Source: Planctomycetota bacterium (lineage in GTDB: Bacteria > Planctomycetota > UBA1135 > UBA2386). From it: 64,000 nucleotides of DNA. The translations under genes were made by a program, and so were the position numbers. Numbering within the stretch: the stretch's first letter is position 1; each line of letters opens with the position of its first letter. This document shows, piece by piece, positions 1 to 64,000 of the stretch. The stretch covers positions 3,456,001-3,520,000 of the forward strand of contig OZ245006.1 of assembly GCA_965223545.1 (NCBI GenBank). The letters are read 5' to 3'. The notes beneath the pieces were generated by a model. It saw only the letters and a program-made list of their open reading frames with translations. It was not told the origin of the DNA and made no database searches.

Positions 1-360
1 GGCTACCCGGTGCCGTTCGAGGACGCCTGCCTGCTCGAGATCGAGCGGCTGCGCAGCACCTACGGGAGTGACGTGGCGCAGGTCGGCTTCTCCGGCCACC
101 ACCTGGGCATCGCCATCGACATCGCCGCCTACACGCTGGGCGCCGCCTGGATCGAGCGCCACTTCACCAAGGACCGCACCTGGAAGGGCACCGACCACGC
201 GGCCTCGCTCGAGCCGCCCGGGCTGCAGAAGCTGGCCCGCGATCTGGCGGCGACCCATCGCGCCCTGACTTACAAGCCGACCGAGCTGCTCGAGATCGAG
301 CAGCCGCAACGAGACAAGCTCAAGTTCCGCCAAGCGACTCCAGCGCCCTCCAACCGATGA
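1..360 (+). CDS. N-acetylneuraminate synthase family (NeuB/KDN-9-P synthase-like), 5' partial
   Basis: Frame is open from base 1 (GYPVPFED...). Motifs GFSGH, IERHFT, WKGTDHAASLEP. No C-terminal SAF domain. Confidence 0.9.
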   Translation, partial: GYPVPFEDACLLEIERLRSTYGSDVAQVGFSGHHLGIAIDIAAYTLGAAWIERHFTKDRTWKGTDHAASLEPPGLQKLARDLAATHRALTYKPTELLEIEQPQRDKLKFRQATPAPSNR

Positions 361-1559
361 GCGCGGTCGCCTTCGTGCCGGTGCGGGGCGGCAGCAAGGG
401 CATCCCCGACAAGAACATCCGCCCCTTCTGCGGCCGGCCCCTGGTGGCCTGGATCCTGCACGCGCTGGAAGCGGCGCAGCGCGTGCAGCGCGTCGTCGTG
501 TCGACCGACTGCGAACGCATCGCATCGGTGGTCCGCGCACTCCGTCTCGGCAAGGTCGAGGTGTTCCACCGCAGCGCCGCGACCGCGACCGATACCGCGA
601 GCACCGAGAGCGCGATGCTGGAGTTCCTCGCCGCCGATTCGATCGCCGACGAGACGCCGTTCGTCCTGGTGCAGGCGACCTCGCCGTTCACGCGGGCGGC
701 CGACATCGATACCGCGCTGGCGCGCTTCGACGCCGAGCCGTGCGACTCGATGCTCTCCGTCGCCCGCGTCCGGCGCTTCTTCTGGAGCGACGACGGCATG
801 CCGCTCAACTACGAGCCGCGGCACCGGCCGCGCCGGCAGGACTTTGCCGGCAGCCTGATCGAGAACGGCGCGTTCTACATCAACCGCGCGGGCACCGTGC
901 GTCGCTACCGCAACCGCCTGCACGGCGACGTGCTGCCCCACGAGATGGCCGAGCACAGCGTGCTCGAGCTCGACGAGCCGGACGATTGGCTGATCGGCGA
1001 AGCACTGATGCGGCGCCATGGCGGAGTCACACAGCTGCCGCCACCGAAACTCGCGCTGGTGTTGACGGACGTCGACGGCGTCCTCACCGACGGCGGCATG
1101 TACTACGGCAACTCCGGCGAGGAGAGCAAACGCTTCAACACCCTCGACGGGATGGCATTCGAGCTGGCGCGCAACGCCGGCCTGCGCACCGGCATCGTCA
1201 CCGGCGAGTCGACCGACCTGGTCGCGCGGCGGGCGGCGAAGATCGGCGCGGACTTCGTGTATCAGGGCATTCGCGACAAGCTCCCCGTCGTCGAGCGACT
1301 GTGCGCGGAGCTCGGCATCGGCTTGCAGCAAGTCGCCTACGTGGGCGACGACCTCGGCGACTTGGAGGTGCTGCGCGCGGTGGGTCTGGCGGCGTGCCCT
1401 TCGACCGCGGTGGCCGCGGTGCGAGATGTGGTCCACTACGTCTGCGAACGCGCCGGGGGCCAGGGTTGCCTGCGGGAGGTCGTGGACCGGTTCGTGATGC
1501 CGACGGCGCTCGCCGAAGCGGCAAGCCACAATGACCAACTTCGTGCCGTCGCACGCTGA
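357..1559 (+). CDS. Acylneuraminate cytidylyltransferase (NeuA-like) fused to KdsC-family HAD phosphatase
   Basis: N-terminal PVRGGSKGIPDKN, QATSP, ENGAFY. C-terminal DVDGVLTDG and GDDLGD. ATGA overlap with the upstream gene. Confidence 0.92.
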   Translation: MSAVAFVPVRGGSKGIPDKNIRPFCGRPLVAWILHALEAAQRVQRVVVSTDCERIASVVRALRLGKVEVFHRSAATATDTASTESAMLEFLAADSIADETPFVLVQATSPFTRAADIDTALARFDAEPCDSMLSVARVRRFFWSDDGMPLNYEPRHRPRRQDFAGSLIENGAFYINRAGTVRRYRNRLHGDVLPHEMAEHSVLELDEPDDWLIGEALMRRHGGVTQLPPPKLALVLTDVDGVLTDGGMYYGNSGEESKRFNTLDGMAFELARNAGLRTGIVTGESTDLVARRAAKIGADFVYQGIRDKLPVVERLCAELGIGLQQVAYVGDDLGDLEVLRAVGLAACPSTAVAAVRDVVHYVCERAGGQGCLREVVDRFVMPTALAEAASHNDQLRAVAR

Positions 1560-3078
1560 AGCCACCGCGACCGCGGCAGCCGCGGCGCCAGCCGCCGCGC
1601 ACGCCGCGGCGCTCGACGCGCCGCGCCGCGCGTTCTTGGGCATCGAGGCCGAGCATGCGCTGTTCGACCGCACGGCCGACGGCTGCCGCGCGTGGGACTA
1701 CCTGCGGGTCGAGGTCTACGACGCGCTGATCCGCGGCCTCGGCCTACTGGGCGAGAAGCACGACGCGCCGCACCGCACGTGGCGCGGCTACGCGCGCCAT
1801 TCCGCGGCCGTCGCCCAAAGCCTGGTGCGGCACAACCCGTTCTTCGCCCGGCCCGCCGAGCTGTGCGTGATCGCCCACCCCCGCCGGCGCCTCGAGCCCG
1901 ACGGCACCTACTGGGATCCCTACACCGACCCGCTGTTGGACGGCTTGCAGCGCGACGCGCTGGTGCTGGAGCGCCCCTACCTCAACCAGCACCGCAGTCC
2001 GGCGCATCCGCGCCGCATCGCCCACCTCGACGCCCTGGCCCTCGCCGCGGCCGCCCGCCGCGCGGTGCGCCCGACAGCGCTGGATGCGGCCGACACCGCC
2101 TGGCTGCTTCAGCTCGAACAGGCGCTGGCGCGCGAGTTCGACGTCGCGGTCCCGGTGCGCGCGATGGCCATCGCCAAGCTCGCTCTGCGCCGAGCGCAGC
2201 TCCCGCTGTGGCGACGGCTGCTGCGCCGGATCTCGCCGCGCGCCGTCCTGCTGGTCGTCAGCTACGGCAACGAGATCCCCATCGAAGCCTGCCGCCACCT
2301 CGGCATCCCCACCGTCGAGCTACAACACGGCGTGATCTCCCCGCAAAACCTCGGCTACCACTTCCCGCTGCCCGGCTGCCGAAAAGAGCTGTTCCCCGAC
2401 TGGCTGTTCACCTTCGGCGACTTCTGGCGGACGGCTGCCGCCTTCCCGCTACCGCGCGACCGCGTGGTCTCGGTCGGCTTCCCCTATCTGGAAATGCGCC
2501 GCTCGACGACGCGCACCGCGCAGCCGCGCCGCGGCGTGCTCATCGTCTCGCAGAAGTCCAACGGCGTCGCGCTCTCGCGCCTCGCCGTCGAGCTGCGCCA
2601 GCGCCTCGAACCCGACACGCCGGTGATCTACAAGCTGCACCCCGGCGAACAGCGCGACTGGCGCATCAACTACCCCTGGCTCGCGGCATCGCCGGTGCGG
2701 GTGATCCAAGGCGATCACCCCCACCTCTACGATCTGTTCACCCAGTCCGAGCTGCAGATCGGCACGTACTCCACCGCCCTGTTCGAGGGCTTGAGCTTTG
2801 GCCTCGAGACCTGCGTCGCCGCGCTGCCTGGGGCGGAGGCGCTGGCGCACTTGGTGGATGCGTGCGAGGCCGCGCACTGGGTGCGTGGGGTGGAAGACGT
2901 GGTGCGGGCGCTGCGGGTGCGGCGGGGCCGGTCGGCTCCGATCGATGCGGGGGCGTGGTTTGCTGGGGGCGCGATCGAGAACGCCGAGGCGGCTTTGGGC
3001 CGCGCTCTAGCGACAACGCAGGGCGACGGTCGCTCCGCAGTAAGTGGAAGGTGCCGGGCCCCTGCTTGGCTGCCTTGA
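1531..3078 (+). CDS. Putative GT-B glycosyltransferase / capsule protein (sialyltransferase-like)
   Basis: TVELQHG, YKLHPGE and STALFEG motifs. Overlaps the CMP-nonulosonate synthetase gene. Confidence 0.65.
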   Translation: MTNFVPSHAEATATAAAAAPAAAHAAALDAPRRAFLGIEAEHALFDRTADGCRAWDYLRVEVYDALIRGLGLLGEKHDAPHRTWRGYARHSAAVAQSLVRHNPFFARPAELCVIAHPRRRLEPDGTYWDPYTDPLLDGLQRDALVLERPYLNQHRSPAHPRRIAHLDALALAAAARRAVRPTALDAADTAWLLQLEQALAREFDVAVPVRAMAIAKLALRRAQLPLWRRLLRRISPRAVLLVVSYGNEIPIEACRHLGIPTVELQHGVISPQNLGYHFPLPGCRKELFPDWLFTFGDFWRTAAAFPLPRDRVVSVGFPYLEMRRSTTRTAQPRRGVLIVSQKSNGVALSRLAVELRQRLEPDTPVIYKLHPGEQRDWRINYPWLAASPVRVIQGDHPHLYDLFTQSELQIGTYSTALFEGLSFGLETCVAALPGAEALAHLVDACEAAHWVRGVEDVVRALRVRRGRSAPIDAGAWFAGGAIENAEAALGRALATTQGDGRSAVSGRCRAPAWLP

Positions 3079-3254
3079 CTGACAACGGCCAAGGATGACA
3101 ACACCTACTTCCACAATCAGAACCAAACCCTCTGCGAAACCGTGAAGCGCGAGCGCGGTTGCCACTTATCGGGGTGGGGTTCGCGTGCTATCGCGACGCA
3201 ACTGCATAGGTGAGGGTTCGGGTCTGGCCCGAGGCGAGCGGCCTTGACCACAGC

Positions 3255-3761
3255 TCACCCGTCTCCGTGGTACTGAGACACAGCGACGCAAAACAACCGA
3301 ACACATTCGAGGAACGGCTCTCTCATTGTGACCACCGTTCCGCTTAGGGCAACGCCGGGAAGACTCTCGTCTTCGATTCCATCCCCCACCCGCCGTATAG
3401 CGTTAGCGGGTTCGAACTTGTCCTTCGACAAATCCCCGGAGTTGTGGGTCCACGCGTTCCGCAGATGTCGCATCGCTTCGCACCACTCGCTGCTCAGCCT
3501 CTTGGTCGACCATATCTTGGAGTTGGCAACGAAGTCCTCAAAGCACTTCACCGCCTTGCCCGTCTTCCGCCAGGATCGTTTGCCGTACTTGCCTTCTAAA
3601 TAGGACATCGCTCCCGCGAGAAAAACACCACAGGCATGATGTTCGATGATGTGCTTCTCCTGAGCGTGCGTCTCGGGTCGCCCATTGTCGTCGTGAATGG
3701 CCATCGCAAGCGCGTGCGGGATGCGCCTCGCCATCACAAGGAACTCCGATCGTTCCGACAT
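3255..3761 (-). CDS. Hypothetical protein, possible HEPN RNase
   Basis: 168 aa from ATG 3761. RNAWTH fits Rx4H. Composition is visibly lower in GC than the flanks. Confidence 0.55.
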   Translation of the reverse strand: MSERSEFLVMARRIPHALAMAIHDDNGRPETHAQEKHIIEHHACGVFLAGAMSYLEGKYGKRSWRKTGKAVKCFEDFVANSKIWSTKRLSSEWCEAMRHLRNAWTHNSGDLSKDKFEPANAIRRVGDGIEDESLPGVALSGTVVTMREPFLECVRLFCVAVSQYHGDG

Positions 3762-4292
3762 ATCGCAGTCACTCTTTTCGCACTCTCGCGTCGAGCCGAG
3801 AGCTAGTCCGAGGCTACAAAGAGCATTCGACTTGCGCACCTTCTGTCAACGAGGCATCCTGGACCGCCCTGGGTTTTTCGAAGACCGGGTTGGCATCTAA
3901 GCCGGATTCCCAGTCTGGCGGATTCTATCGTGGTGGTTTCCCTGCACGACTCAAGACGCCCGCGAATCCAGCAAGTCGCAGCTTCCACTGATGGCTCGTG
4001 CTCGGGACTTCGCGTTCACTCGGTGACGCCGACGGATGCGACCAGGAGTTCCCGCGCTTCGATCAATCGTCGTCGTTCGTGTCGTCATCAGCGGCGTGTC
4101 GGGCGCCGACAATCATCGCCCACGTGACGATGCGTGCCGCCATCCGACAATCGACACCCATCACCGTTGGACGACGACGCGGCGGTCGTCGTGCTCAAAC
4201 TCACCAACGACTGAGAGTCGACGAGAGTATTCGTTCCGCCGCGCGCGCAGATCTTGTGGATGTTGGCTTGCCGCTACGCCGATGCGGGCCGG

Positions 4293-5768
4293 TCACAACT
4301 TGGTCCACACCCCGCCGGCCTCGACATAACTGCCATCGTAGACTGCACCCGCCATGCCCGGGTTGATCGCCGCGGCCACGCTGGTGTATCCGCGGAAGTA
4401 GTTGTTCGTCAGCAGCAGCAAGTCGCTGTCGGTGCCGCTGAACCCCACGCCGCGTTCGCCGCTGGATTGGCCACCGATGAAGGTGTTGCCGCGCACCACC
4501 GGGTTGGGCGTCCCCGGCGAGTGCGTGATCAGCGCCGACCACGACGTGCCGCTGGTGCCGTTGTGCTCGGCGAAGTGGTTTCCCTCGATCACGAGCTCGC
4601 GGGCGGTCGCCTGGATCAACAAGCCGTAGCCCGGGCCGGCGGCGCGATTGTCGCGGAACCGGTTGCCGTGGATGCGGAGCTGGTGGACGTTCTCCGCCGC
4701 CAGGCCGATGTTGTTGCCGGAGATGGTGTTGTCGGCGACGTCGACCGCGCCGGTCGTGGGTTGGGCGTTGCGCCCCAAGAAGATGCCTTCGGCGCACCCG
4801 TGCACGGCGTTGCCGCGGATCGAGACCTCAGCGGCGGCGCCGTAGACGTCGATACCGGGTCCCGTGCAGCGCTGGATGGTGTTGCCCTCGACGAGAGCAC
4901 CGCGCACGGCGTGCAGCACCTGCACGCCGTTGCGGACGTCGCTGATGCTGTTGCCGCTGACGACGAGATTCTCGAGCCGGGTACCGGCAGTCGTGCCGTT
5001 GATACCGATGGCCACGGACGGGCTGTTGCGCAGGGTGTTGCCGCGGATCACGATGTTCGACTCGACGGTTCCGCCGCCGTGCCTTCCACCGGCAGTGACG
5101 GCGACGAACGGACTGTAGGTCCCCGGTCCCCGCGTGAAGTCGGTGGCGTGGTTGCCCTCGACCATGACGTCCGAGGCACCACCGAGGAGAATGCAGGTTC
5201 CGGTGGTCGAGAACGAGCAGTCTCGGATGCGCAGACCATCGGCATCGCTGACGAGTAGGCCGATGTAGACGTTGGTCAGCAAGCAACCGCGCATCGCGAA
5301 GCGCGCCGCCTGGTCGACGTGCACTGCCGGCGCAAAGCCCGCCAGCCGATCACGCCGGTCGATGGTGAGCCCCTCGATGCGGACGTCGTGTGCGCGCCGC
5401 GTCGACGAACCGACTGCGAGCAGCGGCGTGTTGGTCGAGTTGTCGAGCGAGAGCACCGTGGCGGCCCCCTGTCCGCGCAGCGTCACGCGATCGCGCGCCA
5501 CGGCGAGCGTCGCTCCGAACGTGAACGTCCCCTCGGTGAGCTGGATGCGCCCGCCGGCAGCCGGCAACAGGGCGATCGCCTGGCCCAGCACGGCATCGTC
5601 GTTGGCACCGGCGGCGATCAGATCGGCCCCCAACTTGGACTCGGTGCGGGCGTCGGACGCCGCCACGATCACCGTCGCGGAGCGGCGGTCCGGGCGATAG
5701 TCGCTCTGCGCCGCCGGGGTGAAAACGAACGTACTTGTGGTCAGCAGAAAGAGAGCGGTGTTCTTCAT
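4293..5768 (-). CDS. Secreted right-handed beta-helix (pectin lyase-like/NosD-like) protein
   Basis: GGAG RBS before MKNTALFLL signal peptide. Repeated I/VxGNxI/F turns. [11 protein letters not shown] cap motif. Confidence 0.8.
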
Positions 5769-5861
5769 CGTGTGATCTCCGTTGCGGACCTGATGGGGCG
5801 AGGCCCGCGCGGCGTGACGCCCGTTCTGCGAACGCCGCGGAGATGCAGTCCGTCGGCCCCC

Positions 5862-5905
5862 CAATATTTGGATTGCACTGAAACCAGACTTGGTCCAAAA
5901 TCTTG
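5862..5905. promoter_or_regulatory. AT-rich putative Fur-family (FurA-like) operator/promoter
   Basis: aatatttggattgcactgaaaccagacttggtccaaaat, with TTGGA...TCCAA dyad, directly before fur-katG. Confidence 0.45.
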
Positions 5906-5909
5906 GCTC

Positions 5910-6341
5910 GTGCCGCAGGACTCCGCCGACCTCCTCCGCCGCCATGGGCTGCAAGTCACGGCCCAACGCCTCGCCGTGCTGCGGGCGGTTTCGGCCCGAC
6001 CCCATTGCACCGCCGATGAGGTCCGGGAAGAGGTCCGCGCCGAGATCGGCGCGATCTCGCGGCAAGCCGTCTATGACGCGTTGCGCGTGCTGACCGAGAA
6101 GGGGCTCATCCGCCGCGTACAGCCGGCCGGCTCCCTCGCACTCTACGACCCCCGCACTGGTGACAACCACCATCACCTGATCTGCCGGGCATGCGGCAAG
6201 GCAGTCGACGTCGACTGCTCCGTCGGCCGCTCCCCGTGCCTTACCGCTGCCGACACCGCGGGCTTCGAGGTCGACGAGGCCGAGGTCATCTACTGGGGCA
6301 CTTGCCCGGAATGCCGCGGCGCGCGCGCGCAGCGCAGCTGA
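5910..6341 (+). CDS. fur: Fur family transcriptional regulator (FurA/PerR-like)
   Basis: [41 protein letters not shown]. Precedes katG. GTG start estimated. Confidence 0.9.
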
Positions 6342-6356
6342 ACCAACCCGTCGTAA

Positions 6357-8735
<2,379 letters not shown>

Positions 8736-8754
8736 GCCTGTTTGAAGACCGCGG

Positions 8755-10062
8755 TCAGCGCTCGATGACGACCTCCGCCACCGGCAGGAACGTCCGGTCG
8801 AAGCGCTCGACGAAGTCCTCGAGCAGGACCCGCGCATCGGGGGTAGGGCGGACCCGGTGGCGGCGACTGCCCACGCGCACGGTGGTGTGGCCGTCGCCCT
8901 CGAGATCCTCCTCGCGCAAGAGCAGGCGGAAGCGCTGGACGCGCTCGACCTCGACGCGCACCACGCCCGGCGCGGTCCACTCGGCTTGGATCCGCGCCGT
9001 CCGTTCATCGACCTGCTTCTGCACCAGCCGGCGGCGGGTCTGATCGTCCGCCGCCTGCCAGCGCCGCGCGTCGATGCGGGGTCTCACCGACTCCCGCACG
9101 GAGCGGTCCAGTGCCAGCACCTCCACCCAAGAGGACCGCGCTTCGCGCAAGACCGCGCAGCGCAGGACCACAGAATCGGGACGCGGGTCGCGGGTCGCGG
9201 CGCCGAGGAACTCGACCCAATCGACCGCGCCCAGATCGAACGCGTGACCCAAGTGCTCGAAGCGCACCCACTGCGCGTCGCGCGCACCCAGCTGCGCCAG
9301 CCGGTCGAACGCGAACGCCAAGTTGGAGAGCAGGCGCGGGTCGTCACCGTCGCCCTGCAGATCGCGCAGCGGTAGGTGGACGATGTTCTCCAGATAGCGC
9401 AGGTTGTTCTGGCCATCGGCGGGGTTCCACCGCGGTCCGCCGATCAACGGCGCCGCCGCCGCCCACCGGTCGGGAAAGCGGGTGGCCAGATCCCAGACGA
9501 GGTGGCCTCCCCGACTGACCCCGGTGAGGAACACGCGGTTCTCGTCGACGTTCCAACGCCGTCGCAGCCACCGCACCGCCGCCAGCGCGGCGTGGCGCTC
9601 GCGGCGACTGAAGTCGTAGCCCTCGTTGCTGCCGGCCTCCGAGGGCGCCAACACCAGCATGCCGAGCTGGTCGGCGACTGCGCGCCAGGGCGCGATCTGA
9701 CGTCGGCCGGATCCACCCGTGCCGTGCGCAGCCAACAGCAAGGGCGCCGGGGTGTCGGGCCGATAGCTCGGCGGCTGGTAGACGAACAGCTCGGTCGACT
9801 CGAGCGCGCCGTCCACCGGCAACTGCGCCTCGTGCCGGTGCTGACCCGGCCCGAACGCCTCGAAATCGCCGAAACCGCGCATCAACTCGATCCACAGCGC
9901 GAGCGTCACGTCCTCCCGCGCCGCGAGCTGGGTCGCCGCGGCGCGGCGCCGCTCCGGATCGGGCTGATCGACCGCCGCGGCGAGCGCGCGCGCGGGGTGT
10001 TGGCCCGCGACCATCCCACTGAGCAGGAGCGCGGCGGCGGCGCTGTCGAGCTTCACCGACAC
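8755..10062 (-). CDS. Secreted alpha/beta hydrolase (esterase/peptidase, PHB depolymerase-like)
   Basis: PLLLAAHGTGG, nucleophile elbow GVSRGG, QGDGDD, LGHA. Start uncertain. Confidence 0.75.
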   Translation of the reverse strand: MSVKLDSAAAALLLSGMVAGQHPARALAAAVDQPDPERRRAAATQLAAREDVTLALWIELMRGFGDFEAFGPGQHRHEAQLPVDGALESTELFVYQPPSYRPDTPAPLLLAAHGTGGSGRRQIAPWRAVADQLGMLVLAPSEAGSNEGYDFSRRERHAALAAVRWLRRRWNVDENRVFLTGVSRGGHLVWDLATRFPDRWAAAAPLIGGPRWNPADGQNNLRYLENIVHLPLRDLQGDGDDPRLLSNLAFAFDRLAQLGARDAQWVRFEHLGHAFDLGAVDWVEFLGAATRDPRPDSVVLRCAVLREARSSWVEVLALDRSVRESVRPRIDARRWQAADDQTRRRLVQKQVDERTARIQAEWTAPGVVRVEVERVQRFRLLLREEDLEGDGHTTVRVGSRRHRVRPTPDARVLLEDFVERFDRTFLPVAEVVIER

Positions 10063-10193
10063 CACCGCATGGTATCGCAGTGCGGCGGCGGCGGCGCGAG
10101 CACGCCAAACGCGCACGATCGCGTACGCACGCCAAGAACAGTGGCGCGAAGGTCGCGCGCATCAGCCCCCGCTTCTCCCGCAAAGGACGACCG

Positions 10194-10775
10194 ATGCGAT
10201 CCGTGCGCGTTCCACTCCTCGCCACCCTCTGCCTTCTGCCGACGATCCACCACCTCTTCGCGACCCCGGCGCCGGCGCCACCCGTGTCCTCGAAGGACCC
10301 GGTGTTCGAGCACCTTCTCGGCACCTGGGACCTGAGCTACACCGTTCGCACCTCGGCGGACGCGACCCCGTCGGTCGATCGCGGTGTCGAGCGACACCGC
10401 CTCGCCGCCGGCGGCTTGTTCAAAGTCGTCGAGTTCGAGGGCGAGATGTTCGGAGAAGCCTATGACTCCATCGGGATCATGAGCCGGGATCCGAACAGCG
10501 ACGAGTACACGACTTGGTACTTCGACAACAGCAACTCGCAGGCGCAGGTCTCGAAGGGCACTTGGGACGCAAGCACGCGACAGATGATCAAGTGGTCCGA
10601 TGGCGCCGACTTCGATGGGACGCCGGGCCGATGGAAGCAAGTCCTCGATCTGTCGAAGCCCGAACGCTATCGACTCACGATGCTGGCGGTCCGGGCGGAC
10701 GGCGACGAGCGCGAGGCGATCGTGTGCGACGCGGTCCGCAAGCCGAAGTCCCGCGCCGGCGAGAAGGATCGCTGA
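10194..10775 (+). CDS. Secreted DUF1579-like protein
   Basis: AGGA RBS, signal peptide, LLGTW, GGLF, YTTWYFDN pattern. Confidence 0.65.
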   Translation: MRSVRVPLLATLCLLPTIHHLFATPAPAPPVSSKDPVFEHLLGTWDLSYTVRTSADATPSVDRGVERHRLAAGGLFKVVEFEGEMFGEAYDSIGIMSRDPNSDEYTTWYFDNSNSQAQVSKGTWDASTRQMIKWSDGADFDGTPGRWKQVLDLSKPERYRLTMLAVRADGDEREAIVCDAVRKPKSRAGEKDR

Positions 10776-11604
10776 CCACGGTCGCCGCCCGCGGTCGGCC
10801 GCGGAACTCCGATGGCGAAACGCCGAACAGTCGCTTGAACGACGCACTGAAGTGCGCGCGGCTGGCAAACCCCAGATCCACCGCGATCTCCACGGTCGGC
10901 TTGCCGGCGGTCAATAGCTCGAGTGAGCGGTGCAGCCGCAATCGCTGCACGTACGCGTGCAGCGTGAGCCCGGTCTCGGCACGGAACAAGCGCGCCAGAT
11001 GAAACGGCGACACCGCGCAGACAGCCGCCACTTCGGCGAGCGACGGGGCGGTCCTCCAGGTCTCGGCCAGGAACACGGCCGCACGCTGCGCGGCCGTCTG
11101 GTGCGCGGCGCGGGTCGCGGGCCGCGCCACACCACGCGACCGTGGGCGACCGCCGGCCAGGGTCTCCGCAACCAACCGCAGCGCCAACGCCCGTACCCGC
11201 GACGGCGCGGCTTCGCCCAGGGCCGCGAGCAGCCGCTGGTGCAGGAGTTCGACCTGGGGCGTGCGCGGCACCACCGACGGCAGGCGGTCGCTGGCCGGCA
11301 CTTGGCCGGTCAACACCGAATGGCTCAGCGCCACATAGGTGCACCGGCCTTCTGGTTGGTGGTGGCGATAGCGGTACGCCTCGTCGGCGACGTAGCACAC
11401 GGCAACCGCGCAGCTGCCGACGACCGTGCCGCGCGGACTCGCTTTGGTCCACGCTCCGGCCCGCGGAAACACGAGCTGGAAGCTGGGGGCGCTCCGCGTC
11501 GAGGTCCATCCAGAGTCCGGCCAGGTCCACGGATGGTCGTCGATCCGCACACCGCCTTCGGCGAAGCGCGTGGTGCCATAGACGGGAAGGTCGCAATCGG
11601 CCAC
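10675..11604 (-). CDS. AraC family transcriptional regulator
   Basis: SPFHLARLFRAETG and IAVDLGFASRAHFSASFKRLFGVSPSEFR double HTH. Confidence 0.9.
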   Translation of the reverse strand: MADCDLPVYGTTRFAEGGVRIDDHPWTWPDSGWTSTRSAPSFQLVFPRAGAWTKASPRGTVVGSCAVAVCYVADEAYRYRHHQPEGRCTYVALSHSVLTGQVPASDRLPSVVPRTPQVELLHQRLLAALGEAAPSRVRALALRLVAETLAGGRPRSRGVARPATRAAHQTAAQRAAVFLAETWRTAPSLAEVAAVCAVSPFHLARLFRAETGLTLHAYVQRLRLHRSLELLTAGKPTVEIAVDLGFASRAHFSASFKRLFGVSPSEFRGRPRAATVVSDPSRRRGTSACGPRRTRSPRARRRPPGPPAS

Positions 11605-11682
11605 CCCTCGAACTTTGACAAACCAGCCCCGACGTCAAGCGGCGACAAGCCGGCGCAGGCGAATCGCCCGCACCCGCGGCGG

Positions 11683-14600
11683 TCAAGGCGCCCGAGCCGC
11701 GCCGCCGACCGCCCGCAGCGCCTGCTGCCCGCCCATCGCGACGACCACCTTGCCGGTGTGCTTGGCCGCGGCCATGTGCTCGAACGCGCGCACCGCGTCG
11801 GTCGCGGCAAACACTTCGTGCGGCAAGGGCGCGAACGAGCCGTCGGCGAACCGCTCGGCCAGCGCCCGCCAGCTCTCGGCGAAGCCCGGCATACGGGGGC
11901 CGATCATCACTGCGATGAACTGCAGACTGTTGGCAAACGGGGCCAAGCCGATCGGCGTGTTGGCGAAGATGTCCTGCGCACCCAGCTCGAGGAAACGGCC
12001 GTAGGGCCCCAGCACTGCAAGACCCTTGGCGATGAACTCACCCGCCAGGGAGTTGAGGACCAGATCGACGCCACGACCAGCGGTGGCTTCCATGACGCGG
12101 TCCGCGAACTCCGTGGTCCGGGAGTTCATCACGTGCTCGATACCCATCGCCCGCAGCGTCGCGCGCTTGGCGTCGCTGCCGGCAGTGGCGTAGATCTCCG
12201 CCCCGCGCCACTGCGCGACCTGCACCGCGGCGAGACCGACGCCGCCGGCGGCGGCGTGGATCAAGACCTTCTCGCCGGCCTGCATCCGGCCGAGGGTGAT
12301 CAGCGCGTGGTAGGCGGTGAGGAACGAGATCGGGATCGTCGCCGCCGCTTCCACCGACAGGGCCTGGGGCTTGGCCGCGACGACCGCGGCCGGCACCGTG
12401 ACATACGCGCTGAAGCTCGACGACGACAGCGCGACGACTTCGTCGCCGACCGCAAAGCCGGTCACTCCTGCGCCGATACGGGCAATCCGGCCGGCGCACT
12501 CCAAGCCGATCTCCGGCACGCCACCGTCCGACGCCGGCATCAGCCCCAGCGCGAACAGCACGTCCTTGAAGTTCAAGCCGGTGGCCAGCACCTCGATCTC
12601 GACCTCGCCGTCGGCGGGCGGGCGGCGCGCGCCGCGCACGAAGGCGAGCTCTTCGAGCAGACCGGGCTCGGTGATCTTCAGCGTCACGTTCGCCTCGTCA
12701 CTCTCGGCACTGTCGGCACCGCCGGCCTGCTCGCCGGCGGCCGCCGCGTCCGCCCGGCGCAGGGCGTAGCCCTCGATCCGCACGAGCTCGGCGCCGCTCT
12801 GGTCGACCACGACGACATCGAAACGGCGCTCGCCGGCTGCCGGACTCGGCTGCTCTTCGATGAAGCTGAACGCCGTCGGTGTCATCGCGCCGCGCACGAC
12901 GACGCGCTCGTAGGCAAACGGCAGCATCCCCGCACCGCTCTCTTCGCGGAAACCCACCGCGACGTCGAGGAGCGCGGGATGCAGGCCGTAGCCGCGGTCT
13001 TCGGCCACGGCCGAGGCCGGCAGCTGCATCTCCGTCAACCGCCGCTGATCCCCGAACCAGACCCGGCGCGCGCTGCCCCACCGCGGCCCGAGAGTCATGA
13101 AGCCGGTCGCCTGCTCGAGCTCGTCCGACGCGACTTCGAGCTCGCGCTCCGCGCAGCGCGCGCGCAGGGCCTGCACGTCGTGCCGCGGCTGCGCGCCGCG
13201 CTCGCCGACCACCAGCTGGCCGGTGGCGTGCTCGCTCAGCTCTCCGTCGGCGCCCTCGCTCTCGACGACGAAGTCCGCAGCCCCCTCGCTGACGGTCAGC
13301 ACGGTGCGCACTTCGCGTTCGCCGTCGGTGGGCACCGACAGCGGCGCCAAGAAGAACACCGAGCGCAGCTCGATCGCGGCGCCGCCGGCCAACGACGCGG
13401 CGGCGTGCTGCTCGAACGCCGCCCGCGCCAGCTCGAGATACGCAGTGCCGACCAACACCGGCTCGCCGTGGATGCGGTGCTCGCCCAACACCCAGTGCTG
13501 CGCCGGCGACAACCGCGACGTCCACACCAGCCGCCCGTCGTCGTCGGTGTGCCGGGTCTCGAACAAGGGGTGGTCGGCGGCCACCGGCGGCGTCGCCAGC
13601 GACGGCTTGCTCTCGGCAGCCGCCGGTTTGCCACCCACAAGCTGGGCCTGCGCGGCGAGCGCCGCGACGTTGGGTGATTCGAGCACCGCGCGCAGCGCCA
13701 ACGCGATGCCGTGCTTCTGCTTGAGCCGGGCGATCATCCGGTGGCCGATCAGCGAGTCGAAGCCGAGCTGGAAGAAATCGTCGTCCCGGCCGATTTGCGC
13801 CACTCCCAACAGCGACTGGACGACGCTGGCGATCGCCTGCTCGACCTCGCCCGAAGGCGGCGCGTACGCGGTCGCCAGCTCGGGGCGCTCGTGACCGCCG
13901 TCCTCCTCGCCACTGGCGTTCGCCACCGCGGTGGACTCGGCGTCCTCGACCGTGTCGGCCGCGAGCCGCGCCGGCAGATCGAAGGTCGACACCAACAGCT
14001 GGGGCAGCCCGGCGTGCACCGCGCGGACGAAGACCTCGCGGCCATCCTCGTCGGACAAGCCCTTGGCCAACACCTCGCGGTGGGCCGCCGCCATCTCCGC
14101 CGGCACGTCGGCCTCCGCCGCCATCCCGGCCTCGCTCCACGCATCCCAGTTGATGGTGACCGCGCGCCGGGCCCGGCCGCGCGCGGAGTGCGCGAACGCA
14201 TCGAGGAAGGCGTTGGCCGCGGTGTAGTCCACCGATCCGACACCGCCCTTGACCGCGGTCACCGACGAGCAGAGCGCGAAGAACTCGAGCGGGGCGTCGC
14301 CGAGCGCGGCGTCCAGCGCCAGGGTACCGCGCACCTTGGGCGCCAGCACGTGCGCCGCCTCCGCCGCGGTGCGGTTGGCGACCAGCCCTCCGGTCGCGGT
14401 GCCGGCCGCGTGCACGACCCCGCGCACCCGGCCAAAGCGGTCGACGCAGCGCTGCACGACGGCGCGCATCGCCGCCGCGTCCTGCACATCCGCCGTCTCC
14501 AAGACGACCGTGACGCCCGCGGCCTCGAGCGCACCGATCCGCCGCATGCGCCGGCTGGTGCGATCTTCATCACCGTGCTGGGCGCGCCAGGCGTCCCATT

Positions 14601-17600
14601 CCTCGCGCGGCGGCAGGCCGCGGCGCGAAACCAAGACGAGCGCGGAACGCGGCGCCTTGGCCAACAGCTCGGCCAGTGCCAAACCGACACCGCCGACTCC
14701 ACCGGTGATCAGATATGCGCCGGCATCCACCCCTTCGCGGTTCCACACCGGAACGTCGGTTGCAGCCTGCGGCGCCGGCACGGCGCCGGGCAGCCAGCGC
14801 AGCCCGCGCCGCAGCGCCACCACTCCCTGCGCGGCGGTGCCCCACTCGCGCACCAGCTCCTCGACGGTGGCACTCGCGTCCGGATCGACCTCGAGGTCGA
14901 CCAACCGGCAGCGGACGTTGGGCTGCTCGGCGGGGATCACCCGGCACGGCCCCAACATGAGCGCGCGCTCCGGCAGAGACGTCGTCTCACCGCAGACATC
15001 GAACAAGCCGCGGGTCACGACCTCGACGCGCAGCGGGCGTTCGTCGCCCGCCTCGGCCAACACCCGACCCAAGAGCATCAGCGCGTAGAAGCCGCGCGCC
15101 TCGCGCTCCGCGAGGGCGTCGAGCGAAGACGCGCCGCTCGCGGCGACCTGCCAGAGATGGATGACGCGATCGACGCCACCGCCCGCCGCGCTCCACAGCG
15201 CGTCCCAGTCCTCGCGCACATCCGCGCGCAGCGTGTACTCGCCTTCGCCGGTGGCCGCGAAGCGCTCGCCGATGCGGGCCACGGTGACCTCGCCAACCCG
15301 GCGCAGCGCTTCGACCACCGACGCCGACAACGGGTCGTCGCCGGCCAACACCAGCGTGCGCGCCGGCGGATCGGCGGCGACCGCAGCCGCGGCGCGCTGC
15401 CACGAGGGCGCCCAGAACCAATCCGCGACCGCCGCCTTGCGCTCCAGCGAGCCGCCCGCCAGGCCGGGCGGGGTCGCGTCGCGCTCGATCCAGTAGCGCT
15501 TGCGCGCGAAGGGGTAGCCGGGCAGCGGCACGCGCCGCGCTTCGCGACCGTGCACCTGCGGCCAAGCGATGTCGACGCCCGCCATCCACAGCCGGCCGAC
15601 CGCGGTCAACAGGCATTGCCAATCCGACTGCTGATCCTGCGGGTGTCGCATCGACGGCACCACAGCGCGACCGCGCGCGCGCTTGCCCTGTTGCCGCACC
15701 AGCGCGCTCAGCGTCTGGCCCGGCCCCACCTCGAGCAGCACCAGCTCGGGATTGTCGAGCACCGTGCGCGCGCCGGTCGCAAACCGCACCGGGTCCCGCA
15801 GGTTGCGCACCCAGTAGTCCGCGTCGGCCCACAGCTCGGGCTCGATCCACTCGCCGGTCACGGTCGACGCACACGGCAGCTGCGCCGGCGCCGGTTGGAC
15901 CCCGGCGACCACGGCGCGGAACGGCGCCGACATCGGCTCCATCATCGACGAGTGGAAGGCGTGGCTGGTGTGCAGCAACCGGCACGGCAGGTCCTGCCGC
16001 GCCAGCTCCTCCTGCAGCTGCGCCACCGCGTCGCGCGGACCGCCGACGACGCACGACGACGGGCCGTTGATCGCCGACAGCGACAGCTCGCCGTTGAGCA
16101 GCGGCTGCACCTCACCCTCGGGCAGGCCGACGCTGAGCATGTCGCCCGCCGGCAGCTCCTGCATCATCCGACCGCGTTCGGCCACCAGGCGCAGCGCGTC
16201 CTCCAGCGAGAACACCCCGGCGAGCGTGGCGGCGACGTACTCGCCGATGCTGTGACCGATGACCGCCGCGGGGCGCACGCCCCACGACTCCCACAGCATC
16301 GCCAGCGCGTACTCGACGGCGAACATCGCCGGCTGGGTGACACGGGTCTGCGACAGCTGGGCGGTGTGCTCCTCGGCGGGCTCGGAGGGATACACGACCT
16401 CGCGCAGATCCAAGCCCAATGGCTCCGTCAACAGCGCCGCGCACCGATCGAACGCATCGCGGTACACCGCGGCGTGTTCGTAGAGCTCGCGCCCCATGCC
16501 GACGTACTGCGCGCCCTGCCCGGGAAACATGAACGCCACCGGTGGGTGCTCGGCGCCGCGCACACCGCTGATCAACTGGCGCGCATTGCCCGACTCGAGC
16601 GCTGCAGCCAGCGCGACCGCATCCGCGCCGACGGTGAAACAGCGGTGCTCGAAGCCGCTGCGGCTGCGCTGCGTCGTCGCCGCGACTTCGCCCGGATCGA
16701 GGTCGGGCTCGGCCCGCAGCCGCGCGGCGAGCGCTTGGCGATAGGCATCCAGCGCCGCCTCGGTCTTCGCCGACAGGGTGACGAGGTGCTGGGGCCGCGC
16801 TGCCGCGCGCGCCGGCGAGGCTGGCGCCTCTTCCAGCACCACGTGGGCATTGGTGCCGCCGATGCCGAACGAGCTGACCGCGGCGCGGCGCGGGGACGCC
16901 CCGCGCGACCATGGCTGCAGCCGGTCGGCGACGTAGAACGGACTGGCGGCGAAGTCGATCTCCGGGTTGGGCTCCTCGAAGTTCGGGCTCGGCGGGATCG
17001 CCTCGTGCTCGAGCGCCAGCACCGCCTTGATCAGACCCGCGACCCCGGCGGCGGTGTCGGCGTGGCCGATGTTGGCCTTCACCGAGCCGAGCGCGCAGTA
17101 CTGCTGGCGCTCGGACTCGCCGAACGCCTTGCTGAGCGCGGCGACCTCGATCGGATCACCCAGCGGCGTCGCCGTGCCGTGGCACTCGACGTAACCGATC
17201 GACGAAGGGTCGATGCCGGCGGCCTGCTGCGCCGCGCGGATCACCGCCGCCTGCCCCTCGACGCTGGGGGCGGTGAAGCCGACCTTGTTGGCGCCGTCGT
17301 TGTTGAGTGCGGCACCGGCGATCACCGCGCGGATCGGGTCGCCATCCTCGATCGCCCGATCGAGGCGCTTGAGCAGGACGACGCCGACGCCTTCGCCGCT
17401 GAACGTGCCCTGCGCGCCGCTGTCGAACGGCCGGCAGCGTCCGTCCGGCGAGAAGATCTCGCCCTCGCGATACAGGTGACCGACGCGCTGCGGTACGCCG
17501 ACGAACACGCCGCCGGCCAGCGCCATGTCGCTCTGTCCGGTGAGCACGCTCTCGCACGCCTGCACGACCGCGACGAGGGACGTCGAGCAAGCCGTGTAGA

Positions 17601-20600
17601 CCTCGACCGCCGGACCGCGCAGGTTGAGCTTGTACGAGGCGCGCGTCGCCAAGAACGACACGTCGGTCAGCGCCAGATCGAAGGCATCGGCGGCCTCGAC
17701 GTAGGCGCGGTTGCCCAGCAGGTTGTTGCGGTGGTAGTTGTTGGGCGCGCTGCCGGCGTAGACGCCGACCGCGCCGGGCGTGCGCAACGGGTCGTAGCCG
17801 GCCGACTCGAGCGCGACGTATGCGGCTTCCAAGAACAGCCGCACCTGCGGGTCGGTCCGCTCGGCCTCCTTCGGGCTGAAACCGAAGAAGGAGGCGTCGA
17901 ACCGATCGACGTCGTCGAGCACGGCGCGCACCGGGACGTAGCGCTCATCGCGCAACCAGCGCTCGGCGATTCCGCTGGCGCGCAGCTCCTCTTCGCTGAA
18001 GCGCGCGCCACACTCGACGCCATCGCGCAGCACCTGCCAGAACGCGTCGAGGTCGGGCGCCTTGGGGAAGCGGCCGGCCATGCCGATCACCGCGACCGCC
18101 GCCGACTGCGCCGGGGCTGGCCTGGGAGTGGCCGCCGCGGCCTCGTCGCCGCGATCCCGCGGCGCGTCGGCGACCCCGAGGCGCTGCGCCATCGCGGCCA
18201 CGGTGGGATGCTGGAACACCTCGGCCACCGACAGCTGCTCGCCGAATTCGGCCTGCAGCTTGGCGCGCAGCCGCACCAAGTGGAGCGAGTGCCCACCGAT
18301 CTCGAAGAAGTTGTCCTCCCGGCCGACGTGCTCGACCTCGAGGATCGAGCGCCACAGCGCCGCGACGCGCTGCTCACCGGCACCGCGCAGCGGCACCGCC
18401 ACGGCCGCGGTCGCCGGCGCCACGCGCTCGCTCAACCGCGCCCGGTCGATCTTGCCGTTGGGTGTCAGCGGCAAGGCCTCGAGCACTTCGATCGAGGACG
18501 GGACCATGTAGTCCGGCAAGCTGCGCGCCAGGTGTGCTCGCAGCGCGGCCGCATCGAGCGCGGCGCCGGCGACCGGCACCGCGAATGCCGCGAGCTGCAC
18601 GTCTCCGGCCGCGCGCGACTGCGCGACGACGACGCATTCGGCCACCGCCGAGTGCGCCACCAGCACCTGCTCGATCTCGCCCAGCTCGATGCGAAACCCG
18701 CGCACCTTGACCTGGTGATCGATGCGCCCGAGAAAGTCCAGCTGCCCATCCGCGCGCCAGCGCACCAGGTCGCCGGTGCGATACAGGCGTCCGTCGCCGA
18801 ACGGGGAGTCGATGAACTTCTCGGCGGTGAGCTCCGGCCGCGCATGGTAGCCGCGAGCCAAGCTGGCGCCGCCGATCCACAGCTCGCCGGGCACCCCGAC
18901 CGGCACCAGCTGGCGGTGCCGGTCCACGACGAAGGCGGAGACGTTGTCGATCGGCCGGCCGATCGGCGGCGCGACGCCGGGCTGCAGGTCGGCCGGCACG
19001 TCGCAGTAGGTCGCCACCACCGCGCTCTCGGTCGGCCCGTACTGGTTGACCAGGCGAAACGGCAATGCCGGCGGCGGCGGGGCGTTGAGCCGATCGCCAC
19101 CGGTGAGCAGCGCCCGCAGGCAGAGACCGGCGGGCATCGGCTCGGCCAGCATCGCCTCGGCCAGCGGAGTCGGCGCAAAGCTGAGGGTCACGCGCTGGTC
19201 GGCGAGCCATTCGAGCAACTGTTCCGGCACCTTGCGCACGTCTTCACCGGGCAGGTGCACACTGGCGCCGGCGGTGAGGTACGGCCACAGCTCCCAGACA
19301 GTCGCATCGAACGCCAACCCCGCGACCAGCGACGCGCGGTCGGCGGCGACCACGGCGTACTCGCGGCGGTGCCAGAAGATCAGGTTGAGCAGGGCGGCGT
19401 GCTGGATCTCGACCCCCTTGGGCCGCCCGGTCGAACCCGAGGTGAAGATCACGTACACCGTGTCGTCGACGCCGAGCTCGACGTCGGGGTTGTCGGCCGG
19501 CATCGACGCCACCGCGTCGCGCTCCGCGTCGAGATCGAGGAGCTCCGCTCCACCACCCGAGAGCGCGGCCGCCATGCCGGCGTGGGTGATGAGCACGGGC
19601 ATGGCCGCGTCCTCGATCATTCCCGCCAAGCGCTCGGGCGGATTGGCCGCATCGAGCGGAACGTAGGCGGCGCCGGCCTTCATCACTCCGAGCAGGGCGG
19701 CGACCATGTCGACCCGCCGCTGCATCAGCACACCGATCAGCGCTCCGCGCCGCGCACCGCGCCGCAGCAGCGCATGCGCGATGCGGTTGGCGCGGGCGTT
19801 GAGCGCGGCGTACGACAGCTGCTCCACTTCGTCGGACAGCGCGATCGCGGCGGGATCGTCCGCCGCGCAGCGCTCGACCAGTCGGTGGACGCAATCCGTG
19901 CGGGGGTCGTCGGTGCGGGTCATCGCACCGTCCGCCAGCTGGGCGCGCTCGGCAACGGTGAGCATTGGCAGCTGGGCCACCGGCCGGTCGGGATCGGCCA
20001 CCAAAGCGGCGACGAGCTCGCCGAGGTGCGCGGCCATCCGTTCGACCGTCGCTGCGTCGAACAGGTCGGCGCTGTACTCGAGCTCGCCAACCAAGCCGGC
20101 CGCGGTCTCGCGCACTGCCAGGGTCAGGTCGAACTTGGCGGTGTCGTGCGGGGTCTCCACCGGCTCGACATCGAGCCCGCCGAGGCGCATCGGCGCGCCG
20201 GCCTCGTCGTAGACGAACGCCACTTGAAACAGCGGGTTGGCGCTCGGATCGAGGTCCTGCCGCAGCGCGGCGACCAACGGCTCGAACGGCATGTCCTGGT
20301 GCTGGTACGCGCCGAGACACATGTCGCGCACGCGGCGCAGCAGCTGGCGGCCACTGGGCGCGCCGGAGAGATCGGCGCGGGCGACCAGCATGTTCATGAA
20401 GAAACCGACCAAACCCTGGGTCTGCGGTTGGTCACGCCCCGCCGTGGGCATGCCGATGGCGATGTCGTCCTGCCCGCTGTAGCGGTGGAGCAGGGCGGCG
20501 TAGACCGCGAGCAGCGTCATCGTCGGCGTGCAGGCCTCGCGCCGGCCGAGCGCCAACAGCTCGTCGGCGAGTCGGCGATCGAGCTGCATCCGGCGGGTGC

Positions 20601-21462
20601 CGCCGGCAAAGCTGCGCTCGCGTGGCCGGGGCCGGTCGGCCGGCAGCACCAGCGGAGCGAGGCCGTCGAGCTGCTCGCGCCAGTACGCCAGCAGCGCGGC
20701 GCCGTCGCGGTCGTAGCGCCTGCGCTGCCAGTCGGCGTAGTCCGTGTAGCGGATCGGTAGCGCTGGGAGCTGCGCATCGGCGCCGTCGACGCGGGCGGCG
20801 TAGAGCGCGCCAAGGTCGTGCTGAATGACGGCGAACGACCATCCATCGCCGACCAGGTGCGGCATCACCAACGACAGCACGTGGTCGTCCACACCGATCC
20901 GCAGCAAGCGCGCGCGCAGCAACGGCACGCGGTCGAGGGCGAAGCCGACCGCCGCATGCGCGCGCGCGGCGCGGACGGCGTCGGCCAACGGCTCGGGCGC
21001 GCCGGTCAGATCCTCGACCTCCAAGCCGAACGGCGGCGCGTCTTCGACCTGCTGCACGGGCTCGTCGTCGCGCAGCGCGAACGTCGTGCGCAACGCCTCG
21101 TGGCGCGCGATCAGCTGCTCGAGGCTCCAGCGCAGCGCCTCGACGTCGAGCGCACCGCGCAGCCGCAAGTGCAGCGGGATGTTGTAGGCCGCGTTGTCGT
21201 CGCTCAGCGCGTAGACCAGCCACAACCGCTGCTGCGCCAGTGACAGGGGCAGGGCGCCGGCCTGCTGCAAGCGCGGGATCTCGCCAGCCGGCGCGTCCTC
21301 GCTGGTCAGCATGGCGACCAGCGCGCTCTTGTGCTCGGCCAGCTGGTCGCGCAACGCGGCGGTGAGCACGCCCTTGGGCGCATTCACTTTGAGGCGCTCG
21401 CCCTCGACGGACACGCGGACCCCGAGGTCGCGGAGCCGGAGCAGAAGATCGGCGGCAGTCAT
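11683..21462 (-). CDS. Hybrid NRPS/type I PKS (TubC_N docking-C-A-PCP-KS-AT-KR-ACP-DH-ER)
   Basis: C: SLAQQRLW, PHLVGDGWS. A: FTSGSTGRPKG, YGPTE, YRTGD, PNGK. PCP: GGHSL. KS: TACSTS, HGTAT, GH. AT: GHSIG, HAFHS. KR: GGVGGVG, YTAAN. ACP: GFDSL. DH: EHRIHG, HPALLD. ER: LNFKD, HAAAGGVG. Confidence 0.95.
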   Translation of the reverse strand: MTAADLLLRLRDLGVRVSVEGERLKVNAPKGVLTAALRDQLAEHKSALVAMLTSEDAPAGEIPRLQQAGALPLSLAQQRLWLVYALSDDNAAYNIPLHLRLRGALDVEALRWSLEQLIARHEALRTTFALRDDEPVQQVEDAPPFGLEVEDLTGAPEPLADAVRAARAHAAVGFALDRVPLLRARLLRIGVDDHVLSLVMPHLVGDGWSFAVIQHDLGALYAARVDGADAQLPALPIRYTDYADWQRRRYDRDGAALLAYWREQLDGLAPLVLPADRPRPRERSFAGGTRRMQLDRRLADELLALGRREACTPTMTLLAVYAALLHRYSGQDDIAIGMPTAGRDQPQTQGLVGFFMNMLVARADLSGAPSGRQLLRRVRDMCLGAYQHQDMPFEPLVAALRQDLDPSANPLFQVAFVYDEAGAPMRLGGLDVEPVETPHDTAKFDLTLAVRETAAGLVGELEYSADLFDAATVERMAAHLGELVAALVADPDRPVAQLPMLTVAERAQLADGAMTRTDDPRTDCVHRLVERCAADDPAAIALSDEVEQLSYAALNARANRIAHALLRRGARRGALIGVLMQRRVDMVAALLGVMKAGAAYVPLDAANPPERLAGMIEDAAMPVLITHAGMAAALSGGGAELLDLDAERDAVASMPADNPDVELGVDDTVYVIFTSGSTGRPKGVEIQHAALLNLIFWHRREYAVVAADRASLVAGLAFDATVWELWPYLTAGASVHLPGEDVRKVPEQLLEWLADQRVTLSFAPTPLAEAMLAEPMPAGLCLRALLTGGDRLNAPPPPALPFRLVNQYGPTESAVVATYCDVPADLQPGVAPPIGRPIDNVSAFVVDRHRQLVPVGVPGELWIGGASLARGYHARPELTAEKFIDSPFGDGRLYRTGDLVRWRADGQLDFLGRIDHQVKVRGFRIELGEIEQVLVAHSAVAECVVVAQSRAAGDVQLAAFAVPVAGAALDAAALRAHLARSLPDYMVPSSIEVLEALPLTPNGKIDRARLSERVAPATAAVAVPLRGAGEQRVAALWRSILEVEHVGREDNFFEIGGHSLHLVRLRAKLQAEFGEQLSVAEVFQHPTVAAMAQRLGVADAPRDRGDEAAAATPRPAPAQSAAVAVIGMAGRFPKAPDLDAFWQVLRDGVECGARFSEEELRASGIAERWLRDERYVPVRAVLDDVDRFDASFFGFSPKEAERTDPQVRLFLEAAYVALESAGYDPLRTPGAVGVYAGSAPNNYHRNNLLGNRAYVEAADAFDLALTDVSFLATRASYKLNLRGPAVEVYTACSTSLVAVVQACESVLTGQSDMALAGGVFVGVPQRVGHLYREGEIFSPDGRCRPFDSGAQGTFSGEGVGVVLLKRLDRAIEDGDPIRAVIAGAALNNDGANKVGFTAPSVEGQAAVIRAAQQAAGIDPSSIGYVECHGTATPLGDPIEVAALSKAFGESERQQYCALGSVKANIGHADTAAGVAGLIKAVLALEHEAIPPSPNFEEPNPEIDFAASPFYVADRLQPWSRGASPRRAAVSSFGIGGTNAHVVLEEAPASPARAAARPQHLVTLSAKTEAALDAYRQALAARLRAEPDLDPGEVAATTQRSRSGFEHRCFTVGADAVALAAALESGNARQLISGVRGAEHPPVAFMFPGQGAQYVGMGRELYEHAAVYRDAFDRCAALLTEPLGLDLREVVYPSEPAEEHTAQLSQTRVTQPAMFAVEYALAMLWESWGVRPAAVIGHSIGEYVAATLAGVFSLEDALRLVAERGRMMQELPAGDMLSVGLPEGEVQPLLNGELSLSAINGPSSCVVGGPRDAVAQLQEELARQDLPCRLLHTSHAFHSSMMEPMSAPFRAVVAGVQPAPAQLPCASTVTGEWIEPELWADADYWVRNLRDPVRFATGARTVLDNPELVLLEVGPGQTLSALVRQQGKRARGRAVVPSMRHPQDQQSDWQCLLTAVGRLWMAGVDIAWPQVHGREARRVPLPGYPFARKRYWIERDATPPGLAGGSLERKAAVADWFWAPSWQRAAAAVAADPPARTLVLAGDDPLSASVVEALRRVGEVTVARIGERFAATGEGEYTLRADVREDWDALWSAAGGGVDRVIHLWQVAASGASSLDALAEREARGFYALMLLGRVLAEAGDERPLRVEVVTRGLFDVCGETTSLPERALMLGPCRVIPAEQPNVRCRLVDLEVDPDASATVEELVREWGTAAQGVVALRRGLRWLPGAVPAPQAATDVPVWNREGVDAGAYLITGGVGGVGLALAELLAKAPRSALVLVSRRGLPPREEWDAWRAQHGDEDRTSRRMRRIGALEAAGVTVVLETADVQDAAAMRAVVQRCVDRFGRVRGVVHAAGTATGGLVANRTAAEAAHVLAPKVRGTLALDAALGDAPLEFFALCSSVTAVKGGVGSVDYTAANAFLDAFAHSARGRARRAVTINWDAWSEAGMAAEADVPAEMAAAHREVLAKGLSDEDGREVFVRAVHAGLPQLLVSTFDLPARLAADTVEDAESTAVANASGEEDGGHERPELATAYAPPSGEVEQAIASVVQSLLGVAQIGRDDDFFQLGFDSLIGHRMIARLKQKHGIALALRAVLESPNVAALAAQAQLVGGKPAAAESKPSLATPPVAADHPLFETRHTDDDGRLVWTSRLSPAQHWVLGEHRIHGEPVLVGTAYLELARAAFEQHAAASLAGGAAIELRSVFFLAPLSVPTDGEREVRTVLTVSEGAADFVVESEGADGELSEHATGQLVVGERGAQPRHDVQALRARCAERELEVASDELEQATGFMTLGPRWGSARRVWFGDQRRLTEMQLPASAVAEDRGYGLHPALLDVAVGFREESGAGMLPFAYERVVVRGAMTPTAFSFIEEQPSPAAGERRFDVVVVDQSGAELVRIEGYALRRADAAAAGEQAGGADSAESDEANVTLKITEPGLLEELAFVRGARRPPADGEVEIEVLATGLNFKDVLFALGLMPASDGGVPEIGLECAGRIARIGAGVTGFAVGDEVVALSSSSFSAYVTVPAAVVAAKPQALSVEAAATIPISFLTAYHALITLGRMQAGEKVLIHAAAGGVGLAAVQVAQWRGAEIYATAGSDAKRATLRAMGIEHVMNSRTTEFADRVMEATAGRGVDLVLNSLAGEFIAKGLAVLGPYGRFLELGAQDIFANTPIGLAPFANSLQFIAVMIGPRMPGFAESWRALAERFADGSFAPLPHEVFAATDAVRAFEHMAAAKHTGKVVVAMGGQQALRAVGGAARAP

Positions 21463-21708
21463 CGGTCAGTGGCGGGTGGCGAACGGTCGCTGGCATGGGC
21501 CCCCGAACCGGTGGTGGCGCGGCGCCAGGGTGGTCCGGAAGGCAGAATCCGCCGTCGGCGACGAACCCTCGGGAGTCTATCCCGAGAACGCCACCGGCGA
21601 GGGCGAGGAGGGCCGCGCATGATAGACGCCGGCGGCGGCCACCGGAACGGGCCGGCGGGGGATGCCAACCGGCGATGCCACCGCCGTCGCGAACCGAGCG
21701 GCCGGCTC

Positions 21709-22677
21709 TCAGCCCGCCGCGGCGGCCGCCGCTTGCTGGGCGGTGACGAACTGCTGCAGCTGCGTCAGGTCGTGCGCGCGGCGCACGGCCAAGGCGGCGC
21801 CGTGGGTCGGCGCGCATTCCAGCACCGCCAACGAGGCGGCGATGCTGAAGGTCTGCGTCGCGTCGGGCCGTGGTTTGAGCGAGCGCACCTCTTCGCGCAG
21901 CCCGACGACGAAGTCGACCAGCGTTGGAACGGGCTGCTCGACAAAGGTCAGCAGCGCGACCTCGTCGAAGTCGTTCTGCCAGATGCGAACCCCAGCCGCG
22001 CGGAACGCCGTCCGCAGCTCGAGGAACCGCCGCTCGACCTCGCGCTCGGGAGCCGGGTTGAAGAAGAGCAGGTGTGATGCCTGCTGCAGCCGATCGCCCG
22101 CCGGCATGCCGGCGGCGCGCAGCGCGCGGTAGTGCCCCTCGATGCGGCGGGCCATCTCCGGCACGGCCTGGTCGCTCGCGGTGAGCAGCGCGCACGCGGC
22201 ATAGTCGTCCGGACCGGTCAACCACCAGTGGTGCTGCTTCATCATCTCGTAGATCGCGGCAAACCGCTGGACGACAGCCGCCCCCACCCGGCGACCGTGC
22301 TCGACCCGCAGCAGCAGGACCGCGATCGCCTCGTTGCCGCCACCGCGCCGCAGACCCTGCTCGCGAAACATGCCGGTGGTGCGCTCGTACTCGGCGACGA
22401 AGTCCGCCGCCCGATCGCCGAGCCGCTGCAGCGCGGCGGCGAAGGCGAAGCGCAGCGAGGAGCGCATCGGCCCGAACCAACTCGCGCGGCGGCGCAGCTC
22501 GTCGGCGCAGGCCAGGGTGGCGTCCACCAGCGCGAAGGGCTGCCCCTCGGCGCGCACCAAGCTCAGCGCGGCATAGCGGAACGGCAGCGCGCCGGTGTGC
22601 CAGCGCCGGCGGTGTTCGAACTCGCGGTAGATCTCGGCGTGGCGGCGCACCGCAGCGCCGGACGAGAGCATCGGCAT
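21709..22677 (-). CDS. DUF4003-like protein
   Basis: Helical protein with MKQHHWWLTGPDDY motif and Ala-rich C-terminus. Confidence 0.65.
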   Translation of the reverse strand: MPMLSSGAAVRRHAEIYREFEHRRRWHTGALPFRYAALSLVRAEGQPFALVDATLACADELRRRASWFGPMRSSLRFAFAAALQRLGDRAADFVAEYERTTGMFREQGLRRGGGNEAIAVLLLRVEHGRRVGAAVVQRFAAIYEMMKQHHWWLTGPDDYAACALLTASDQAVPEMARRIEGHYRALRAAGMPAGDRLQQASHLLFFNPAPEREVERRFLELRTAFRAAGVRIWQNDFDEVALLTFVEQPVPTLVDFVVGLREEVRSLKPRPDATQTFSIAASLAVLECAPTHGAALAVRRAHDLTQLQQFVTAQQAAAAAAG

Positions 22678-22737
22678 GATGCGCAGGTTACCGCGAATCG
22701 GCAGCGGGCATTCAACCCGCGATCGCTCGCGCTGACC

Positions 22738-24039
22738 TCAGCCGCCGATGTGGAACACCACGGCCTCGCTGGTGCGCAACACTCCGGTGTTGTCCGGCTG
22801 GAACAGCTGGCCGAACACCATCGCTCCGATCAAGCTCGAGGAGTCGGGGATCACGAAGCTGAAGCCCGGGCCGAGCGCGCTGGTGGCCACGCCGACGGTG
22901 AACACCGTCGGATCGATGTGCAGCGGGCAGGAGCCCAGCAAGACCGGCAGAGGAGTGGGGCCGGCAAAGCGGTCGTCGAGGCCGATGCCGAGCGCGATCG
23001 GCCCCGGCACCGCGTTCGCCGCGACGACGGCGGTCGGGTTGCCGATGCTGGCGCCGCCCGACGCCGCCAGCCGCAGCTGGCACGGATCGCCGAACACGAC
23101 GCTGACCCCGTCCGGCGCCAGGTCGAAGTCGACCGGGTCCCCCGGCAGCCGGCCCGTCAGGTTGACCCACTGCGGCGCCGGGTCGAGCGGGCCGACCGAC
23201 ATGAGGAAGGGGTGCGGCGCGCCGCCGAGCACGAACGCGCGGGTGACGTCGTCCGGGTCTTCTCGCATCGCGACCGTGCCGCCCGCGGGCAAGACCGGGG
23301 TCACCGGGAGCGCGGTGGCCGCGCCCGTCGCCAGGTCGACGCGGCTGAGCGTTCCGCTGTCATCGGTGACGAAACCGATCGGCAGCCGGCTGGGCAGCTG
23401 TCGGAAGCCGGTGAGCTCGGGCGACGGCATGCCGGTCAGCGGAAGCCAGGCCCGCGTCAACAACCCGCTGTCCAGGTCGACGAAGCGCACCTCCGGGGGC
23501 TGTCCCGACCCGCCACAGCGCGCCAGCCACGCGAAGTCGCGTTGGCGGCCGAGAATCTCCTGGCCACAACCGCGATCGAAGGCGTCCAGGACCACTGGCG
23601 CGGCGGGGCGGCGGCGGTCGAACTCCACCAGCCCACCGCCCGTGCCACGCACCACCGCGATCATGCGGTCCTCCGGCCCCAGACCGAGCGAGGTCACCGT
23701 GCCGGCGACTGCGGCGAGAGTGGTTTCACCGACCACCGACAGGCCGCTGAGGTGCAGCCGCACGATGCGACTCGTGTTTCCCGCGCCCCGCACGGCGACG
23801 ATCACGTCGCGATCGACGGGGTCGATCGCGACCGCGAGGGGATCCGCCGCCTGCGCGGGAGAGGACTGGATCAAGACCGGCGCGCCCCCGGCGAGGTCCG
23901 CAACGGCCAGCGCCGTGCCGCCGGCCGGCCCCGGCAGCGCGCTGGCGACCACCACCCGTCCGGCGGGCACCTGGGCGGACAGGAACGGCGCGAACAGGAC
24001 CCCGGCGAGCGCCGGGCCGAGCCACGGGGAGCGAGTCAT
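22738..24039 (-). CDS. Secreted beta-propeller-like hypothetical protein with Cys-paired C-terminal domain
   Basis: Signal peptide ending LSA-Q. Beta-rich repeats. C-terminal FGDPC...CPLHIDP...GQ...SEAV domain. Confidence 0.6.
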   Translation of the reverse strand: MTRSPWLGPALAGVLFAPFLSAQVPAGRVVVASALPGPAGGTALAVADLAGGAPVLIQSSPAQAADPLAVAIDPVDRDVIVAVRGAGNTSRIVRLHLSGLSVVGETTLAAVAGTVTSLGLGPEDRMIAVVRGTGGGLVEFDRRRPAAPVVLDAFDRGCGQEILGRQRDFAWLARCGGSGQPPEVRFVDLDSGLLTRAWLPLTGMPSPELTGFRQLPSRLPIGFVTDDSGTLSRVDLATGAATALPVTPVLPAGGTVAMREDPDDVTRAFVLGGAPHPFLMSVGPLDPAPQWVNLTGRLPGDPVDFDLAPDGVSVVFGDPCQLRLAASGGASIGNPTAVVAANAVPGPIALGIGLDDRFAGPTPLPVLLGSCPLHIDPTVFTVGVATSALGPGFSFVIPDSSSLIGAMVFGQLFQPDNTGVLRTSEAVVFHIGG

Positions 24040-24159
24040 GAGCGCGCTTCGCCAGAACCGGGGTTCGAGTTCCCAAAGGGCCCGAATTTCCCCGCCGCGG
24101 GCCAGTGGGGCGGCGCGCTTAATTTGCGCCACGGCGCATTTTCGCGGAGGGGAGGGGCG

Positions 24160-24188
24160 AAGCGAGAAAATCGAGTCTGACTCGGTAC
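24160..24188. repeat. Half copy of the REP-like palindrome at 40826-40917
   Basis: aagcgagaaaatcgagtctgactcggtac matches the right arm at 27/29 nt. Confidence 0.8.
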
Positions 24189-24189
24189 T

Positions 24190-24951
24190 TCACGAGAGGT
24201 GTTCGGCTTCCCGTTGGAGTGGTTTGCCCAAAGCGGTGGCGCGCTGGGTGAAGAGGCGCTCGGCGAACTCGTAGAGCTCGACGTCCAGGGCGTTGCGTTC
24301 GGCGATGCAGGCGCGGACCTCGGGCGAGACGGCTTCGCGCGCGGGGCGGTCGGCGGTGATGTTGCGGCGCTCGCCCCGCATGTCGCCCCAGCCGAAGGTC
24401 AGCTTGAACAGCGCCAGCGATTCGTTGAAGCGCTCGGTCAACCCGACCGCGCCGAACTCGGCCAGGCGCGCCTTGGCGTCGTCGAGCATCGCGCGGGTGC
24501 ACTGGCCCCAGTGCACGCCGGCGTGGCCATTGGGCGTCAGCCAGCGCACGTGGTCATTGTCGGCCTCCAGCGTCACCCGCGTCGTGACGTAGTCCTGTAG
24601 GGTGATGCCGCCCTGAACCACCTTGTCGTGGAGGTAGTGCTCCGGCCGCGACAGCACGAAGTGGTAGTGGCTGATGACGCGATCCACGGGCTCGCGCAGC
24701 ATGGTGATGTAGGTCGCCGGCCGCGACAGCAGCTCGTGCACACCGTAGTGCAAATGGCCGCTGATCACGTCGAACGAGTCGCGCTCGGCCTGCGAACGGT
24801 TTGCGAACTCCTCCAGGTTTTGCGGTGCCCCGGTGAGCCGGGCAAACCGACCCCGCGGATACTGGCGAAACAGGATCGCTTCGAAGGACGAGCCCGCCGC
24901 CTTTGGCATGTGCATGAAGATGAGGGGGTTCGGCTTGGTCCGGCAGCGCAT
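24190..24951 (-). CDS. Sulfotransferase family 2 protein
   Basis: FMHMPKAAGSS (5'-PSB) and LREPVDRVISHY (3'-PB). Confidence 0.88.
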   Translation of the reverse strand: MRCRTKPNPLIFMHMPKAAGSSFEAILFRQYPRGRFARLTGAPQNLEEFANRSQAERDSFDVISGHLHYGVHELLSRPATYITMLREPVDRVISHYHFVLSRPEHYLHDKVVQGGITLQDYVTTRVTLEADNDHVRWLTPNGHAGVHWGQCTRAMLDDAKARLAEFGAVGLTERFNESLALFKLTFGWGDMRGERRNITADRPAREAVSPEVRACIAERNALDVELYEFAERLFTQRATALGKPLQREAEHLS

Positions 24952-25016
24952 ACCATCCTTGCAAAGCGGCGCGGACCGACCGTTTCAACCCCGGAATCGC
25001 CACTCGTCCCCCAAGC

Positions 25017-26042
25017 ATGTCCACGCCTGCACCGCGGGTCTCGGTTCTGCTGCCCGTCTACCGGGCGGAGAACACCGTGCGGCGCGCCGCCGAGTCGATC
25101 CTCTTGGGCCATTGGCGTGATCTCGAGCTGATCGCCGTCGTCGACGGCAGCGACGACGCCTCGGGGGCCGTGCTCGAAGCGCTGGCCCGCACCGAGCCGC
25201 GCCTGCGCGTCCTGCACACCGCGCACGGCGGGGTGGCAGCCGCGGCCAACCGCGCGTTCGAGGCCAGCCGGGCGCCGCTGATCGCGCGGATGGACGCCGA
25301 CGACGAGGCCCTCCCCGACCGCTTGGCCCGCCAGGTGCACGCTCTCGAGCACGGCTGCGCCGACGTCGTCGGCAGCCGCGTGGCCATCGTCGACGCCACC
25401 GGCGCGGCGGTGACGGCCATGCGGCGCTACCAGCGCTGGCTCAACGCACTGCTGACCCCCGAGGCGATCGCGGCGGCGCGCTTCGTCGAGCTGCCGCTGG
25501 TCAACCCCAGCCTCACTGGCCGGCGCGCGGCGTTCGCGCTCGGCTACCGGCAATGGGACGACACCGCCGCGGCGATGCCCGAGGACTACGATTGGTTCTT
25601 GCGCGCGGTCGCGCGCGGCTTTCGCTTCGCCAAGGTCGACGACGTGCTGTTGCGATGGACCGAGTCCGCGGATCGGTTGACACGCCGCCACCCCGACTAC
25701 ACCACGGCGGCGTTCGATCGCTGCCGCCGCGCCCACTTGCGCGCGGGCCCGCTGCGGGCGATCGCGCGCGTCGACCTGTGGGGTGTCGCCCGCACCGGCA
25801 AGCCGTGGCTGCGGTGGCTGCAACAAGAGGGCATCCATGTCCGAGAGGCCTACGACATCGACCCGCGGCGCGTCGGGCAGAGGGTGCACGGCCAGCAAGT
25901 CCGCCACTGCGACACCCTGGGCGACGCCGACGGGACGCCGATCCTGGTCGCGGTGGGAGCCGACGGCGCGCGCGCGCAGATCGACGCCGCGCTGCGGCAA
26001 CGCGGCTACCGGCCCGGCGTGGACGCGTGGTTCGTCGCTTGA
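25017..26042 (+). CDS. Glycosyltransferase family 2
   Basis: VSVLLPVY, VVDGSDD, ARMDADD, PEDYD. Confidence 0.9.
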   Translation: MSTPAPRVSVLLPVYRAENTVRRAAESILLGHWRDLELIAVVDGSDDASGAVLEALARTEPRLRVLHTAHGGVAAAANRAFEASRAPLIARMDADDEALPDRLARQVHALEHGCADVVGSRVAIVDATGAAVTAMRRYQRWLNALLTPEAIAAARFVELPLVNPSLTGRRAAFALGYRQWDDTAAAMPEDYDWFLRAVARGFRFAKVDDVLLRWTESADRLTRRHPDYTTAAFDRCRRAHLRAGPLRAIARVDLWGVARTGKPWLRWLQQEGIHVREAYDIDPRRVGQRVHGQQVRHCDTLGDADGTPILVAVGADGARAQIDAALRQRGYRPGVDAWFVA

Positions 26043-26864
26043 TCAGCGCGCCGCTCCGGCGTCGCGCGCGGCGACGACGGCAGCGGCACGGCCGAGATCG
26101 ACGGCCGCCCGCCAATCGCCGGCGTGCTTGAGGAACGAGCCGATGATGACGGCGTCGGCGTGCTCGAACAGCGCCGCGAGGTGATCGGGCGTGGCCCCCG
26201 AACCGACGACGACCGGTCCCCCGATCGCCGCGCGCACGGCGGCGAGCTCCGCCAGATCGACTGCAGCGCCGGTCGTGTCTCCGGAGACCACGACGCCGTC
26301 GGCACCGCAGAACCGGGCCGCCCGCGCGGTGGCCGCGATGTCGACGTCGGCGGTGATCGCGTGGCTCGAGTGCTTCTTCTTCACGTCGGCGAGCACCGCG
26401 ATGCCACCGGCGTCGATCGACCGGCGATAGCGCAGGAGCGGGCCGGCGTCGGCCTCGTCGAGGACGCCCTCGTCGGCGACCGCGGCGAAGACGAAGCCCT
26501 CGGCCCGCACGAAGCGGGCGCCGACCGCATGCGCCACCGCGAGGGCCGCCCGGTTGGCGCCGGCCAACACCTGCACGCCCAGCGGCAACTCGACCGCCGC
26601 GCGCACCGCAACCCCCACCGCGGTCATCGCGGCGACGATCTCCGGCCCGACCTCCCGGCGCAGATACGGAGCGTCGTGCATGTTCTCGAGGATCAACGCG
26701 TCGAAGCCCGCCTCGGCCAGGGCGCGCGCGTCGCGGACCGCATCATCGGCCAATGCGGCCACCGGCTTGCCCGCCGCCGGGGTACCCGGCATGGCGCCGA
26801 CGTGCACCATGCCGACGAGCGCCCGACTCCGGCCGAACAGTTGCGTCGCGTCCTCACACTGCAC
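26043..26864 (-). CDS. BtpA/SgcQ family TIM-barrel protein
   Basis: GMVH, LENMHDAPY, ADVKKKH, GSGATP. Start estimated. Confidence 0.88.
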   Translation of the reverse strand: MQCEDATQLFGRSRALVGMVHVGAMPGTPAAGKPVAALADDAVRDARALAEAGFDALILENMHDAPYLRREVGPEIVAAMTAVGVAVRAAVELPLGVQVLAGANRAALAVAHAVGARFVRAEGFVFAAVADEGVLDEADAGPLLRYRRSIDAGGIAVLADVKKKHSSHAITADVDIAATARAARFCGADGVVVSGDTTGAAVDLAELAAVRAAIGGPVVVGSGATPDHLAALFEHADAVIIGSFLKHAGDWRAAVDLGRAAAVVAARDAGAAR

Positions 26865-26985
26865 GGCGTCAACGTAGCGCCGTCCGTCCACCGACGCATC
26901 AAGTCGGGCAAACGGTACAGCCTCATCGTGAATACTCGGTCCGCCAATCGATAGGTGGTGCCTCCAGCAACCCGAAGCTCCCCTC

Positions 26986-27903
26986 TTGCTGACCATGCAA
27001 CCACTCGGCACCGTCGTCTCCGCCGTTCTCCTGTCTTGCGCCACCGCCTACGGCGTCGTCGCGGTGTCGACCGATCCGGCCGCGCCACCGCTGCCGCCGG
27101 CGGGCGCTGGAGCTGTCGGCGACGCCGACATCTCCTCGGGGACGACGCTCACCGCGATGGCCGAGGAGATCGAGCAACTGCGGGCGCGGCTCGCGGAGCT
27201 GGAGCAGCGCGCACCGCGCACGGCGGTGGGTGCCGCGGTCAGCGACCAACAAGTCGCGACCGCGGTCGACGCGTGGATGGAACGGCACGGCCCCTTGGCT
27301 GCAACCAACGCGACACCACCTACCGCAGAAGTCGAGGCCGACTACGAGCGCTTGTGGAAGGCGTTGTCAGTGGATGGCGACGACTGGAAGAAGAGAGAGG
27401 AGTTGTGGGCAGAAGCCCGCAAGGCGGGTCTGATGGATCGCCTGGTCGAGGCATTCGAGGCGCGTGCCGAGCAGTACCCGAGCGACCCCGACGCGCATTC
27501 CCAACTCGGCTCGGCCTATCTCCAGCAGGTGCAGAGCGCCAGCGACGTGGGCGAGCAAGGCAGGCTGGCGATGAGCGCCGACGCCTCGTTCACGAAGGCG
27601 CTGGAGCTCGATCCGAACCACTGGCGGGCGCGGTTCAGCAAAGCGGTCTCGCTGTCGTTCTGGCCGCCGGTGATGGGGCGGGGCAGCGAGGCGATCACCC
27701 ACTTCGAGACCCTGATCGAGCAGCAGAACGCCAGCGGCGTCGCGGCGGACCATCACGCGATGCCGTACGTCTTCCTCGGCAACATGCTCGAACAACAGGG
27801 CAAGAGTGACCGCGCGCGCGAGATCTGGCAGAACGGCTACGCGCTCTACCCCGGCAACGACGACCTGCGCAAGCGCATCGAGGCGCTCGGCGGGTCGCGC
27901 TGA
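26986..27903 (+). CDS. Secreted/anchored tetratricopeptide repeat protein
   Basis: Hydrophobic N-terminus and coiled coil. TPR patterns KALELDPNH and YVFLGNMLEQQG. Confidence 0.7.
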   Translation: MLTMQPLGTVVSAVLLSCATAYGVVAVSTDPAAPPLPPAGAGAVGDADISSGTTLTAMAEEIEQLRARLAELEQRAPRTAVGAAVSDQQVATAVDAWMERHGPLAATNATPPTAEVEADYERLWKALSVDGDDWKKREELWAEARKAGLMDRLVEAFEARAEQYPSDPDAHSQLGSAYLQQVQSASDVGEQGRLAMSADASFTKALELDPNHWRARFSKAVSLSFWPPVMGRGSEAITHFETLIEQQNASGVAADHHAMPYVFLGNMLEQQGKSDRAREIWQNGYALYPGNDDLRKRIEALGGSR

Positions 27904-27918
27904 CGCCGGCGTCGCTGG

Positions 27919-30435
27919 TCAGCGCGTCAGGTCGAACTCGACGTAGCCGTAGTCCGGAGCCACGTCCCAGGCGTCGTCGTTGACGAACACGAGCCGGATC
28001 TTGTGGGCCGTCTGGCCGTACGCCTGGTCGAGGTGGCTCAGCGGCACAGCCATCTCGCATTGGGTGACCTTTTTGGTCGGGTTGACCGAGATCGCACCGA
28101 GATCCTGATCGGCGAACACCGAGGCGGTCTGGGTGTAGAGCCGGTCGCCGGCGATGAGCAGCTCGCTGCCGATCGGCGGCAGGGACCAACCGGAGAACGG
28201 GTTGTTGTCGACGTCGACCATGATCAGCGTGCGCGAGTACGAGTAGGGTGCGCCGCCGAGGTCGAAGTTGTGCGCGGAACGGAAGTAGAGGTAGAGGTTG
28301 TCGGCGTCGTTGTGCGCCTTGATGTCGAGCCAGTTGGGTCCCGCCGAGTCCGGCACGTCGTCCCCGTCGACGTGGGCCATCGGCACGTCGTGCCAGTCTT
28401 GGAAGCGTCCGTCGATGTTGATCTCGATGTTGCCCTTCAGGGTCTTGGCCGAGAGCTGGACCTGGTTCTGGTCCTCGTTGCCCAGGCTGTCGACGGCGCG
28501 CACGCAGAACCAGTAGAAGCGGTTGCTGCGCAGCCCGCCGATGACGGCTTCGTACGGGAACGTGCTCGGGCTCGCGCCGCCGGCATAGCCGGCGCCCAGC
28601 TGCGGAGCGACCTCGAGCCGGGTGCCGCTCGGCACACCATTGGCATCGAAGGTCATCTCGCTGTCGGCGTAGTAGATGGCGTAGTGCACCGGGTTGAGGT
28701 CGAGGGCGACATCCCAGCGCACGGTTGCTGACTCGAGCTGAGCCGCGACTTCCTGCACGCCTACGCGCGGCGTCGGCGCCGACGGCGGCGTCGGGTACCA
28801 ACCATTGTTGTCGTTGTAGGTGCTGCTCCACACCGGCGCGTCGGTGTCGGTGAGGTCGGCGTTGTCACGCACGAAGGCGTTGACCAAGCCGGCGCCCGCG
28901 TCGGTCAGGTAGTGGCGCATGCCCGCCAACCGCTGCGCCTCGACGACATCTTGCAGGAGCGTCGCCAAGCCGTCGGTCGACGCGCCGACAAGGGTGAGCG
29001 GATCGATCCCCGGGCCGGCCGCGTGGCCGATGGACAGCACCTGGAAGCCATCGGGTCGGTCCGCCTCGACGCGCAACTTCGGCAGCACGTTGTGCTTGTT
29101 GTCGGCGAAGAAGTAGGCGTCGTATTCGCGCCAGGTCGCCGCATCGAGCCGATAGCTCGAGAAGCCGACCAGGTCGATGTGGGCGCGCGGGTTGACCTTG
29201 TAGTGCGGCAAGTTGGGGTCGAAGAAGAACAGGCCGCGGTTCTGCATGATCACCGCCTCGGGGTGATCGGTGCGGACCTGGTGCATGAACGCGGTGAACC
29301 CGGGCGCGGTCCACTCGAACTCGACCTGGTTGGGGACGCCCGGCCCGGTGTAGAAGTTGGGCGAGCACGTGTCGATGCGGTCGACGAACAGACCATCGCA
29401 ACCAAAGCCGGATCCAGTCGTCGTCGTCAGCTGCTCGCGGATTCCTGCGACTCCGTCCGCCGACAGCAGCATCGAATCGAGCGCGGCGTACCAGGCGGGA
29501 TCGCCAGCGTTGACGTAGCAGGCCAGCGTATAGCCGCTGCGATCGGGGATGCCGTCGCCGACGCCGCTGGTCTCCACCGAGTTGTCGTCGAGATACCAGC
29601 TGGCGTAGCCGCCGGACACCGACGCCGATCCGAGCAGCGGTAGCCCCTCGAGCGATTGGCCCGCCGCGCCCGGTCCACGCGGATCGACCCGCGGACCACT
29701 GCCGTCACCGACGAACCGCGGGTCCGCCAGCATCTGTGCCTCGCTCAGTCCGACCGTGCGCAGATCCTGGCCGATGACCAGCTGGCCGAGGACGATGACG
29801 TCGTCGGTCGGATCTGCCGGGTCCACGCCGTCTTGGATCTCGGCGATCAACTGCGGCGTCACCGACGATTGCTGGGGTGCGAGCACGACCAAGTCGTGCT
29901 GCTCGGCCACCGCGACATCGGCCGCGGTCCACGCGCCGAGATAGTAGAGGTGGGTCTGCACCGCGGCGGCCGCTGGCTGCAGGTTCTCGACCTCGACGGT
30001 CGAAGCGGGCCCGCCCCCGCCGCCCTTCGCGGCGAGCGCCCCACCGGAGACCGCCGGCGCGTCCCGCACTTCGACGACCACCTGCATCGGCCGGTCGACG
30101 CGAAAGCCGACATCGCGCAGCGAGTCCCACGCCACCCGATGCCGGACGCCAGCGGGTGAACTCGCGAGGTCGTCGACCGCGCCGCTGGCCAGGGTCGCCG
30201 ACCGCCACGTCTGCCCTCCATCGGCCGAGTAGAGCACGTCGACGTCGGCGCTCGACGCGGGGTCGCTCTGCAGCAAGAACTCGACCTCGACCTCGCCCGC
30301 GGCCACGCTGGGAGTTGCGACCGCGGCCACGCGGACCTCGACATCGCCGGCACTGGAGCCACTCTGGCAGCCGGCCAGGAGCAGCGCCGCGACCGCCGGA
30401 GCGGTCCCCATGAGTGCCCTTACACCGCGGTACAT
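27919..30435 (-). CDS. Lipoprotein with GH114/PelA-like TIM barrel, FN3 and C-terminal carbohydrate-binding-like domain
   Basis: LLAGC lipobox. CDGLFVDRIDT and IMQNRG. FN3 YWFCVRAVDSLGN. IDGRFQDW. Confidence 0.6.
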   Translation of the reverse strand: MYRGVRALMGTAPAVAALLLAGCQSGSSAGDVEVRVAAVATPSVAAGEVEVEFLLQSDPASSADVDVLYSADGGQTWRSATLASGAVDDLASSPAGVRHRVAWDSLRDVGFRVDRPMQVVVEVRDAPAVSGGALAAKGGGGGPASTVEVENLQPAAAAVQTHLYYLGAWTAADVAVAEQHDLVVLAPQQSSVTPQLIAEIQDGVDPADPTDDVIVLGQLVIGQDLRTVGLSEAQMLADPRFVGDGSGPRVDPRGPGAAGQSLEGLPLLGSASVSGGYASWYLDDNSVETSGVGDGIPDRSGYTLACYVNAGDPAWYAALDSMLLSADGVAGIREQLTTTTGSGFGCDGLFVDRIDTCSPNFYTGPGVPNQVEFEWTAPGFTAFMHQVRTDHPEAVIMQNRGLFFFDPNLPHYKVNPRAHIDLVGFSSYRLDAATWREYDAYFFADNKHNVLPKLRVEADRPDGFQVLSIGHAAGPGIDPLTLVGASTDGLATLLQDVVEAQRLAGMRHYLTDAGAGLVNAFVRDNADLTDTDAPVWSSTYNDNNGWYPTPPSAPTPRVGVQEVAAQLESATVRWDVALDLNPVHYAIYYADSEMTFDANGVPSGTRLEVAPQLGAGYAGGASPSTFPYEAVIGGLRSNRFYWFCVRAVDSLGNEDQNQVQLSAKTLKGNIEINIDGRFQDWHDVPMAHVDGDDVPDSAGPNWLDIKAHNDADNLYLYFRSAHNFDLGGAPYSYSRTLIMVDVDNNPFSGWSLPPIGSELLIAGDRLYTQTASVFADQDLGAISVNPTKKVTQCEMAVPLSHLDQAYGQTAHKIRLVFVNDDAWDVAPDYGYVEFDLTR

Positions 30436-30590
30436 GTGATGTCCGTCGACACTGCCCGGCAGCAGCTTGAGTGGCTGACGTGAATCTCCACATTCGAGAC
30501 CCGTCCCAGTCTCGATCTGCGACCGCGCGCCCCCTTGGTGCCGCGCTCGCCCGCACCCGACACCGGCGCTAGGGTTGCCTGCCCCTCACC

Positions 30591-31346
30591 ATGACCATCG
30601 ACAATTTCGTCACTCTCGGGTTTCTCATCCTCCTGCAGGCAGTGCTCGGCTTCGACAACCTGCTCTACATCTCCCTGGAGTCCAAGCGCGCGCCCGCACC
30701 CCAACAGGCGATGGTCCGCAGGTGGGGCATCGGCATCGCGATCGCGCTGCGCCTCATCCTGCTGTTCGTGGTGCTGGAAGCAGTGCAGCACTTCCAGGAG
30801 CCGTGGTTCGACGTACGCCACGCCTGGGTGGCCGGCAGCTTCAACTTGCACAGCGTGATCGTGCTGCTCGGTGGTGCCTTCATCCTCTACACCGCCAGCA
30901 AGGAGATCCTGCACATGGTCCGCTTGAACGAGGGCGGACACGGGGCGGGAGGATCGCGGTCGGCGGCGGGTGCGATCGCGTGGATCGTGGCGATGAATCT
31001 CGTGTTCTCGTTCGACTCGATCCTGAGCGCGATGGCGCTGACCGACGTGTTCTGGGTCATGGCCGCGGCCATCGTGATCAGCGGCGCGATGATGATCTGG
31101 CTCGCCGACCACGTGTCGGAGTTCCTGCAGCGCAACCGGATGTACGAGGTACTCGGCCTGTTCATCCTGTTCGTCGTCGGCGTGATGCTGGTGACCGAGG
31201 GCGGCCACCTCGCCCACCTCGAGCTGTTCGGCAACAAGATCGAGCCGATGACCAAGACGACGTTCTACTTCGTGATCGGCGTCCTCGTTGTCACCGACAT
31301 CGTGCAGACCCGCTACCAGCGCAAGCTGCTGGCGAAGGACTCGTGA
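30591..31346 (+). CDS. TerC family membrane protein
   Basis: AVLGFDNLLYI, NLVFSFDSILSA, multiple TM helices. Confidence 0.9.
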   Translation: MTIDNFVTLGFLILLQAVLGFDNLLYISLESKRAPAPQQAMVRRWGIGIAIALRLILLFVVLEAVQHFQEPWFDVRHAWVAGSFNLHSVIVLLGGAFILYTASKEILHMVRLNEGGHGAGGSRSAAGAIAWIVAMNLVFSFDSILSAMALTDVFWVMAAAIVISGAMMIWLADHVSEFLQRNRMYEVLGLFILFVVGVMLVTEGGHLAHLELFGNKIEPMTKTTFYFVIGVLVVTDIVQTRYQRKLLAKDS

Positions 31347-31408
31347 GGTCGGGAGCTCCTCCCGGCCGCCAGCCCTCCCGCTGCCGGCCGCGCTGAACGT
31401 GGATTAGG

Positions 31409-33997
31409 ATGCCGGGCGTGCTGCGACCCACGCTCATCGTTCTCACCGCTCTTGCGCCGGCGGCCTGTCAGCTACGAGAGACCGACCAGTCCAAAGCCAA
31501 ACCCCACCCGCGCGGCGCGCTCTGGCGGTGGCAGCAGCGCGGCGGACCGGACGGCGCCATTCCGCGTGATGGCCTGCTGCGCGCGGCGCGAATGCGGGAC
31601 GCGATGGTGCAGCTCGACAACGCGCCAGTGGGTGTGCGCTGGACGTGGCGCGGCCCCGGCAACATCGGCGGCCGGGTGCGCGCGATCCTGATCCACCCCA
31701 CCCAACACGACACGATGTGGGTCGGCAGTGCTGGCGGCGGTGTCTGGCACACGACCGATGGGGGCGCCAGCTGGCAACCGCAGAACGCGATGCTGCCGGT
31801 GTTGGGAATCGGCTGCATGGCGATGGATCCGACCGATCCCGACCGGCTGTACGCCGGCACCGGAGAGGGGTTCTTCGATACGCCGGCCGGCAGCAGCAAC
31901 CTCGCCGTGATGGCGGGCGCGGGCATCTTCACGTCAGCCGACGGCGGCGCCAGCTGGAACCAGCTGGCCTCGACCGCCGCGTGGCTCGCGGTCAACCGGA
32001 TCGCCATCGATCCCAACGACCCGCGGGTGCTGCTGGCGGCGACGACCGGCGGGTTGCGCCGCACCGCGGACGGGGGCACCACCTGGACGCTGGTCCACGC
32101 GGCCGACACGATGGACGTGCGCTTCCATCCGACCGACTCGAGTCGAGCGATCGCCGGTACCGGCACGGGCACCGCGTTGTTCTCCGGCGACGGCGGTCGC
32201 ACGTGGCAGCCGGCGGCGGGCATCGGCCGCGCCGTCCGCGTCGAGCTGCGCTACTGGGCAGGCAACCCGAACGTGGTCTACGCCGCGGTCAGCAACGCCG
32301 GCCGGATCCGGGTCTACCGCTCGAACGACGGCGGACAGACCTACGGCTTGCGCACGACGAGCACGGCGGAGTCGACCTACTCGCGTTACAACAACGTGCT
32401 GTGGGTGGACCCGACCAACGACCAGCGGCTGTTCGTCGGCGGCGTACGCATCTCGCGCAGCACCAACGGGGGCCAGAGCTTCACCCAAACGGTGAACGGC
32501 GGCTACTACGACTACCACGTCTTGGTCGAACACCCCGCGTTCAACGGCACGACCAACCGCACGCTGTTCTCTGGTAGCGACGGCGGAGTGCATCGCCTGG
32601 CGGACGTCGCGCAGTCGTCGCCAGCGTGGCGCGAGCTGAACAACAACCTCGGCATCAACCAGTTCTACGGCGCCGCCATCAATCCGATCAGCGACGTGAT
32701 CGTCGGCGGCACGCAAGACCAGGGCAACCTGCGCGACACCGGCGGCACCGAGAGCTGGGTCCGCCCCATCTTCGGCGATGGTGGCTTCGTCGCCACCGAT
32801 CCGACCGACGCGCGCTATTTCTGGGCGGAGACCCAAAACCTGTCGCTGTATCGCAGCAGCAACGGCGGCGGCAGCTTCTCGTTCTTCGGCAGCGGCATCT
32901 CGGAGCCCGACCCCAACTTCGTTTCTCCGATCGTTCTCGATCCCAGCGATCCGCGGCGGCTGTACGCGGGCGGCGCGCGGCTGTGGCGCACGACGAACGC
33001 CAAGGGCAGCAACCCGGCCTGGAGCTCGATCAAGGTCGCGGCGACGTGCACGACGAGGACCGCCGCCGCCACTCCATCGCACTTCGCCCTCGATCCGCCG
33101 TGCAACATCTCCGCCATCGCGGTGGCGCCCAGCGACCCCCGGCGCCTCTACGTCGGGCACAACGACGGCCAGCTGTGGACCACCGGCAACGGGCTCGACA
33201 ACCAGCCGCTCTGGACGCGCATCGACCGCGGGTTGCCCGATCGCTGGGTCGGCCGCATCACCGTCGATCCGGCGGATGCGCGCCGCGTGTACGTCGCCAT
33301 GATGGGCTACGCCCCCGACAACGTCTGGCGCAGCACCGACGCGGGTCAATCGTGGCAACGCATCAGTGGCGGCACCGGTGGTGCTCTGCCGGCAGCGCCA
33401 GTGAGCGGTCTCACCGTGCATCCGCAGACGCCCGGTCTGCTGTTCGCGGGCACCGACGTGGGCGTCTTCGTCACCGCCGATGACGGGACCAGCTGGCAAG
33501 CGATCGCCGGCGGTCCAGGCACGGTCTCGGTCGAAGAGTTGGTCTGGCGCGATGCCCGCACCCTCATGGCGGTGACGCACGGCAGGGGGATCTTCACCGG
33601 CACGCTCGACGGAGGGTCGGTGCGCGGCGTCGGCGCAGGCTGCGGCCAAACCCCTCCCACCCTGTCTGCCACGCCGCCGCGCTTGGGCTTGACGCAGTCC
33701 TACTCCGCGAACGGCGCGCCGCCGAGCAGCGCGACTCGGCTGCTGGTCGCGGCGGGGCCGGCGATGCCTACACCGGTCGGTACCTGCACCCTGTGGCCCG
33801 ACCTCGCGACACTCGTGGACCTGGACGGAGGCATCAGCACGGCCACTGGAACTTGGAGCACCGGTGTGGCCCTGCCGCCGGACCCGACCTTCTTGGGCCT
33901 GGTGCTGACGGCGCAGGCGGCGTTCGCAGCACCTGGTGGACCCGCGCTGGGAGCGGCCGAGGTCAGCAATGGCGTCGAGATGACCTTGGGGTTCTGA
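31409..33997 (+). CDS. Secreted BNR/Asp-box (VPS10/GH74-like) double beta-propeller protein
   Basis: WRGPGNIGGRV, many S/TxDGGxxW repeats, GGTQD, THGRG. Extra C-terminal Cys-paired domain. Confidence 0.82.
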   Translation: MPGVLRPTLIVLTALAPAACQLRETDQSKAKPHPRGALWRWQQRGGPDGAIPRDGLLRAARMRDAMVQLDNAPVGVRWTWRGPGNIGGRVRAILIHPTQHDTMWVGSAGGGVWHTTDGGASWQPQNAMLPVLGIGCMAMDPTDPDRLYAGTGEGFFDTPAGSSNLAVMAGAGIFTSADGGASWNQLASTAAWLAVNRIAIDPNDPRVLLAATTGGLRRTADGGTTWTLVHAADTMDVRFHPTDSSRAIAGTGTGTALFSGDGGRTWQPAAGIGRAVRVELRYWAGNPNVVYAAVSNAGRIRVYRSNDGGQTYGLRTTSTAESTYSRYNNVLWVDPTNDQRLFVGGVRISRSTNGGQSFTQTVNGGYYDYHVLVEHPAFNGTTNRTLFSGSDGGVHRLADVAQSSPAWRELNNNLGINQFYGAAINPISDVIVGGTQDQGNLRDTGGTESWVRPIFGDGGFVATDPTDARYFWAETQNLSLYRSSNGGGSFSFFGSGISEPDPNFVSPIVLDPSDPRRLYAGGARLWRTTNAKGSNPAWSSIKVAATCTTRTAAATPSHFALDPPCNISAIAVAPSDPRRLYVGHNDGQLWTTGNGLDNQPLWTRIDRGLPDRWVGRITVDPADARRVYVAMMGYAPDNVWRSTDAGQSWQRISGGTGGALPAAPVSGLTVHPQTPGLLFAGTDVGVFVTADDGTSWQAIAGGPGTVSVEELVWRDARTLMAVTHGRGIFTGTLDGGSVRGVGAGCGQTPPTLSATPPRLGLTQSYSANGAPPSSATRLLVAAGPAMPTPVGTCTLWPDLATLVDLDGGISTATGTWSTGVALPPDPTFLGLVLTAQAAFAAPGGPALGAAEVSNGVEMTLGF

Positions 33998-34004
33998 TGG
34001 CGGC

Positions 34005-34793
34005 ATGAACGCCCGCCAAACGCTCGCCGGCTGCCTGCTCGGCGTGCTCCTCGCGACCGCCTGCCAAACACGACCCGGAATCCTGGTGCCCGCCGCACCG
34101 CAGCGACCGACGTTTTCGTCCGATCCGAAGACGACGGTCGAGGGTTCTGCCGAACTCGAAGCGGGCGTGGCCTTCGACCCCGGGGATCGCTTCTCCGCCC
34201 CGGCGCTGATCAAGTGGGGTGTGTCGCCGACAGCGGAGCTGTTTGCCGGCTTCTCCCCGTACGAACGCGTGATCCAGGATGGCGACGATCCGGATGGCAT
34301 CGGCGATCTGTTGATCGGCACCAAGCACCAGCTGTTGGCGGAGACCGAGAGCCAGCCCGCGGTCGCCGTCTTGGTGCAGACCAAGCTGCCGACCGCACGC
34401 AGCGGTCAGCTGGGCACCGGCGAGATCGACTTCGCCGCCGCCGCCACCGCCAGCAAGACGTTCGACGACTTCACCGGCGTCGCCTACTACCAGCTCGGCG
34501 TGCTCGGCCAACCCGGCGCCGCGGACACCGAGATCGAGCACGGCTTGGCGGCTGCGCTCTCGGTGCCTTTGTGGGACCCGCGCTGGACCGGCTTCGGCGA
34601 GACCGCGCTGCGCATCCGACCGGAGACCGACATGGAAATGGCGGTGCTCACCGGCGGCCTGAACTACGCGATCGACGAGGGCATGATCTTCGACGCTGCC
34701 CTCGCGGTCGGCCTCGACGACGACAGCCCCGACTTGGTGCTGCTGTTCGGCGTGACCTACAACTTCGGCCGCTGGACACCGGTTACACCATAG
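34005..34793 (+). CDS. Putative outer-membrane beta-barrel (MetA-pathway/phenol-degradation 'transporter' family)
   Basis: Signal peptide, RPTFS, GIGDLLIGTK, KLPTA, terminal GVTYNF strand. Confidence 0.65.
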   Translation: MNARQTLAGCLLGVLLATACQTRPGILVPAAPQRPTFSSDPKTTVEGSAELEAGVAFDPGDRFSAPALIKWGVSPTAELFAGFSPYERVIQDGDDPDGIGDLLIGTKHQLLAETESQPAVAVLVQTKLPTARSGQLGTGEIDFAAAATASKTFDDFTGVAYYQLGVLGQPGAADTEIEHGLAAALSVPLWDPRWTGFGETALRIRPETDMEMAVLTGGLNYAIDEGMIFDAALAVGLDDDSPDLVLLFGVTYNFGRWTPVTP

Positions 34794-34794
34794 G

Positions 34795-35730
34795 TTGGCG
34801 ACCACCGACGCGCTGACGGCATACCTCGCGCCGCAGGGCCGCCTCACCGAGTTGCTCGCCGAGCTGGGGTCCGACCGAGTGCTCGAGGTGCACGACCACT
34901 TGGTGTTGGCGCGCGGAGCACCGGTCCGCGTCGCGTGGGTGCGCAACATCTGGCACGACCCGGTGCGCATCTCGTTCGCCTCGATCAACGACGCGGCGCG
35001 GGCACTGCGGGACCTGCAGCGCAATTGGGTGGGATACTCGACCGCCCATCACCGCCGCGCGGCCTTGATCCAAAGCAAGCTGCCACACGTTTCGGCAAAG
35101 CCGCTGGTGTTTCCCGCACCCCCGCCATCGGCTCCCCTCGGGTCGTGGACCCTCCTCGGGCGCGACACCCTGCTCGCCTCGACCCGCTGCAGCAGCGCGT
35201 TTCCCAACGGTGAGGTCCGCTTCGTCGAGGATCGGCGGGGCCCGCCCAACCGCGCCTATCTCAAGCTGTGGGAAGCCCTGACGCTGCTCGGGCAGCGGCC
35301 CAGCGCCGGCCAGCACTGCGTCGACCTCGGCGCCGCGCCGGGTGGCTGGACCTGGGTCTTGCAGTCGCTCGGCGCGCGCGTCACGGCCATCGACAAGGCT
35401 GCATTGGACGCGGACGTCGCCGCCCTGCCCGGCGTCGAGCAACAACGGCAGAGCGCGTTTGCCGTTCCACCCGACTCGTTGGGCACGGTCGACTGGCTGG
35501 TCGCCGACATTGCGTGCTACCCCGAGCGCTTGCTGCGCCTGGTGCACCGCTGGCGCGAGGCGGGCACCTGCGACCGCTTCGTCTGCACCCTCAAGTTCCA
35601 GGGGGCAACCGACCACGAGGTCACCCGACGTTTCGCCGCTATCCCGCGCAGTGCGCTGCACCACCTGAGCCACAACAAACACGAGCTCACCTGGACGCTA
35701 CTGCCCGAGGAAGAGAGGGCGGGGGCTTGA
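34795..35730 (+). CDS. FtsJ/RlmM-like rRNA 2'-O-methyltransferase
   Basis: PNRAYLKLWEAL, VDLGAAPGGWT, DWLVAD, TLK, HNKHELT. Confidence 0.8.
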   Translation: MATTDALTAYLAPQGRLTELLAELGSDRVLEVHDHLVLARGAPVRVAWVRNIWHDPVRISFASINDAARALRDLQRNWVGYSTAHHRRAALIQSKLPHVSAKPLVFPAPPPSAPLGSWTLLGRDTLLASTRCSSAFPNGEVRFVEDRRGPPNRAYLKLWEALTLLGQRPSAGQHCVDLGAAPGGWTWVLQSLGARVTAIDKAALDADVAALPGVEQQRQSAFAVPPDSLGTVDWLVADIACYPERLLRLVHRWREAGTCDRFVCTLKFQGATDHEVTRRFAAIPRSALHHLSHNKHELTWTLLPEEERAGA

Positions 35731-35746
35731 CGGCCTCGCTGCCCTG

Positions 35747-37705
35747 TCAACGACCCTGGCCCGTGGGTCGCGCAGCGGGTTTGGAGGACTGCAAGACCAA
35801 GTGCTGGCCCGCCACCGCGCGCGTCGTCTCGGCGTGACCCGAGGGCCACTCCACCCGGACGTCCACGGCCGATCGCGCGCCGATGCCGAAGTGCAGCGGC
35901 AGGACCGAGCTCGAGAAGCGCCCGGTCGTCCCCAAGCACTGTTGGGTCAGCTGCCAGTCCCCGTCGCGCACCGTCACCCGCGCGCCGCGAGCCTGTCGGT
36001 TGCCGGGCGGACCCTGCAGTGTGACCGCGATCGATGCTCCTCCGCTGGTGTCGTTGCGCCATAGGACGTAGGGGCCGACGCCGTACGGACGCGGACCGTG
36101 CCCGTTGGTGCTGAACAAGTCGAGGTCGCCGTCGCGGTCGAAATCGAACGCCAAGATGGTCGCCGCCCGCCCACTCGTCGGGCCCGCCAACCCGACCTTG
36201 TCGGTGACCTCGACGAACGTGCCGTCGCCGAGGTTCTCGTAGGCGACGTTGGCGGCATTGCGGTGCACGGCCCCGCCGTTCACGACGTAGAGATCCAAGT
36301 CGCCGTCGTTGTCGAGATCCGCGAACACACCATCCGTCCCGTAGCCGGCATCGCCGACGCCCGCCGACGCCGTCACGTCGACGAGAACCCCGTCGCGGTT
36401 CTCCAACAGCCGGTTGTGGAAGCCGTCGCCGCCTCGAGGACGTTCGGGAGGACGCTCCTGATCGAGCAACTCCAGCCCCCCGGTCGCGCGCAGCTCGCCG
36501 CCGACCAAGCCCATTACGACCTGCCCGACGATCTCCACGACGAGCGCACCTTCGTCATTGCGCCACAGGTAGACCCCGACGTCGGTCTCGGCATCGACCT
36601 GCGGATCGCCGGCCAGCGCCGGATCGCCCACATCGACGACCACCGGCAGTGAGTCGACGCGGCGCCGCTCGCCGCCCAACCGCAACCGGTGCGGCCGCCG
36701 GCGCTCGGCGACGTACAGATCGAGGGTGATCGCGCCTTCCGCCCGGCAACGAAATCCGTAATCCGTTCCGCGGCGATGCACCGGGTAGTGCATGGCCAGG
36801 GTCCCATCGACGACCTCGGCGCCACGAGGTGCGAGCTGGGGCCCGATCACCTGATAGACGTCGGTGTCTCCGTCATTGTCGTAGTCGCCGAGCACGAGCG
36901 AAGAGACTGCCCAGTCGGCACGCAGCCCGAGTGCCGAGGAGACATCGACGAGCTCGCCCTGGTCACCGCGGCGATACGCCTTTCCCGCGTCCTTGCCCAC
37001 GGCCGAGGTGAGGTAGACCGGCTCGCTGCCGGCTGCGAGTTGAGCCGCCACGACACTTTCGGCCCGCACGCGATGCCAGCCGACTGCCGCTCCGGCGTCG
37101 ACGAAGTTCGCTGCTCGCCGCAGCGCAATGCGCCCGCCCTGTCCGGCCTCGACTTGCGTCGTCAAGAGCAGATCGACGAGGCCGTCCCCGTCGACGTCGG
37201 CCGGACAGGCGTGGCGCCCGCGCCCATCGGCATGCGCCAACGTCTCGTTCAGCTGGATCGGCTCGAACGTCCCATCGCCGGCGTTGCGATACGCCCGGTT
37301 CGGTCGACCACCGCGCCCGCGGTTGCCTCCGGTCGACAACAGCAAGTCGAGCCAGCCGTCATCGTCGAGGTCGAACCAGGTGATGCCGTGCGTGTCCCCG
37401 CGCGGAAAGCGGCCGGCGTGTTGCTCGGCGAAGGAACCGTCGCCGAGGTTGCGGTAGAGGGCCGCTTCCGGCTCGTGATTGCTGATCATCAAGTCGGGCC
37501 AACCGTCCTGGTCGTAGTCGGCCGCAGCCACCGCATAGCTGCGGGCGATCCGCGCCAAGCCGGCTTGGTCGGTCACATCGCGAAAAACCCACGCACGCGA
37601 GCACAGCGGTGAAGCAGCCGCGACTGGCGGCGCCTGCGATCGCCCCACTCCGGCCATGGCGACGACCCCAACGACGCAGACGATGGTGCATGAACGAGAC
37701 TTCAT
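35747..37705 (-). CDS. CRTAC1-like FG-GAP repeat protein with ASPIC/UnbV domain
   Basis: Repeated DxDxDGxxD motifs. C-terminal GARVTV...LHFGIG...VEWPSG. Confidence 0.85.
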   Translation of the reverse strand: MKSRSCTIVCVVGVVAMAGVGRSQAPPVAAASPLCSRAWVFRDVTDQAGLARIARSYAVAAADYDQDGWPDLMISNHEPEAALYRNLGDGSFAEQHAGRFPRGDTHGITWFDLDDDGWLDLLLSTGGNRGRGGRPNRAYRNAGDGTFEPIQLNETLAHADGRGRHACPADVDGDGLVDLLLTTQVEAGQGGRIALRRAANFVDAGAAVGWHRVRAESVVAAQLAAGSEPVYLTSAVGKDAGKAYRRGDQGELVDVSSALGLRADWAVSSLVLGDYDNDGDTDVYQVIGPQLAPRGAEVVDGTLAMHYPVHRRGTDYGFRCRAEGAITLDLYVAERRRPHRLRLGGERRRVDSLPVVVDVGDPALAGDPQVDAETDVGVYLWRNDEGALVVEIVGQVVMGLVGGELRATGGLELLDQERPPERPRGGDGFHNRLLENRDGVLVDVTASAGVGDAGYGTDGVFADLDNDGDLDLYVVNGGAVHRNAANVAYENLGDGTFVEVTDKVGLAGPTSGRAATILAFDFDRDGDLDLFSTNGHGPRPYGVGPYVLWRNDTSGGASIAVTLQGPPGNRQARGARVTVRDGDWQLTQQCLGTTGRFSSSVLPLHFGIGARSAVDVRVEWPSGHAETTRAVAGQHLVLQSSKPAARPTGQGR

Positions 37706-37793
37706 CGATCCCCACCCGGGAGCCAGAAAACTACTCTGCCTTCGTTCCCCCGAGTGCACCACGCCGTCCCGCCATTTTCCTGACCGGTACGGC

Positions 37794-37816
37794 GGTACGG
37801 AGCCTGGCTCCGTACC
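37794..37816. repeat. Short palindrome related to the REP-like element
   Basis: ggtacggagcc-t-ggctccgtacc, 11-bp arms sharing the gtacggag terminus. Confidence 0.6.
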
Positions 37817-37833
37817 CACCACCTGGCGCGGGT

Positions 37834-39600
37834 TCACTGGCTTGTGGGTCGGACCTCAACTTGGTGTGCGCCGCGGGTCGGTTCGGGGCCCCGCAGCTCT
37901 GCGACGAGGTCCATGCCTCCTTCCGCGAGGGGGAGCGCGTCGATCCGGGCGGCGCGTTGCCCCGGTCGCAGGGGGAGGCGGCGTTCTGCATCGCCGCAGT
38001 GCACGGCCAGCTCCGTTCCCTCGGCCACGGGCGCGAAGCGAAGGTCGAGTTGGTAGCTCCCGGCGCGGGCGACGCGCAGCCGCCACCGGCCGCGGTCGTG
38101 CCGGCGGTTGCTGACGCGCCAATCCTGCCGCGTCAGCACGACCACCGGCACGTCCATGCCAATGACGATTCGCGGTGGGCCGGCGGGGCGAGTTTGCGTG
38201 ACGTCGGTGAACCACGCGCGATAGGCCGCACGCAGGCGAGCCACGGTGGCGGGCAGGTCACCCGCCAAGTCGCGCTGTTCGTAGGGGTCGGTCTGCAGAT
38301 CGTAGAGCTCGAAGGGCGCGCCGGGCTCGGGCTGCTGGCGGCCGAAACCGCTCGGCCGCACCAGCTTCCAGCGCGGACCAATCACGGCAATGTGGTGCTC
38401 GGCGTGCGGGCGGTCGCCGCGGTGCGCCTGGATGAAGATGTGCCGGGGCGGCAGCGGCGCGCCATCGCGCAGCGCCGGTAGCAAGCTGACCCCATCGAGC
38501 CGCAAGCGGGATGGCGGCGCGACGCCGCATGCGTCGAGGATCGTCGGCGCGATGTCGATGTAAGCCCCCACGGCCGAACGCACCGGACCGGCGGGCAGCG
38601 CCGCCGGCCAGCGAGCGAACAGGGGAGAGCGCACACCACCTTCCCAGACCTCGGTCTTCATTCCCCGGTAGCCAGCGACGTAGCGGCGGCCGTTGGGCCC
38701 GTTGTCGACCATGAACAGCACCAAGGTGTCGGCGGCGACGCCGAGGGCGTCCAGCCGCGCCAACAGACGACCGACGTTCTCGTCGATGTTCTCGATCATC
38801 GCGAAGATCCGCGCCCGGCGATCGACGTCGGCCGCCGCGGGCAGCGCGTGCCCGGCGTCCTGCGGGAAGCGCGCGTTCTCGAGCGCGCGCTCGCGATAGG
38901 CGGAATAGAGCGACTCCGGAACGTCGTCGAACGGGCCGTGCGGACAGTTCGGCGCGACGTAGGCGAAGAACGGCCGGCGGCGCTGCACTTGGCGCTCGAT
39001 CCAGTCTCCCGCTCGATCGAAGTAGACGTCGGTGCAATACCCCTCGGTCGGCGTCGGCTCACCGTTGTGGAACAGGACCGCATCGGTGTAGCGGCCTTCG
39101 GCGCCCGCCGGATCGGAAGACTGGCCGATGCCCCCGCCGCGGTGCACCCACGCCTCTTCGAAGCCCTGGTCGATCGACCGCATCGGCGGACAGTCGCCCA
39201 GATGCCATTTGCCGAAAATGCCGGTCGCCCAGCCGGCGCCGCGCAGGAGCTCGGCGACGGTGATCTCGCCGGGGTCCATCATCGCCCGGCCGATGTAGGT
39301 GTCGACGACGCGAGTGCGGTAGTGATACCGACCGGTCATCAGGCCGGCACGGGTCGGCGCGCACACCGGGCATACGTAGAAGCGCGACAAGCGCGTGCCG
39401 TCGGCAGCCAGCGCATCCAGGTTCGGCGTGCGCAACACCGGATTGCCGTGCACTCCGAAGTCGCCGTAGCCCTGGTCGTCCGTCATGATCAACACGACGT
39501 TCGGGCGTGCCGCCGGTGGCTGGCATTCGACCGCATGCAACAACGGCAAGGGGAGAGCCGGAGGAACCGACGAGAGAGCCACCAACGCGATCGCGAACAT
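37834..39600 (-). CDS. Arylsulfatase (formylglycine-dependent)
   Basis: RPNVVLIMTDDQG, CAPTRAGLMTG, GKWHLG, DNG, EGGVRSP. Confidence 0.93.
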   Translation of the reverse strand: MFAIALVALSSVPPALPLPLLHAVECQPPAARPNVVLIMTDDQGYGDFGVHGNPVLRTPNLDALAADGTRLSRFYVCPVCAPTRAGLMTGRYHYRTRVVDTYIGRAMMDPGEITVAELLRGAGWATGIFGKWHLGDCPPMRSIDQGFEEAWVHRGGGIGQSSDPAGAEGRYTDAVLFHNGEPTPTEGYCTDVYFDRAGDWIERQVQRRRPFFAYVAPNCPHGPFDDVPESLYSAYRERALENARFPQDAGHALPAAADVDRRARIFAMIENIDENVGRLLARLDALGVAADTLVLFMVDNGPNGRRYVAGYRGMKTEVWEGGVRSPLFARWPAALPAGPVRSAVGAYIDIAPTILDACGVAPPSRLRLDGVSLLPALRDGAPLPPRHIFIQAHRGDRPHAEHHIAVIGPRWKLVRPSGFGRQQPEPGAPFELYDLQTDPYEQRDLAGDLPATVARLRAAYRAWFTDVTQTRPAGPPRIVIGMDVPVVVLTRQDWRVSNRRHDRGRWRLRVARAGSYQLDLRFAPVAEGTELAVHCGDAERRLPLRPGQRAARIDALPLAEGGMDLVAELRGPEPTRGAHQVEVRPTSQ

Positions 39601-39636
39601 CCCGCGCCGATCATACGCGACCGACGCGCAGCGCCT

Positions 39637-40785
39637 TCACCGCGACAGGGCGACGACCACGGCACTCACCGGCGGTTCGCACGCACCCTCGACGCTCACC
39701 CGCACGCCGTGTTGCGCCAGCTGCCGAAACGGGCTGCCGTCCGCGTCGAGCGCAACGGCCGGATGGCTCGGCCGCAAACCGAAGCGCAGCGCCTGTCGCT
39801 GCGCGCGCTCGTCCTGCAAGAACTGCAAGAACGCGCGCGCCCCGCGCCGCGCATCATCGCCACTCCACGGCACGTCGAGGACGCAGTACGGATGGTCGAC
39901 CCACAGGTTGGCCGCGGGGTACTGCACCGACAGCGGGCCCCAGCGGTCCGCCGCTGCGCGGATCGATTCGATCGCCAAGCTCTCGAAGGTCAGGATGGCA
40001 TCGTACGCGCTCGGACCGCGCTGCAGCATCGCCCGCGTCAGCGCCGCCGTGCTCGGTGCCAGCTCCGCACGCGGACTCCAGCGCTCACAGCGCGCCGCTC
40101 GCCAAATCGTCTCCGCCGCGACCAGATCTTGCTCGGTGAGCGCGGTGGTGCGACCCAACCCCGCGTGCACCATCAACAACCTGGCGATCAGTCCTCCGTC
40201 GGCGCGCGCCGGATCGGCGTACCCGAACTTGAACCGCCCCCACTCGGTGGAGCTCTTCGCCATGGCCGCCAGGTCGACCGGCGCATCCGCCAGCGCCGCC
40301 CGGCGGGCCTCCCAAATCACCAGCACCACAACCGACTGCGCCAAGTAGCCGGACTCGAGCACGAGCTCGGTGCCGTGCCGTTTGCGCCAGGCTCGCTCGA
40401 GCGAGGCGCGATACACGCTGCTGCTGGGCGCCCAAACGTGGATCGGCTCGTCCCCCGGTCCGGCCAACACTTGCTCTGCCGCCACCAACGACCCGTCTTC
40501 GACCAGGTCGATGCGAAGCTCCGCTCCCGCGGCGGACGCCTCGAACGCGCGCGCGGCCCAGTTCATCCATGCGGACTTGCCGCTGCCCATCGCGATGCGT
40601 AACACCGTCGCGCGCGTGCCGATCCGCTCGACTGGAGGAGCGACTGGCTCCACAGCATCCCGCGGTGTCGCCCTCCCCGCCGGCACCCCCGGCGCCATCC
40701 ACAGGAAGACGTTGGCCGCGACGAGCAACAACAACGCGATGACGACGATCGCACCGACACCACGCGCTGGATGGGGATCTGCCAT
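39637..40785 (-). CDS. Membrane-anchored extracellular solute-binding (PBP-II) domain protein
   Basis: N-terminal TM helix. VWAPSSS, FKFGYADP, GPSAYDA, DHPY, FGLRP. Paralogous to the N-terminal part of the adjacent gene. Confidence 0.75.
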   Translation of the reverse strand: MADPHPARGVGAIVVIALLLLVAANVFLWMAPGVPAGRATPRDAVEPVAPPVERIGTRATVLRIAMGSGKSAWMNWAARAFEASAAGAELRIDLVEDGSLVAAEQVLAGPGDEPIHVWAPSSSVYRASLERAWRKRHGTELVLESGYLAQSVVVLVIWEARRAALADAPVDLAAMAKSSTEWGRFKFGYADPARADGGLIARLLMVHAGLGRTTALTEQDLVAAETIWRAARCERWSPRAELAPSTAALTRAMLQRGPSAYDAILTFESLAIESIRAAADRWGPLSVQYPAANLWVDHPYCVLDVPWSGDDARRGARAFLQFLQDERAQRQALRFGLRPSHPAVALDADGSPFRQLAQHGVRVSVEGACEPPVSAVVVALSR

Positions 40786-40825
40786 TGCCGCATCGAGGGT
40801 ACGGTGTCAGCCAAGCGTTCGCGCG

Positions 40826-40917
40826 GAACGTACGGAGTCAGGCTCGATTTTCTCGCTTGGCGGCGGTGCTTCCGCACCGCCGCCAAGCGAGAAAATCGAG
40901 CCTGACTCCGTACGTTC
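40826..40917. repeat. Perfect inverted repeat, 44-bp arms, 4-nt loop (REP/MITE-like)
   Basis: 40826-40869 is the exact reverse complement of 40874-40917. Confidence 0.95.
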
Positions 40918-42592
40918 AGAAGAGGGTGGAGATGTCGCGGAAGACCGCGCGGATCGTGTCCACCGAGCCGGTGTAGCTGCGTCCGCGGCTGACGTCGGCG
41001 ATCTTGTCGACCACGACGCGGTCCACGTCGTTGCCGTAGGCGATGGCGAAGATGCGGACCTCGTCGGTGCCGCGCGCCGCCTGCAGGTGTTCCACCAGCG
41101 GTGCCAGCTGCATCTGGCTGTTGCGGTCGGCGCCGTCGGAGAGCGCGACCACCGCGGTCGTGCGGCCGGTGGCCGCCCGCCCCTGCAGATGGTCGTGGGC
41201 CGAGGCCAGGGCGTCGTACAACGCCGTGCCGCCGTCGGCCTCCAGGCCGCGCAGGTGCGCGAGCAGCGCCGGCCGGGCGTCGCCGACCCGCTGGTCGCGG
41301 GCCAGCCATCGCAACTCGTCGCTGAACTGCAAGAACGACACCCGATCTTCCTCGCCGAGCAGCTGTAGCAGCTGCTCGACGCCGCGCTTGGCCTCGTGCA
41401 GGCGCGCGCCCTTCATGCTGCCCGACGTATCGAACACCAGCACCACGTCGCTGTGCTTCTTGTGCTTTGCCCACAGCGACTGCCCGGCGCGCAGCACGTC
41501 GATCGAAGGCATCGGCAGCGACGCCTGCGGCTGGCGCGCGTCGACGCCGTGCGCACCGTCCAGCGGTGGCTCGAAGCCCACCGCTGGATGCACCGGGCGG
41601 AAGCCGAGCTGCATCGCGGCGCGCTGCTCCTTCTCCGACAGCAGGTGCTCGACGTACAGCTGCGCGGCCTCGCGATGTGCCGCGGTGACCCACTCGCGTT
41701 GCACGACTCCGCACGGATGGTCGCTCCAATACGTGCCATCGCGCGGGTAGATGGCGACGACCGGATGCGGCAGATCGACCGTCGCCGCGCGCTGCGCGCA
41801 GGAGACGACGGTGTGCTCGAAGACCACCGCGGCGCTCAGCGACGTCGGCCCGCCGCGCGCGAACGCGTCGCCGAACACTCCACCGTCGCTGCCGTAGTGC
41901 ACCACGGTGCGCTCGAGGCGCGCCAGCAGCGCGCCCACGTCGCCGTTGCTCAGGTCGTCGACGCGCAGCGGTCGATCGCCGCCCAGTGCCGCGTGCGCCA
42001 CGGCGAGCACGGTCAACATCCCGCTGTCGCTGTGCTCGGGGTGGGCGTGGCCGAAGCGAAAGGAACCCCACTTCCCGCCCGTTGACGCGGTCCACGCCGC
42101 CGGCTCGCTCGAGCGCACCACCGCGGCCCAATCGGCGCCACCGCCGCCGAACGCGGCCGCGCAGGGCTGCCAGGTGGCAACCACCAGCGGCGACACCAGG
42201 AGGGACTCGGAGCGGGGCACCAGCTCGTCGCCGCCGGCGTCCACCGCGCGCGCATTGGCCAGCGCGAGCCCCATCGCCGAGGTCGGGCTGAGCAGGTGGG
42301 CCCGCAGCTCGCCGTCCCCGACCGCGACCCCGAGGTCGACCGACGGCAGCGCCTCGGTCTCGACCACCACGGAGTCACCGCTTGCGGTACGCGGCTGACC
42401 CGCCGCGAAGCGCGCGGTGGCACCGGCGATCCAGGCCGCCTTGTCGGTGCTGTGGGCAAAGACCAGCGTCACCGGCTCTTGCGCACCGGCGAGCGCGAGC
42501 GGCCCACCGAGCAAACCAGCGGCAATCGCGATGCGCCGGGCCGCCGCAAGCGCGGCGGCCCAGCGCCCGCCCCTGGGGAGGGTCACGGACAC
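40916..42592 (-). CDS. Solute-binding domain + von Willebrand A domain protein (YfbK-like)
   Basis: SBP part (SPLVVA, FRFGHAHP, DHP) followed by MIDAS DTSGSM, GGTALYD, LSDG, IAYG. Start estimated. Confidence 0.85.
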   Translation of the reverse strand: MSVTLPRGGRWAAALAAARRIAIAAGLLGGPLALAGAQEPVTLVFAHSTDKAAWIAGATARFAAGQPRTASGDSVVVETEALPSVDLGVAVGDGELRAHLLSPTSAMGLALANARAVDAGGDELVPRSESLLVSPLVVATWQPCAAAFGGGGADWAAVVRSSEPAAWTASTGGKWGSFRFGHAHPEHSDSGMLTVLAVAHAALGGDRPLRVDDLSNGDVGALLARLERTVVHYGSDGGVFGDAFARGGPTSLSAAVVFEHTVVSCAQRAATVDLPHPVVAIYPRDGTYWSDHPCGVVQREWVTAAHREAAQLYVEHLLSEKEQRAAMQLGFRPVHPAVGFEPPLDGAHGVDARQPQASLPMPSIDVLRAGQSLWAKHKKHSDVVLVFDTSGSMKGARLHEAKRGVEQLLQLLGEEDRVSFLQFSDELRWLARDQRVGDARPALLAHLRGLEADGGTALYDALASAHDHLQGRAATGRTTAVVALSDGADRNSQMQLAPLVEHLQAARGTDEVRIFAIAYGNDVDRVVVDKIADVSRGRSYTGSVDTIRAVFRDISTLF

Positions 42593-42731
42593 GCGCTGGA
42601 TCTTGAGCCCGCCGGCGGCTCGGCGAAACCCCGGATTCTCGCGGAGATGTTGTTTCCGCTCGCACCAGGACCTATCGCGGGCAGAATCCGGAGTCCCGAA
42701 CGGCTCCCCCCCTCGCTCTCGAGAGAAACCG

Positions 42732-43487
42732 ATGCACAAGCCCCTGACCGGCGCCCACGGCGGCGTCCTCGTCCCCCTGGTGGTCCTCGCCGTCGCCGTC
42801 CTCGGCGGCCTCTACTTCTTCAGCGACGTGTTCCGCACCAAAGTGCAGGCCACGGCCCGCGATCTCAGCGAGTGGACACCGGAGAACATCGCCGCCGATC
42901 CGGTCGGCTATCTCGACTTCTGCGAGACCGAGACGAAGAAGACGCAGACCAAGCTCGAAGCGAGCCGCATCTCGGTGGCGCAGCGGCGCGCCCAGCTGGT
43001 CGGCATGAAGGAGAAACACGAGACCACGCTGACGAACGGCAGCAAGGCTCTCGAGGAGTTGAAGACGGCCTACCGCGCCGCGGAGACCGCCGGCCAATGG
43101 CCGCTGAGCTGGGCGGGACGCTCGCTCGACCAAGAGAAGGCCAAGCTGCAGATCGTCGAGCTGCACCGCGAAGTCCAGAGCAAGAAAGGGCTCATCGAGA
43201 AGGTCGACAACGGCCTGAAGAGCCTCGATGCGCAGGTCAGCAAGCTGCAACAGGCGAAGGCGACCTGCGAGAAGCAGCTGGCCGAGATCCAGACCAGCCG
43301 CGAGATGCTCAAGGTCGAGGAGATCACGCAAGACCTGACCGAGCAGCTGATCGACATGAAGGGCGTGCTGGCGTCGACGACCGCCCTGATCGTCGACGAA
43401 GACACCGGCCCGCTCGGCCTCGAAGAGGCCGCCGAGACCGTCGCCTCACAGGTCGACGACGCCGAGTTCGCCGAGATCATGAAGTAG
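42732..43487 (+). CDS. Membrane-anchored coiled-coil protein, PspA/IM30-like
   Basis: One TM helix, ADPVGYL, long heptad coiled coil, acidic terminal helix VDDAEFAEIMK. Confidence 0.6.
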   Translation: MHKPLTGAHGGVLVPLVVLAVAVLGGLYFFSDVFRTKVQATARDLSEWTPENIAADPVGYLDFCETETKKTQTKLEASRISVAQRRAQLVGMKEKHETTLTNGSKALEELKTAYRAAETAGQWPLSWAGRSLDQEKAKLQIVELHREVQSKKGLIEKVDNGLKSLDAQVSKLQQAKATCEKQLAEIQTSREMLKVEEITQDLTEQLIDMKGVLASTTALIVDEDTGPLGLEEAAETVASQVDDAEFAEIMK

Positions 43488-43494
43488 CCGGTCG

Positions 43495-44325
43495 ATGGCC
43501 TGGGTCCCCGTCTCGACCGTCGCGGTCTGCGCGGTGGCCTGTGTGCTCGCCGCCGAGTTCGCCGGCGGCCTGCGCGAGCGCCGGCCGTCGAGCCTGCTGT
43601 GGCTGCTGATCGCCGCGGTGACGTTCTGCGTCGCCGTCGCGCTGACGAGGGGTCGCGCGCCGGCCGCGGACCTGCAGCGCTGGATCGCCATCGGCGCACC
43701 CCTGACCGCCGCGGCGGTTTGCCTGTGGTTCGCCCGCGCGCACGGCGTGCGCCGCCAACCCCTCGGCAGCGTGGTCAGCGGAGTGCTGGCGCTGTCGCTC
43801 GGAAGCCTCGCCGTATTCGGGTTGGGCGGGACACCATCCCCCGACGCGACGGTCAGCGCCGCCGAGACCGACACCAGCCGCAACATCGACGACCAGGTGA
43901 CCCGGCTCGGCAGTCGCCGGCGGGCGCTCGAGCTGCGGCTCACGCGCGACATTCCGCAGTTTCGACGCAAGCTGCGCGAGGACGCGAGCACGGCGCGCAA
44001 CGAGCTGCAAACGGCCGGCGCCGCCAATCGCGAGCGCCTGCGGGAAGAGCTCCGCGAGGTCGCCAAGCTGATGCTGGCAGTGGACCGCGAGGAGAGCGAC
44101 GCGCGCGAGCTGACGACCCGCATCGGGCAGGAGATCCGCCGGCTCGAACGCCTGCGAACGTCAAGACAAGTCCTCGCCGACGACACCGCCCTCGTCGCCG
44201 AGCTCGATGCGATCTGGCAGCGGGCCGGTCAGCAGCTCAGCCAGCCGATCGACGACCGCCTCGGAACCGGCGCGATCGCCGACGCGGAAATCGAGGCCAA
44301 GCTCGACGAACTCATCCGACCGTAG
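43495..44325 (+). CDS. Multi-pass membrane protein with C-terminal coiled coil
   Basis: About 4 hydrophobic helices, then a coiled coil ending ADAEIEAKLDEL. Confidence 0.6.
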   Translation: MAWVPVSTVAVCAVACVLAAEFAGGLRERRPSSLLWLLIAAVTFCVAVALTRGRAPAADLQRWIAIGAPLTAAAVCLWFARAHGVRRQPLGSVVSGVLALSLGSLAVFGLGGTPSPDATVSAAETDTSRNIDDQVTRLGSRRRALELRLTRDIPQFRRKLREDASTARNELQTAGAANRERLREELREVAKLMLAVDREESDARELTTRIGQEIRRLERLRTSRQVLADDTALVAELDAIWQRAGQQLSQPIDDRLGTGAIADAEIEAKLDELIRP

Positions 44326-44353
44326 GGCACGCCGCACATTCCCGGCAGCCCGC

Positions 44354-44388
44354 GGACTGGGGGGACTGAAAGGACTGGGGACTGAAAG
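44354..44388. repeat. Short tandem GGACTG repeats
   Basis: ggactggggggactgaaa-ggactggggactgaaa-g. Confidence 0.6.
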
Positions 44389-44392
44389 TCGG

Positions 44393-44493
44393 GGGCCCGG
44401 CTCGCCGCGCGGCGCCGTGCAGTGACGGGCCGAGTCGGAATGCGAAGAGGAGGAAGGGATGACCGGCCCCGGAGCTGGCGGCGAGCCGGGCCC
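44393..44493. repeat. 16-bp perfect inverted repeat with 69-nt spacer
   Basis: gggcccggctcgccgc (44393-44408) / gcggcgagccgggccc (44478-44493). Confidence 0.75.
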
Positions 44494-44776
44494 ACCGTGA
44501 TCGGTCGATTCGCGCCGCGAACAAATCTCGCGTCGCTCACCAGCACCAATAGGCCACACCAGCAACGTGCTTCCATGCGTGGTTTTCCGCATTCCGTCCG
44601 TCGCCACGCCTGAGGCCATCGCCCGGCACGTCCCCATCGGGGGTCGATCCCGGTGCGGACGGAGCGATAGCATGGAGTTCCATCCTCTGCCCCGGCTTTC
44701 TACGGCCCACTGGTCGACGCGCGTCGTAGCGCGCCGATCGTGCAGGCCGCCGCGGTAGACGTATGCGAGCGCGGCC

Positions 44777-45181
44777 GTGTCCACGATTGCTCCGCCAAAG
44801 ATCATCTTGTTCTGCGACGACGACCCCGCGATCCGGCAGGTGAGCGGAATCGTCCTGCGGCACGCCGGCTACCGAGTGATCCCGGCCGCCGATGGAGCAG
44901 CGGCGCTGGCGGCGGCGGCGAACGAGGCGCGGATCGACCTCGCCATCGTCGACGTGATCCTGCCGGATGCGGACGGCCGCGGGCTCATCCACCAACTGCG
45001 GCAGAGCCACCCCGACCTGCGCACCTTGCTCGCTTCGGGGCTGCGCGAAGCGGCGGTCTCGGACCCGCGCGAAGCCGCGGACGCACCTGCCGGCACGGCC
45101 GGCGAAACGCCCATTCTCTACAAGCCGTTCGCGGCGCACGAGCTGTTGGCCGCGGTCCGCCAGGCGCTGGCGTCGACCTGA
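44777..45181 (+). CDS. Single-domain response regulator receiver
   Basis: ILFCDDD, DLAIVDVILP, SG, KPF. Confidence 0.88.
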   Translation: MSTIAPPKIILFCDDDPAIRQVSGIVLRHAGYRVIPAADGAAALAAAANEARIDLAIVDVILPDADGRGLIHQLRQSHPDLRTLLASGLREAAVSDPREAADAPAGTAGETPILYKPFAAHELLAAVRQALAST

Positions 45182-45341
45182 AGGACCGGTGGTCCGAACG
45201 GGCCGCGCTCAGTGTCGACAAACACGACACCGCGCCGCGCGCAAGCCCGAGTCGAGCCCGGAGGCGACAGCTGCCGACAAGACCATGGGAAGAACCGCGG
45301 TCGTCCGCGCTTCACGGACACTGCCGAGCCTCGCGCTGAAC

Positions 45342-46112
45342 ATGGACATCTTGACGGTCTTGGGCCTGCTGATCGCGCTCGCCGCGATCGTCGGTGGGCA
45401 GCTGCTCGAGGGGGGACATGTCGGCTCGCTCCTGCAGACCGCGGCGTTCCTCATCGTCATCGTCGGCTCGCTCGGCGCCACCATGGTCGCCACCCCGACA
45501 CAAGACCTGCGCGGCGCGGCCCTGGCGCTGCGCGACGTGCTGATCCCGCCGCGCCACGACTTCCGCGCCATGCTCGAGAAGATCCTGTCGCTGGCGACGC
45601 TGGCCCGCCGTGAGGGGTTGCTGGCGCTCGAGTCGTACATCACGAGCACCAAGCAGCACCCGTTCTTGGTCAAGTGCCTGATGCTGGCCATCGATGGCAG
45701 CAGCTCGGAAGTGATCCGCGAGACCGTCGAAACCGACATGGCCATCGACGAAGAGAACAAGCGGGCCGCGGCGCGCTTCTGGGAGACCTGGGGCTCGATC
45801 TGTCCAACCGTCGGTGTGCTCGGCGCGGTCATCGGCCTAATCCACGTCATGGAGAACATCGGCTCCCCCGACGAGCTCGGGCCGGGCATCGCCGTCGCCT
45901 TCGTCGCCACGGTGTATGGAGTCGGCTTCGCCAACCTCGTCTGCCTGCCGCTCGCCTTCAAGCTGAAGCGACAGATCGAGCGCGACCAACAGATCAAGAG
46001 CATGGTGCTCGAGGGCGTGGTCGCCATCCAGTCCGGCGTGGCGCCGGGCGCGCTGCGCACCCGCCTGTCGGCGTATCTCGGTTCGACTACCGACGCCAAC
46101 CGAAAGGCGTGA
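45342..46112 (+). CDS. motA: Flagellar stator protein MotA
   Basis: EGGH, ARREGLLALE, PTVGVLGAVIGLI, IAVAFVATVYG. Confidence 0.92.
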   Translation: MDILTVLGLLIALAAIVGGQLLEGGHVGSLLQTAAFLIVIVGSLGATMVATPTQDLRGAALALRDVLIPPRHDFRAMLEKILSLATLARREGLLALESYITSTKQHPFLVKCLMLAIDGSSSEVIRETVETDMAIDEENKRAAARFWETWGSICPTVGVLGAVIGLIHVMENIGSPDELGPGIAVAFVATVYGVGFANLVCLPLAFKLKRQIERDQQIKSMVLEGVVAIQSGVAPGALRTRLSAYLGSTTDANRKA

Positions 46113-46117
46113 CGCCG

Positions 46118-46843
46118 ATGCTGCGCCGCGCACGCCGACTGGAAGACGGCACCGATCCCAATCGGTGGATGATCAGCTACGCGGACATGATCACGCTGCT
46201 GTTCGTCGTCTTCGTCATCCTGTACGCGCAGAGCGAAGTCAACGTCCGCAAGGCCGAGCAGCTCCGTCGCAGCCTCGCCTTCGCGCTCAACACCGCCGGC
46301 AAGGGCAAGACCTACCACGACGGTCTGCACGAGCGCGGCGATGTCGGCGGCGACCTGCTCGAGGACGCTCTGCTGCTGACCGCGCAGAAGGGTCCGATGA
46401 TGGAGTTCCTGCGACAGTCGCTGCCCCGCGAATTCGAGGAGATCACCGGCCGCTCGATCAAGCTCGACGTGACCAACGACACGGTGTCGTTCTCCGCCCC
46501 GCTCGGCGCGTTCTTCATGCCTGGCAGCCGGCGCCTGCGCCCCGAGGTGCGGCCGTGGTTGTCGGAGCTCGTCGCGCAGTCCTACAAGTTCGCCTCCAAC
46601 ATCCGCATCCACGTCGCGGGACCGCGTCTCCGCATCGCGACGAGGACCGACGGCTCACCGCTCGAAGCGCGCCATCTGTGCCTCGAGCGACTGGCGCACC
46701 TGCAAGACCTGGTCGGCTGGACGAGCACGGTGATGCACGACCACGTCACGACGCAGTTCGCGTACACGGGGGCGCCGTCCACCGTCGAACAGTGGGAGGA
46801 CGACGCGGTCCTGACGTTGTACTTCGCCAACTCGGGCGCGTGA
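46118..46843 (+). CDS. motB: Stator protein MotB with degenerate OmpA-like domain
   Basis: RWMISYADMITLLFVVFVILYA TM motif with conserved Asp. Follows motA. Confidence 0.82.
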   Translation: MLRRARRLEDGTDPNRWMISYADMITLLFVVFVILYAQSEVNVRKAEQLRRSLAFALNTAGKGKTYHDGLHERGDVGGDLLEDALLLTAQKGPMMEFLRQSLPREFEEITGRSIKLDVTNDTVSFSAPLGAFFMPGSRRLRPEVRPWLSELVAQSYKFASNIRIHVAGPRLRIATRTDGSPLEARHLCLERLAHLQDLVGWTSTVMHDHVTTQFAYTGAPSTVEQWEDDAVLTLYFANSGA

Positions 46844-46867
46844 CGAAAGCCTGCGCCGGACGCCGGG

Positions 46868-47950
46868 TCACTGCACGCTCAGCGCACCGAACGCCCTCTC
46901 GACCGGCGCGGTCGTCGACGTGAACAGCACCGTGTTGGCAGATGCGGTTGCCGACCGGCCACTGAGAACTTGGTTCTGATACTCCGCGATCCAGCGGGCC
47001 GCCGCACTGTCGGTGGTGCCGGGCGCAAAGGCGATGAGCACGTCATCGTCAGCCCAAGTGCAGTTGTACCAGTGGAAGTGGCTCTCGATGCGCACCGTGG
47101 TCGACGTCAGCACCGGCAAGGTCATCCGGATCATGTGGCCCACGGGACCGATCGGCGCGGCCGTGATCGCCGTGGTGTTGCGGGAGGCGCGCACCTTGAA
47201 GGCCAGACCGGCATCGGCCCGGTCGGAGCCGACGAACGAGCAGCCCGACAGCACGTTGCCGCGAACGCCGGCGAGCACCAGCGGGCCGGCAGCCAGCGCC
47301 GAGCCCTTGCCGACGATGACCGACACGTCACCCACCGCGGTTGCCGGCACAGCGCCGATCCGCGCCACGATCTGGTTGCGCGTCGCCTGCACGACCGCGG
47401 CGCTCGCCGACTCGCCGGCCAAGAAGACACAGTTGTTGCCGACCAACGGATCGAACCCGCTGCCGCGGATCACGATCAGATCGCCTTCGGCGCCGCTGAG
47501 CGGCGACACCGAGGCGATGCGCAGGATGCCGCGGAAGTCGAGCGCCAGTCCCTGGCTGGCGCGGATCACGCCGGTCGCCGGGTCGAACGGCAGGGCCTGG
47601 GCGTAGAACCTGCCGACCACTCTGCCCGGCACCATGAGGCCGAAGGCGGCGCTGCCGGTCGCATCGGCGACCAGGTTCACCTGCGCACCCGGCGCCACCA
47701 GCAGTCGGCAGCCGCCGGGCAGTAGGACGCTGGTGCGGTTCGCCCCGAGCAGCAACGCCACCGGCTTGCCGGGCAGGGCGTTGCGCACGCGGAAGTCGAG
47801 GCGGTGAGCGGTGCCGACGATCGTGTCCACCACCGACAACGTCGCCGAGCAGCGCGAGCCGAAAGACTGGACGCCGACCGGCAGAGTGGTCGCCGACTGG
47901 GCGACCAAAGATGTCGCGAGCAAGAGGCCCGCCAATGCGCGAGGGTTCAT
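46868..47950 (-). CDS. Secreted IPT/TIG domain protein
   Basis: GGAG RBS, signal peptide, IASVSPLSGAEGDLIVIRGSGF TIG motif. Confidence 0.7.
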   Translation of the reverse strand: MNPRALAGLLLATSLVAQSATTLPVGVQSFGSRCSATLSVVDTIVGTAHRLDFRVRNALPGKPVALLLGANRTSVLLPGGCRLLVAPGAQVNLVADATGSAAFGLMVPGRVVGRFYAQALPFDPATGVIRASQGLALDFRGILRIASVSPLSGAEGDLIVIRGSGFDPLVGNNCVFLAGESASAAVVQATRNQIVARIGAVPATAVGDVSVIVGKGSALAAGPLVLAGVRGNVLSGCSFVGSDRADAGLAFKVRASRNTTAITAAPIGPVGHMIRMTLPVLTSTTVRIESHFHWYNCTWADDDVLIAFAPGTTDSAAARWIAEYQNQVLSGRSATASANTVLFTSTTAPVERAFGALSVQ

Positions 47951-48069
47951 CGCGTTCTCCTTTGCGTTTGTGTCCGCCGCAGTGCGAGACTCCGGCATTC
48001 ACCGGAACGCGAAGGAGAGGGCGCGCCCCAGGCAGAAAAACACCCGCCGAGCCAGCCCCAAGGCCGACG

Positions 48070-49251
48070 TCACGCGTCACCGAGCAAGCCGCGGCCGATG
48101 ATCACCTTCTGGATCATCGAAGTGCCCTCGTAGATCCGCAGCCCCATGACGTCGCGGAGCAGTCGCTCTACCGGGTACTCCGTCGAGTAGCCGCGGCCAC
48201 CGTGCAGCAGCACGGCTTGGTCGGCAGCGCGGGCGGCGGCTTCGGTGGCATACAGCTTGGCGGCAGCGAGATCGGTGGGCTGTTCGCGCCCCTCCCCGCG
48301 CGCGACGGCACAGCGATAGACCAGCTGGCGCGCTGCCGCGAGCTCGACGGCCATGTCGGCGACGCGCTCCTGCACCATCTGGAAGCGGCCGATCGGCGCG
48401 CCGAACTGCTGGCGGCTGCGAGCGAAATCGACGGTCGCGGCCAGCGCGGCGCGGTGGATCCCCAGCGCGCCCGCGGCGACCGAGAGCCGGCCGGCGTTGA
48501 GCGCGCGCATCGCCACGCCGAAGCCACGGCCGACCTCACCGACCACCGCGTCGCCGGGCACTTCGACGCCACGCAACGCGATGTGGGCATGGTCCGAACC
48601 GCGGTGGCCGAGCTCGACCCCCGGCATCGCGGAGCGCTCGATGCCGGTTGCGTCCATCGGCAACAAGAACGCGGTGATGCCGTTGCGACCCAGGGCGGGA
48701 TCGACCGTCGCGAACAGCAAACCGACGTCGGCGACGCCGCCGTTGGTGATCCAGACCTTGTCGCCCTCGAGCCGGTAGCCGCCGCCAACCGGCGTCGCGA
48801 CGGCACGCAGCGAGGCCGGGTCCGAGCCGGCTTCCGGCTCGGTCAGACAGAAGCAGCCGATGGCCCGACCGCCGATCAACGCCGGCAGCCACCGCTCGCG
48901 CTGCGCGGCGTTGGCATCGCGCGCCAGCGCCTGCCCGACCAGCCCGGCCTGTACCGCGAGGAATCCGCGCGCATTGCCGCACACGGCACCGATCTCCTCG
49001 TGCGCGACGACCAGCTGCAGGGGCGACCAGTCGCCGCCGCCCGCCGCCGCCGGCAAGCCACCACCGATCATGCCCGCCGCTGCCAAGTCGTCGACGGTCT
49101 GCCGGCGGAACTCGAAGTCCTCATCCACGCGCCGCGCGTGCGGTTGCAGCACGTCCCGCGCGAACGCGCGCACCGCGAGTGCATGCTGGCGCAGCTCCGG
49201 ACTCAGGTCGGCGTCGGGGAACGCCAGGGTGTCCTGCAGCGCGGACGTCAT
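48070..49251 (-). CDS. Acyl-CoA dehydrogenase
   Basis: LTEPEAGSD, GDKVWITNG, RQQFG, HGGRGY, IYEGTS. Confidence 0.93.
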   Translation of the reverse strand: MTSALQDTLAFPDADLSPELRQHALAVRAFARDVLQPHARRVDEDFEFRRQTVDDLAAAGMIGGGLPAAAGGGDWSPLQLVVAHEEIGAVCGNARGFLAVQAGLVGQALARDANAAQRERWLPALIGGRAIGCFCLTEPEAGSDPASLRAVATPVGGGYRLEGDKVWITNGGVADVGLLFATVDPALGRNGITAFLLPMDATGIERSAMPGVELGHRGSDHAHIALRGVEVPGDAVVGEVGRGFGVAMRALNAGRLSVAAGALGIHRAALAATVDFARSRQQFGAPIGRFQMVQERVADMAVELAAARQLVYRCAVARGEGREQPTDLAAAKLYATEAAARAADQAVLLHGGRGYSTEYPVERLLRDVMGLRIYEGTSMIQKVIIGRGLLGDA

Positions 49252-50045
49252 CGGCCGGTGAACCGCGGCTCGCGCTTCTCGCGCCACGCGGAATAGAACT
49301 CGCGGTGGTCTTGCGCCCGCAGCAACAGCGCCTGGGCCTGCGCCTCCTGCTCGATCGCCGACTCGAGATCCATGCCGGCCTCGTTGACCAGCATCTTCTT
49401 GGTCATCGCCAACGCCAACCGCGGCCCCTGCGCCAAGCGCCGCGCCAGCTGCATCGCCTCGTCCATCAGCGCGGCGGCGGGCACGACGCGGTTGGCCAAC
49501 CCGATGCGCAGACTCTCCTGCGCGTCGATCTTGTCACCGAGCATCAACAACTCGGCCGCACGGCCCGCGCCGACGACCCGCGGCAGGAGATGGGCGGCCC
49601 CCATGTCGGCGCCAGTGAGCCCCACCTTGGTGAACAGGAAGGCGAACTTCGCGTGCTCGGACAACACCCGCAGGTCGCTCGCCAGCGCCAACACCGAACC
49701 GGCGCCCGCCGCGATGCCGTTGACGGCGGCAACGATCGGCTTCGACAGGCGGCGCATGTTGCGCACCACCGCGCCCGTCATCCGCGTGAACGCGAGAGTC
49801 TCGTGCACATCGCGCTCGAACAGCTTGGCGATGATGTCCTCGACGTTGCCGCCGCTGCAAAACCCCTTGCCGGCTCCGGTCAGCACGACCGCGCCCACCG
49901 CCGGGTCGTGCTCCAGCTCGGCGAACAGCCGCTCGAGCTGCCCGTAGATCTCGAACGTCAGCGAGTTGAGCGACTCGGGACGGTTGAGGGTCAGCACGCA
50001 GACGCCGTCATCGTGCCGTTCGAAGAGAAAGTCGTATTCGCTCAT
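49248..50045 (-). CDS. Enoyl-CoA hydratase/isomerase
   Basis: TLNRPE, GFCSGG, KPIVAAVNGIAAGAG, PRFTGR. Confidence 0.92.
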   Translation of the reverse strand: MSEYDFLFERHDDGVCVLTLNRPESLNSLTFEIYGQLERLFAELEHDPAVGAVVLTGAGKGFCSGGNVEDIIAKLFERDVHETLAFTRMTGAVVRNMRRLSKPIVAAVNGIAAGAGSVLALASDLRVLSEHAKFAFLFTKVGLTGADMGAAHLLPRVVGAGRAAELLMLGDKIDAQESLRIGLANRVVPAAALMDEAMQLARRLAQGPRLALAMTKKMLVNEAGMDLESAIEQEAQAQALLLRAQDHREFYSAWREKREPRFTGR

Positions 50046-50818
50046 CACGCCTCGATCAAAGCCGGTGGCATCGCATCCAGAGTGTAGATGCCGCCGCTGC
50101 GCACGGCACATTCGGGATCCGCCAGCTCGACGACGACACGCGCGACCTCGTCCGGCTGGATCAAGCGCCCGCACGCGTTGAGCGCACCGTAGCGGGCGAG
50201 CACGGCGGCCTCGTCGTGACGCCCCCGGGCGGCGATTTCGCGCGCGGCCTGGCGGGTGATGTCTGTGTCGACGAACCCGGGGCAGACCGCGTGCACGCGG
50301 ATCGGCGTGGCCGCCAGCTCGACCGCCAGCGCGCGGGTCAGGCCGACCATCGCGTGCTTGGCCGCGGTGTAGCCCGTGACCATGGGATACCCCACCAAAC
50401 CGGCGGTGGAGGCCAGCTGGATCAACACCCCGCCGCGGTCGCGCATCTCCCCGACGAGCGCCCGCGCCAGACGAAACGGTGCCGCGACGTGCAGATCGAG
50501 GACTTCCGCCAGCTGCGCATCCGTGGTGTCCTCGATCTTGGCCGACGGCGCGGTGCCCGCGTTGTTGACCAAGACCGCCACCGGCCCGAGCGCCTCGCGC
50601 GCCGCGGCCAGCACGCGGTCCGGCGCAGCCGGATCGCGCAGATCCTCCGCCACCCACGCCGCGGCTCGGCCGGCAGCCTGCAGCTCCTCGACGCGCGCCC
50701 GCAGTGCATCGGCCGAACGGGCGGCCAGCGCCACCGGCCACCCCGCCCGCGCCATGGCCTGCGCGATGGACCAACCGATGCCGCGAGAGCCGCCGGTGAT
50801 CAGCGCACAGCCGTTCAT
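50045..50818 (-). CDS. SDR family oxidoreductase
   Basis: TGGSRGIG, NNAG, YTAAK, PGFVDT. Confidence 0.92.
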   Translation of the reverse strand: MNGCALITGGSRGIGWSIAQAMARAGWPVALAARSADALRARVEELQAAGRAAAWVAEDLRDPAAPDRVLAAAREALGPVAVLVNNAGTAPSAKIEDTTDAQLAEVLDLHVAAPFRLARALVGEMRDRGGVLIQLASTAGLVGYPMVTGYTAAKHAMVGLTRALAVELAATPIRVHAVCPGFVDTDITRQAAREIAARGRHDEAAVLARYGALNACGRLIQPDEVARVVVELADPECAVRSGGIYTLDAMPPALIEA

Positions 50819-51009
50819 TCCCGGAGGTTACCGCAGACCGAGGGAGACCCCTCGCGAGAATGCGCAAGCGCTTCTGACCGCCGCACTATCCGTTGGTGGT
50901 GAGGTCCTCGGCGCGGCATGATCGACGATGGCCACCCCGCCGCGGTCGAAACGCGAAATCTCACCGCTCGGTCAGCGTTTCTCCCTCTCGCCTTCTCCAG
51001 GAGCCTTCA

Positions 51010-52116
51010 ATGAACCGGTCTATCGCTTCAGCCAGCCTCTGCATCGCCGCCATGGCCGTCGCCTGCGGTGAGACGAACTCCCCGGATCCCGGCACTCCGG
51101 CGGGCACGCCGGCGGCCCAGCAGAACAACGCCGGCGGCCAGGCATCCGGCGCCGTGCAAGGCGCTGGTTCACAGGATCCCGCCCCGAGCGGCGGCTCCGT
51201 GAAGATCGACATGAACTTCGTCAAGTTGATGTTCGGCGACTACCCCGAGGCCAAGGGCCGCAACCGCACGACCCCACAGAAGGTCGCCCTGGGTCGCAAG
51301 CTGTACCACGAAGAGCGCCTGTCGCGGAACAACGACATCTCGTGCGCGACCTGCCACGACCTGAGCAATTTCGGGCAGGACGGCAAGCCCACTTCGCCGG
51401 GCACCGGAGGCCTGGCCGGCAAGCGCAACACGCCGACCAACTTCAACGCCTGGCGACAGTTCGCCCAGTTTTGGGATTACCGCGCGGACACCATCGAGGA
51501 CCAGGCGACCATGCCGATCCTCACCGCCAACGAACACGGCCTGAAGGACGACGCCGAGATCGTCTCGATCCTGTCGGGAATCGAGGACTACGGGCCGCTG
51601 TTCAAGGAGGCATTCCCGCGCGATGAGAACCCGATCACAGGCGACAACGTCCGCGCCGCGCTGGGCGCGTTCCAACGCAAGCTCAACACGCGCTCGCGGT
51701 GGGACGACTTCGTCGAGGGCGACGAAAACGCGCTCACCGACGAAGAGAAGCGCGGGTTCCTCGCCTTCAAGGACGCGACCTGCCACTCGTGCCACATGAC
51801 GCGGTTGCTCGGCGGCACGATCCCGCAGAAGCTGGGGCTCATCCGACCGATCGAGTCGGCCGACAAGGGGCGCGCCGAAGTCACCGGGGTGAAGACCGAC
51901 GAGCTGCTGTTCAAGGTGCCGCCGCTGCTCAACATCACCGAGACCGGGCCCTACTGGCACGACGGCTCGATCGAGTCGCTCGAAGAGGTGGTGCGCCTGA
52001 TGGTCAAGCACCAGGTCACCGTCCCCGTCAGCGAGGACCAGATCCAGGCGATCATGGCCTTCCTCGGCGCGCTGACTGGCGAACTCGAGGATCCCTCGGT
52101 CATCGAGGGGAGCTGA
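51010..52116 (+). CDS. Diheme cytochrome c peroxidase family lipoprotein
   Basis: AVAC lipobox-like. CATCH and CHSCH. QFWD, FKVP, PYWHDG. Confidence 0.9.
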   Translation: MNRSIASASLCIAAMAVACGETNSPDPGTPAGTPAAQQNNAGGQASGAVQGAGSQDPAPSGGSVKIDMNFVKLMFGDYPEAKGRNRTTPQKVALGRKLYHEERLSRNNDISCATCHDLSNFGQDGKPTSPGTGGLAGKRNTPTNFNAWRQFAQFWDYRADTIEDQATMPILTANEHGLKDDAEIVSILSGIEDYGPLFKEAFPRDENPITGDNVRAALGAFQRKLNTRSRWDDFVEGDENALTDEEKRGFLAFKDATCHSCHMTRLLGGTIPQKLGLIRPIESADKGRAEVTGVKTDELLFKVPPLLNITETGPYWHDGSIESLEEVVRLMVKHQVTVPVSEDQIQAIMAFLGALTGELEDPSVIEGS

Positions 52117-52200
52117 TCGCGCGCGGCATCGCCGGGCGGCGCCCGCTCTGCTACGGCTGCGCCGTGGAGTGACCGCCGAGCTCGAGGCGATCCTTCTGGG

Positions 52201-52365
52201 CTACTTCTTCTTCTCGTTGTGCACCGTGTGGCGGCGCAGGCGAGGGCAGTACTTCTTGAGCTCCAGCTTGGGCGTGCCGGGCTTCTTGCGGATGGTGTAG
52301 TTGCGCTCACCGGTCTCGCTGCAGACCAGGTGAACGATCTCTTTCTTTTTCTTCGGCTTCGCCAT
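52201..52365 (-). CDS. rpmG: 50S ribosomal protein L33
   Basis: [26 protein letters not shown]. Confidence 0.93.
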
Positions 52366-52468
52366 CGCAGAGGTCGCTCCGCTGAAATCGGGCGCCAAAG
52401 GCTAGCGAGGGAAAGGGCCGGATCAAGGCCACGCCCCGTTTCGGGGGGCGAGAAAGCGGTACAAGGGA

Positions 52469-52496
52469 AAGGCCCGGCGTTGGGGGGCCGGGCCTT
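52469..52496 (-). terminator. Putative intrinsic terminator hairpin
   Basis: aaggcccggc/gccgggcctt stem with a weak T-tail on the minus strand, downstream of 52533-53387. Confidence 0.4.
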
Positions 52497-52532
52497 CCAG
52501 GGGGGTTGTGCCACGGGACACTTGACTCGTGA

Positions 52533-53387
52533 TCACCCCTTCGCCGAATTCATCGGCGCCGGCGGGTTCTCAACCTGAGGCACTCTCCCCGGCCACCACG
52601 GAAAGAAGGTCTCCGGGCCCGGCGACCCCGGCAGCGGTGGACAGCCCAGCCGCCGGGCGTGCTCCGCGGCGGCGCGGATCTCGACCGCCACAGCGCCCCG
52701 GATCGCCCACGCCAGGTAGCGCAGGTCGGCGCAGCGCACCCCGCGCACCAAGCGGCGGAGCGTATCGGCGCGGTATCGCCCGCCGTGGCCACCGACCAGG
52801 TACTCCTGCGCCGCCCACCGGCGGGCCGCGTGGGGGGCCTCGCGGTGCAGGAGTGCCCGCGCGTCCAGTTCGGCCACCGGGCGGTTGCCGGCTGCCCGCT
52901 CGGCACGCCAGAGAGCGGCGAGCAAGCGAGCGGCCAGCGAAGCGCGCACGGGGTCGCCCCGGGCGCGCAGCACCAGCCCCTCGACCTGCCCGGCGTGGCC
53001 GAGGTCCAGGACCCCGGGCTCGGTGAGAAGCTCGGTCAGCTGAGTGGCATCCGCCGGGTGGCGGCCGATCTCGGCGAGAATCGAGCCGACCAGGGCCGAC
53101 AGCACCCGCCGATCCCCGCGCGCGCCGGCCTCGCGGAGGGCCGCACGCAGGGGTGTGCGAAATCTGAGTTGCGCCGCCGACGCCCCGGAGGACTGCCCGA
53201 CCAGCCCGTCGGCCGGCGAAAGGCCCGCTCCGGCGTCCAGAGGCTGCCAGGCCCGGGCGCCGCGGTGATCCGACACGGCGGCACTGCCGGACCCGGCCCG
53301 CGCTGCGGACCGCGCCGTAGCGGCCTCCAGCCCGAACCACAGCACCACGACGCCCAGGATCCCCGCCCACCAACGCCAAGCCCGCAT
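52533..53387 (-). CDS. Hypothetical membrane-anchored protein
   Basis: N-terminal hydrophobic helix. Fills the gap between rpmG and the next gene. No motif recognised. Confidence 0.45.
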   Translation of the reverse strand: MRAWRWWAGILGVVVLWFGLEAATARSAARAGSGSAAVSDHRGARAWQPLDAGAGLSPADGLVGQSSGASAAQLRFRTPLRAALREAGARGDRRVLSALVGSILAEIGRHPADATQLTELLTEPGVLDLGHAGQVEGLVLRARGDPVRASLAARLLAALWRAERAAGNRPVAELDARALLHREAPHAARRWAAQEYLVGGHGGRYRADTLRRLVRGVRCADLRYLAWAIRGAVAVEIRAAAEHARRLGCPPLPGSPGPETFFPWWPGRVPQVENPPAPMNSAKG

Positions 53388-53561
53388 CTTCGATCACTCC
53401 GCGCCTTGTGCCGAGCCCACCGCCAACTCGCCATGGAGTGGCGGCGAACCCGCGGTCGGTTACGCCGCGATGGCACCGCCCGGTGCAGACACAGCCCCAC
53501 GGTGATGAGAACGCGTAGATCGAAACGCCGATGCAGAGTATGCCACCACACTCGTCACCCC

Positions 53562-56318
53562 ATGCCACGCCTCCCGAGATCGATCAGCTTCGGCGTCTTT
53601 GCCACGGCCCTCTCGATCATCCTGCTGCAGATCGCGCTGACCCGCATCTTCGCCGTGATGATGTGGCACCACCTCACCTACATGGTGGTGTCGATCGCGC
53701 TGTTGGGCTTCGGCGCCGCCGGCAGCCTGCTCACGGCGATGCGCGCCGCGGAGGACCCCCGGTCGCCGGTGCGAAGGCTGACGGTCTACACGGCCGGTTA
53801 CGGGGTCGCGGTCCTGATCGCGTTCTTCCTGTTGCGCACCATCGAAGTCGACTGCTTCGCGCTGTGGACCGACAAACGCAACCTGCTGGCCCTGCTCCTC
53901 GTCTACGCCATCACCACCGCACCGTTCCTGCTCGGCGGCATGGCACTGGGCCTGGCGCTCACCCGCTACGTCCAGCACGTCAACCGGCTGTACTTCGTCG
54001 ACTTGGTCGGCTCCGGCTTGGGCGGCGCGATCAGCGTGTGGCTGCTCGGCCAGCTGTCGGCGTCCACGACGGTCGTCCTCGCCGCGGCGATCGGGCTGGC
54101 CGCGGCCGCCGCCTTCGGCGCGACCGCGAGTGGTCCGCTGCGCTGGGGCAGCCGGGCCACGGCCGCGCTGGGCGCCATCGCGTTCTTGATCTCCAGCGGC
54201 TTCGGCCAAGGACTCGGCCTCCCGCATCTCGAGTGGCACCCGCCGTTCGCGGCCGGCAAGGACTTCGCCGGCGAAGAGGACGATCCCGAGCTCGTGCGCC
54301 TGCCCTCGGCGACCGCCGAGGTCGAGGTCGGTCGGCCGATCGCAAACCTGCCGATGCTGGGCGGCGACATCGGCTACTCGGCGATTCGCCAGATCGAGAT
54401 GCGCAACGTCGGCCAGGACGGGACCGCGCCGACGTTCTTGTTCCGCGACGCCGGCCAACTCGAGCGCTTCGACTTTCTCACCGCGGTGCAAGCGGCCTCG
54501 GCCTACGTCGCCGCGGAGGCCGCTGGTATGCGCGATCCCCGCGCCCTGGTCATCGGCGTCGGCGGCGGCATCGACGTGATGATCGCGCTGCTCTGCGGTG
54601 CGCGCCACGTCACCGCCGTCGAGCTCAACACCGCGATGATCGAGGCGGTGACCGAGCGGTTTGCAGACTACCTCGACCACTTGTTCACCCCGGGCGCCCA
54701 CACGTACAGCGACCGCATCCAGCTGGTCAACAGCGAGGGGCGCTCGTTCATGCGCAGCCGCGACGATCGCTACGACGTGATTCAGATGAGCGGCGTGGAC
54801 TCGTTCACCGCGCTCAGCACCGGCGCGTACACGCTGTCGGAGAGCTATCTGTACACCGTCGAGGCCGTCACCGAGTTCTACGAGCACCTGGAGGACGGCG
54901 GCTACATCAGCTACTCGCGATTCATCCTCCAACACCCCAAAAAGCCGCGCGAGACTCTCCGTCTCGCCAACATCGCACGTCAGGCACTGGCCGAGCTCGG
55001 GGTTGCCGATCCCGCACGGCAGATCGCGGTGTTCCAAGGGCGCAGCTGGGCTTCGACGATGATCAAACGCGGCGCCTTCACGCGCGCCGAGATCGACGCC
55101 CTGCAGGAGTTCGGCCGGCGCGAGGGTTTCTTGGGCCTGGTGTTCGATCCGCTGCTCGACGACGGGGTGCCGGCCAAGCCGGCGCTGGATTCCGTCGACT
55201 TGAGCAAGCTGCTCGACGACGCGACGCTCGACAGCGTGCTCGAACACAACGCTCCCGGGTCGTCCGCCGAGCAGCGCCGCCCCTGGATCGAGCCCCTGCT
55301 CGCCGCCTATCGCGTCCTGCTGCGAGAGGGCCGGGCACAGGCCGACTCCACACTCGCGACGACTGCCGAGACCACGCCCGAGCTGGCCGGGGCCGCGCGC
55401 CGGGCGCTGGCCCAGCTGCAGGCGCAAAGCCGGCCACCGGTCGAGGCGTTCGCGGCGACGGCGGAGATCTTCCGCTCGGTGCTGACCAGCGGCGAAGCCG
55501 ACCGCGCCGCCTTCCTGCGCTCGTACCCGTACGACCTGTCGCCCTGCACGGACGACACCCCGTTCTTCTTCAACTACTACAAGTACGGCGCGCTCTTGGC
55601 ACCGCTCGAGGCCGACGCCACCAACTCGGTCTACACGACCGACGTGCCGATCGGCCACGTCGTGCTGCTGGCCTCGCTGACCCAGGTCCTGGTGCTGGCC
55701 GTGGTGCTGATCTTCCTCCCGCTGCGCAGACTCAGCCGCGCCGGCATCCGCACCGCCGGCAGTTGGCGCTACTTCTGTTACTTCGCCGCCCTCGGCGCGG
55801 GCTTCATGTTCGTCGAGATCGTGGTCATGCAGAAGATGGTCATCTTTCTCGGTCACCCCACGTACGCGCTCTCCGTGGTACTGGCGGCTCTGCTGGTCGC
55901 TGCCGGGACCGGCTCGCTGGTCGCCGGCCGGATCCACGTGCTCTCCCGCCGCAACCTCATCCGCCTGGGCGCGGCCATCGTCGCCGCGATCGCAGCCACG
56001 TGCGCGTTCCAGACCTGGGGTCTCGATCCACTGCTGGGGCTCCCCCTACCGGTGCGGATCGGCATCGCCGTCGCCGCGCAGCTGCCGGTCGGCATCGCCC
56101 TCGGCATGGCGTTTCCCACCGGCATGCGCGTGGTCGAGCAGAACTGCCCGCAGCTGCTGCCGTGGTGCTGGGCGATCAACGGCTTCTTGTCGGTGTTCTC
56201 GGCCGTGTTCGTGATCGTGCTCAGCATGATCGTCGGCTTCACCGTGGCGCTGCTGAGCGCTGCGCTGATCTACGCGGCCGGCTTCGCAGTGATGCCGGCG
56301 GCGCGCACTGCGAGCTGA
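53562..56318 (+). CDS. Multi-pass membrane SAM-dependent methyltransferase (spermidine synthase-like)
   Basis: TM blocks (SIALLGFG, LYFVDLVG; WCWAING) flanking LVIGVGGG, AVELN, EGRSF, ESYLYT. Confidence 0.82.
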   Translation: MPRLPRSISFGVFATALSIILLQIALTRIFAVMMWHHLTYMVVSIALLGFGAAGSLLTAMRAAEDPRSPVRRLTVYTAGYGVAVLIAFFLLRTIEVDCFALWTDKRNLLALLLVYAITTAPFLLGGMALGLALTRYVQHVNRLYFVDLVGSGLGGAISVWLLGQLSASTTVVLAAAIGLAAAAAFGATASGPLRWGSRATAALGAIAFLISSGFGQGLGLPHLEWHPPFAAGKDFAGEEDDPELVRLPSATAEVEVGRPIANLPMLGGDIGYSAIRQIEMRNVGQDGTAPTFLFRDAGQLERFDFLTAVQAASAYVAAEAAGMRDPRALVIGVGGGIDVMIALLCGARHVTAVELNTAMIEAVTERFADYLDHLFTPGAHTYSDRIQLVNSEGRSFMRSRDDRYDVIQMSGVDSFTALSTGAYTLSESYLYTVEAVTEFYEHLEDGGYISYSRFILQHPKKPRETLRLANIARQALAELGVADPARQIAVFQGRSWASTMIKRGAFTRAEIDALQEFGRREGFLGLVFDPLLDDGVPAKPALDSVDLSKLLDDATLDSVLEHNAPGSSAEQRRPWIEPLLAAYRVLLREGRAQADSTLATTAETTPELAGAARRALAQLQAQSRPPVEAFAATAEIFRSVLTSGEADRAAFLRSYPYDLSPCTDDTPFFFNYYKYGALLAPLEADATNSVYTTDVPIGHVVLLASLTQVLVLAVVLIFLPLRRLSRAGIRTAGSWRYFCYFAALGAGFMFVEIVVMQKMVIFLGHPTYALSVVLAALLVAAGTGSLVAGRIHVLSRRNLIRLGAAIVAAIAATCAFQTWGLDPLLGLPLPVRIGIAVAAQLPVGIALGMAFPTGMRVVEQNCPQLLPWCWAINGFLSVFSAVFVIVLSMIVGFTVALLSAALIYAAGFAVMPAARTAS

Positions 56319-56359
56319 GCGCGGCCGGGGGCATTGTCTCTCCGATCCAGGAGGCACTG

Positions 56360-58066
56360 TCAGCGCGTCTCGGCGCGGCGGGCGCGGCGTCGTGCATCAC
56401 CATCGCCGAGCACCAGTGCCACCGGCGTACCGTTCTCGTCCAGCTCGAACGAGACTCGCCAAGCCGTTCGGCGGCGCACGTTGTAGTCGACGAACGAGAC
56501 CGCGCTCTCCGGGCGCGCGACGCGCGGCGGGTCGGCCTCCAGGATTCGGATGGAGCCGACCTCGTCGTCGCCGAAGCAGTACTCGATCCGCCGCACTCCG
56601 CGCTCGCCCACCAAGGTCAGCACGATCGCGATCTCCCCGAACCGGTGCGCACCGGGCAGCGCGCGAATCTCCCGCACGTCGCCGATGGCGTTCTGCCACC
56701 GCTGCAACAGTCCGCGGTGGCGGGCCGCGAAGTGATCGATCGGCGCGTGGCGGTCGGTGAGCGCGTGCAGCGGCGCGAGGTCGCCGTCGACCGCTGCGCG
56801 CATGGCGTCACGACTCTGCAGCTGTAGCTCGGCCAACCGCGCAGTCTGCTCGTCCCGCACCGGGTGCAGCAAGCCGCACGCCGCGGCATCGCGCGAAGAG
56901 AGCTGCAACGCGCCATCGCTCGCCGCGACCTCGACCGTGGCGCCATCCGGCAGGACCCAGCTCCCGCCGTACGCGGCCAAGGCGGGCGGCGACAGTGAGA
57001 TGATCTGCGGCAGGGCAGTGACGGGCTCGTCGAAGACGAGCTGCTCGACGTCCGGGCTGACATCGAACGCGTAGACATCGGCATGGTTGCCGGCGACCAC
57101 GATGGTGACCCGCTGGTCGGGATAGTGGCGGAAGTCGGCCGAAAAGACGTCGTTGCTGCCGTTGTGCGAAATGCGAGGTCGAGCGCCGTCTCGCACGACG
57201 CAACCGTAGCCGATGTGCACACCGGGCCGCACGGTCGCGTGGTGGGCTGTCATCGCCTGCAAGCTCGGCGCGTCCAGCACCCGGCCCCCATCAAGGACCG
57301 CGCCCCATCGCGCCAAGTCGACCACCGTGGCCATCACCCCGCCTGCACCGATCAGCCCCCAGCCGATCGGCCCGGCGTCCAGCAGCGTTCCGGTGTCTGT
57401 CCCCTCGATATAGCCGTGCGCCAGTCGGCCCGGCTCCCATTCGGGGAGATGCATGCCGGTGTCGTGCATGCCGGCGGGCTGCCAGAGCGCGCGCCGCAGG
57501 TACTGCTCGAACGAGACCCCGGCGACCCGCTCGACGACGGCCGCCAACAAGCCGTAGCCGATGTTGGAGTAGCCAAACCCACTGCCCGGCGCGAACGCGA
57601 GCTCGGTGCGCGCGGCCCGCCGCACGAAGTCCGCCACATCGGTCGCCGCCTCGACGTGGCTCGCCGCCTCCGGCAAGCCCGAGGTGTGACTCAGCAACTG
57701 GTGCAGCGTCACTTCCGCCAATCGCCCTTCCAGCTCGGTCAGGTGGCGGCCGACCGGGTCGGTGGTCGCGATCTTGCCTTCCATCTGCAGCGCGAGCACC
57801 GCCGCCGCGGTGAAGTGCTTGGTGATCGAGCCGAGGGGAAACACGGTGTCCGCTGTGACTTGCCGGTCGCGACTTCGCACCGCCAGCCCGTAGCCGCGGG
57901 CGAACTCGACCTCGCCGTCGCGAGCGACGGCGACCGCGCCGGAGAAACCGAGTGCGGCCAAGCGTGAGAGATGACCGTCGAGCCGCTGGGTCAGCGCCTC
58001 CGCGGTCTCACCCTGAGGAACCGGCGGCGCACAGCATGCCACGGCGACGAGCAAACAGACGTTCAT
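56360..58066 (-). CDS. Serine hydrolase, class C beta-lactamase/AmpH family
   Basis: GSITK (SxxK), LLSHTSGL, YSN, HNG. Confidence 0.88.
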   Translation of the reverse strand: MNVCLLVAVACCAPPVPQGETAEALTQRLDGHLSRLAALGFSGAVAVARDGEVEFARGYGLAVRSRDRQVTADTVFPLGSITKHFTAAAVLALQMEGKIATTDPVGRHLTELEGRLAEVTLHQLLSHTSGLPEAASHVEAATDVADFVRRAARTELAFAPGSGFGYSNIGYGLLAAVVERVAGVSFEQYLRRALWQPAGMHDTGMHLPEWEPGRLAHGYIEGTDTGTLLDAGPIGWGLIGAGGVMATVVDLARWGAVLDGGRVLDAPSLQAMTAHHATVRPGVHIGYGCVVRDGARPRISHNGSNDVFSADFRHYPDQRVTIVVAGNHADVYAFDVSPDVEQLVFDEPVTALPQIISLSPPALAAYGGSWVLPDGATVEVAASDGALQLSSRDAAACGLLHPVRDEQTARLAELQLQSRDAMRAAVDGDLAPLHALTDRHAPIDHFAARHRGLLQRWQNAIGDVREIRALPGAHRFGEIAIVLTLVGERGVRRIEYCFGDDEVGSIRILEADPPRVARPESAVSFVDYNVRRRTAWRVSFELDENGTPVALVLGDGDARRRARRAETR

Positions 58067-58136
58067 GCAACGCCCAGGTGCCGCCGCGGCGGGATTCACC
58101 GCCGGAATCGACAAATTGCCGCGACTCCGCCGTTGC

Positions 58137-58365
58137 CGCCGCGCAAGGATTCTCGGCCCCGGACGTCTCAGCGCGGCCACGGCCGCAACCAAACTCGGAT
58201 GCCGCTCTCGCCGGAGCGGGTTGGAAGGTCTGACACATCCGCCGCCGCGCTGAGCGCAGACGCCAGTGTTGTTTTGGAGCGTCCGGGAGTTGCGGTACCG
58301 AAGTCCTGACGACAGCGGGCCCTTCGGAAAGGTTGTCGCCGCGCAAGGATTCTCGGCCCCGGACG
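58137..58365. repeat. 29-bp exact direct repeat pair, 200 bp apart
   Basis: cgccgcgcaaggattctcggccccggacg at 58137-58165 and 58337-58365. Confidence 0.9.
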
Positions 58366-58366
58366 C

Positions 58367-59416
58367 TCAGTGGCCGCCGCGGTGCGCAACCAGCGCGCTG
58401 TTGGCGTTCCACGCCGAGAAGCGCACGTGCTCGACGTCGCTGAAGCCCGCCTCGCGCAACCACTCGATGGTCTCGCCGATCGCATGGTTGCGGCCTTCGG
58501 AAGTCGCCACTCGTTGCACCAAGTTGATCAGCGTCGGCCAACGCGGCGAAGTCCGGCCATCGTCCAGGAACTGAGCCTGCACGATCAGGCGTCCGCCCGG
58601 GTTGACGAAGCCGTGGCAACGACGCAACAGATCACGCGACCGCGCGGGCCCCAGCATGTGAAGCGTGTTCGACAAGAAGACAGCATCGAAGCCGTGCGAG
58701 GGCTCGTACTGCAGCGCGTCGGCGACCACGAACTCCACCGAGTCGGTCATCCCACGGGCCCCGACCAGGCGTCGCGCGTCGGCAATCGGGCGCTCGAGGT
58801 CGAGCAGCGTCGCCCGGATCTCGGGGAAGCGCTCGAGGATCGCGAGCGCGTAGGTCCCGGGTCCACAGCCCAGGTCGAGCAGCGTCGAGATTCCGGCAAA
58901 GTCCAAGTGGTCGACGAACTCCACGCCGCGGGAGCGCGCGTGCGCATCCATCGCATCCGTCATGCGGGCGACCAACGGATTGTCCCCACCACCGTCTTCG
59001 ACGAGCGACCCCGGCGGCCGACCGGTGCGCTGCGCGGTAGCCAGAGCAAACAACGGCCCGGTGAGCACGTGCATGAAGTCGAGCCACTCGCCGACGTAGT
59101 TGGCGGAGCGGGCATCGCCGAGGCAGGCCAACAGATCTTCGTGCCCGCGGTACTGGTCGCCGCGCTTGTGCAGCAGCCCGAGGGCGACGGCCGCATCCAC
59201 GATGGCGCGCAGCGTCTCCCGGTCACCGCCGACCGCGGGGGCCAACTGAGCGAAGTCTCGCGGCCCGCCGGCGAGCACTCGGAAGACGCCGAGCTCGTGC
59301 ATCGCCAGCAAGACCGCCGACTCGAAGAAGCTCTGCGCGCTCTCCAGAGTCGCGACCTGCGCTTTGACGTCCTTCAGCGCGGGCCGCACGAAACCGGCGA
59401 GGCGATCGGCTACCAT
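58367..59416 (-). CDS. O-methyltransferase with N-terminal dimerisation domain
   Basis: ELGVF HTH, LLDLGCGPG, ADAL, SNTLH, PGGRL. Confidence 0.88.
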   Translation of the reverse strand: MVADRLAGFVRPALKDVKAQVATLESAQSFFESAVLLAMHELGVFRVLAGGPRDFAQLAPAVGGDRETLRAIVDAAVALGLLHKRGDQYRGHEDLLACLGDARSANYVGEWLDFMHVLTGPLFALATAQRTGRPPGSLVEDGGGDNPLVARMTDAMDAHARSRGVEFVDHLDFAGISTLLDLGCGPGTYALAILERFPEIRATLLDLERPIADARRLVGARGMTDSVEFVVADALQYEPSHGFDAVFLSNTLHMLGPARSRDLLRRCHGFVNPGGRLIVQAQFLDDGRTSPRWPTLINLVQRVATSEGRNHAIGETIEWLREAGFSDVEHVRFSAWNANSALVAHRGGH

Positions 59417-59463
59417 GGCATGGTTCTCGGCGTCGGCCACACGAGCCAACGCGGGATGCCGGG

Positions 59464-59988
59464 TTATACACCGAAACCGACGGTGGGTTCCTCGGAAGCA
59501 CGTGGTCGTCGCTCGGCGCGCGCCGCCTCGAGCTCGAGCAAGGCGCGCTTGATCGCCAGCCCGCCGGCATAGCCGGTCAGCGCGCCGTCGGCACCGATCA
59601 CGCGGTGGCAAGGCACGATGATCGCGATGGGGTTGCGGCCATTCGCGGCGCCGACCGCGCGCGCCGCGCCAACGGCGCCGATGGCGCGCGCGAGGGCGCC
59701 ATAGGTCGACGTGCGGCCGTACGGGATGCGCTGCAGGGCGCGCCAGACGCGCGCTTGGAACGGCGTGCCGCGCGGCGCGAGCGGCACGTCGAACTGCGCG
59801 CGCTCTCCCGCCAGGTACTCGCGCAGCTGGCGCCGCACGCGGGCCAAGCTCGATGGGGATCGCTGCCACCGCGCGGCCTGTTGCCGGCTGCCGAGCTCAT
59901 CGGTGAACTCGAGCTCTACCAGCCCGTCGTTGTCTACGGCTGCCCGCATCACACCGAGTCGCGTCTCGAACAAGTCGTATCGAATCAT
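59464..59988 (-). CDS. ogt: Methylated-DNA-protein-cysteine methyltransferase
   Basis: GTPFQ, IPYG, ARAVG, PCHRV, GYAGG. Confidence 0.93.
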   Translation of the reverse strand: MIRYDLFETRLGVMRAAVDNDGLVELEFTDELGSRQQAARWQRSPSSLARVRRQLREYLAGERAQFDVPLAPRGTPFQARVWRALQRIPYGRTSTYGALARAIGAVGAARAVGAANGRNPIAIIVPCHRVIGADGALTGYAGGLAIKRALLELEAARAERRPRASEEPTVGFGV

Positions 59989-60090
59989 GGCGCCAGTCGA
60001 GCGGGGAGCGGCAGGCGGTGCCGGCGGAATACGGACCCCCATTTCACGCTGAGGGCACGACACCAACGCATTGCCACTAATGTGACGCCC

Positions 60091-61566
60091 ATGCACCGCC
60101 CAACTTCCAGCGCCCGATTCGCCTGCGCGCTCGCCGTTTGCGCCGCCACCATCGAAGCCCAGACCACGGACTGGTCACAGTTCCTCGGCAGCGACGTGTC
60201 CGCGCGGGGCGAAGGCGCGCAAACGCTGTCGTTCGACCGCGATAACGACCTACTCTACCGGGTCGCGATCCCGCCCGGCGAGTCGTCGCCGTGCGTGATC
60301 GGCGACCACATCTTCCTCACCGGAGTCGACGATGGTCAGCTCGTGATGTTCGCGCTCGACCGCGAGACCGGCCGCGAGCTCTGGCGGCACGCGGTTCCTG
60401 GCCCGAAGAGCTTCGACTTCATGCACCCCGACGCCGGGGTCGCGATGCCGACGGCGTGCAGCAACGGCCAGCGCGTGTTCTTCTACTTCCCGAGCTACGG
60501 GCTCATCGCCCGAACGATGGACGGCGAGTTGGCTTGGGAGAAGCAGCTGCCCGACCCGGCCGCCAACTTCGGCATCGGTAGCTCGCCGCGGCTGTGGAAG
60601 GACACTCTGTTCTTGCTGCGCGACGGCTGTCCGGACGGCAAGTTCTACGCCCTCGACGAGGAGACCGGGGAGGAACGGTGGTCCCTGCCACGGCTGGCGT
60701 TCCGCGACAGCCACGCGACACCGTTCATCTGGGAGAACGCGCAGCGCACCGAGCTCGTCCTCGCCAGCACCGGCACCGTGGTGGCGTACGATCCGACCAA
60801 CGGTGACGAGCTGTGGCGCGTCGAAGGCTTGACCCCGCTGGTCTGCACCACCCCCACCGCCAGCAGGGATCGGCTCTACTTCGCCGGGTGGTCGACGATC
60901 TCCGCCGCCGGGCCCGACCGCTTGCTGGCCGGGATGGAAACGCCACTGGAGCTGACCCAGGAAGAGCGCGACGACCCGGCGAAGATGTTCGCCCGCGTCG
61001 ACGCCAACGACGACGGCAAGATCGTGGCGGACGAGATCCCACCGGGCCGCGCGCGGACGGCCTTCGACTTCCTCGACCAGAATGGCGACGGCGGCATCAG
61101 CGTCGACGAGTGGACCGGACTGATGCGCTTGCCGGTGATGGGCAAGAACCTGCTGGTGTCGATCAAGCCGGGAGGCGAGGGCAACGTCACCGACACCCAC
61201 GTCGAGTGGGAAGTCAAGCGCGGCATCCCGTACGTCTCCTCCCCGCTGCTGTACGACGGCCGCATCTACATGACGAAGGCCGGCGGCATCCTCAGCTGCA
61301 TCGACGCCGAGACCGGAGATCCGCGCTTCCGGCGCGCGCGACTCGACGACCACAGCGAGTACTACGCGACGCCGATCGGGGTCGACGGACACGTTGTCAT
61401 CTGCGCCAGCGGCGGGACGGTGTTCGTCCTCGAGGCGGCGGACGAGCTCAAGGTCGTGCGCGCCGTCGACTTTGGCGAACGCATCTTCGCCACCCCGGCC
61501 ATCGCTCGAGGGCGGGTGTACTTGCGCACGCAGAAGGCGCTGTACGCGTTCGGCCAAGGCGGCTAG
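60091..61566 (+). CDS. Secreted PQQ-like beta-propeller protein with EF-hand insert
   Basis: DWSQFLG, SSP, TGxELW repeats. DANDDGKIVADE and DQNGDGGISVDE loops. Confidence 0.85.
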   Translation: MHRPTSSARFACALAVCAATIEAQTTDWSQFLGSDVSARGEGAQTLSFDRDNDLLYRVAIPPGESSPCVIGDHIFLTGVDDGQLVMFALDRETGRELWRHAVPGPKSFDFMHPDAGVAMPTACSNGQRVFFYFPSYGLIARTMDGELAWEKQLPDPAANFGIGSSPRLWKDTLFLLRDGCPDGKFYALDEETGEERWSLPRLAFRDSHATPFIWENAQRTELVLASTGTVVAYDPTNGDELWRVEGLTPLVCTTPTASRDRLYFAGWSTISAAGPDRLLAGMETPLELTQEERDDPAKMFARVDANDDGKIVADEIPPGRARTAFDFLDQNGDGGISVDEWTGLMRLPVMGKNLLVSIKPGGEGNVTDTHVEWEVKRGIPYVSSPLLYDGRIYMTKAGGILSCIDAETGDPRFRRARLDDHSEYYATPIGVDGHVVICASGGTVFVLEAADELKVVRAVDFGERIFATPAIARGRVYLRTQKALYAFGQGG

Positions 61567-61586
61567 GGGCTACGAGTCGGTCCCCG

Positions 61587-63965
61587 TCAGCGCGGGGCGA
61601 TCCGCAGCTCCACCGGCTGGACGCCACTTCGAGTGACGATGAGCTGTTGCGAGACATCACCGGCGAGGACACCGCCGCCGACGGTCACGGTGAACGACCC
61701 CGCCGGTAGCCACCAAGTCTCCTCCGCCAACACCACGCCACCGCCCGCGGCTTCACCGCCGAAGTTGGGGTGCGGCACGAGAAGGTGCGACCACTCGACG
61801 ACCTCGCCCGCATCGTCTTCCACCGACAGCCGGACCACCGAGCGCGGTGGCCACTGCCTCGGGCCGATCAGTCTGACGCGCGTCTCGTTCCCCGCGACCG
61901 GCTGAATGGTGCGCTGCAGCGACTCACCCACCTCCAGCACGAACTCCACCCGCTGGGAGAGACTGCCGACGAGACGGATCAGCGCGTCGTAGCGTCCCGG
62001 CGAAAGGCGCGTCAGGTCCACGTGCTCACCGGCGATGGACTCCGACCGCACCGTCCGCCCGTCGCGGCGCAGCCAGACGCCGCCCTCGGCGGGCGCGCCG
62101 TCCGGCGAGTCCTCGAACACCAATCGGATCGAGGCGGCGGGTTGCAGCTGCAGGACCCCGACGTCGCGCTCGGCGCCCGCCACCAGCTGCAGACCGCCGC
62201 GCTCGAGTAGTGGGGCGCCGGCAACGTCGACGCGCACGCGATAGACACCGGCCGGCACTGGACCGAACGTGAAGCGACCGCCGGCATCCGCGAGCTGCAT
62301 CCACAATCCCGAGTCATCATCGGCGCCGAAACCGATCTCGGCGCCGGCCGCCGGCGTGCCGTCGGCCGCCAAGACCAGGCCGCGAAGGCTCGCGTTGGCG
62401 CGGCGATGCGCGGGCACGACCAGCTCGAGCGCGGGCCCCGCGGCACGCACGCGATCGACCTTCAACGACGGCTGGCGTGGTCGAGCGCGCGGGTCGATGA
62501 CGGTGATGTCGTAGTGTTCCGGGCCGAGGCCGCGCACCTCGAACGCACCGTCCGCCGCGGAGACGGCGTAGCGGCGCCGGGTCCGCTCCCCGGGCTCTGT
62601 CTCGATGACGCTGACCTCGAGCCCCCCGACCGCCGCACCGCCCTCGTCGCGCAGCACGCCGCGCAGACTGTGCGGCGACTCCAACACCGGATCCCAACGG
62701 CCGGCGGCATCGACGGCGACCGAGAGTCTGTGGGCCGCCCGTCCGAACCCGTCGTGCACGGCTTCGAGCTCGACCGGGCCAGGGGTGATCCCGAGCAGCC
62801 GGTAGTTACCCGCGACATCGGTCTTGGCGGTCCACACGTCGACCGCGCCGCGCGCTCGTACGGTCGCGCCCTCGACCACCCGGCCCTCGGACACGACGGT
62901 GCCCCGCAGCGATCCTCCGCGGCGGAGCACGAACTCGCGCACGACCTCGCCGCCCGGCTCGAGCCGGATCCGGTCTCGCCATGGCGCGAACGCCAACGAG
63001 CGCACCACGACGTCGTGCTCACCACCGGGGATCCCGCGCAGTGCGAAGGAGCCGTCGGCATCGACCCCGACCGAGAACAGCGTGGGTCGATTGCCCCAAC
63101 GCCCGTCCTCGAGTTCGACCGAGTCGATCTGCGGCTGCCCGACCGAGACGCGAGCGCCGGGCACCGGCTGCCCGTCTCGGTCGACGACGCGACCGCGCAG
63201 CGCGCCCGCCCCTGCGCCGAGCTCCAGCTCGACCTCGACCGTCTCGCCGGCCGCACTCTCGATCAAATGCCGCAGCGACGGCGCATGCCGTTCGTGCACG
63301 GCCCCGACGCACACGCCGATGCTCGCCGTCTCCAGCTCGAAACGGCCACCCGCACCGCTCTCGGCGATCACCGCACCGTAGTGCGTGGACATCTCGGAGC
63401 TGAAGTAGATGCCGGCGCCGACGACCGGCGTGCCATCGCCGAGCACGACGCGCCCGCGCACGGTCAAACCACGCTCGATCTGCAGGGTCGCGCGCGTCGT
63501 CTCCCCTCCCGCAATCGCTACGTCTTGCCAGCCGCCGATCAGGGCGTGGGCCGACCATGCGCCGGGCGGGACTCCCTCGAAGAGCGCCGTCCCATCGGCC
63601 CCGGTTCGGGCCAAACGGCGCTGCCGATGGCCTCCACTCCGCGACACGCGCACCAGCTCGACGGCGACGCCCGGCACCGCTCGGCCGGTGGCTGCACGCT
63701 CGACGCGCAGAGACAACCCACCATCCGTGGCAAGCCCCTCTTCGACCACCGTTCTGGCGCGCTCGTCGTTCGCAGCCGTGACCGCCGGCGGCGGCGTGTC
63801 TCGAACGATCTCGCCACCGACCAGCCCCTCGGCTGGCACAGGTACGCGTGCACGCTCACCACCTGCTGCCAACGGAGCGGTGGGCCCCGGCGCGCGCGTC
63901 AGCAGCCAGCCCACCGACGAGAACACCGCGAGACCGATGATCGAGATCCAAGCTCCACGCCGCAT
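61587..63965 (-). CDS. Carboxypeptidase regulatory-like (Ig-like) repeat protein
   Basis: N-terminal anchor. Repeated GRVVxxDGxPVxGA...DGxF units. Confidence 0.8.
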   Translation of the reverse strand: MRRGAWISIIGLAVFSSVGWLLTRAPGPTAPLAAGGERARVPVPAEGLVGGEIVRDTPPPAVTAANDERARTVVEEGLATDGGLSLRVERAATGRAVPGVAVELVRVSRSGGHRQRRLARTGADGTALFEGVPPGAWSAHALIGGWQDVAIAGGETTRATLQIERGLTVRGRVVLGDGTPVVGAGIYFSSEMSTHYGAVIAESGAGGRFELETASIGVCVGAVHERHAPSLRHLIESAAGETVEVELELGAGAGALRGRVVDRDGQPVPGARVSVGQPQIDSVELEDGRWGNRPTLFSVGVDADGSFALRGIPGGEHDVVVRSLAFAPWRDRIRLEPGGEVVREFVLRRGGSLRGTVVSEGRVVEGATVRARGAVDVWTAKTDVAGNYRLLGITPGPVELEAVHDGFGRAAHRLSVAVDAAGRWDPVLESPHSLRGVLRDEGGAAVGGLEVSVIETEPGERTRRRYAVSAADGAFEVRGLGPEHYDITVIDPRARPRQPSLKVDRVRAAGPALELVVPAHRRANASLRGLVLAADGTPAAGAEIGFGADDDSGLWMQLADAGGRFTFGPVPAGVYRVRVDVAGAPLLERGGLQLVAGAERDVGVLQLQPAASIRLVFEDSPDGAPAEGGVWLRRDGRTVRSESIAGEHVDLTRLSPGRYDALIRLVGSLSQRVEFVLEVGESLQRTIQPVAGNETRVRLIGPRQWPPRSVVRLSVEDDAGEVVEWSHLLVPHPNFGGEAAGGGVVLAEETWWLPAGSFTVTVGGGVLAGDVSQQLIVTRSGVQPVELRIAPR

Positions 63966-64000
63966 CGGCGCAAAGCTACGCAGACCGGAGCCCAGGGTTC

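Follow-up and report, generated by a model that had tools for sequence, protein, structure and literature searches.

KR-first modules of hybrid NRPS-PKS enzymes, to which tubulysin TubF belongs, are the described systems closest to the protein studied here. Colibactin ClbB is laid out as C-A-T-KS-AT-KR-DH-ER-T (PMC5490422), and modules with KR-DH have been described for the APD-lipodepsipeptides (PMC13110770; bioRxiv 10.64898/2026.09.17.752105). The KR-DH of hybrid modules figures in these accounts merely as a KR-DH didomain. Canonical cis-AT modules follow the order KS-AT-DH-psiKR-ER-KR-ACP (MAS 5BP4/9D2Y, Cur, Jam). Models of reducing modules assume that DH and ER come after the condensing domains and before the carrier, and for this reason reductive-loop swaps are hard to engineer.

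The window analysed here, a stretch of 64,000 nucleotides, comes from a Planctomycetota genome (G000) and contains the hybrid NRPS-PKS gene P0001 (Table 1). P0001 is a variant of known reducing modules in which the processing pair comes after the carrier instead of before it. Its module holds KS, in-chain AT, KR, DH, ER and ACP with their catalytic motifs present, and the AT motifs are taken by us to indicate malonyl-CoA specificity. P0001 shares with the KR-first modules an NRPS-fed KS-AT, a psiKR-KR encoded before DH, a DH joined directly to ER, DH-ER sequences that are related, and the predicted conversion of an amino acid and malonate to a reduced gamma-amino acid. In those modules, however, the ACP is last and DH(-ER) lies mostly inside the KR, whereas P0001 has a whole KR and its DH-ER behind the ACP. 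As in canonical cis-AT modules, six activities with matching folds are joined in one chain, but DH and ER of P0001 lie beyond the KS-to-ACP span with no psiKR between them, the carrier is not last, and the canonical order is absent.

Table 1. Features of the P0001 gene, in window coordinates
Feature	Position	Strand	Basis or remark
Hybrid NRPS-PKS gene P0001	11683..21462	(-)	one ORF, 3259 aa, TubC_N-C-A-PCP-KS-AT-psiKR-KR-ACP-DH-ER
TubC_N beta-hairpin docking domain	21307..21456	(-)	PF18563, 52.4 bits, cut-off 26
Condensation domain	19936..21258	(-)	motif PHLVGDG, second His kept
Adenylation domain	18451..19875	(-)	code DAWFLGQVVK, Leu predicted
PCP	18178..18372	(-)	Pfam; GGHSL
KS	16828..18099	(-)	Cys-His-His intact
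AT	15601..16533	(-)	GHSIG/HAFH, malonyl-CoA predicted
psiKR, structural KR subdomain	14794..15357	(-)	PF21394
Catalytic KR, uninterrupted, C-terminal helix-strand included	13972..14721	(-)	Pfam and motif mapping
Internal ACP	13645..13845	(-)	PF00550 PP-binding, 47.2 bits, cut-off 20.8; GFDSL at 13764
DH	12736..13572	(-)	His motif at 13482, HPALLD at 12981, both intact
ER, last domain of the protein	about 11734..12693	(-)	NADPH motif intact, HAAAGGVG at 12258

A sequence-only reading of the locus had proposed the order KR-ACP-DH-ER without TE, R or terminal C domain, and Pfam together with motif mapping bear this out. Pfam places the KR at 14721-14131, and its C-terminal helix-strand follows at about 14064-13972; the NADPH motif lies at 14703, and the regions of the catalytic Lys, Ser and Tyr at 14346, 14271 and 14232. 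The GFDSL segment is a true carrier, as claimed: its PP-binding score is more than twice the Pfam cut-off, and the score and the AlphaFold fold rule out a non-carrier segment. Linkers of about 43 aa on the KR side and about 25 aa on the DH side flank this ACP. Beyond the ER there are 16 more residues before the stop, and Pfam detects no TE, R or C domain there. In an AlphaFold model of residues 2050-3245 all domains are folded (mean pLDDT 88.8), and pLDDT drops below 50 solely in the three linkers; with a pTM of 0.50, the model leaves the placement of the tail relative to KR and ACP unfixed. The modelled KR superposes on complete KRs of known structure (Z 39.5, rmsd 2.1, 397 aligned).

Because the genome is metagenome-derived, the order might be an assembly artefact, and run X1, where a single contig spans 10000-18699 with zero differences, is possibly its source. 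However, a single contig from X4, a second sample of the same study, spans 12238-14232, again with zero differences, and the same C-terminus recurs in five diverged copies in two genomes. Sequence data across the junctions thus agree with the assembly, and the chance of an artefact is negligible.

The five known proteins that end in ACP-DH-ER are divided between G000 (two) and G009 (three), the latter a genome from another genus of the same family. Searches of the 89 remaining genomes of the family and large protein searches gave no further case, and no other protein examined terminates in this way. It occurred in 3/120 of the best protein matches, in none of 120 proteins of 878-2505 aa, in three of 35 genome loci (all three being G009 genes) and in 0/43 metagenome loci among the matches listed; in a further search, 3/120 covered the junction at 95% or more. 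Among the best 150 representatives, only the four input sequences matched without a break. The order was carried by 2/91 genomes of the family (17 candidates scored per genome) and 2/221 of the class (seven per genome), by a summed-score ranking that favours multi-domain proteins and from which distant cases below about 300 bits could escape. The ACP-DH-ER tail layout is rare. The possibility that it is a common architecture is not supported by the protein, genome or metagenome searches. An iterative KS-AT-ACP-KR layout has reportedly been published. A literature search for KR-ACP-DH or ACP-DH-ER layouts found nothing, which is a weak blank given that a KS-AT-ACP-KR string of that published type was equally blank.

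The G009 orthologue of P0001 has the identical domain order and 58% identity over its full length. Identities by domain are 56% for DH, 67% for ER, 78% for ACP, 67% for KR, 64% for A and 50% for C, and pN/pS is 0.31/0.54 for DH and 0.22/0.49 for ER. Judged by these sequence comparisons, the tail is conserved as well as the remainder of the orthologue pair. The earlier argument against decay is upheld by the intact motifs and by DH and ER identities near those of the other domains. GC3 is 0.90-0.95 across all ten P0001 domains, and the lack of a GC3 step along the gene speaks against recent acquisition of the tail. Spacing between ACP and DH varies from 15 to 38 aa among the tail proteins. Between the G000 and G009 genes there are no conserved neighbours (DUF4003 upstream and AraC downstream in G000; a radical SAM gene and NRPS-PKS in G009), and a promoter and terminator scan of the P0001 gene gave nothing exceeding chance.

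Conservation also bears on whether the tail could be a folded recombination passenger, catalytically idle, in a module that makes statine only. In four of the five tail DH domains the Pro of HxxxGxxxxP, present in most relatives, is replaced by Val, and the DH and ER branches of the two divergent paralogues are long, as might be expected of an idle tail. All five copies nevertheless keep the His, the Asp, HPxLD and the ER NADPH motif, ER identity equals KR identity in the orthologue pair, about 620 aa have survived two duplications and the separation of two genera, and Gly at Asp+4 is the commonest residue among KR-first DH domains. The His-Asp dyad of one such KR-first DH is reported to be essential by mutagenesis (bioRxiv 10.64898/2026.09.17.752105). 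An idle tail is thus quite improbable.

Regarding origin, the ER tails form a single clade (support 97; FastTree, 63 rows), and in a tree of 140 rows the KS domains of the tail proteins nest among DH-less genes of G000 and G009 with supports of 97 and 99. A constraint joining them with KS domains of modules having DH-ER inside KR was rejected (p-AU 0.0002). Tail ACPs score highest against each other and against the DH-less ACPs of the lineage. In the DH and ER trees, in turn, the rows that come closest to the tails are modules with the pair inside KR, and most top DH-ER matches have a KS-AT-KR-DH-ER-T layout. Not every domain agrees on a single origin: two changes are required for the tail in the DH tree and three in the AT tree, and in a smaller KS tree one tail protein, L043, falls outside. 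Together, these placements suggest a single event, in which a C-A-PCP-KS-AT-KR-ACP gene specific to the lineage and without DH gained a DH-ER cassette of the KR-first family; the tail-bearing gene would then have duplicated. The proposal of a rearranged module with an appended tail is in this sense supported, whereas relocation of the ACP within a KR-first module is disfavoured by the trees, the ACP scores and the KS constraint. The DH-ER cassette occurs at several positions in related modules, and in the neighbouring gene type KS-(AT)-ACP-LLM a tailoring domain likewise follows the carrier. Among 223 KR-first modules with DH(-ER) that were collected, the insertion lies inside KR in 196, after the whole KR in 16 and is unplaced in 11. 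The comparison shows that what many hybrid modules carry as an "atypical KR-DH didomain" is usually a KR with a DH set into it. This arrangement is a candidate reason for the unusual chemistry that such modules are reported to perform.

We favour the interpretation, at a probability of about 60%, that P0001 is a complete, fully reducing NRPS-PKS subunit whose trailing DH-ER serves the ACP in front of it. TubC_N and C would receive a chain, acyl or peptidyl, from a different member of a genome-scattered protein set and join it to PCP-bound Leu. The KS would extend this chain with AT-loaded malonyl, and the KR would yield a statine-type beta-hydroxy thioester. The ACP, flexibly tethered at both ends, could then reach DH and ER to give a 4-amino-6-methylheptanoyl unit, so that overall Leu and malonate are predicted to become a fully reduced gamma-amino acid. 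The flexible, low-confidence linkers of the ACP in the AlphaFold model count as support for action on its own carrier. A carrier that serves downstream domains has precedents in PUFA synthase PfaA, enediyne PKSE, KS-AT-ACP-LLM/AMT hybrids and AT-less ACP-DH-KS proteins (four among 381 annotated). PfaA and PKSE are iterative and place the KR after the ACP, whereas in P0001 a single ACP follows the KR; the PfaA model TIGR02813 scores 41 bits on P0001 against a cut-off of 1010.

Alternatively, the tail could be a shared reducing station that works in trans on ACPs belonging to DH-less subunits, besides or instead of its own. No PKS DH domain was detected in G000 beyond those of the two tails, and its six KS-(AT)-KR-ACP modules are DH-less. 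The tail also persists in the paralogue pair L004/L041, where the KS Cys is replaced by Ser, and in L043, where the AT is dead, which fits trans use. The ERs of CurF and JamJ, which act on the ACP of another protein, are among the best structural matches of the P0001 ER (Z 40.8 and 40.7), and LovC is a further trans-acting ER. However, the ER of CurK, which works within its module in the normal way, matches equally well (Z 41.0, rmsd 1.5, 316 aligned), the tail has its own ACP at a distance of 25 aa, and the right substrate comes from the module itself. The adenylation domains of all five tail proteins carry the Leu-like code DAWFLG(H/Q)VVK, close to the published Leu code DAWFLGNVVK (PMC12283262, PMC7524897), and this fits a fixed cis product. 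Trans action is thus an unlikely reading.

The protein's place in an assembly line bears on how the chain leaves it. P0001 is one of 19 mostly single-module NRPS/PKS genes dispersed over 11 loci in G000, and most of its 18 sister genes lack a release domain. In G009 the orthologue opens a run of genes and shares 4 bases with the next NRPS-PKS gene; that gene encodes TubC_N-C-A(Gly)-PCP-KS-AT-KR-ACP, and its G000 orthologue lies 392 kb away. Given the TubC_N and C start, the release-less sisters and the G009 overlap, P0001 would most simply be a non-terminal subunit. The absent release domain is thus less odd than earlier claimed, and the inference that release must be non-standard is not supported in that form. 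The chain would be handed on to a C domain in a different subunit, for which a TubC_N-C-A(Gly) protein is the most likely candidate, or freed by a free-standing C or TE protein.

P0001 has an N-terminal TubC_N before C, as do the beta-hairpin subunits TubC, EpoB and PcdK (PMC13324335), but in G000 hundreds of kb separate the likely partners, and its ACP, being internal, lacks a free C-terminus to dock with. The ER is followed by no C-terminal docking motif, and the tail ACPs miss the extended last helix of several DH-less ACPs of the lineage, which may be a docking epitope. These features would also fit a terminal subunit, in which the tail blocks onward docking and the product is released by a free C, C-PCP-TE or type II thioesterase. 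G000 owns a free-standing C protein (C1:6948540), a C-PCP-TE gene (C1:3441783) 23 kb from P0001 and a free thioesterase (C1:780848); no strong R-domain match was found there (best E 1.5e-12). The G009 orthologue, however, heads a gene run and overlaps a TubC_N-C subunit gene, and the five tail genes have no candidate release gene next to them. According to one account, an ACP that lacks a C-terminal motif can still be held by a beta-hairpin docking domain (PMC13324335). A terminal position is possible, but we consider it less probable than onward transfer. Such a position would touch only the exit step and is compatible with cis action.

That the layout is intact in two related genomes suggests that a module can be extended at its end by DH and ER. 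A natural, conserved DH-ER behind the ACP offers a direct test of the need for a fixed domain position, and appending DH-ER to a KR-only module follows as a design idea.

P0001 also points to a conserved, scattered biosynthetic system in Planctomycetota, known here from metagenome assemblies alone, which cluster-based mining would break into orphans. Tentatively, and with low confidence, we envisage that G000 and G009 run a genome-scattered set of conserved NRPS/PKS proteins, about a dozen in number and most with a single module, that build gamma-amino acid chains (Gly-derived hydroxy units, statine, deoxystatine), and in which the free-hanging DH-ER tail would also process intermediates on other subunits. 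If so, the encounters between proteins, and not the content of a module, would set the reduction level, and any KR module could be extended at its end with DH-ER as a portable add-on. The free-standing C protein of G000 has an orthologue in G009, and the G000 gene C1:3079413 terminates in a short acidic motif of the partner type, making it a candidate donor.

The KR-ACP-DH-ER layout of the NRPS-PKS gene in the window is real, intact and rare. The region singled out by the sequence-only reading is the C-terminal third of one open reading frame, whose domains motif mapping placed within ~30 bases of where that reading had put them. The GFDSL segment, taken there for a carrier, scores as a PP-binding domain with 47.2 bits against a Pfam cut-off of 20.8. 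Catalytic residues are Cys-His-His in KS and the GHSIG/HAFH motifs in AT; as had also been proposed, KR (Lys-Ser-Tyr), DH (His and HPALLD) and ER (NADPH motif HAAAGGVG) look intact, and the protein ends in ER without a release domain. The AlphaFold model of residues 2050-3245, from an alignment of 71 rows, had a mean pLDDT of 88.8 and a pTM of 0.50, with pLDDT below 50 only in the KR-ACP, ACP-DH and DH-ER linkers, and solved domains were matched by its KR with Z 39.5 (rmsd 2.1, 397 aligned) and by its ER with Z 41.0 (rmsd 1.5, 316 aligned). Misassembly is contradicted by single contigs from sequencing runs X1 (10000-18699) and X4 (12238-14232), which cross the junctions unbroken with zero differences; both runs belong to one study, and X1 is possibly the source sample of the assembly.

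The architecture might have proved common, but protein, genome and metagenome searches found it in five proteins of two genomes: the window gene and a paralogue (L004, C1:1096168) in this genome (G000), and loci L039, L041 and L043 in a genome from another genus of the family (G009). The matching public loci were assigned to Planctomycetota. The layout occurred in 3 of 120 matches of the first protein search, in none of 120 in the second (proteins of 878-2505 aa), in 3/35 genome loci, all G009 genes, and in none of 43 metagenome loci among the matches listed; in a separate search, junction coverage was at least 95% in 3/120. Among the best 150 matches from 1.84 billion representatives, only the four input sequences were unbroken, and full-length matches were present in 2 of 91 family genomes (best 17 candidates per genome) and 2 of 221 class genomes (best seven). 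Remote cases may have been overlooked because multi-domain proteins crowd match lists. The order ACP, DH, KS was present in four AT-less proteins among 381 annotated. A literature text search returned no match to the layout, a weak negative since a control layout string was equally blank.

Positions of features (window positions unless a locus or contig is prefixed)
Feature	Position	Content
Window gene	11683-21462 (-)	3259 aa; Pfam order TubC_N, C, A, PCP, KS, AT, psiKR, KR, second PP-binding, DH, ER, then 16 residues and stop
Downstream flank	10675-11604 (-)	AraC regulator
Upstream flank	21709-22677 (-)	DUF4003 protein
Sulfotransferase and GT2 gene	24190-26042	3-5 kb upstream of window gene
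Orthologous tail proteins	L004:1169-10432; L041:2937-12341	Both KS His kept
Third G009 tail protein	L043:1966-11370	AT dead
DH(-ER) inside KR	L083:8702-11395	Also 21 other loci and proteins from both protein searches
G000 Gly modules	L007:8555-16432; L008:11335-19272	A and AT near-identical, KS and C differ
G009 gene	L037:11795-19682	TubC_N-C-A-PCP-KS-AT-KR, ACP in a short frame of its own; possibly a frameshift or misassembly
C-A-PCP/free C proteins	L008:4509-7916; L006:6825-10256; L052:7429-10887; L053:4140-7931; L014:6544-8142	Short basic amphipathic C-termini
Small cluster conserved in G000 and G009	L012/L013; L048	C-A(LLM insert)-PCP, TauD-like oxygenase, C-A-PCP, two exosortase-associated-type hydrolases, C protein ending in such a hydrolase
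KS-AT-KR-DH-ACP gene	L019-L036; L148-L160	~2100-2300 aa with further ~300-aa domain; many genomes of family and order
G009 counterparts of scattered set	C3, C4, C10, C25, C32, C102, C223	Some genes adjacent

The closest relatives of this DH-ER lie mostly in KS-AT-KR-DH-ER-ACP modules, the type of ClbB (excerpt of PMC5490422). APD synthetases have a ClbB-like layout without ER, and a survey counted the KR-DH order for 10,327 of 220,645 DH domains (both from excerpts of PMC13110770). According to their linkers, most KR-first modules (NRPS-fed PKS modules with KR encoded before DH) have a KR interrupted by DH(-ER), its last helix-strand following the insert. A profile of that helix-strand placed DH(-ER) inside KR in 196 of 223 DH-bearing modules of a search-biased set and after the whole KR in 16, with 11 unplaced. 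The predicted structure of L083 confirms such an insertion: solved KRs align over residues 1-791 (414 pairs, rmsd 2.3) and skip the DH at 431-724. Excerpts of the literature call the arrangement a "KR-DH didomain", and bioRxiv 10.64898/2026.09.17.752105 reports by mutagenesis that the His-Asp dyad is essential in a KR-first DH. KR is uninterrupted in all five tail proteins, and the DH(-ER) cassette is therefore known at four positions: the canonical one, within KR, behind KR and behind ACP. Domain order separates the window module from both the canonical reducing module and the KR-first family; its predicted function is that of a fully reducing hybrid module of the ClbB type.

That DH-ER is an appended tail of a rearranged module, as first suggested from the sequence, agrees with the trees, in which a DH-less gene gaining the tail is the favoured history. 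The five tail ER domains form one clade (support 97). In a KS tree sampling 140 of 315 modules, the tail KS nest with DH-less C-A-PCP-KS-AT-KR-ACP genes from both genomes (support 97, 99), and forcing them together with KS of in-KR DH-ER modules was rejected (p-AU 0.0002, 36 rows). The tail ACPs have one another and DH-less ACPs of the same lineage as best-scoring partners. Against a clean single origin stand the changes needed in the DH (two) and AT (three) trees, and the position of L043 outside the KS group in a smaller KS tree. Sequence comparison indicates that the tail is maintained, in line with the earlier argument against decay: identity between the window gene and its G009 orthologue is 56% in DH and 67% in ER, compared with 67% in KR, 64% in A and 50% in C, and GC3 is flat along the gene.

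By the AT motif rule, the AT of the window gene is presumably malonyl-type. The adenylation code is DAWFLG(H/Q)VVK in 5/5 tail modules and DILQLGMIWK in sister modules; in excerpts of PMC12283262 and PMC7524897, DAWFLGNVVK stands for Leu and DILQLGMIWK for Gly. Leu and malonyl would give statine after KR, then 4-amino-6-methylheptanoyl after DH and ER. The linkers around ACP (~43 aa from KR, 15-38 aa to DH) make its reach to the trailing DH-ER in cis plausible. A carrier also reaches a domain encoded after it in the case of a thioesterase. We consider it probable (about 0.6) that DH-ER acts in cis, another protein then taking over the chain or releasing it. The main rival is use of the tail in trans: no PKS DH domain was found in G000 outside the two tails, and L004 and L041 (KS identity 69%) keep theirs though the KS catalytic Cys is Ser. 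The boldest reading, a reducing tail shared within a scattered combinatorial system, seems unlikely. L004 and L041 each have a KS-(AT)-ACP-luciferase-like monooxygenase gene close by in convergent orientation. Neighbours of L043 (L042) encode a free AT, an AMP-ligase, a 3-hydroxyacyl-CoA dehydrogenase and a small ACP, and may supply an unusual extender unit.

It had been claimed that product transfer or release must be non-standard; this is not supported as put, and the missing release domain is not itself strange, because a non-terminal subunit needs none. A beta-hairpin docking domain can hold on to the body of an ACP even when a C-terminal motif is lacking (excerpt of PMC13324335), and such docking would suit the Gly subunit as acceptor from an internal ACP. 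Counting against it, the extended last helix of several DH-less ACPs is absent from the tail ACPs. Candidate alternative releasers are a free C protein, conserved in G000 and G009, a C-PCP-TE encoded 23 kb from the window gene, and a free thioesterase, also present in G000.

The window gene has no biosynthetic neighbours within the window, and neither flanking gene flanks the G009 orthologue. G000 carries 19 NRPS/PKS genes at 11 loci of contig C1 (292405 to 8055461), almost all with just one or two modules, three with a terminal thioesterase and one with a terminal hydrolase. KS and C trees gave 11/19 a one-to-one partner in G009, and probably a further three. The G009 orthologue of the window gene has a 4-base overlap with a TubC_N-C-A-PCP-KS-AT-KR-ACP gene; in G000, the orthologue of this latter gene is 392 kb from the window gene. 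A second adjacent G009 pair (L047) is apparently split in G000, with KS pairing support of only 92. Given the one-to-one orthologues and split pairs, we infer that the set looks like a conserved pathway with scattered genes. The similarity of the two Gly modules suggests gene conversion between them. The basic C-termini of the C-A-PCP and free C proteins resemble membrane-targeting helices. The KS-AT-KR-DH-ACP gene of related genomes was not found in G000. Two of 17 G000 sulfotransferase genes adjoin an NRPS/PKS gene (C1:291773, C1:3066790; shuffle p ~0.005). Genes for glycosyltransferases and O-antigen ligases repeatedly lie close to the set, and in both genomes a GT4 gene is nearby; a link to surface glycans is possible.
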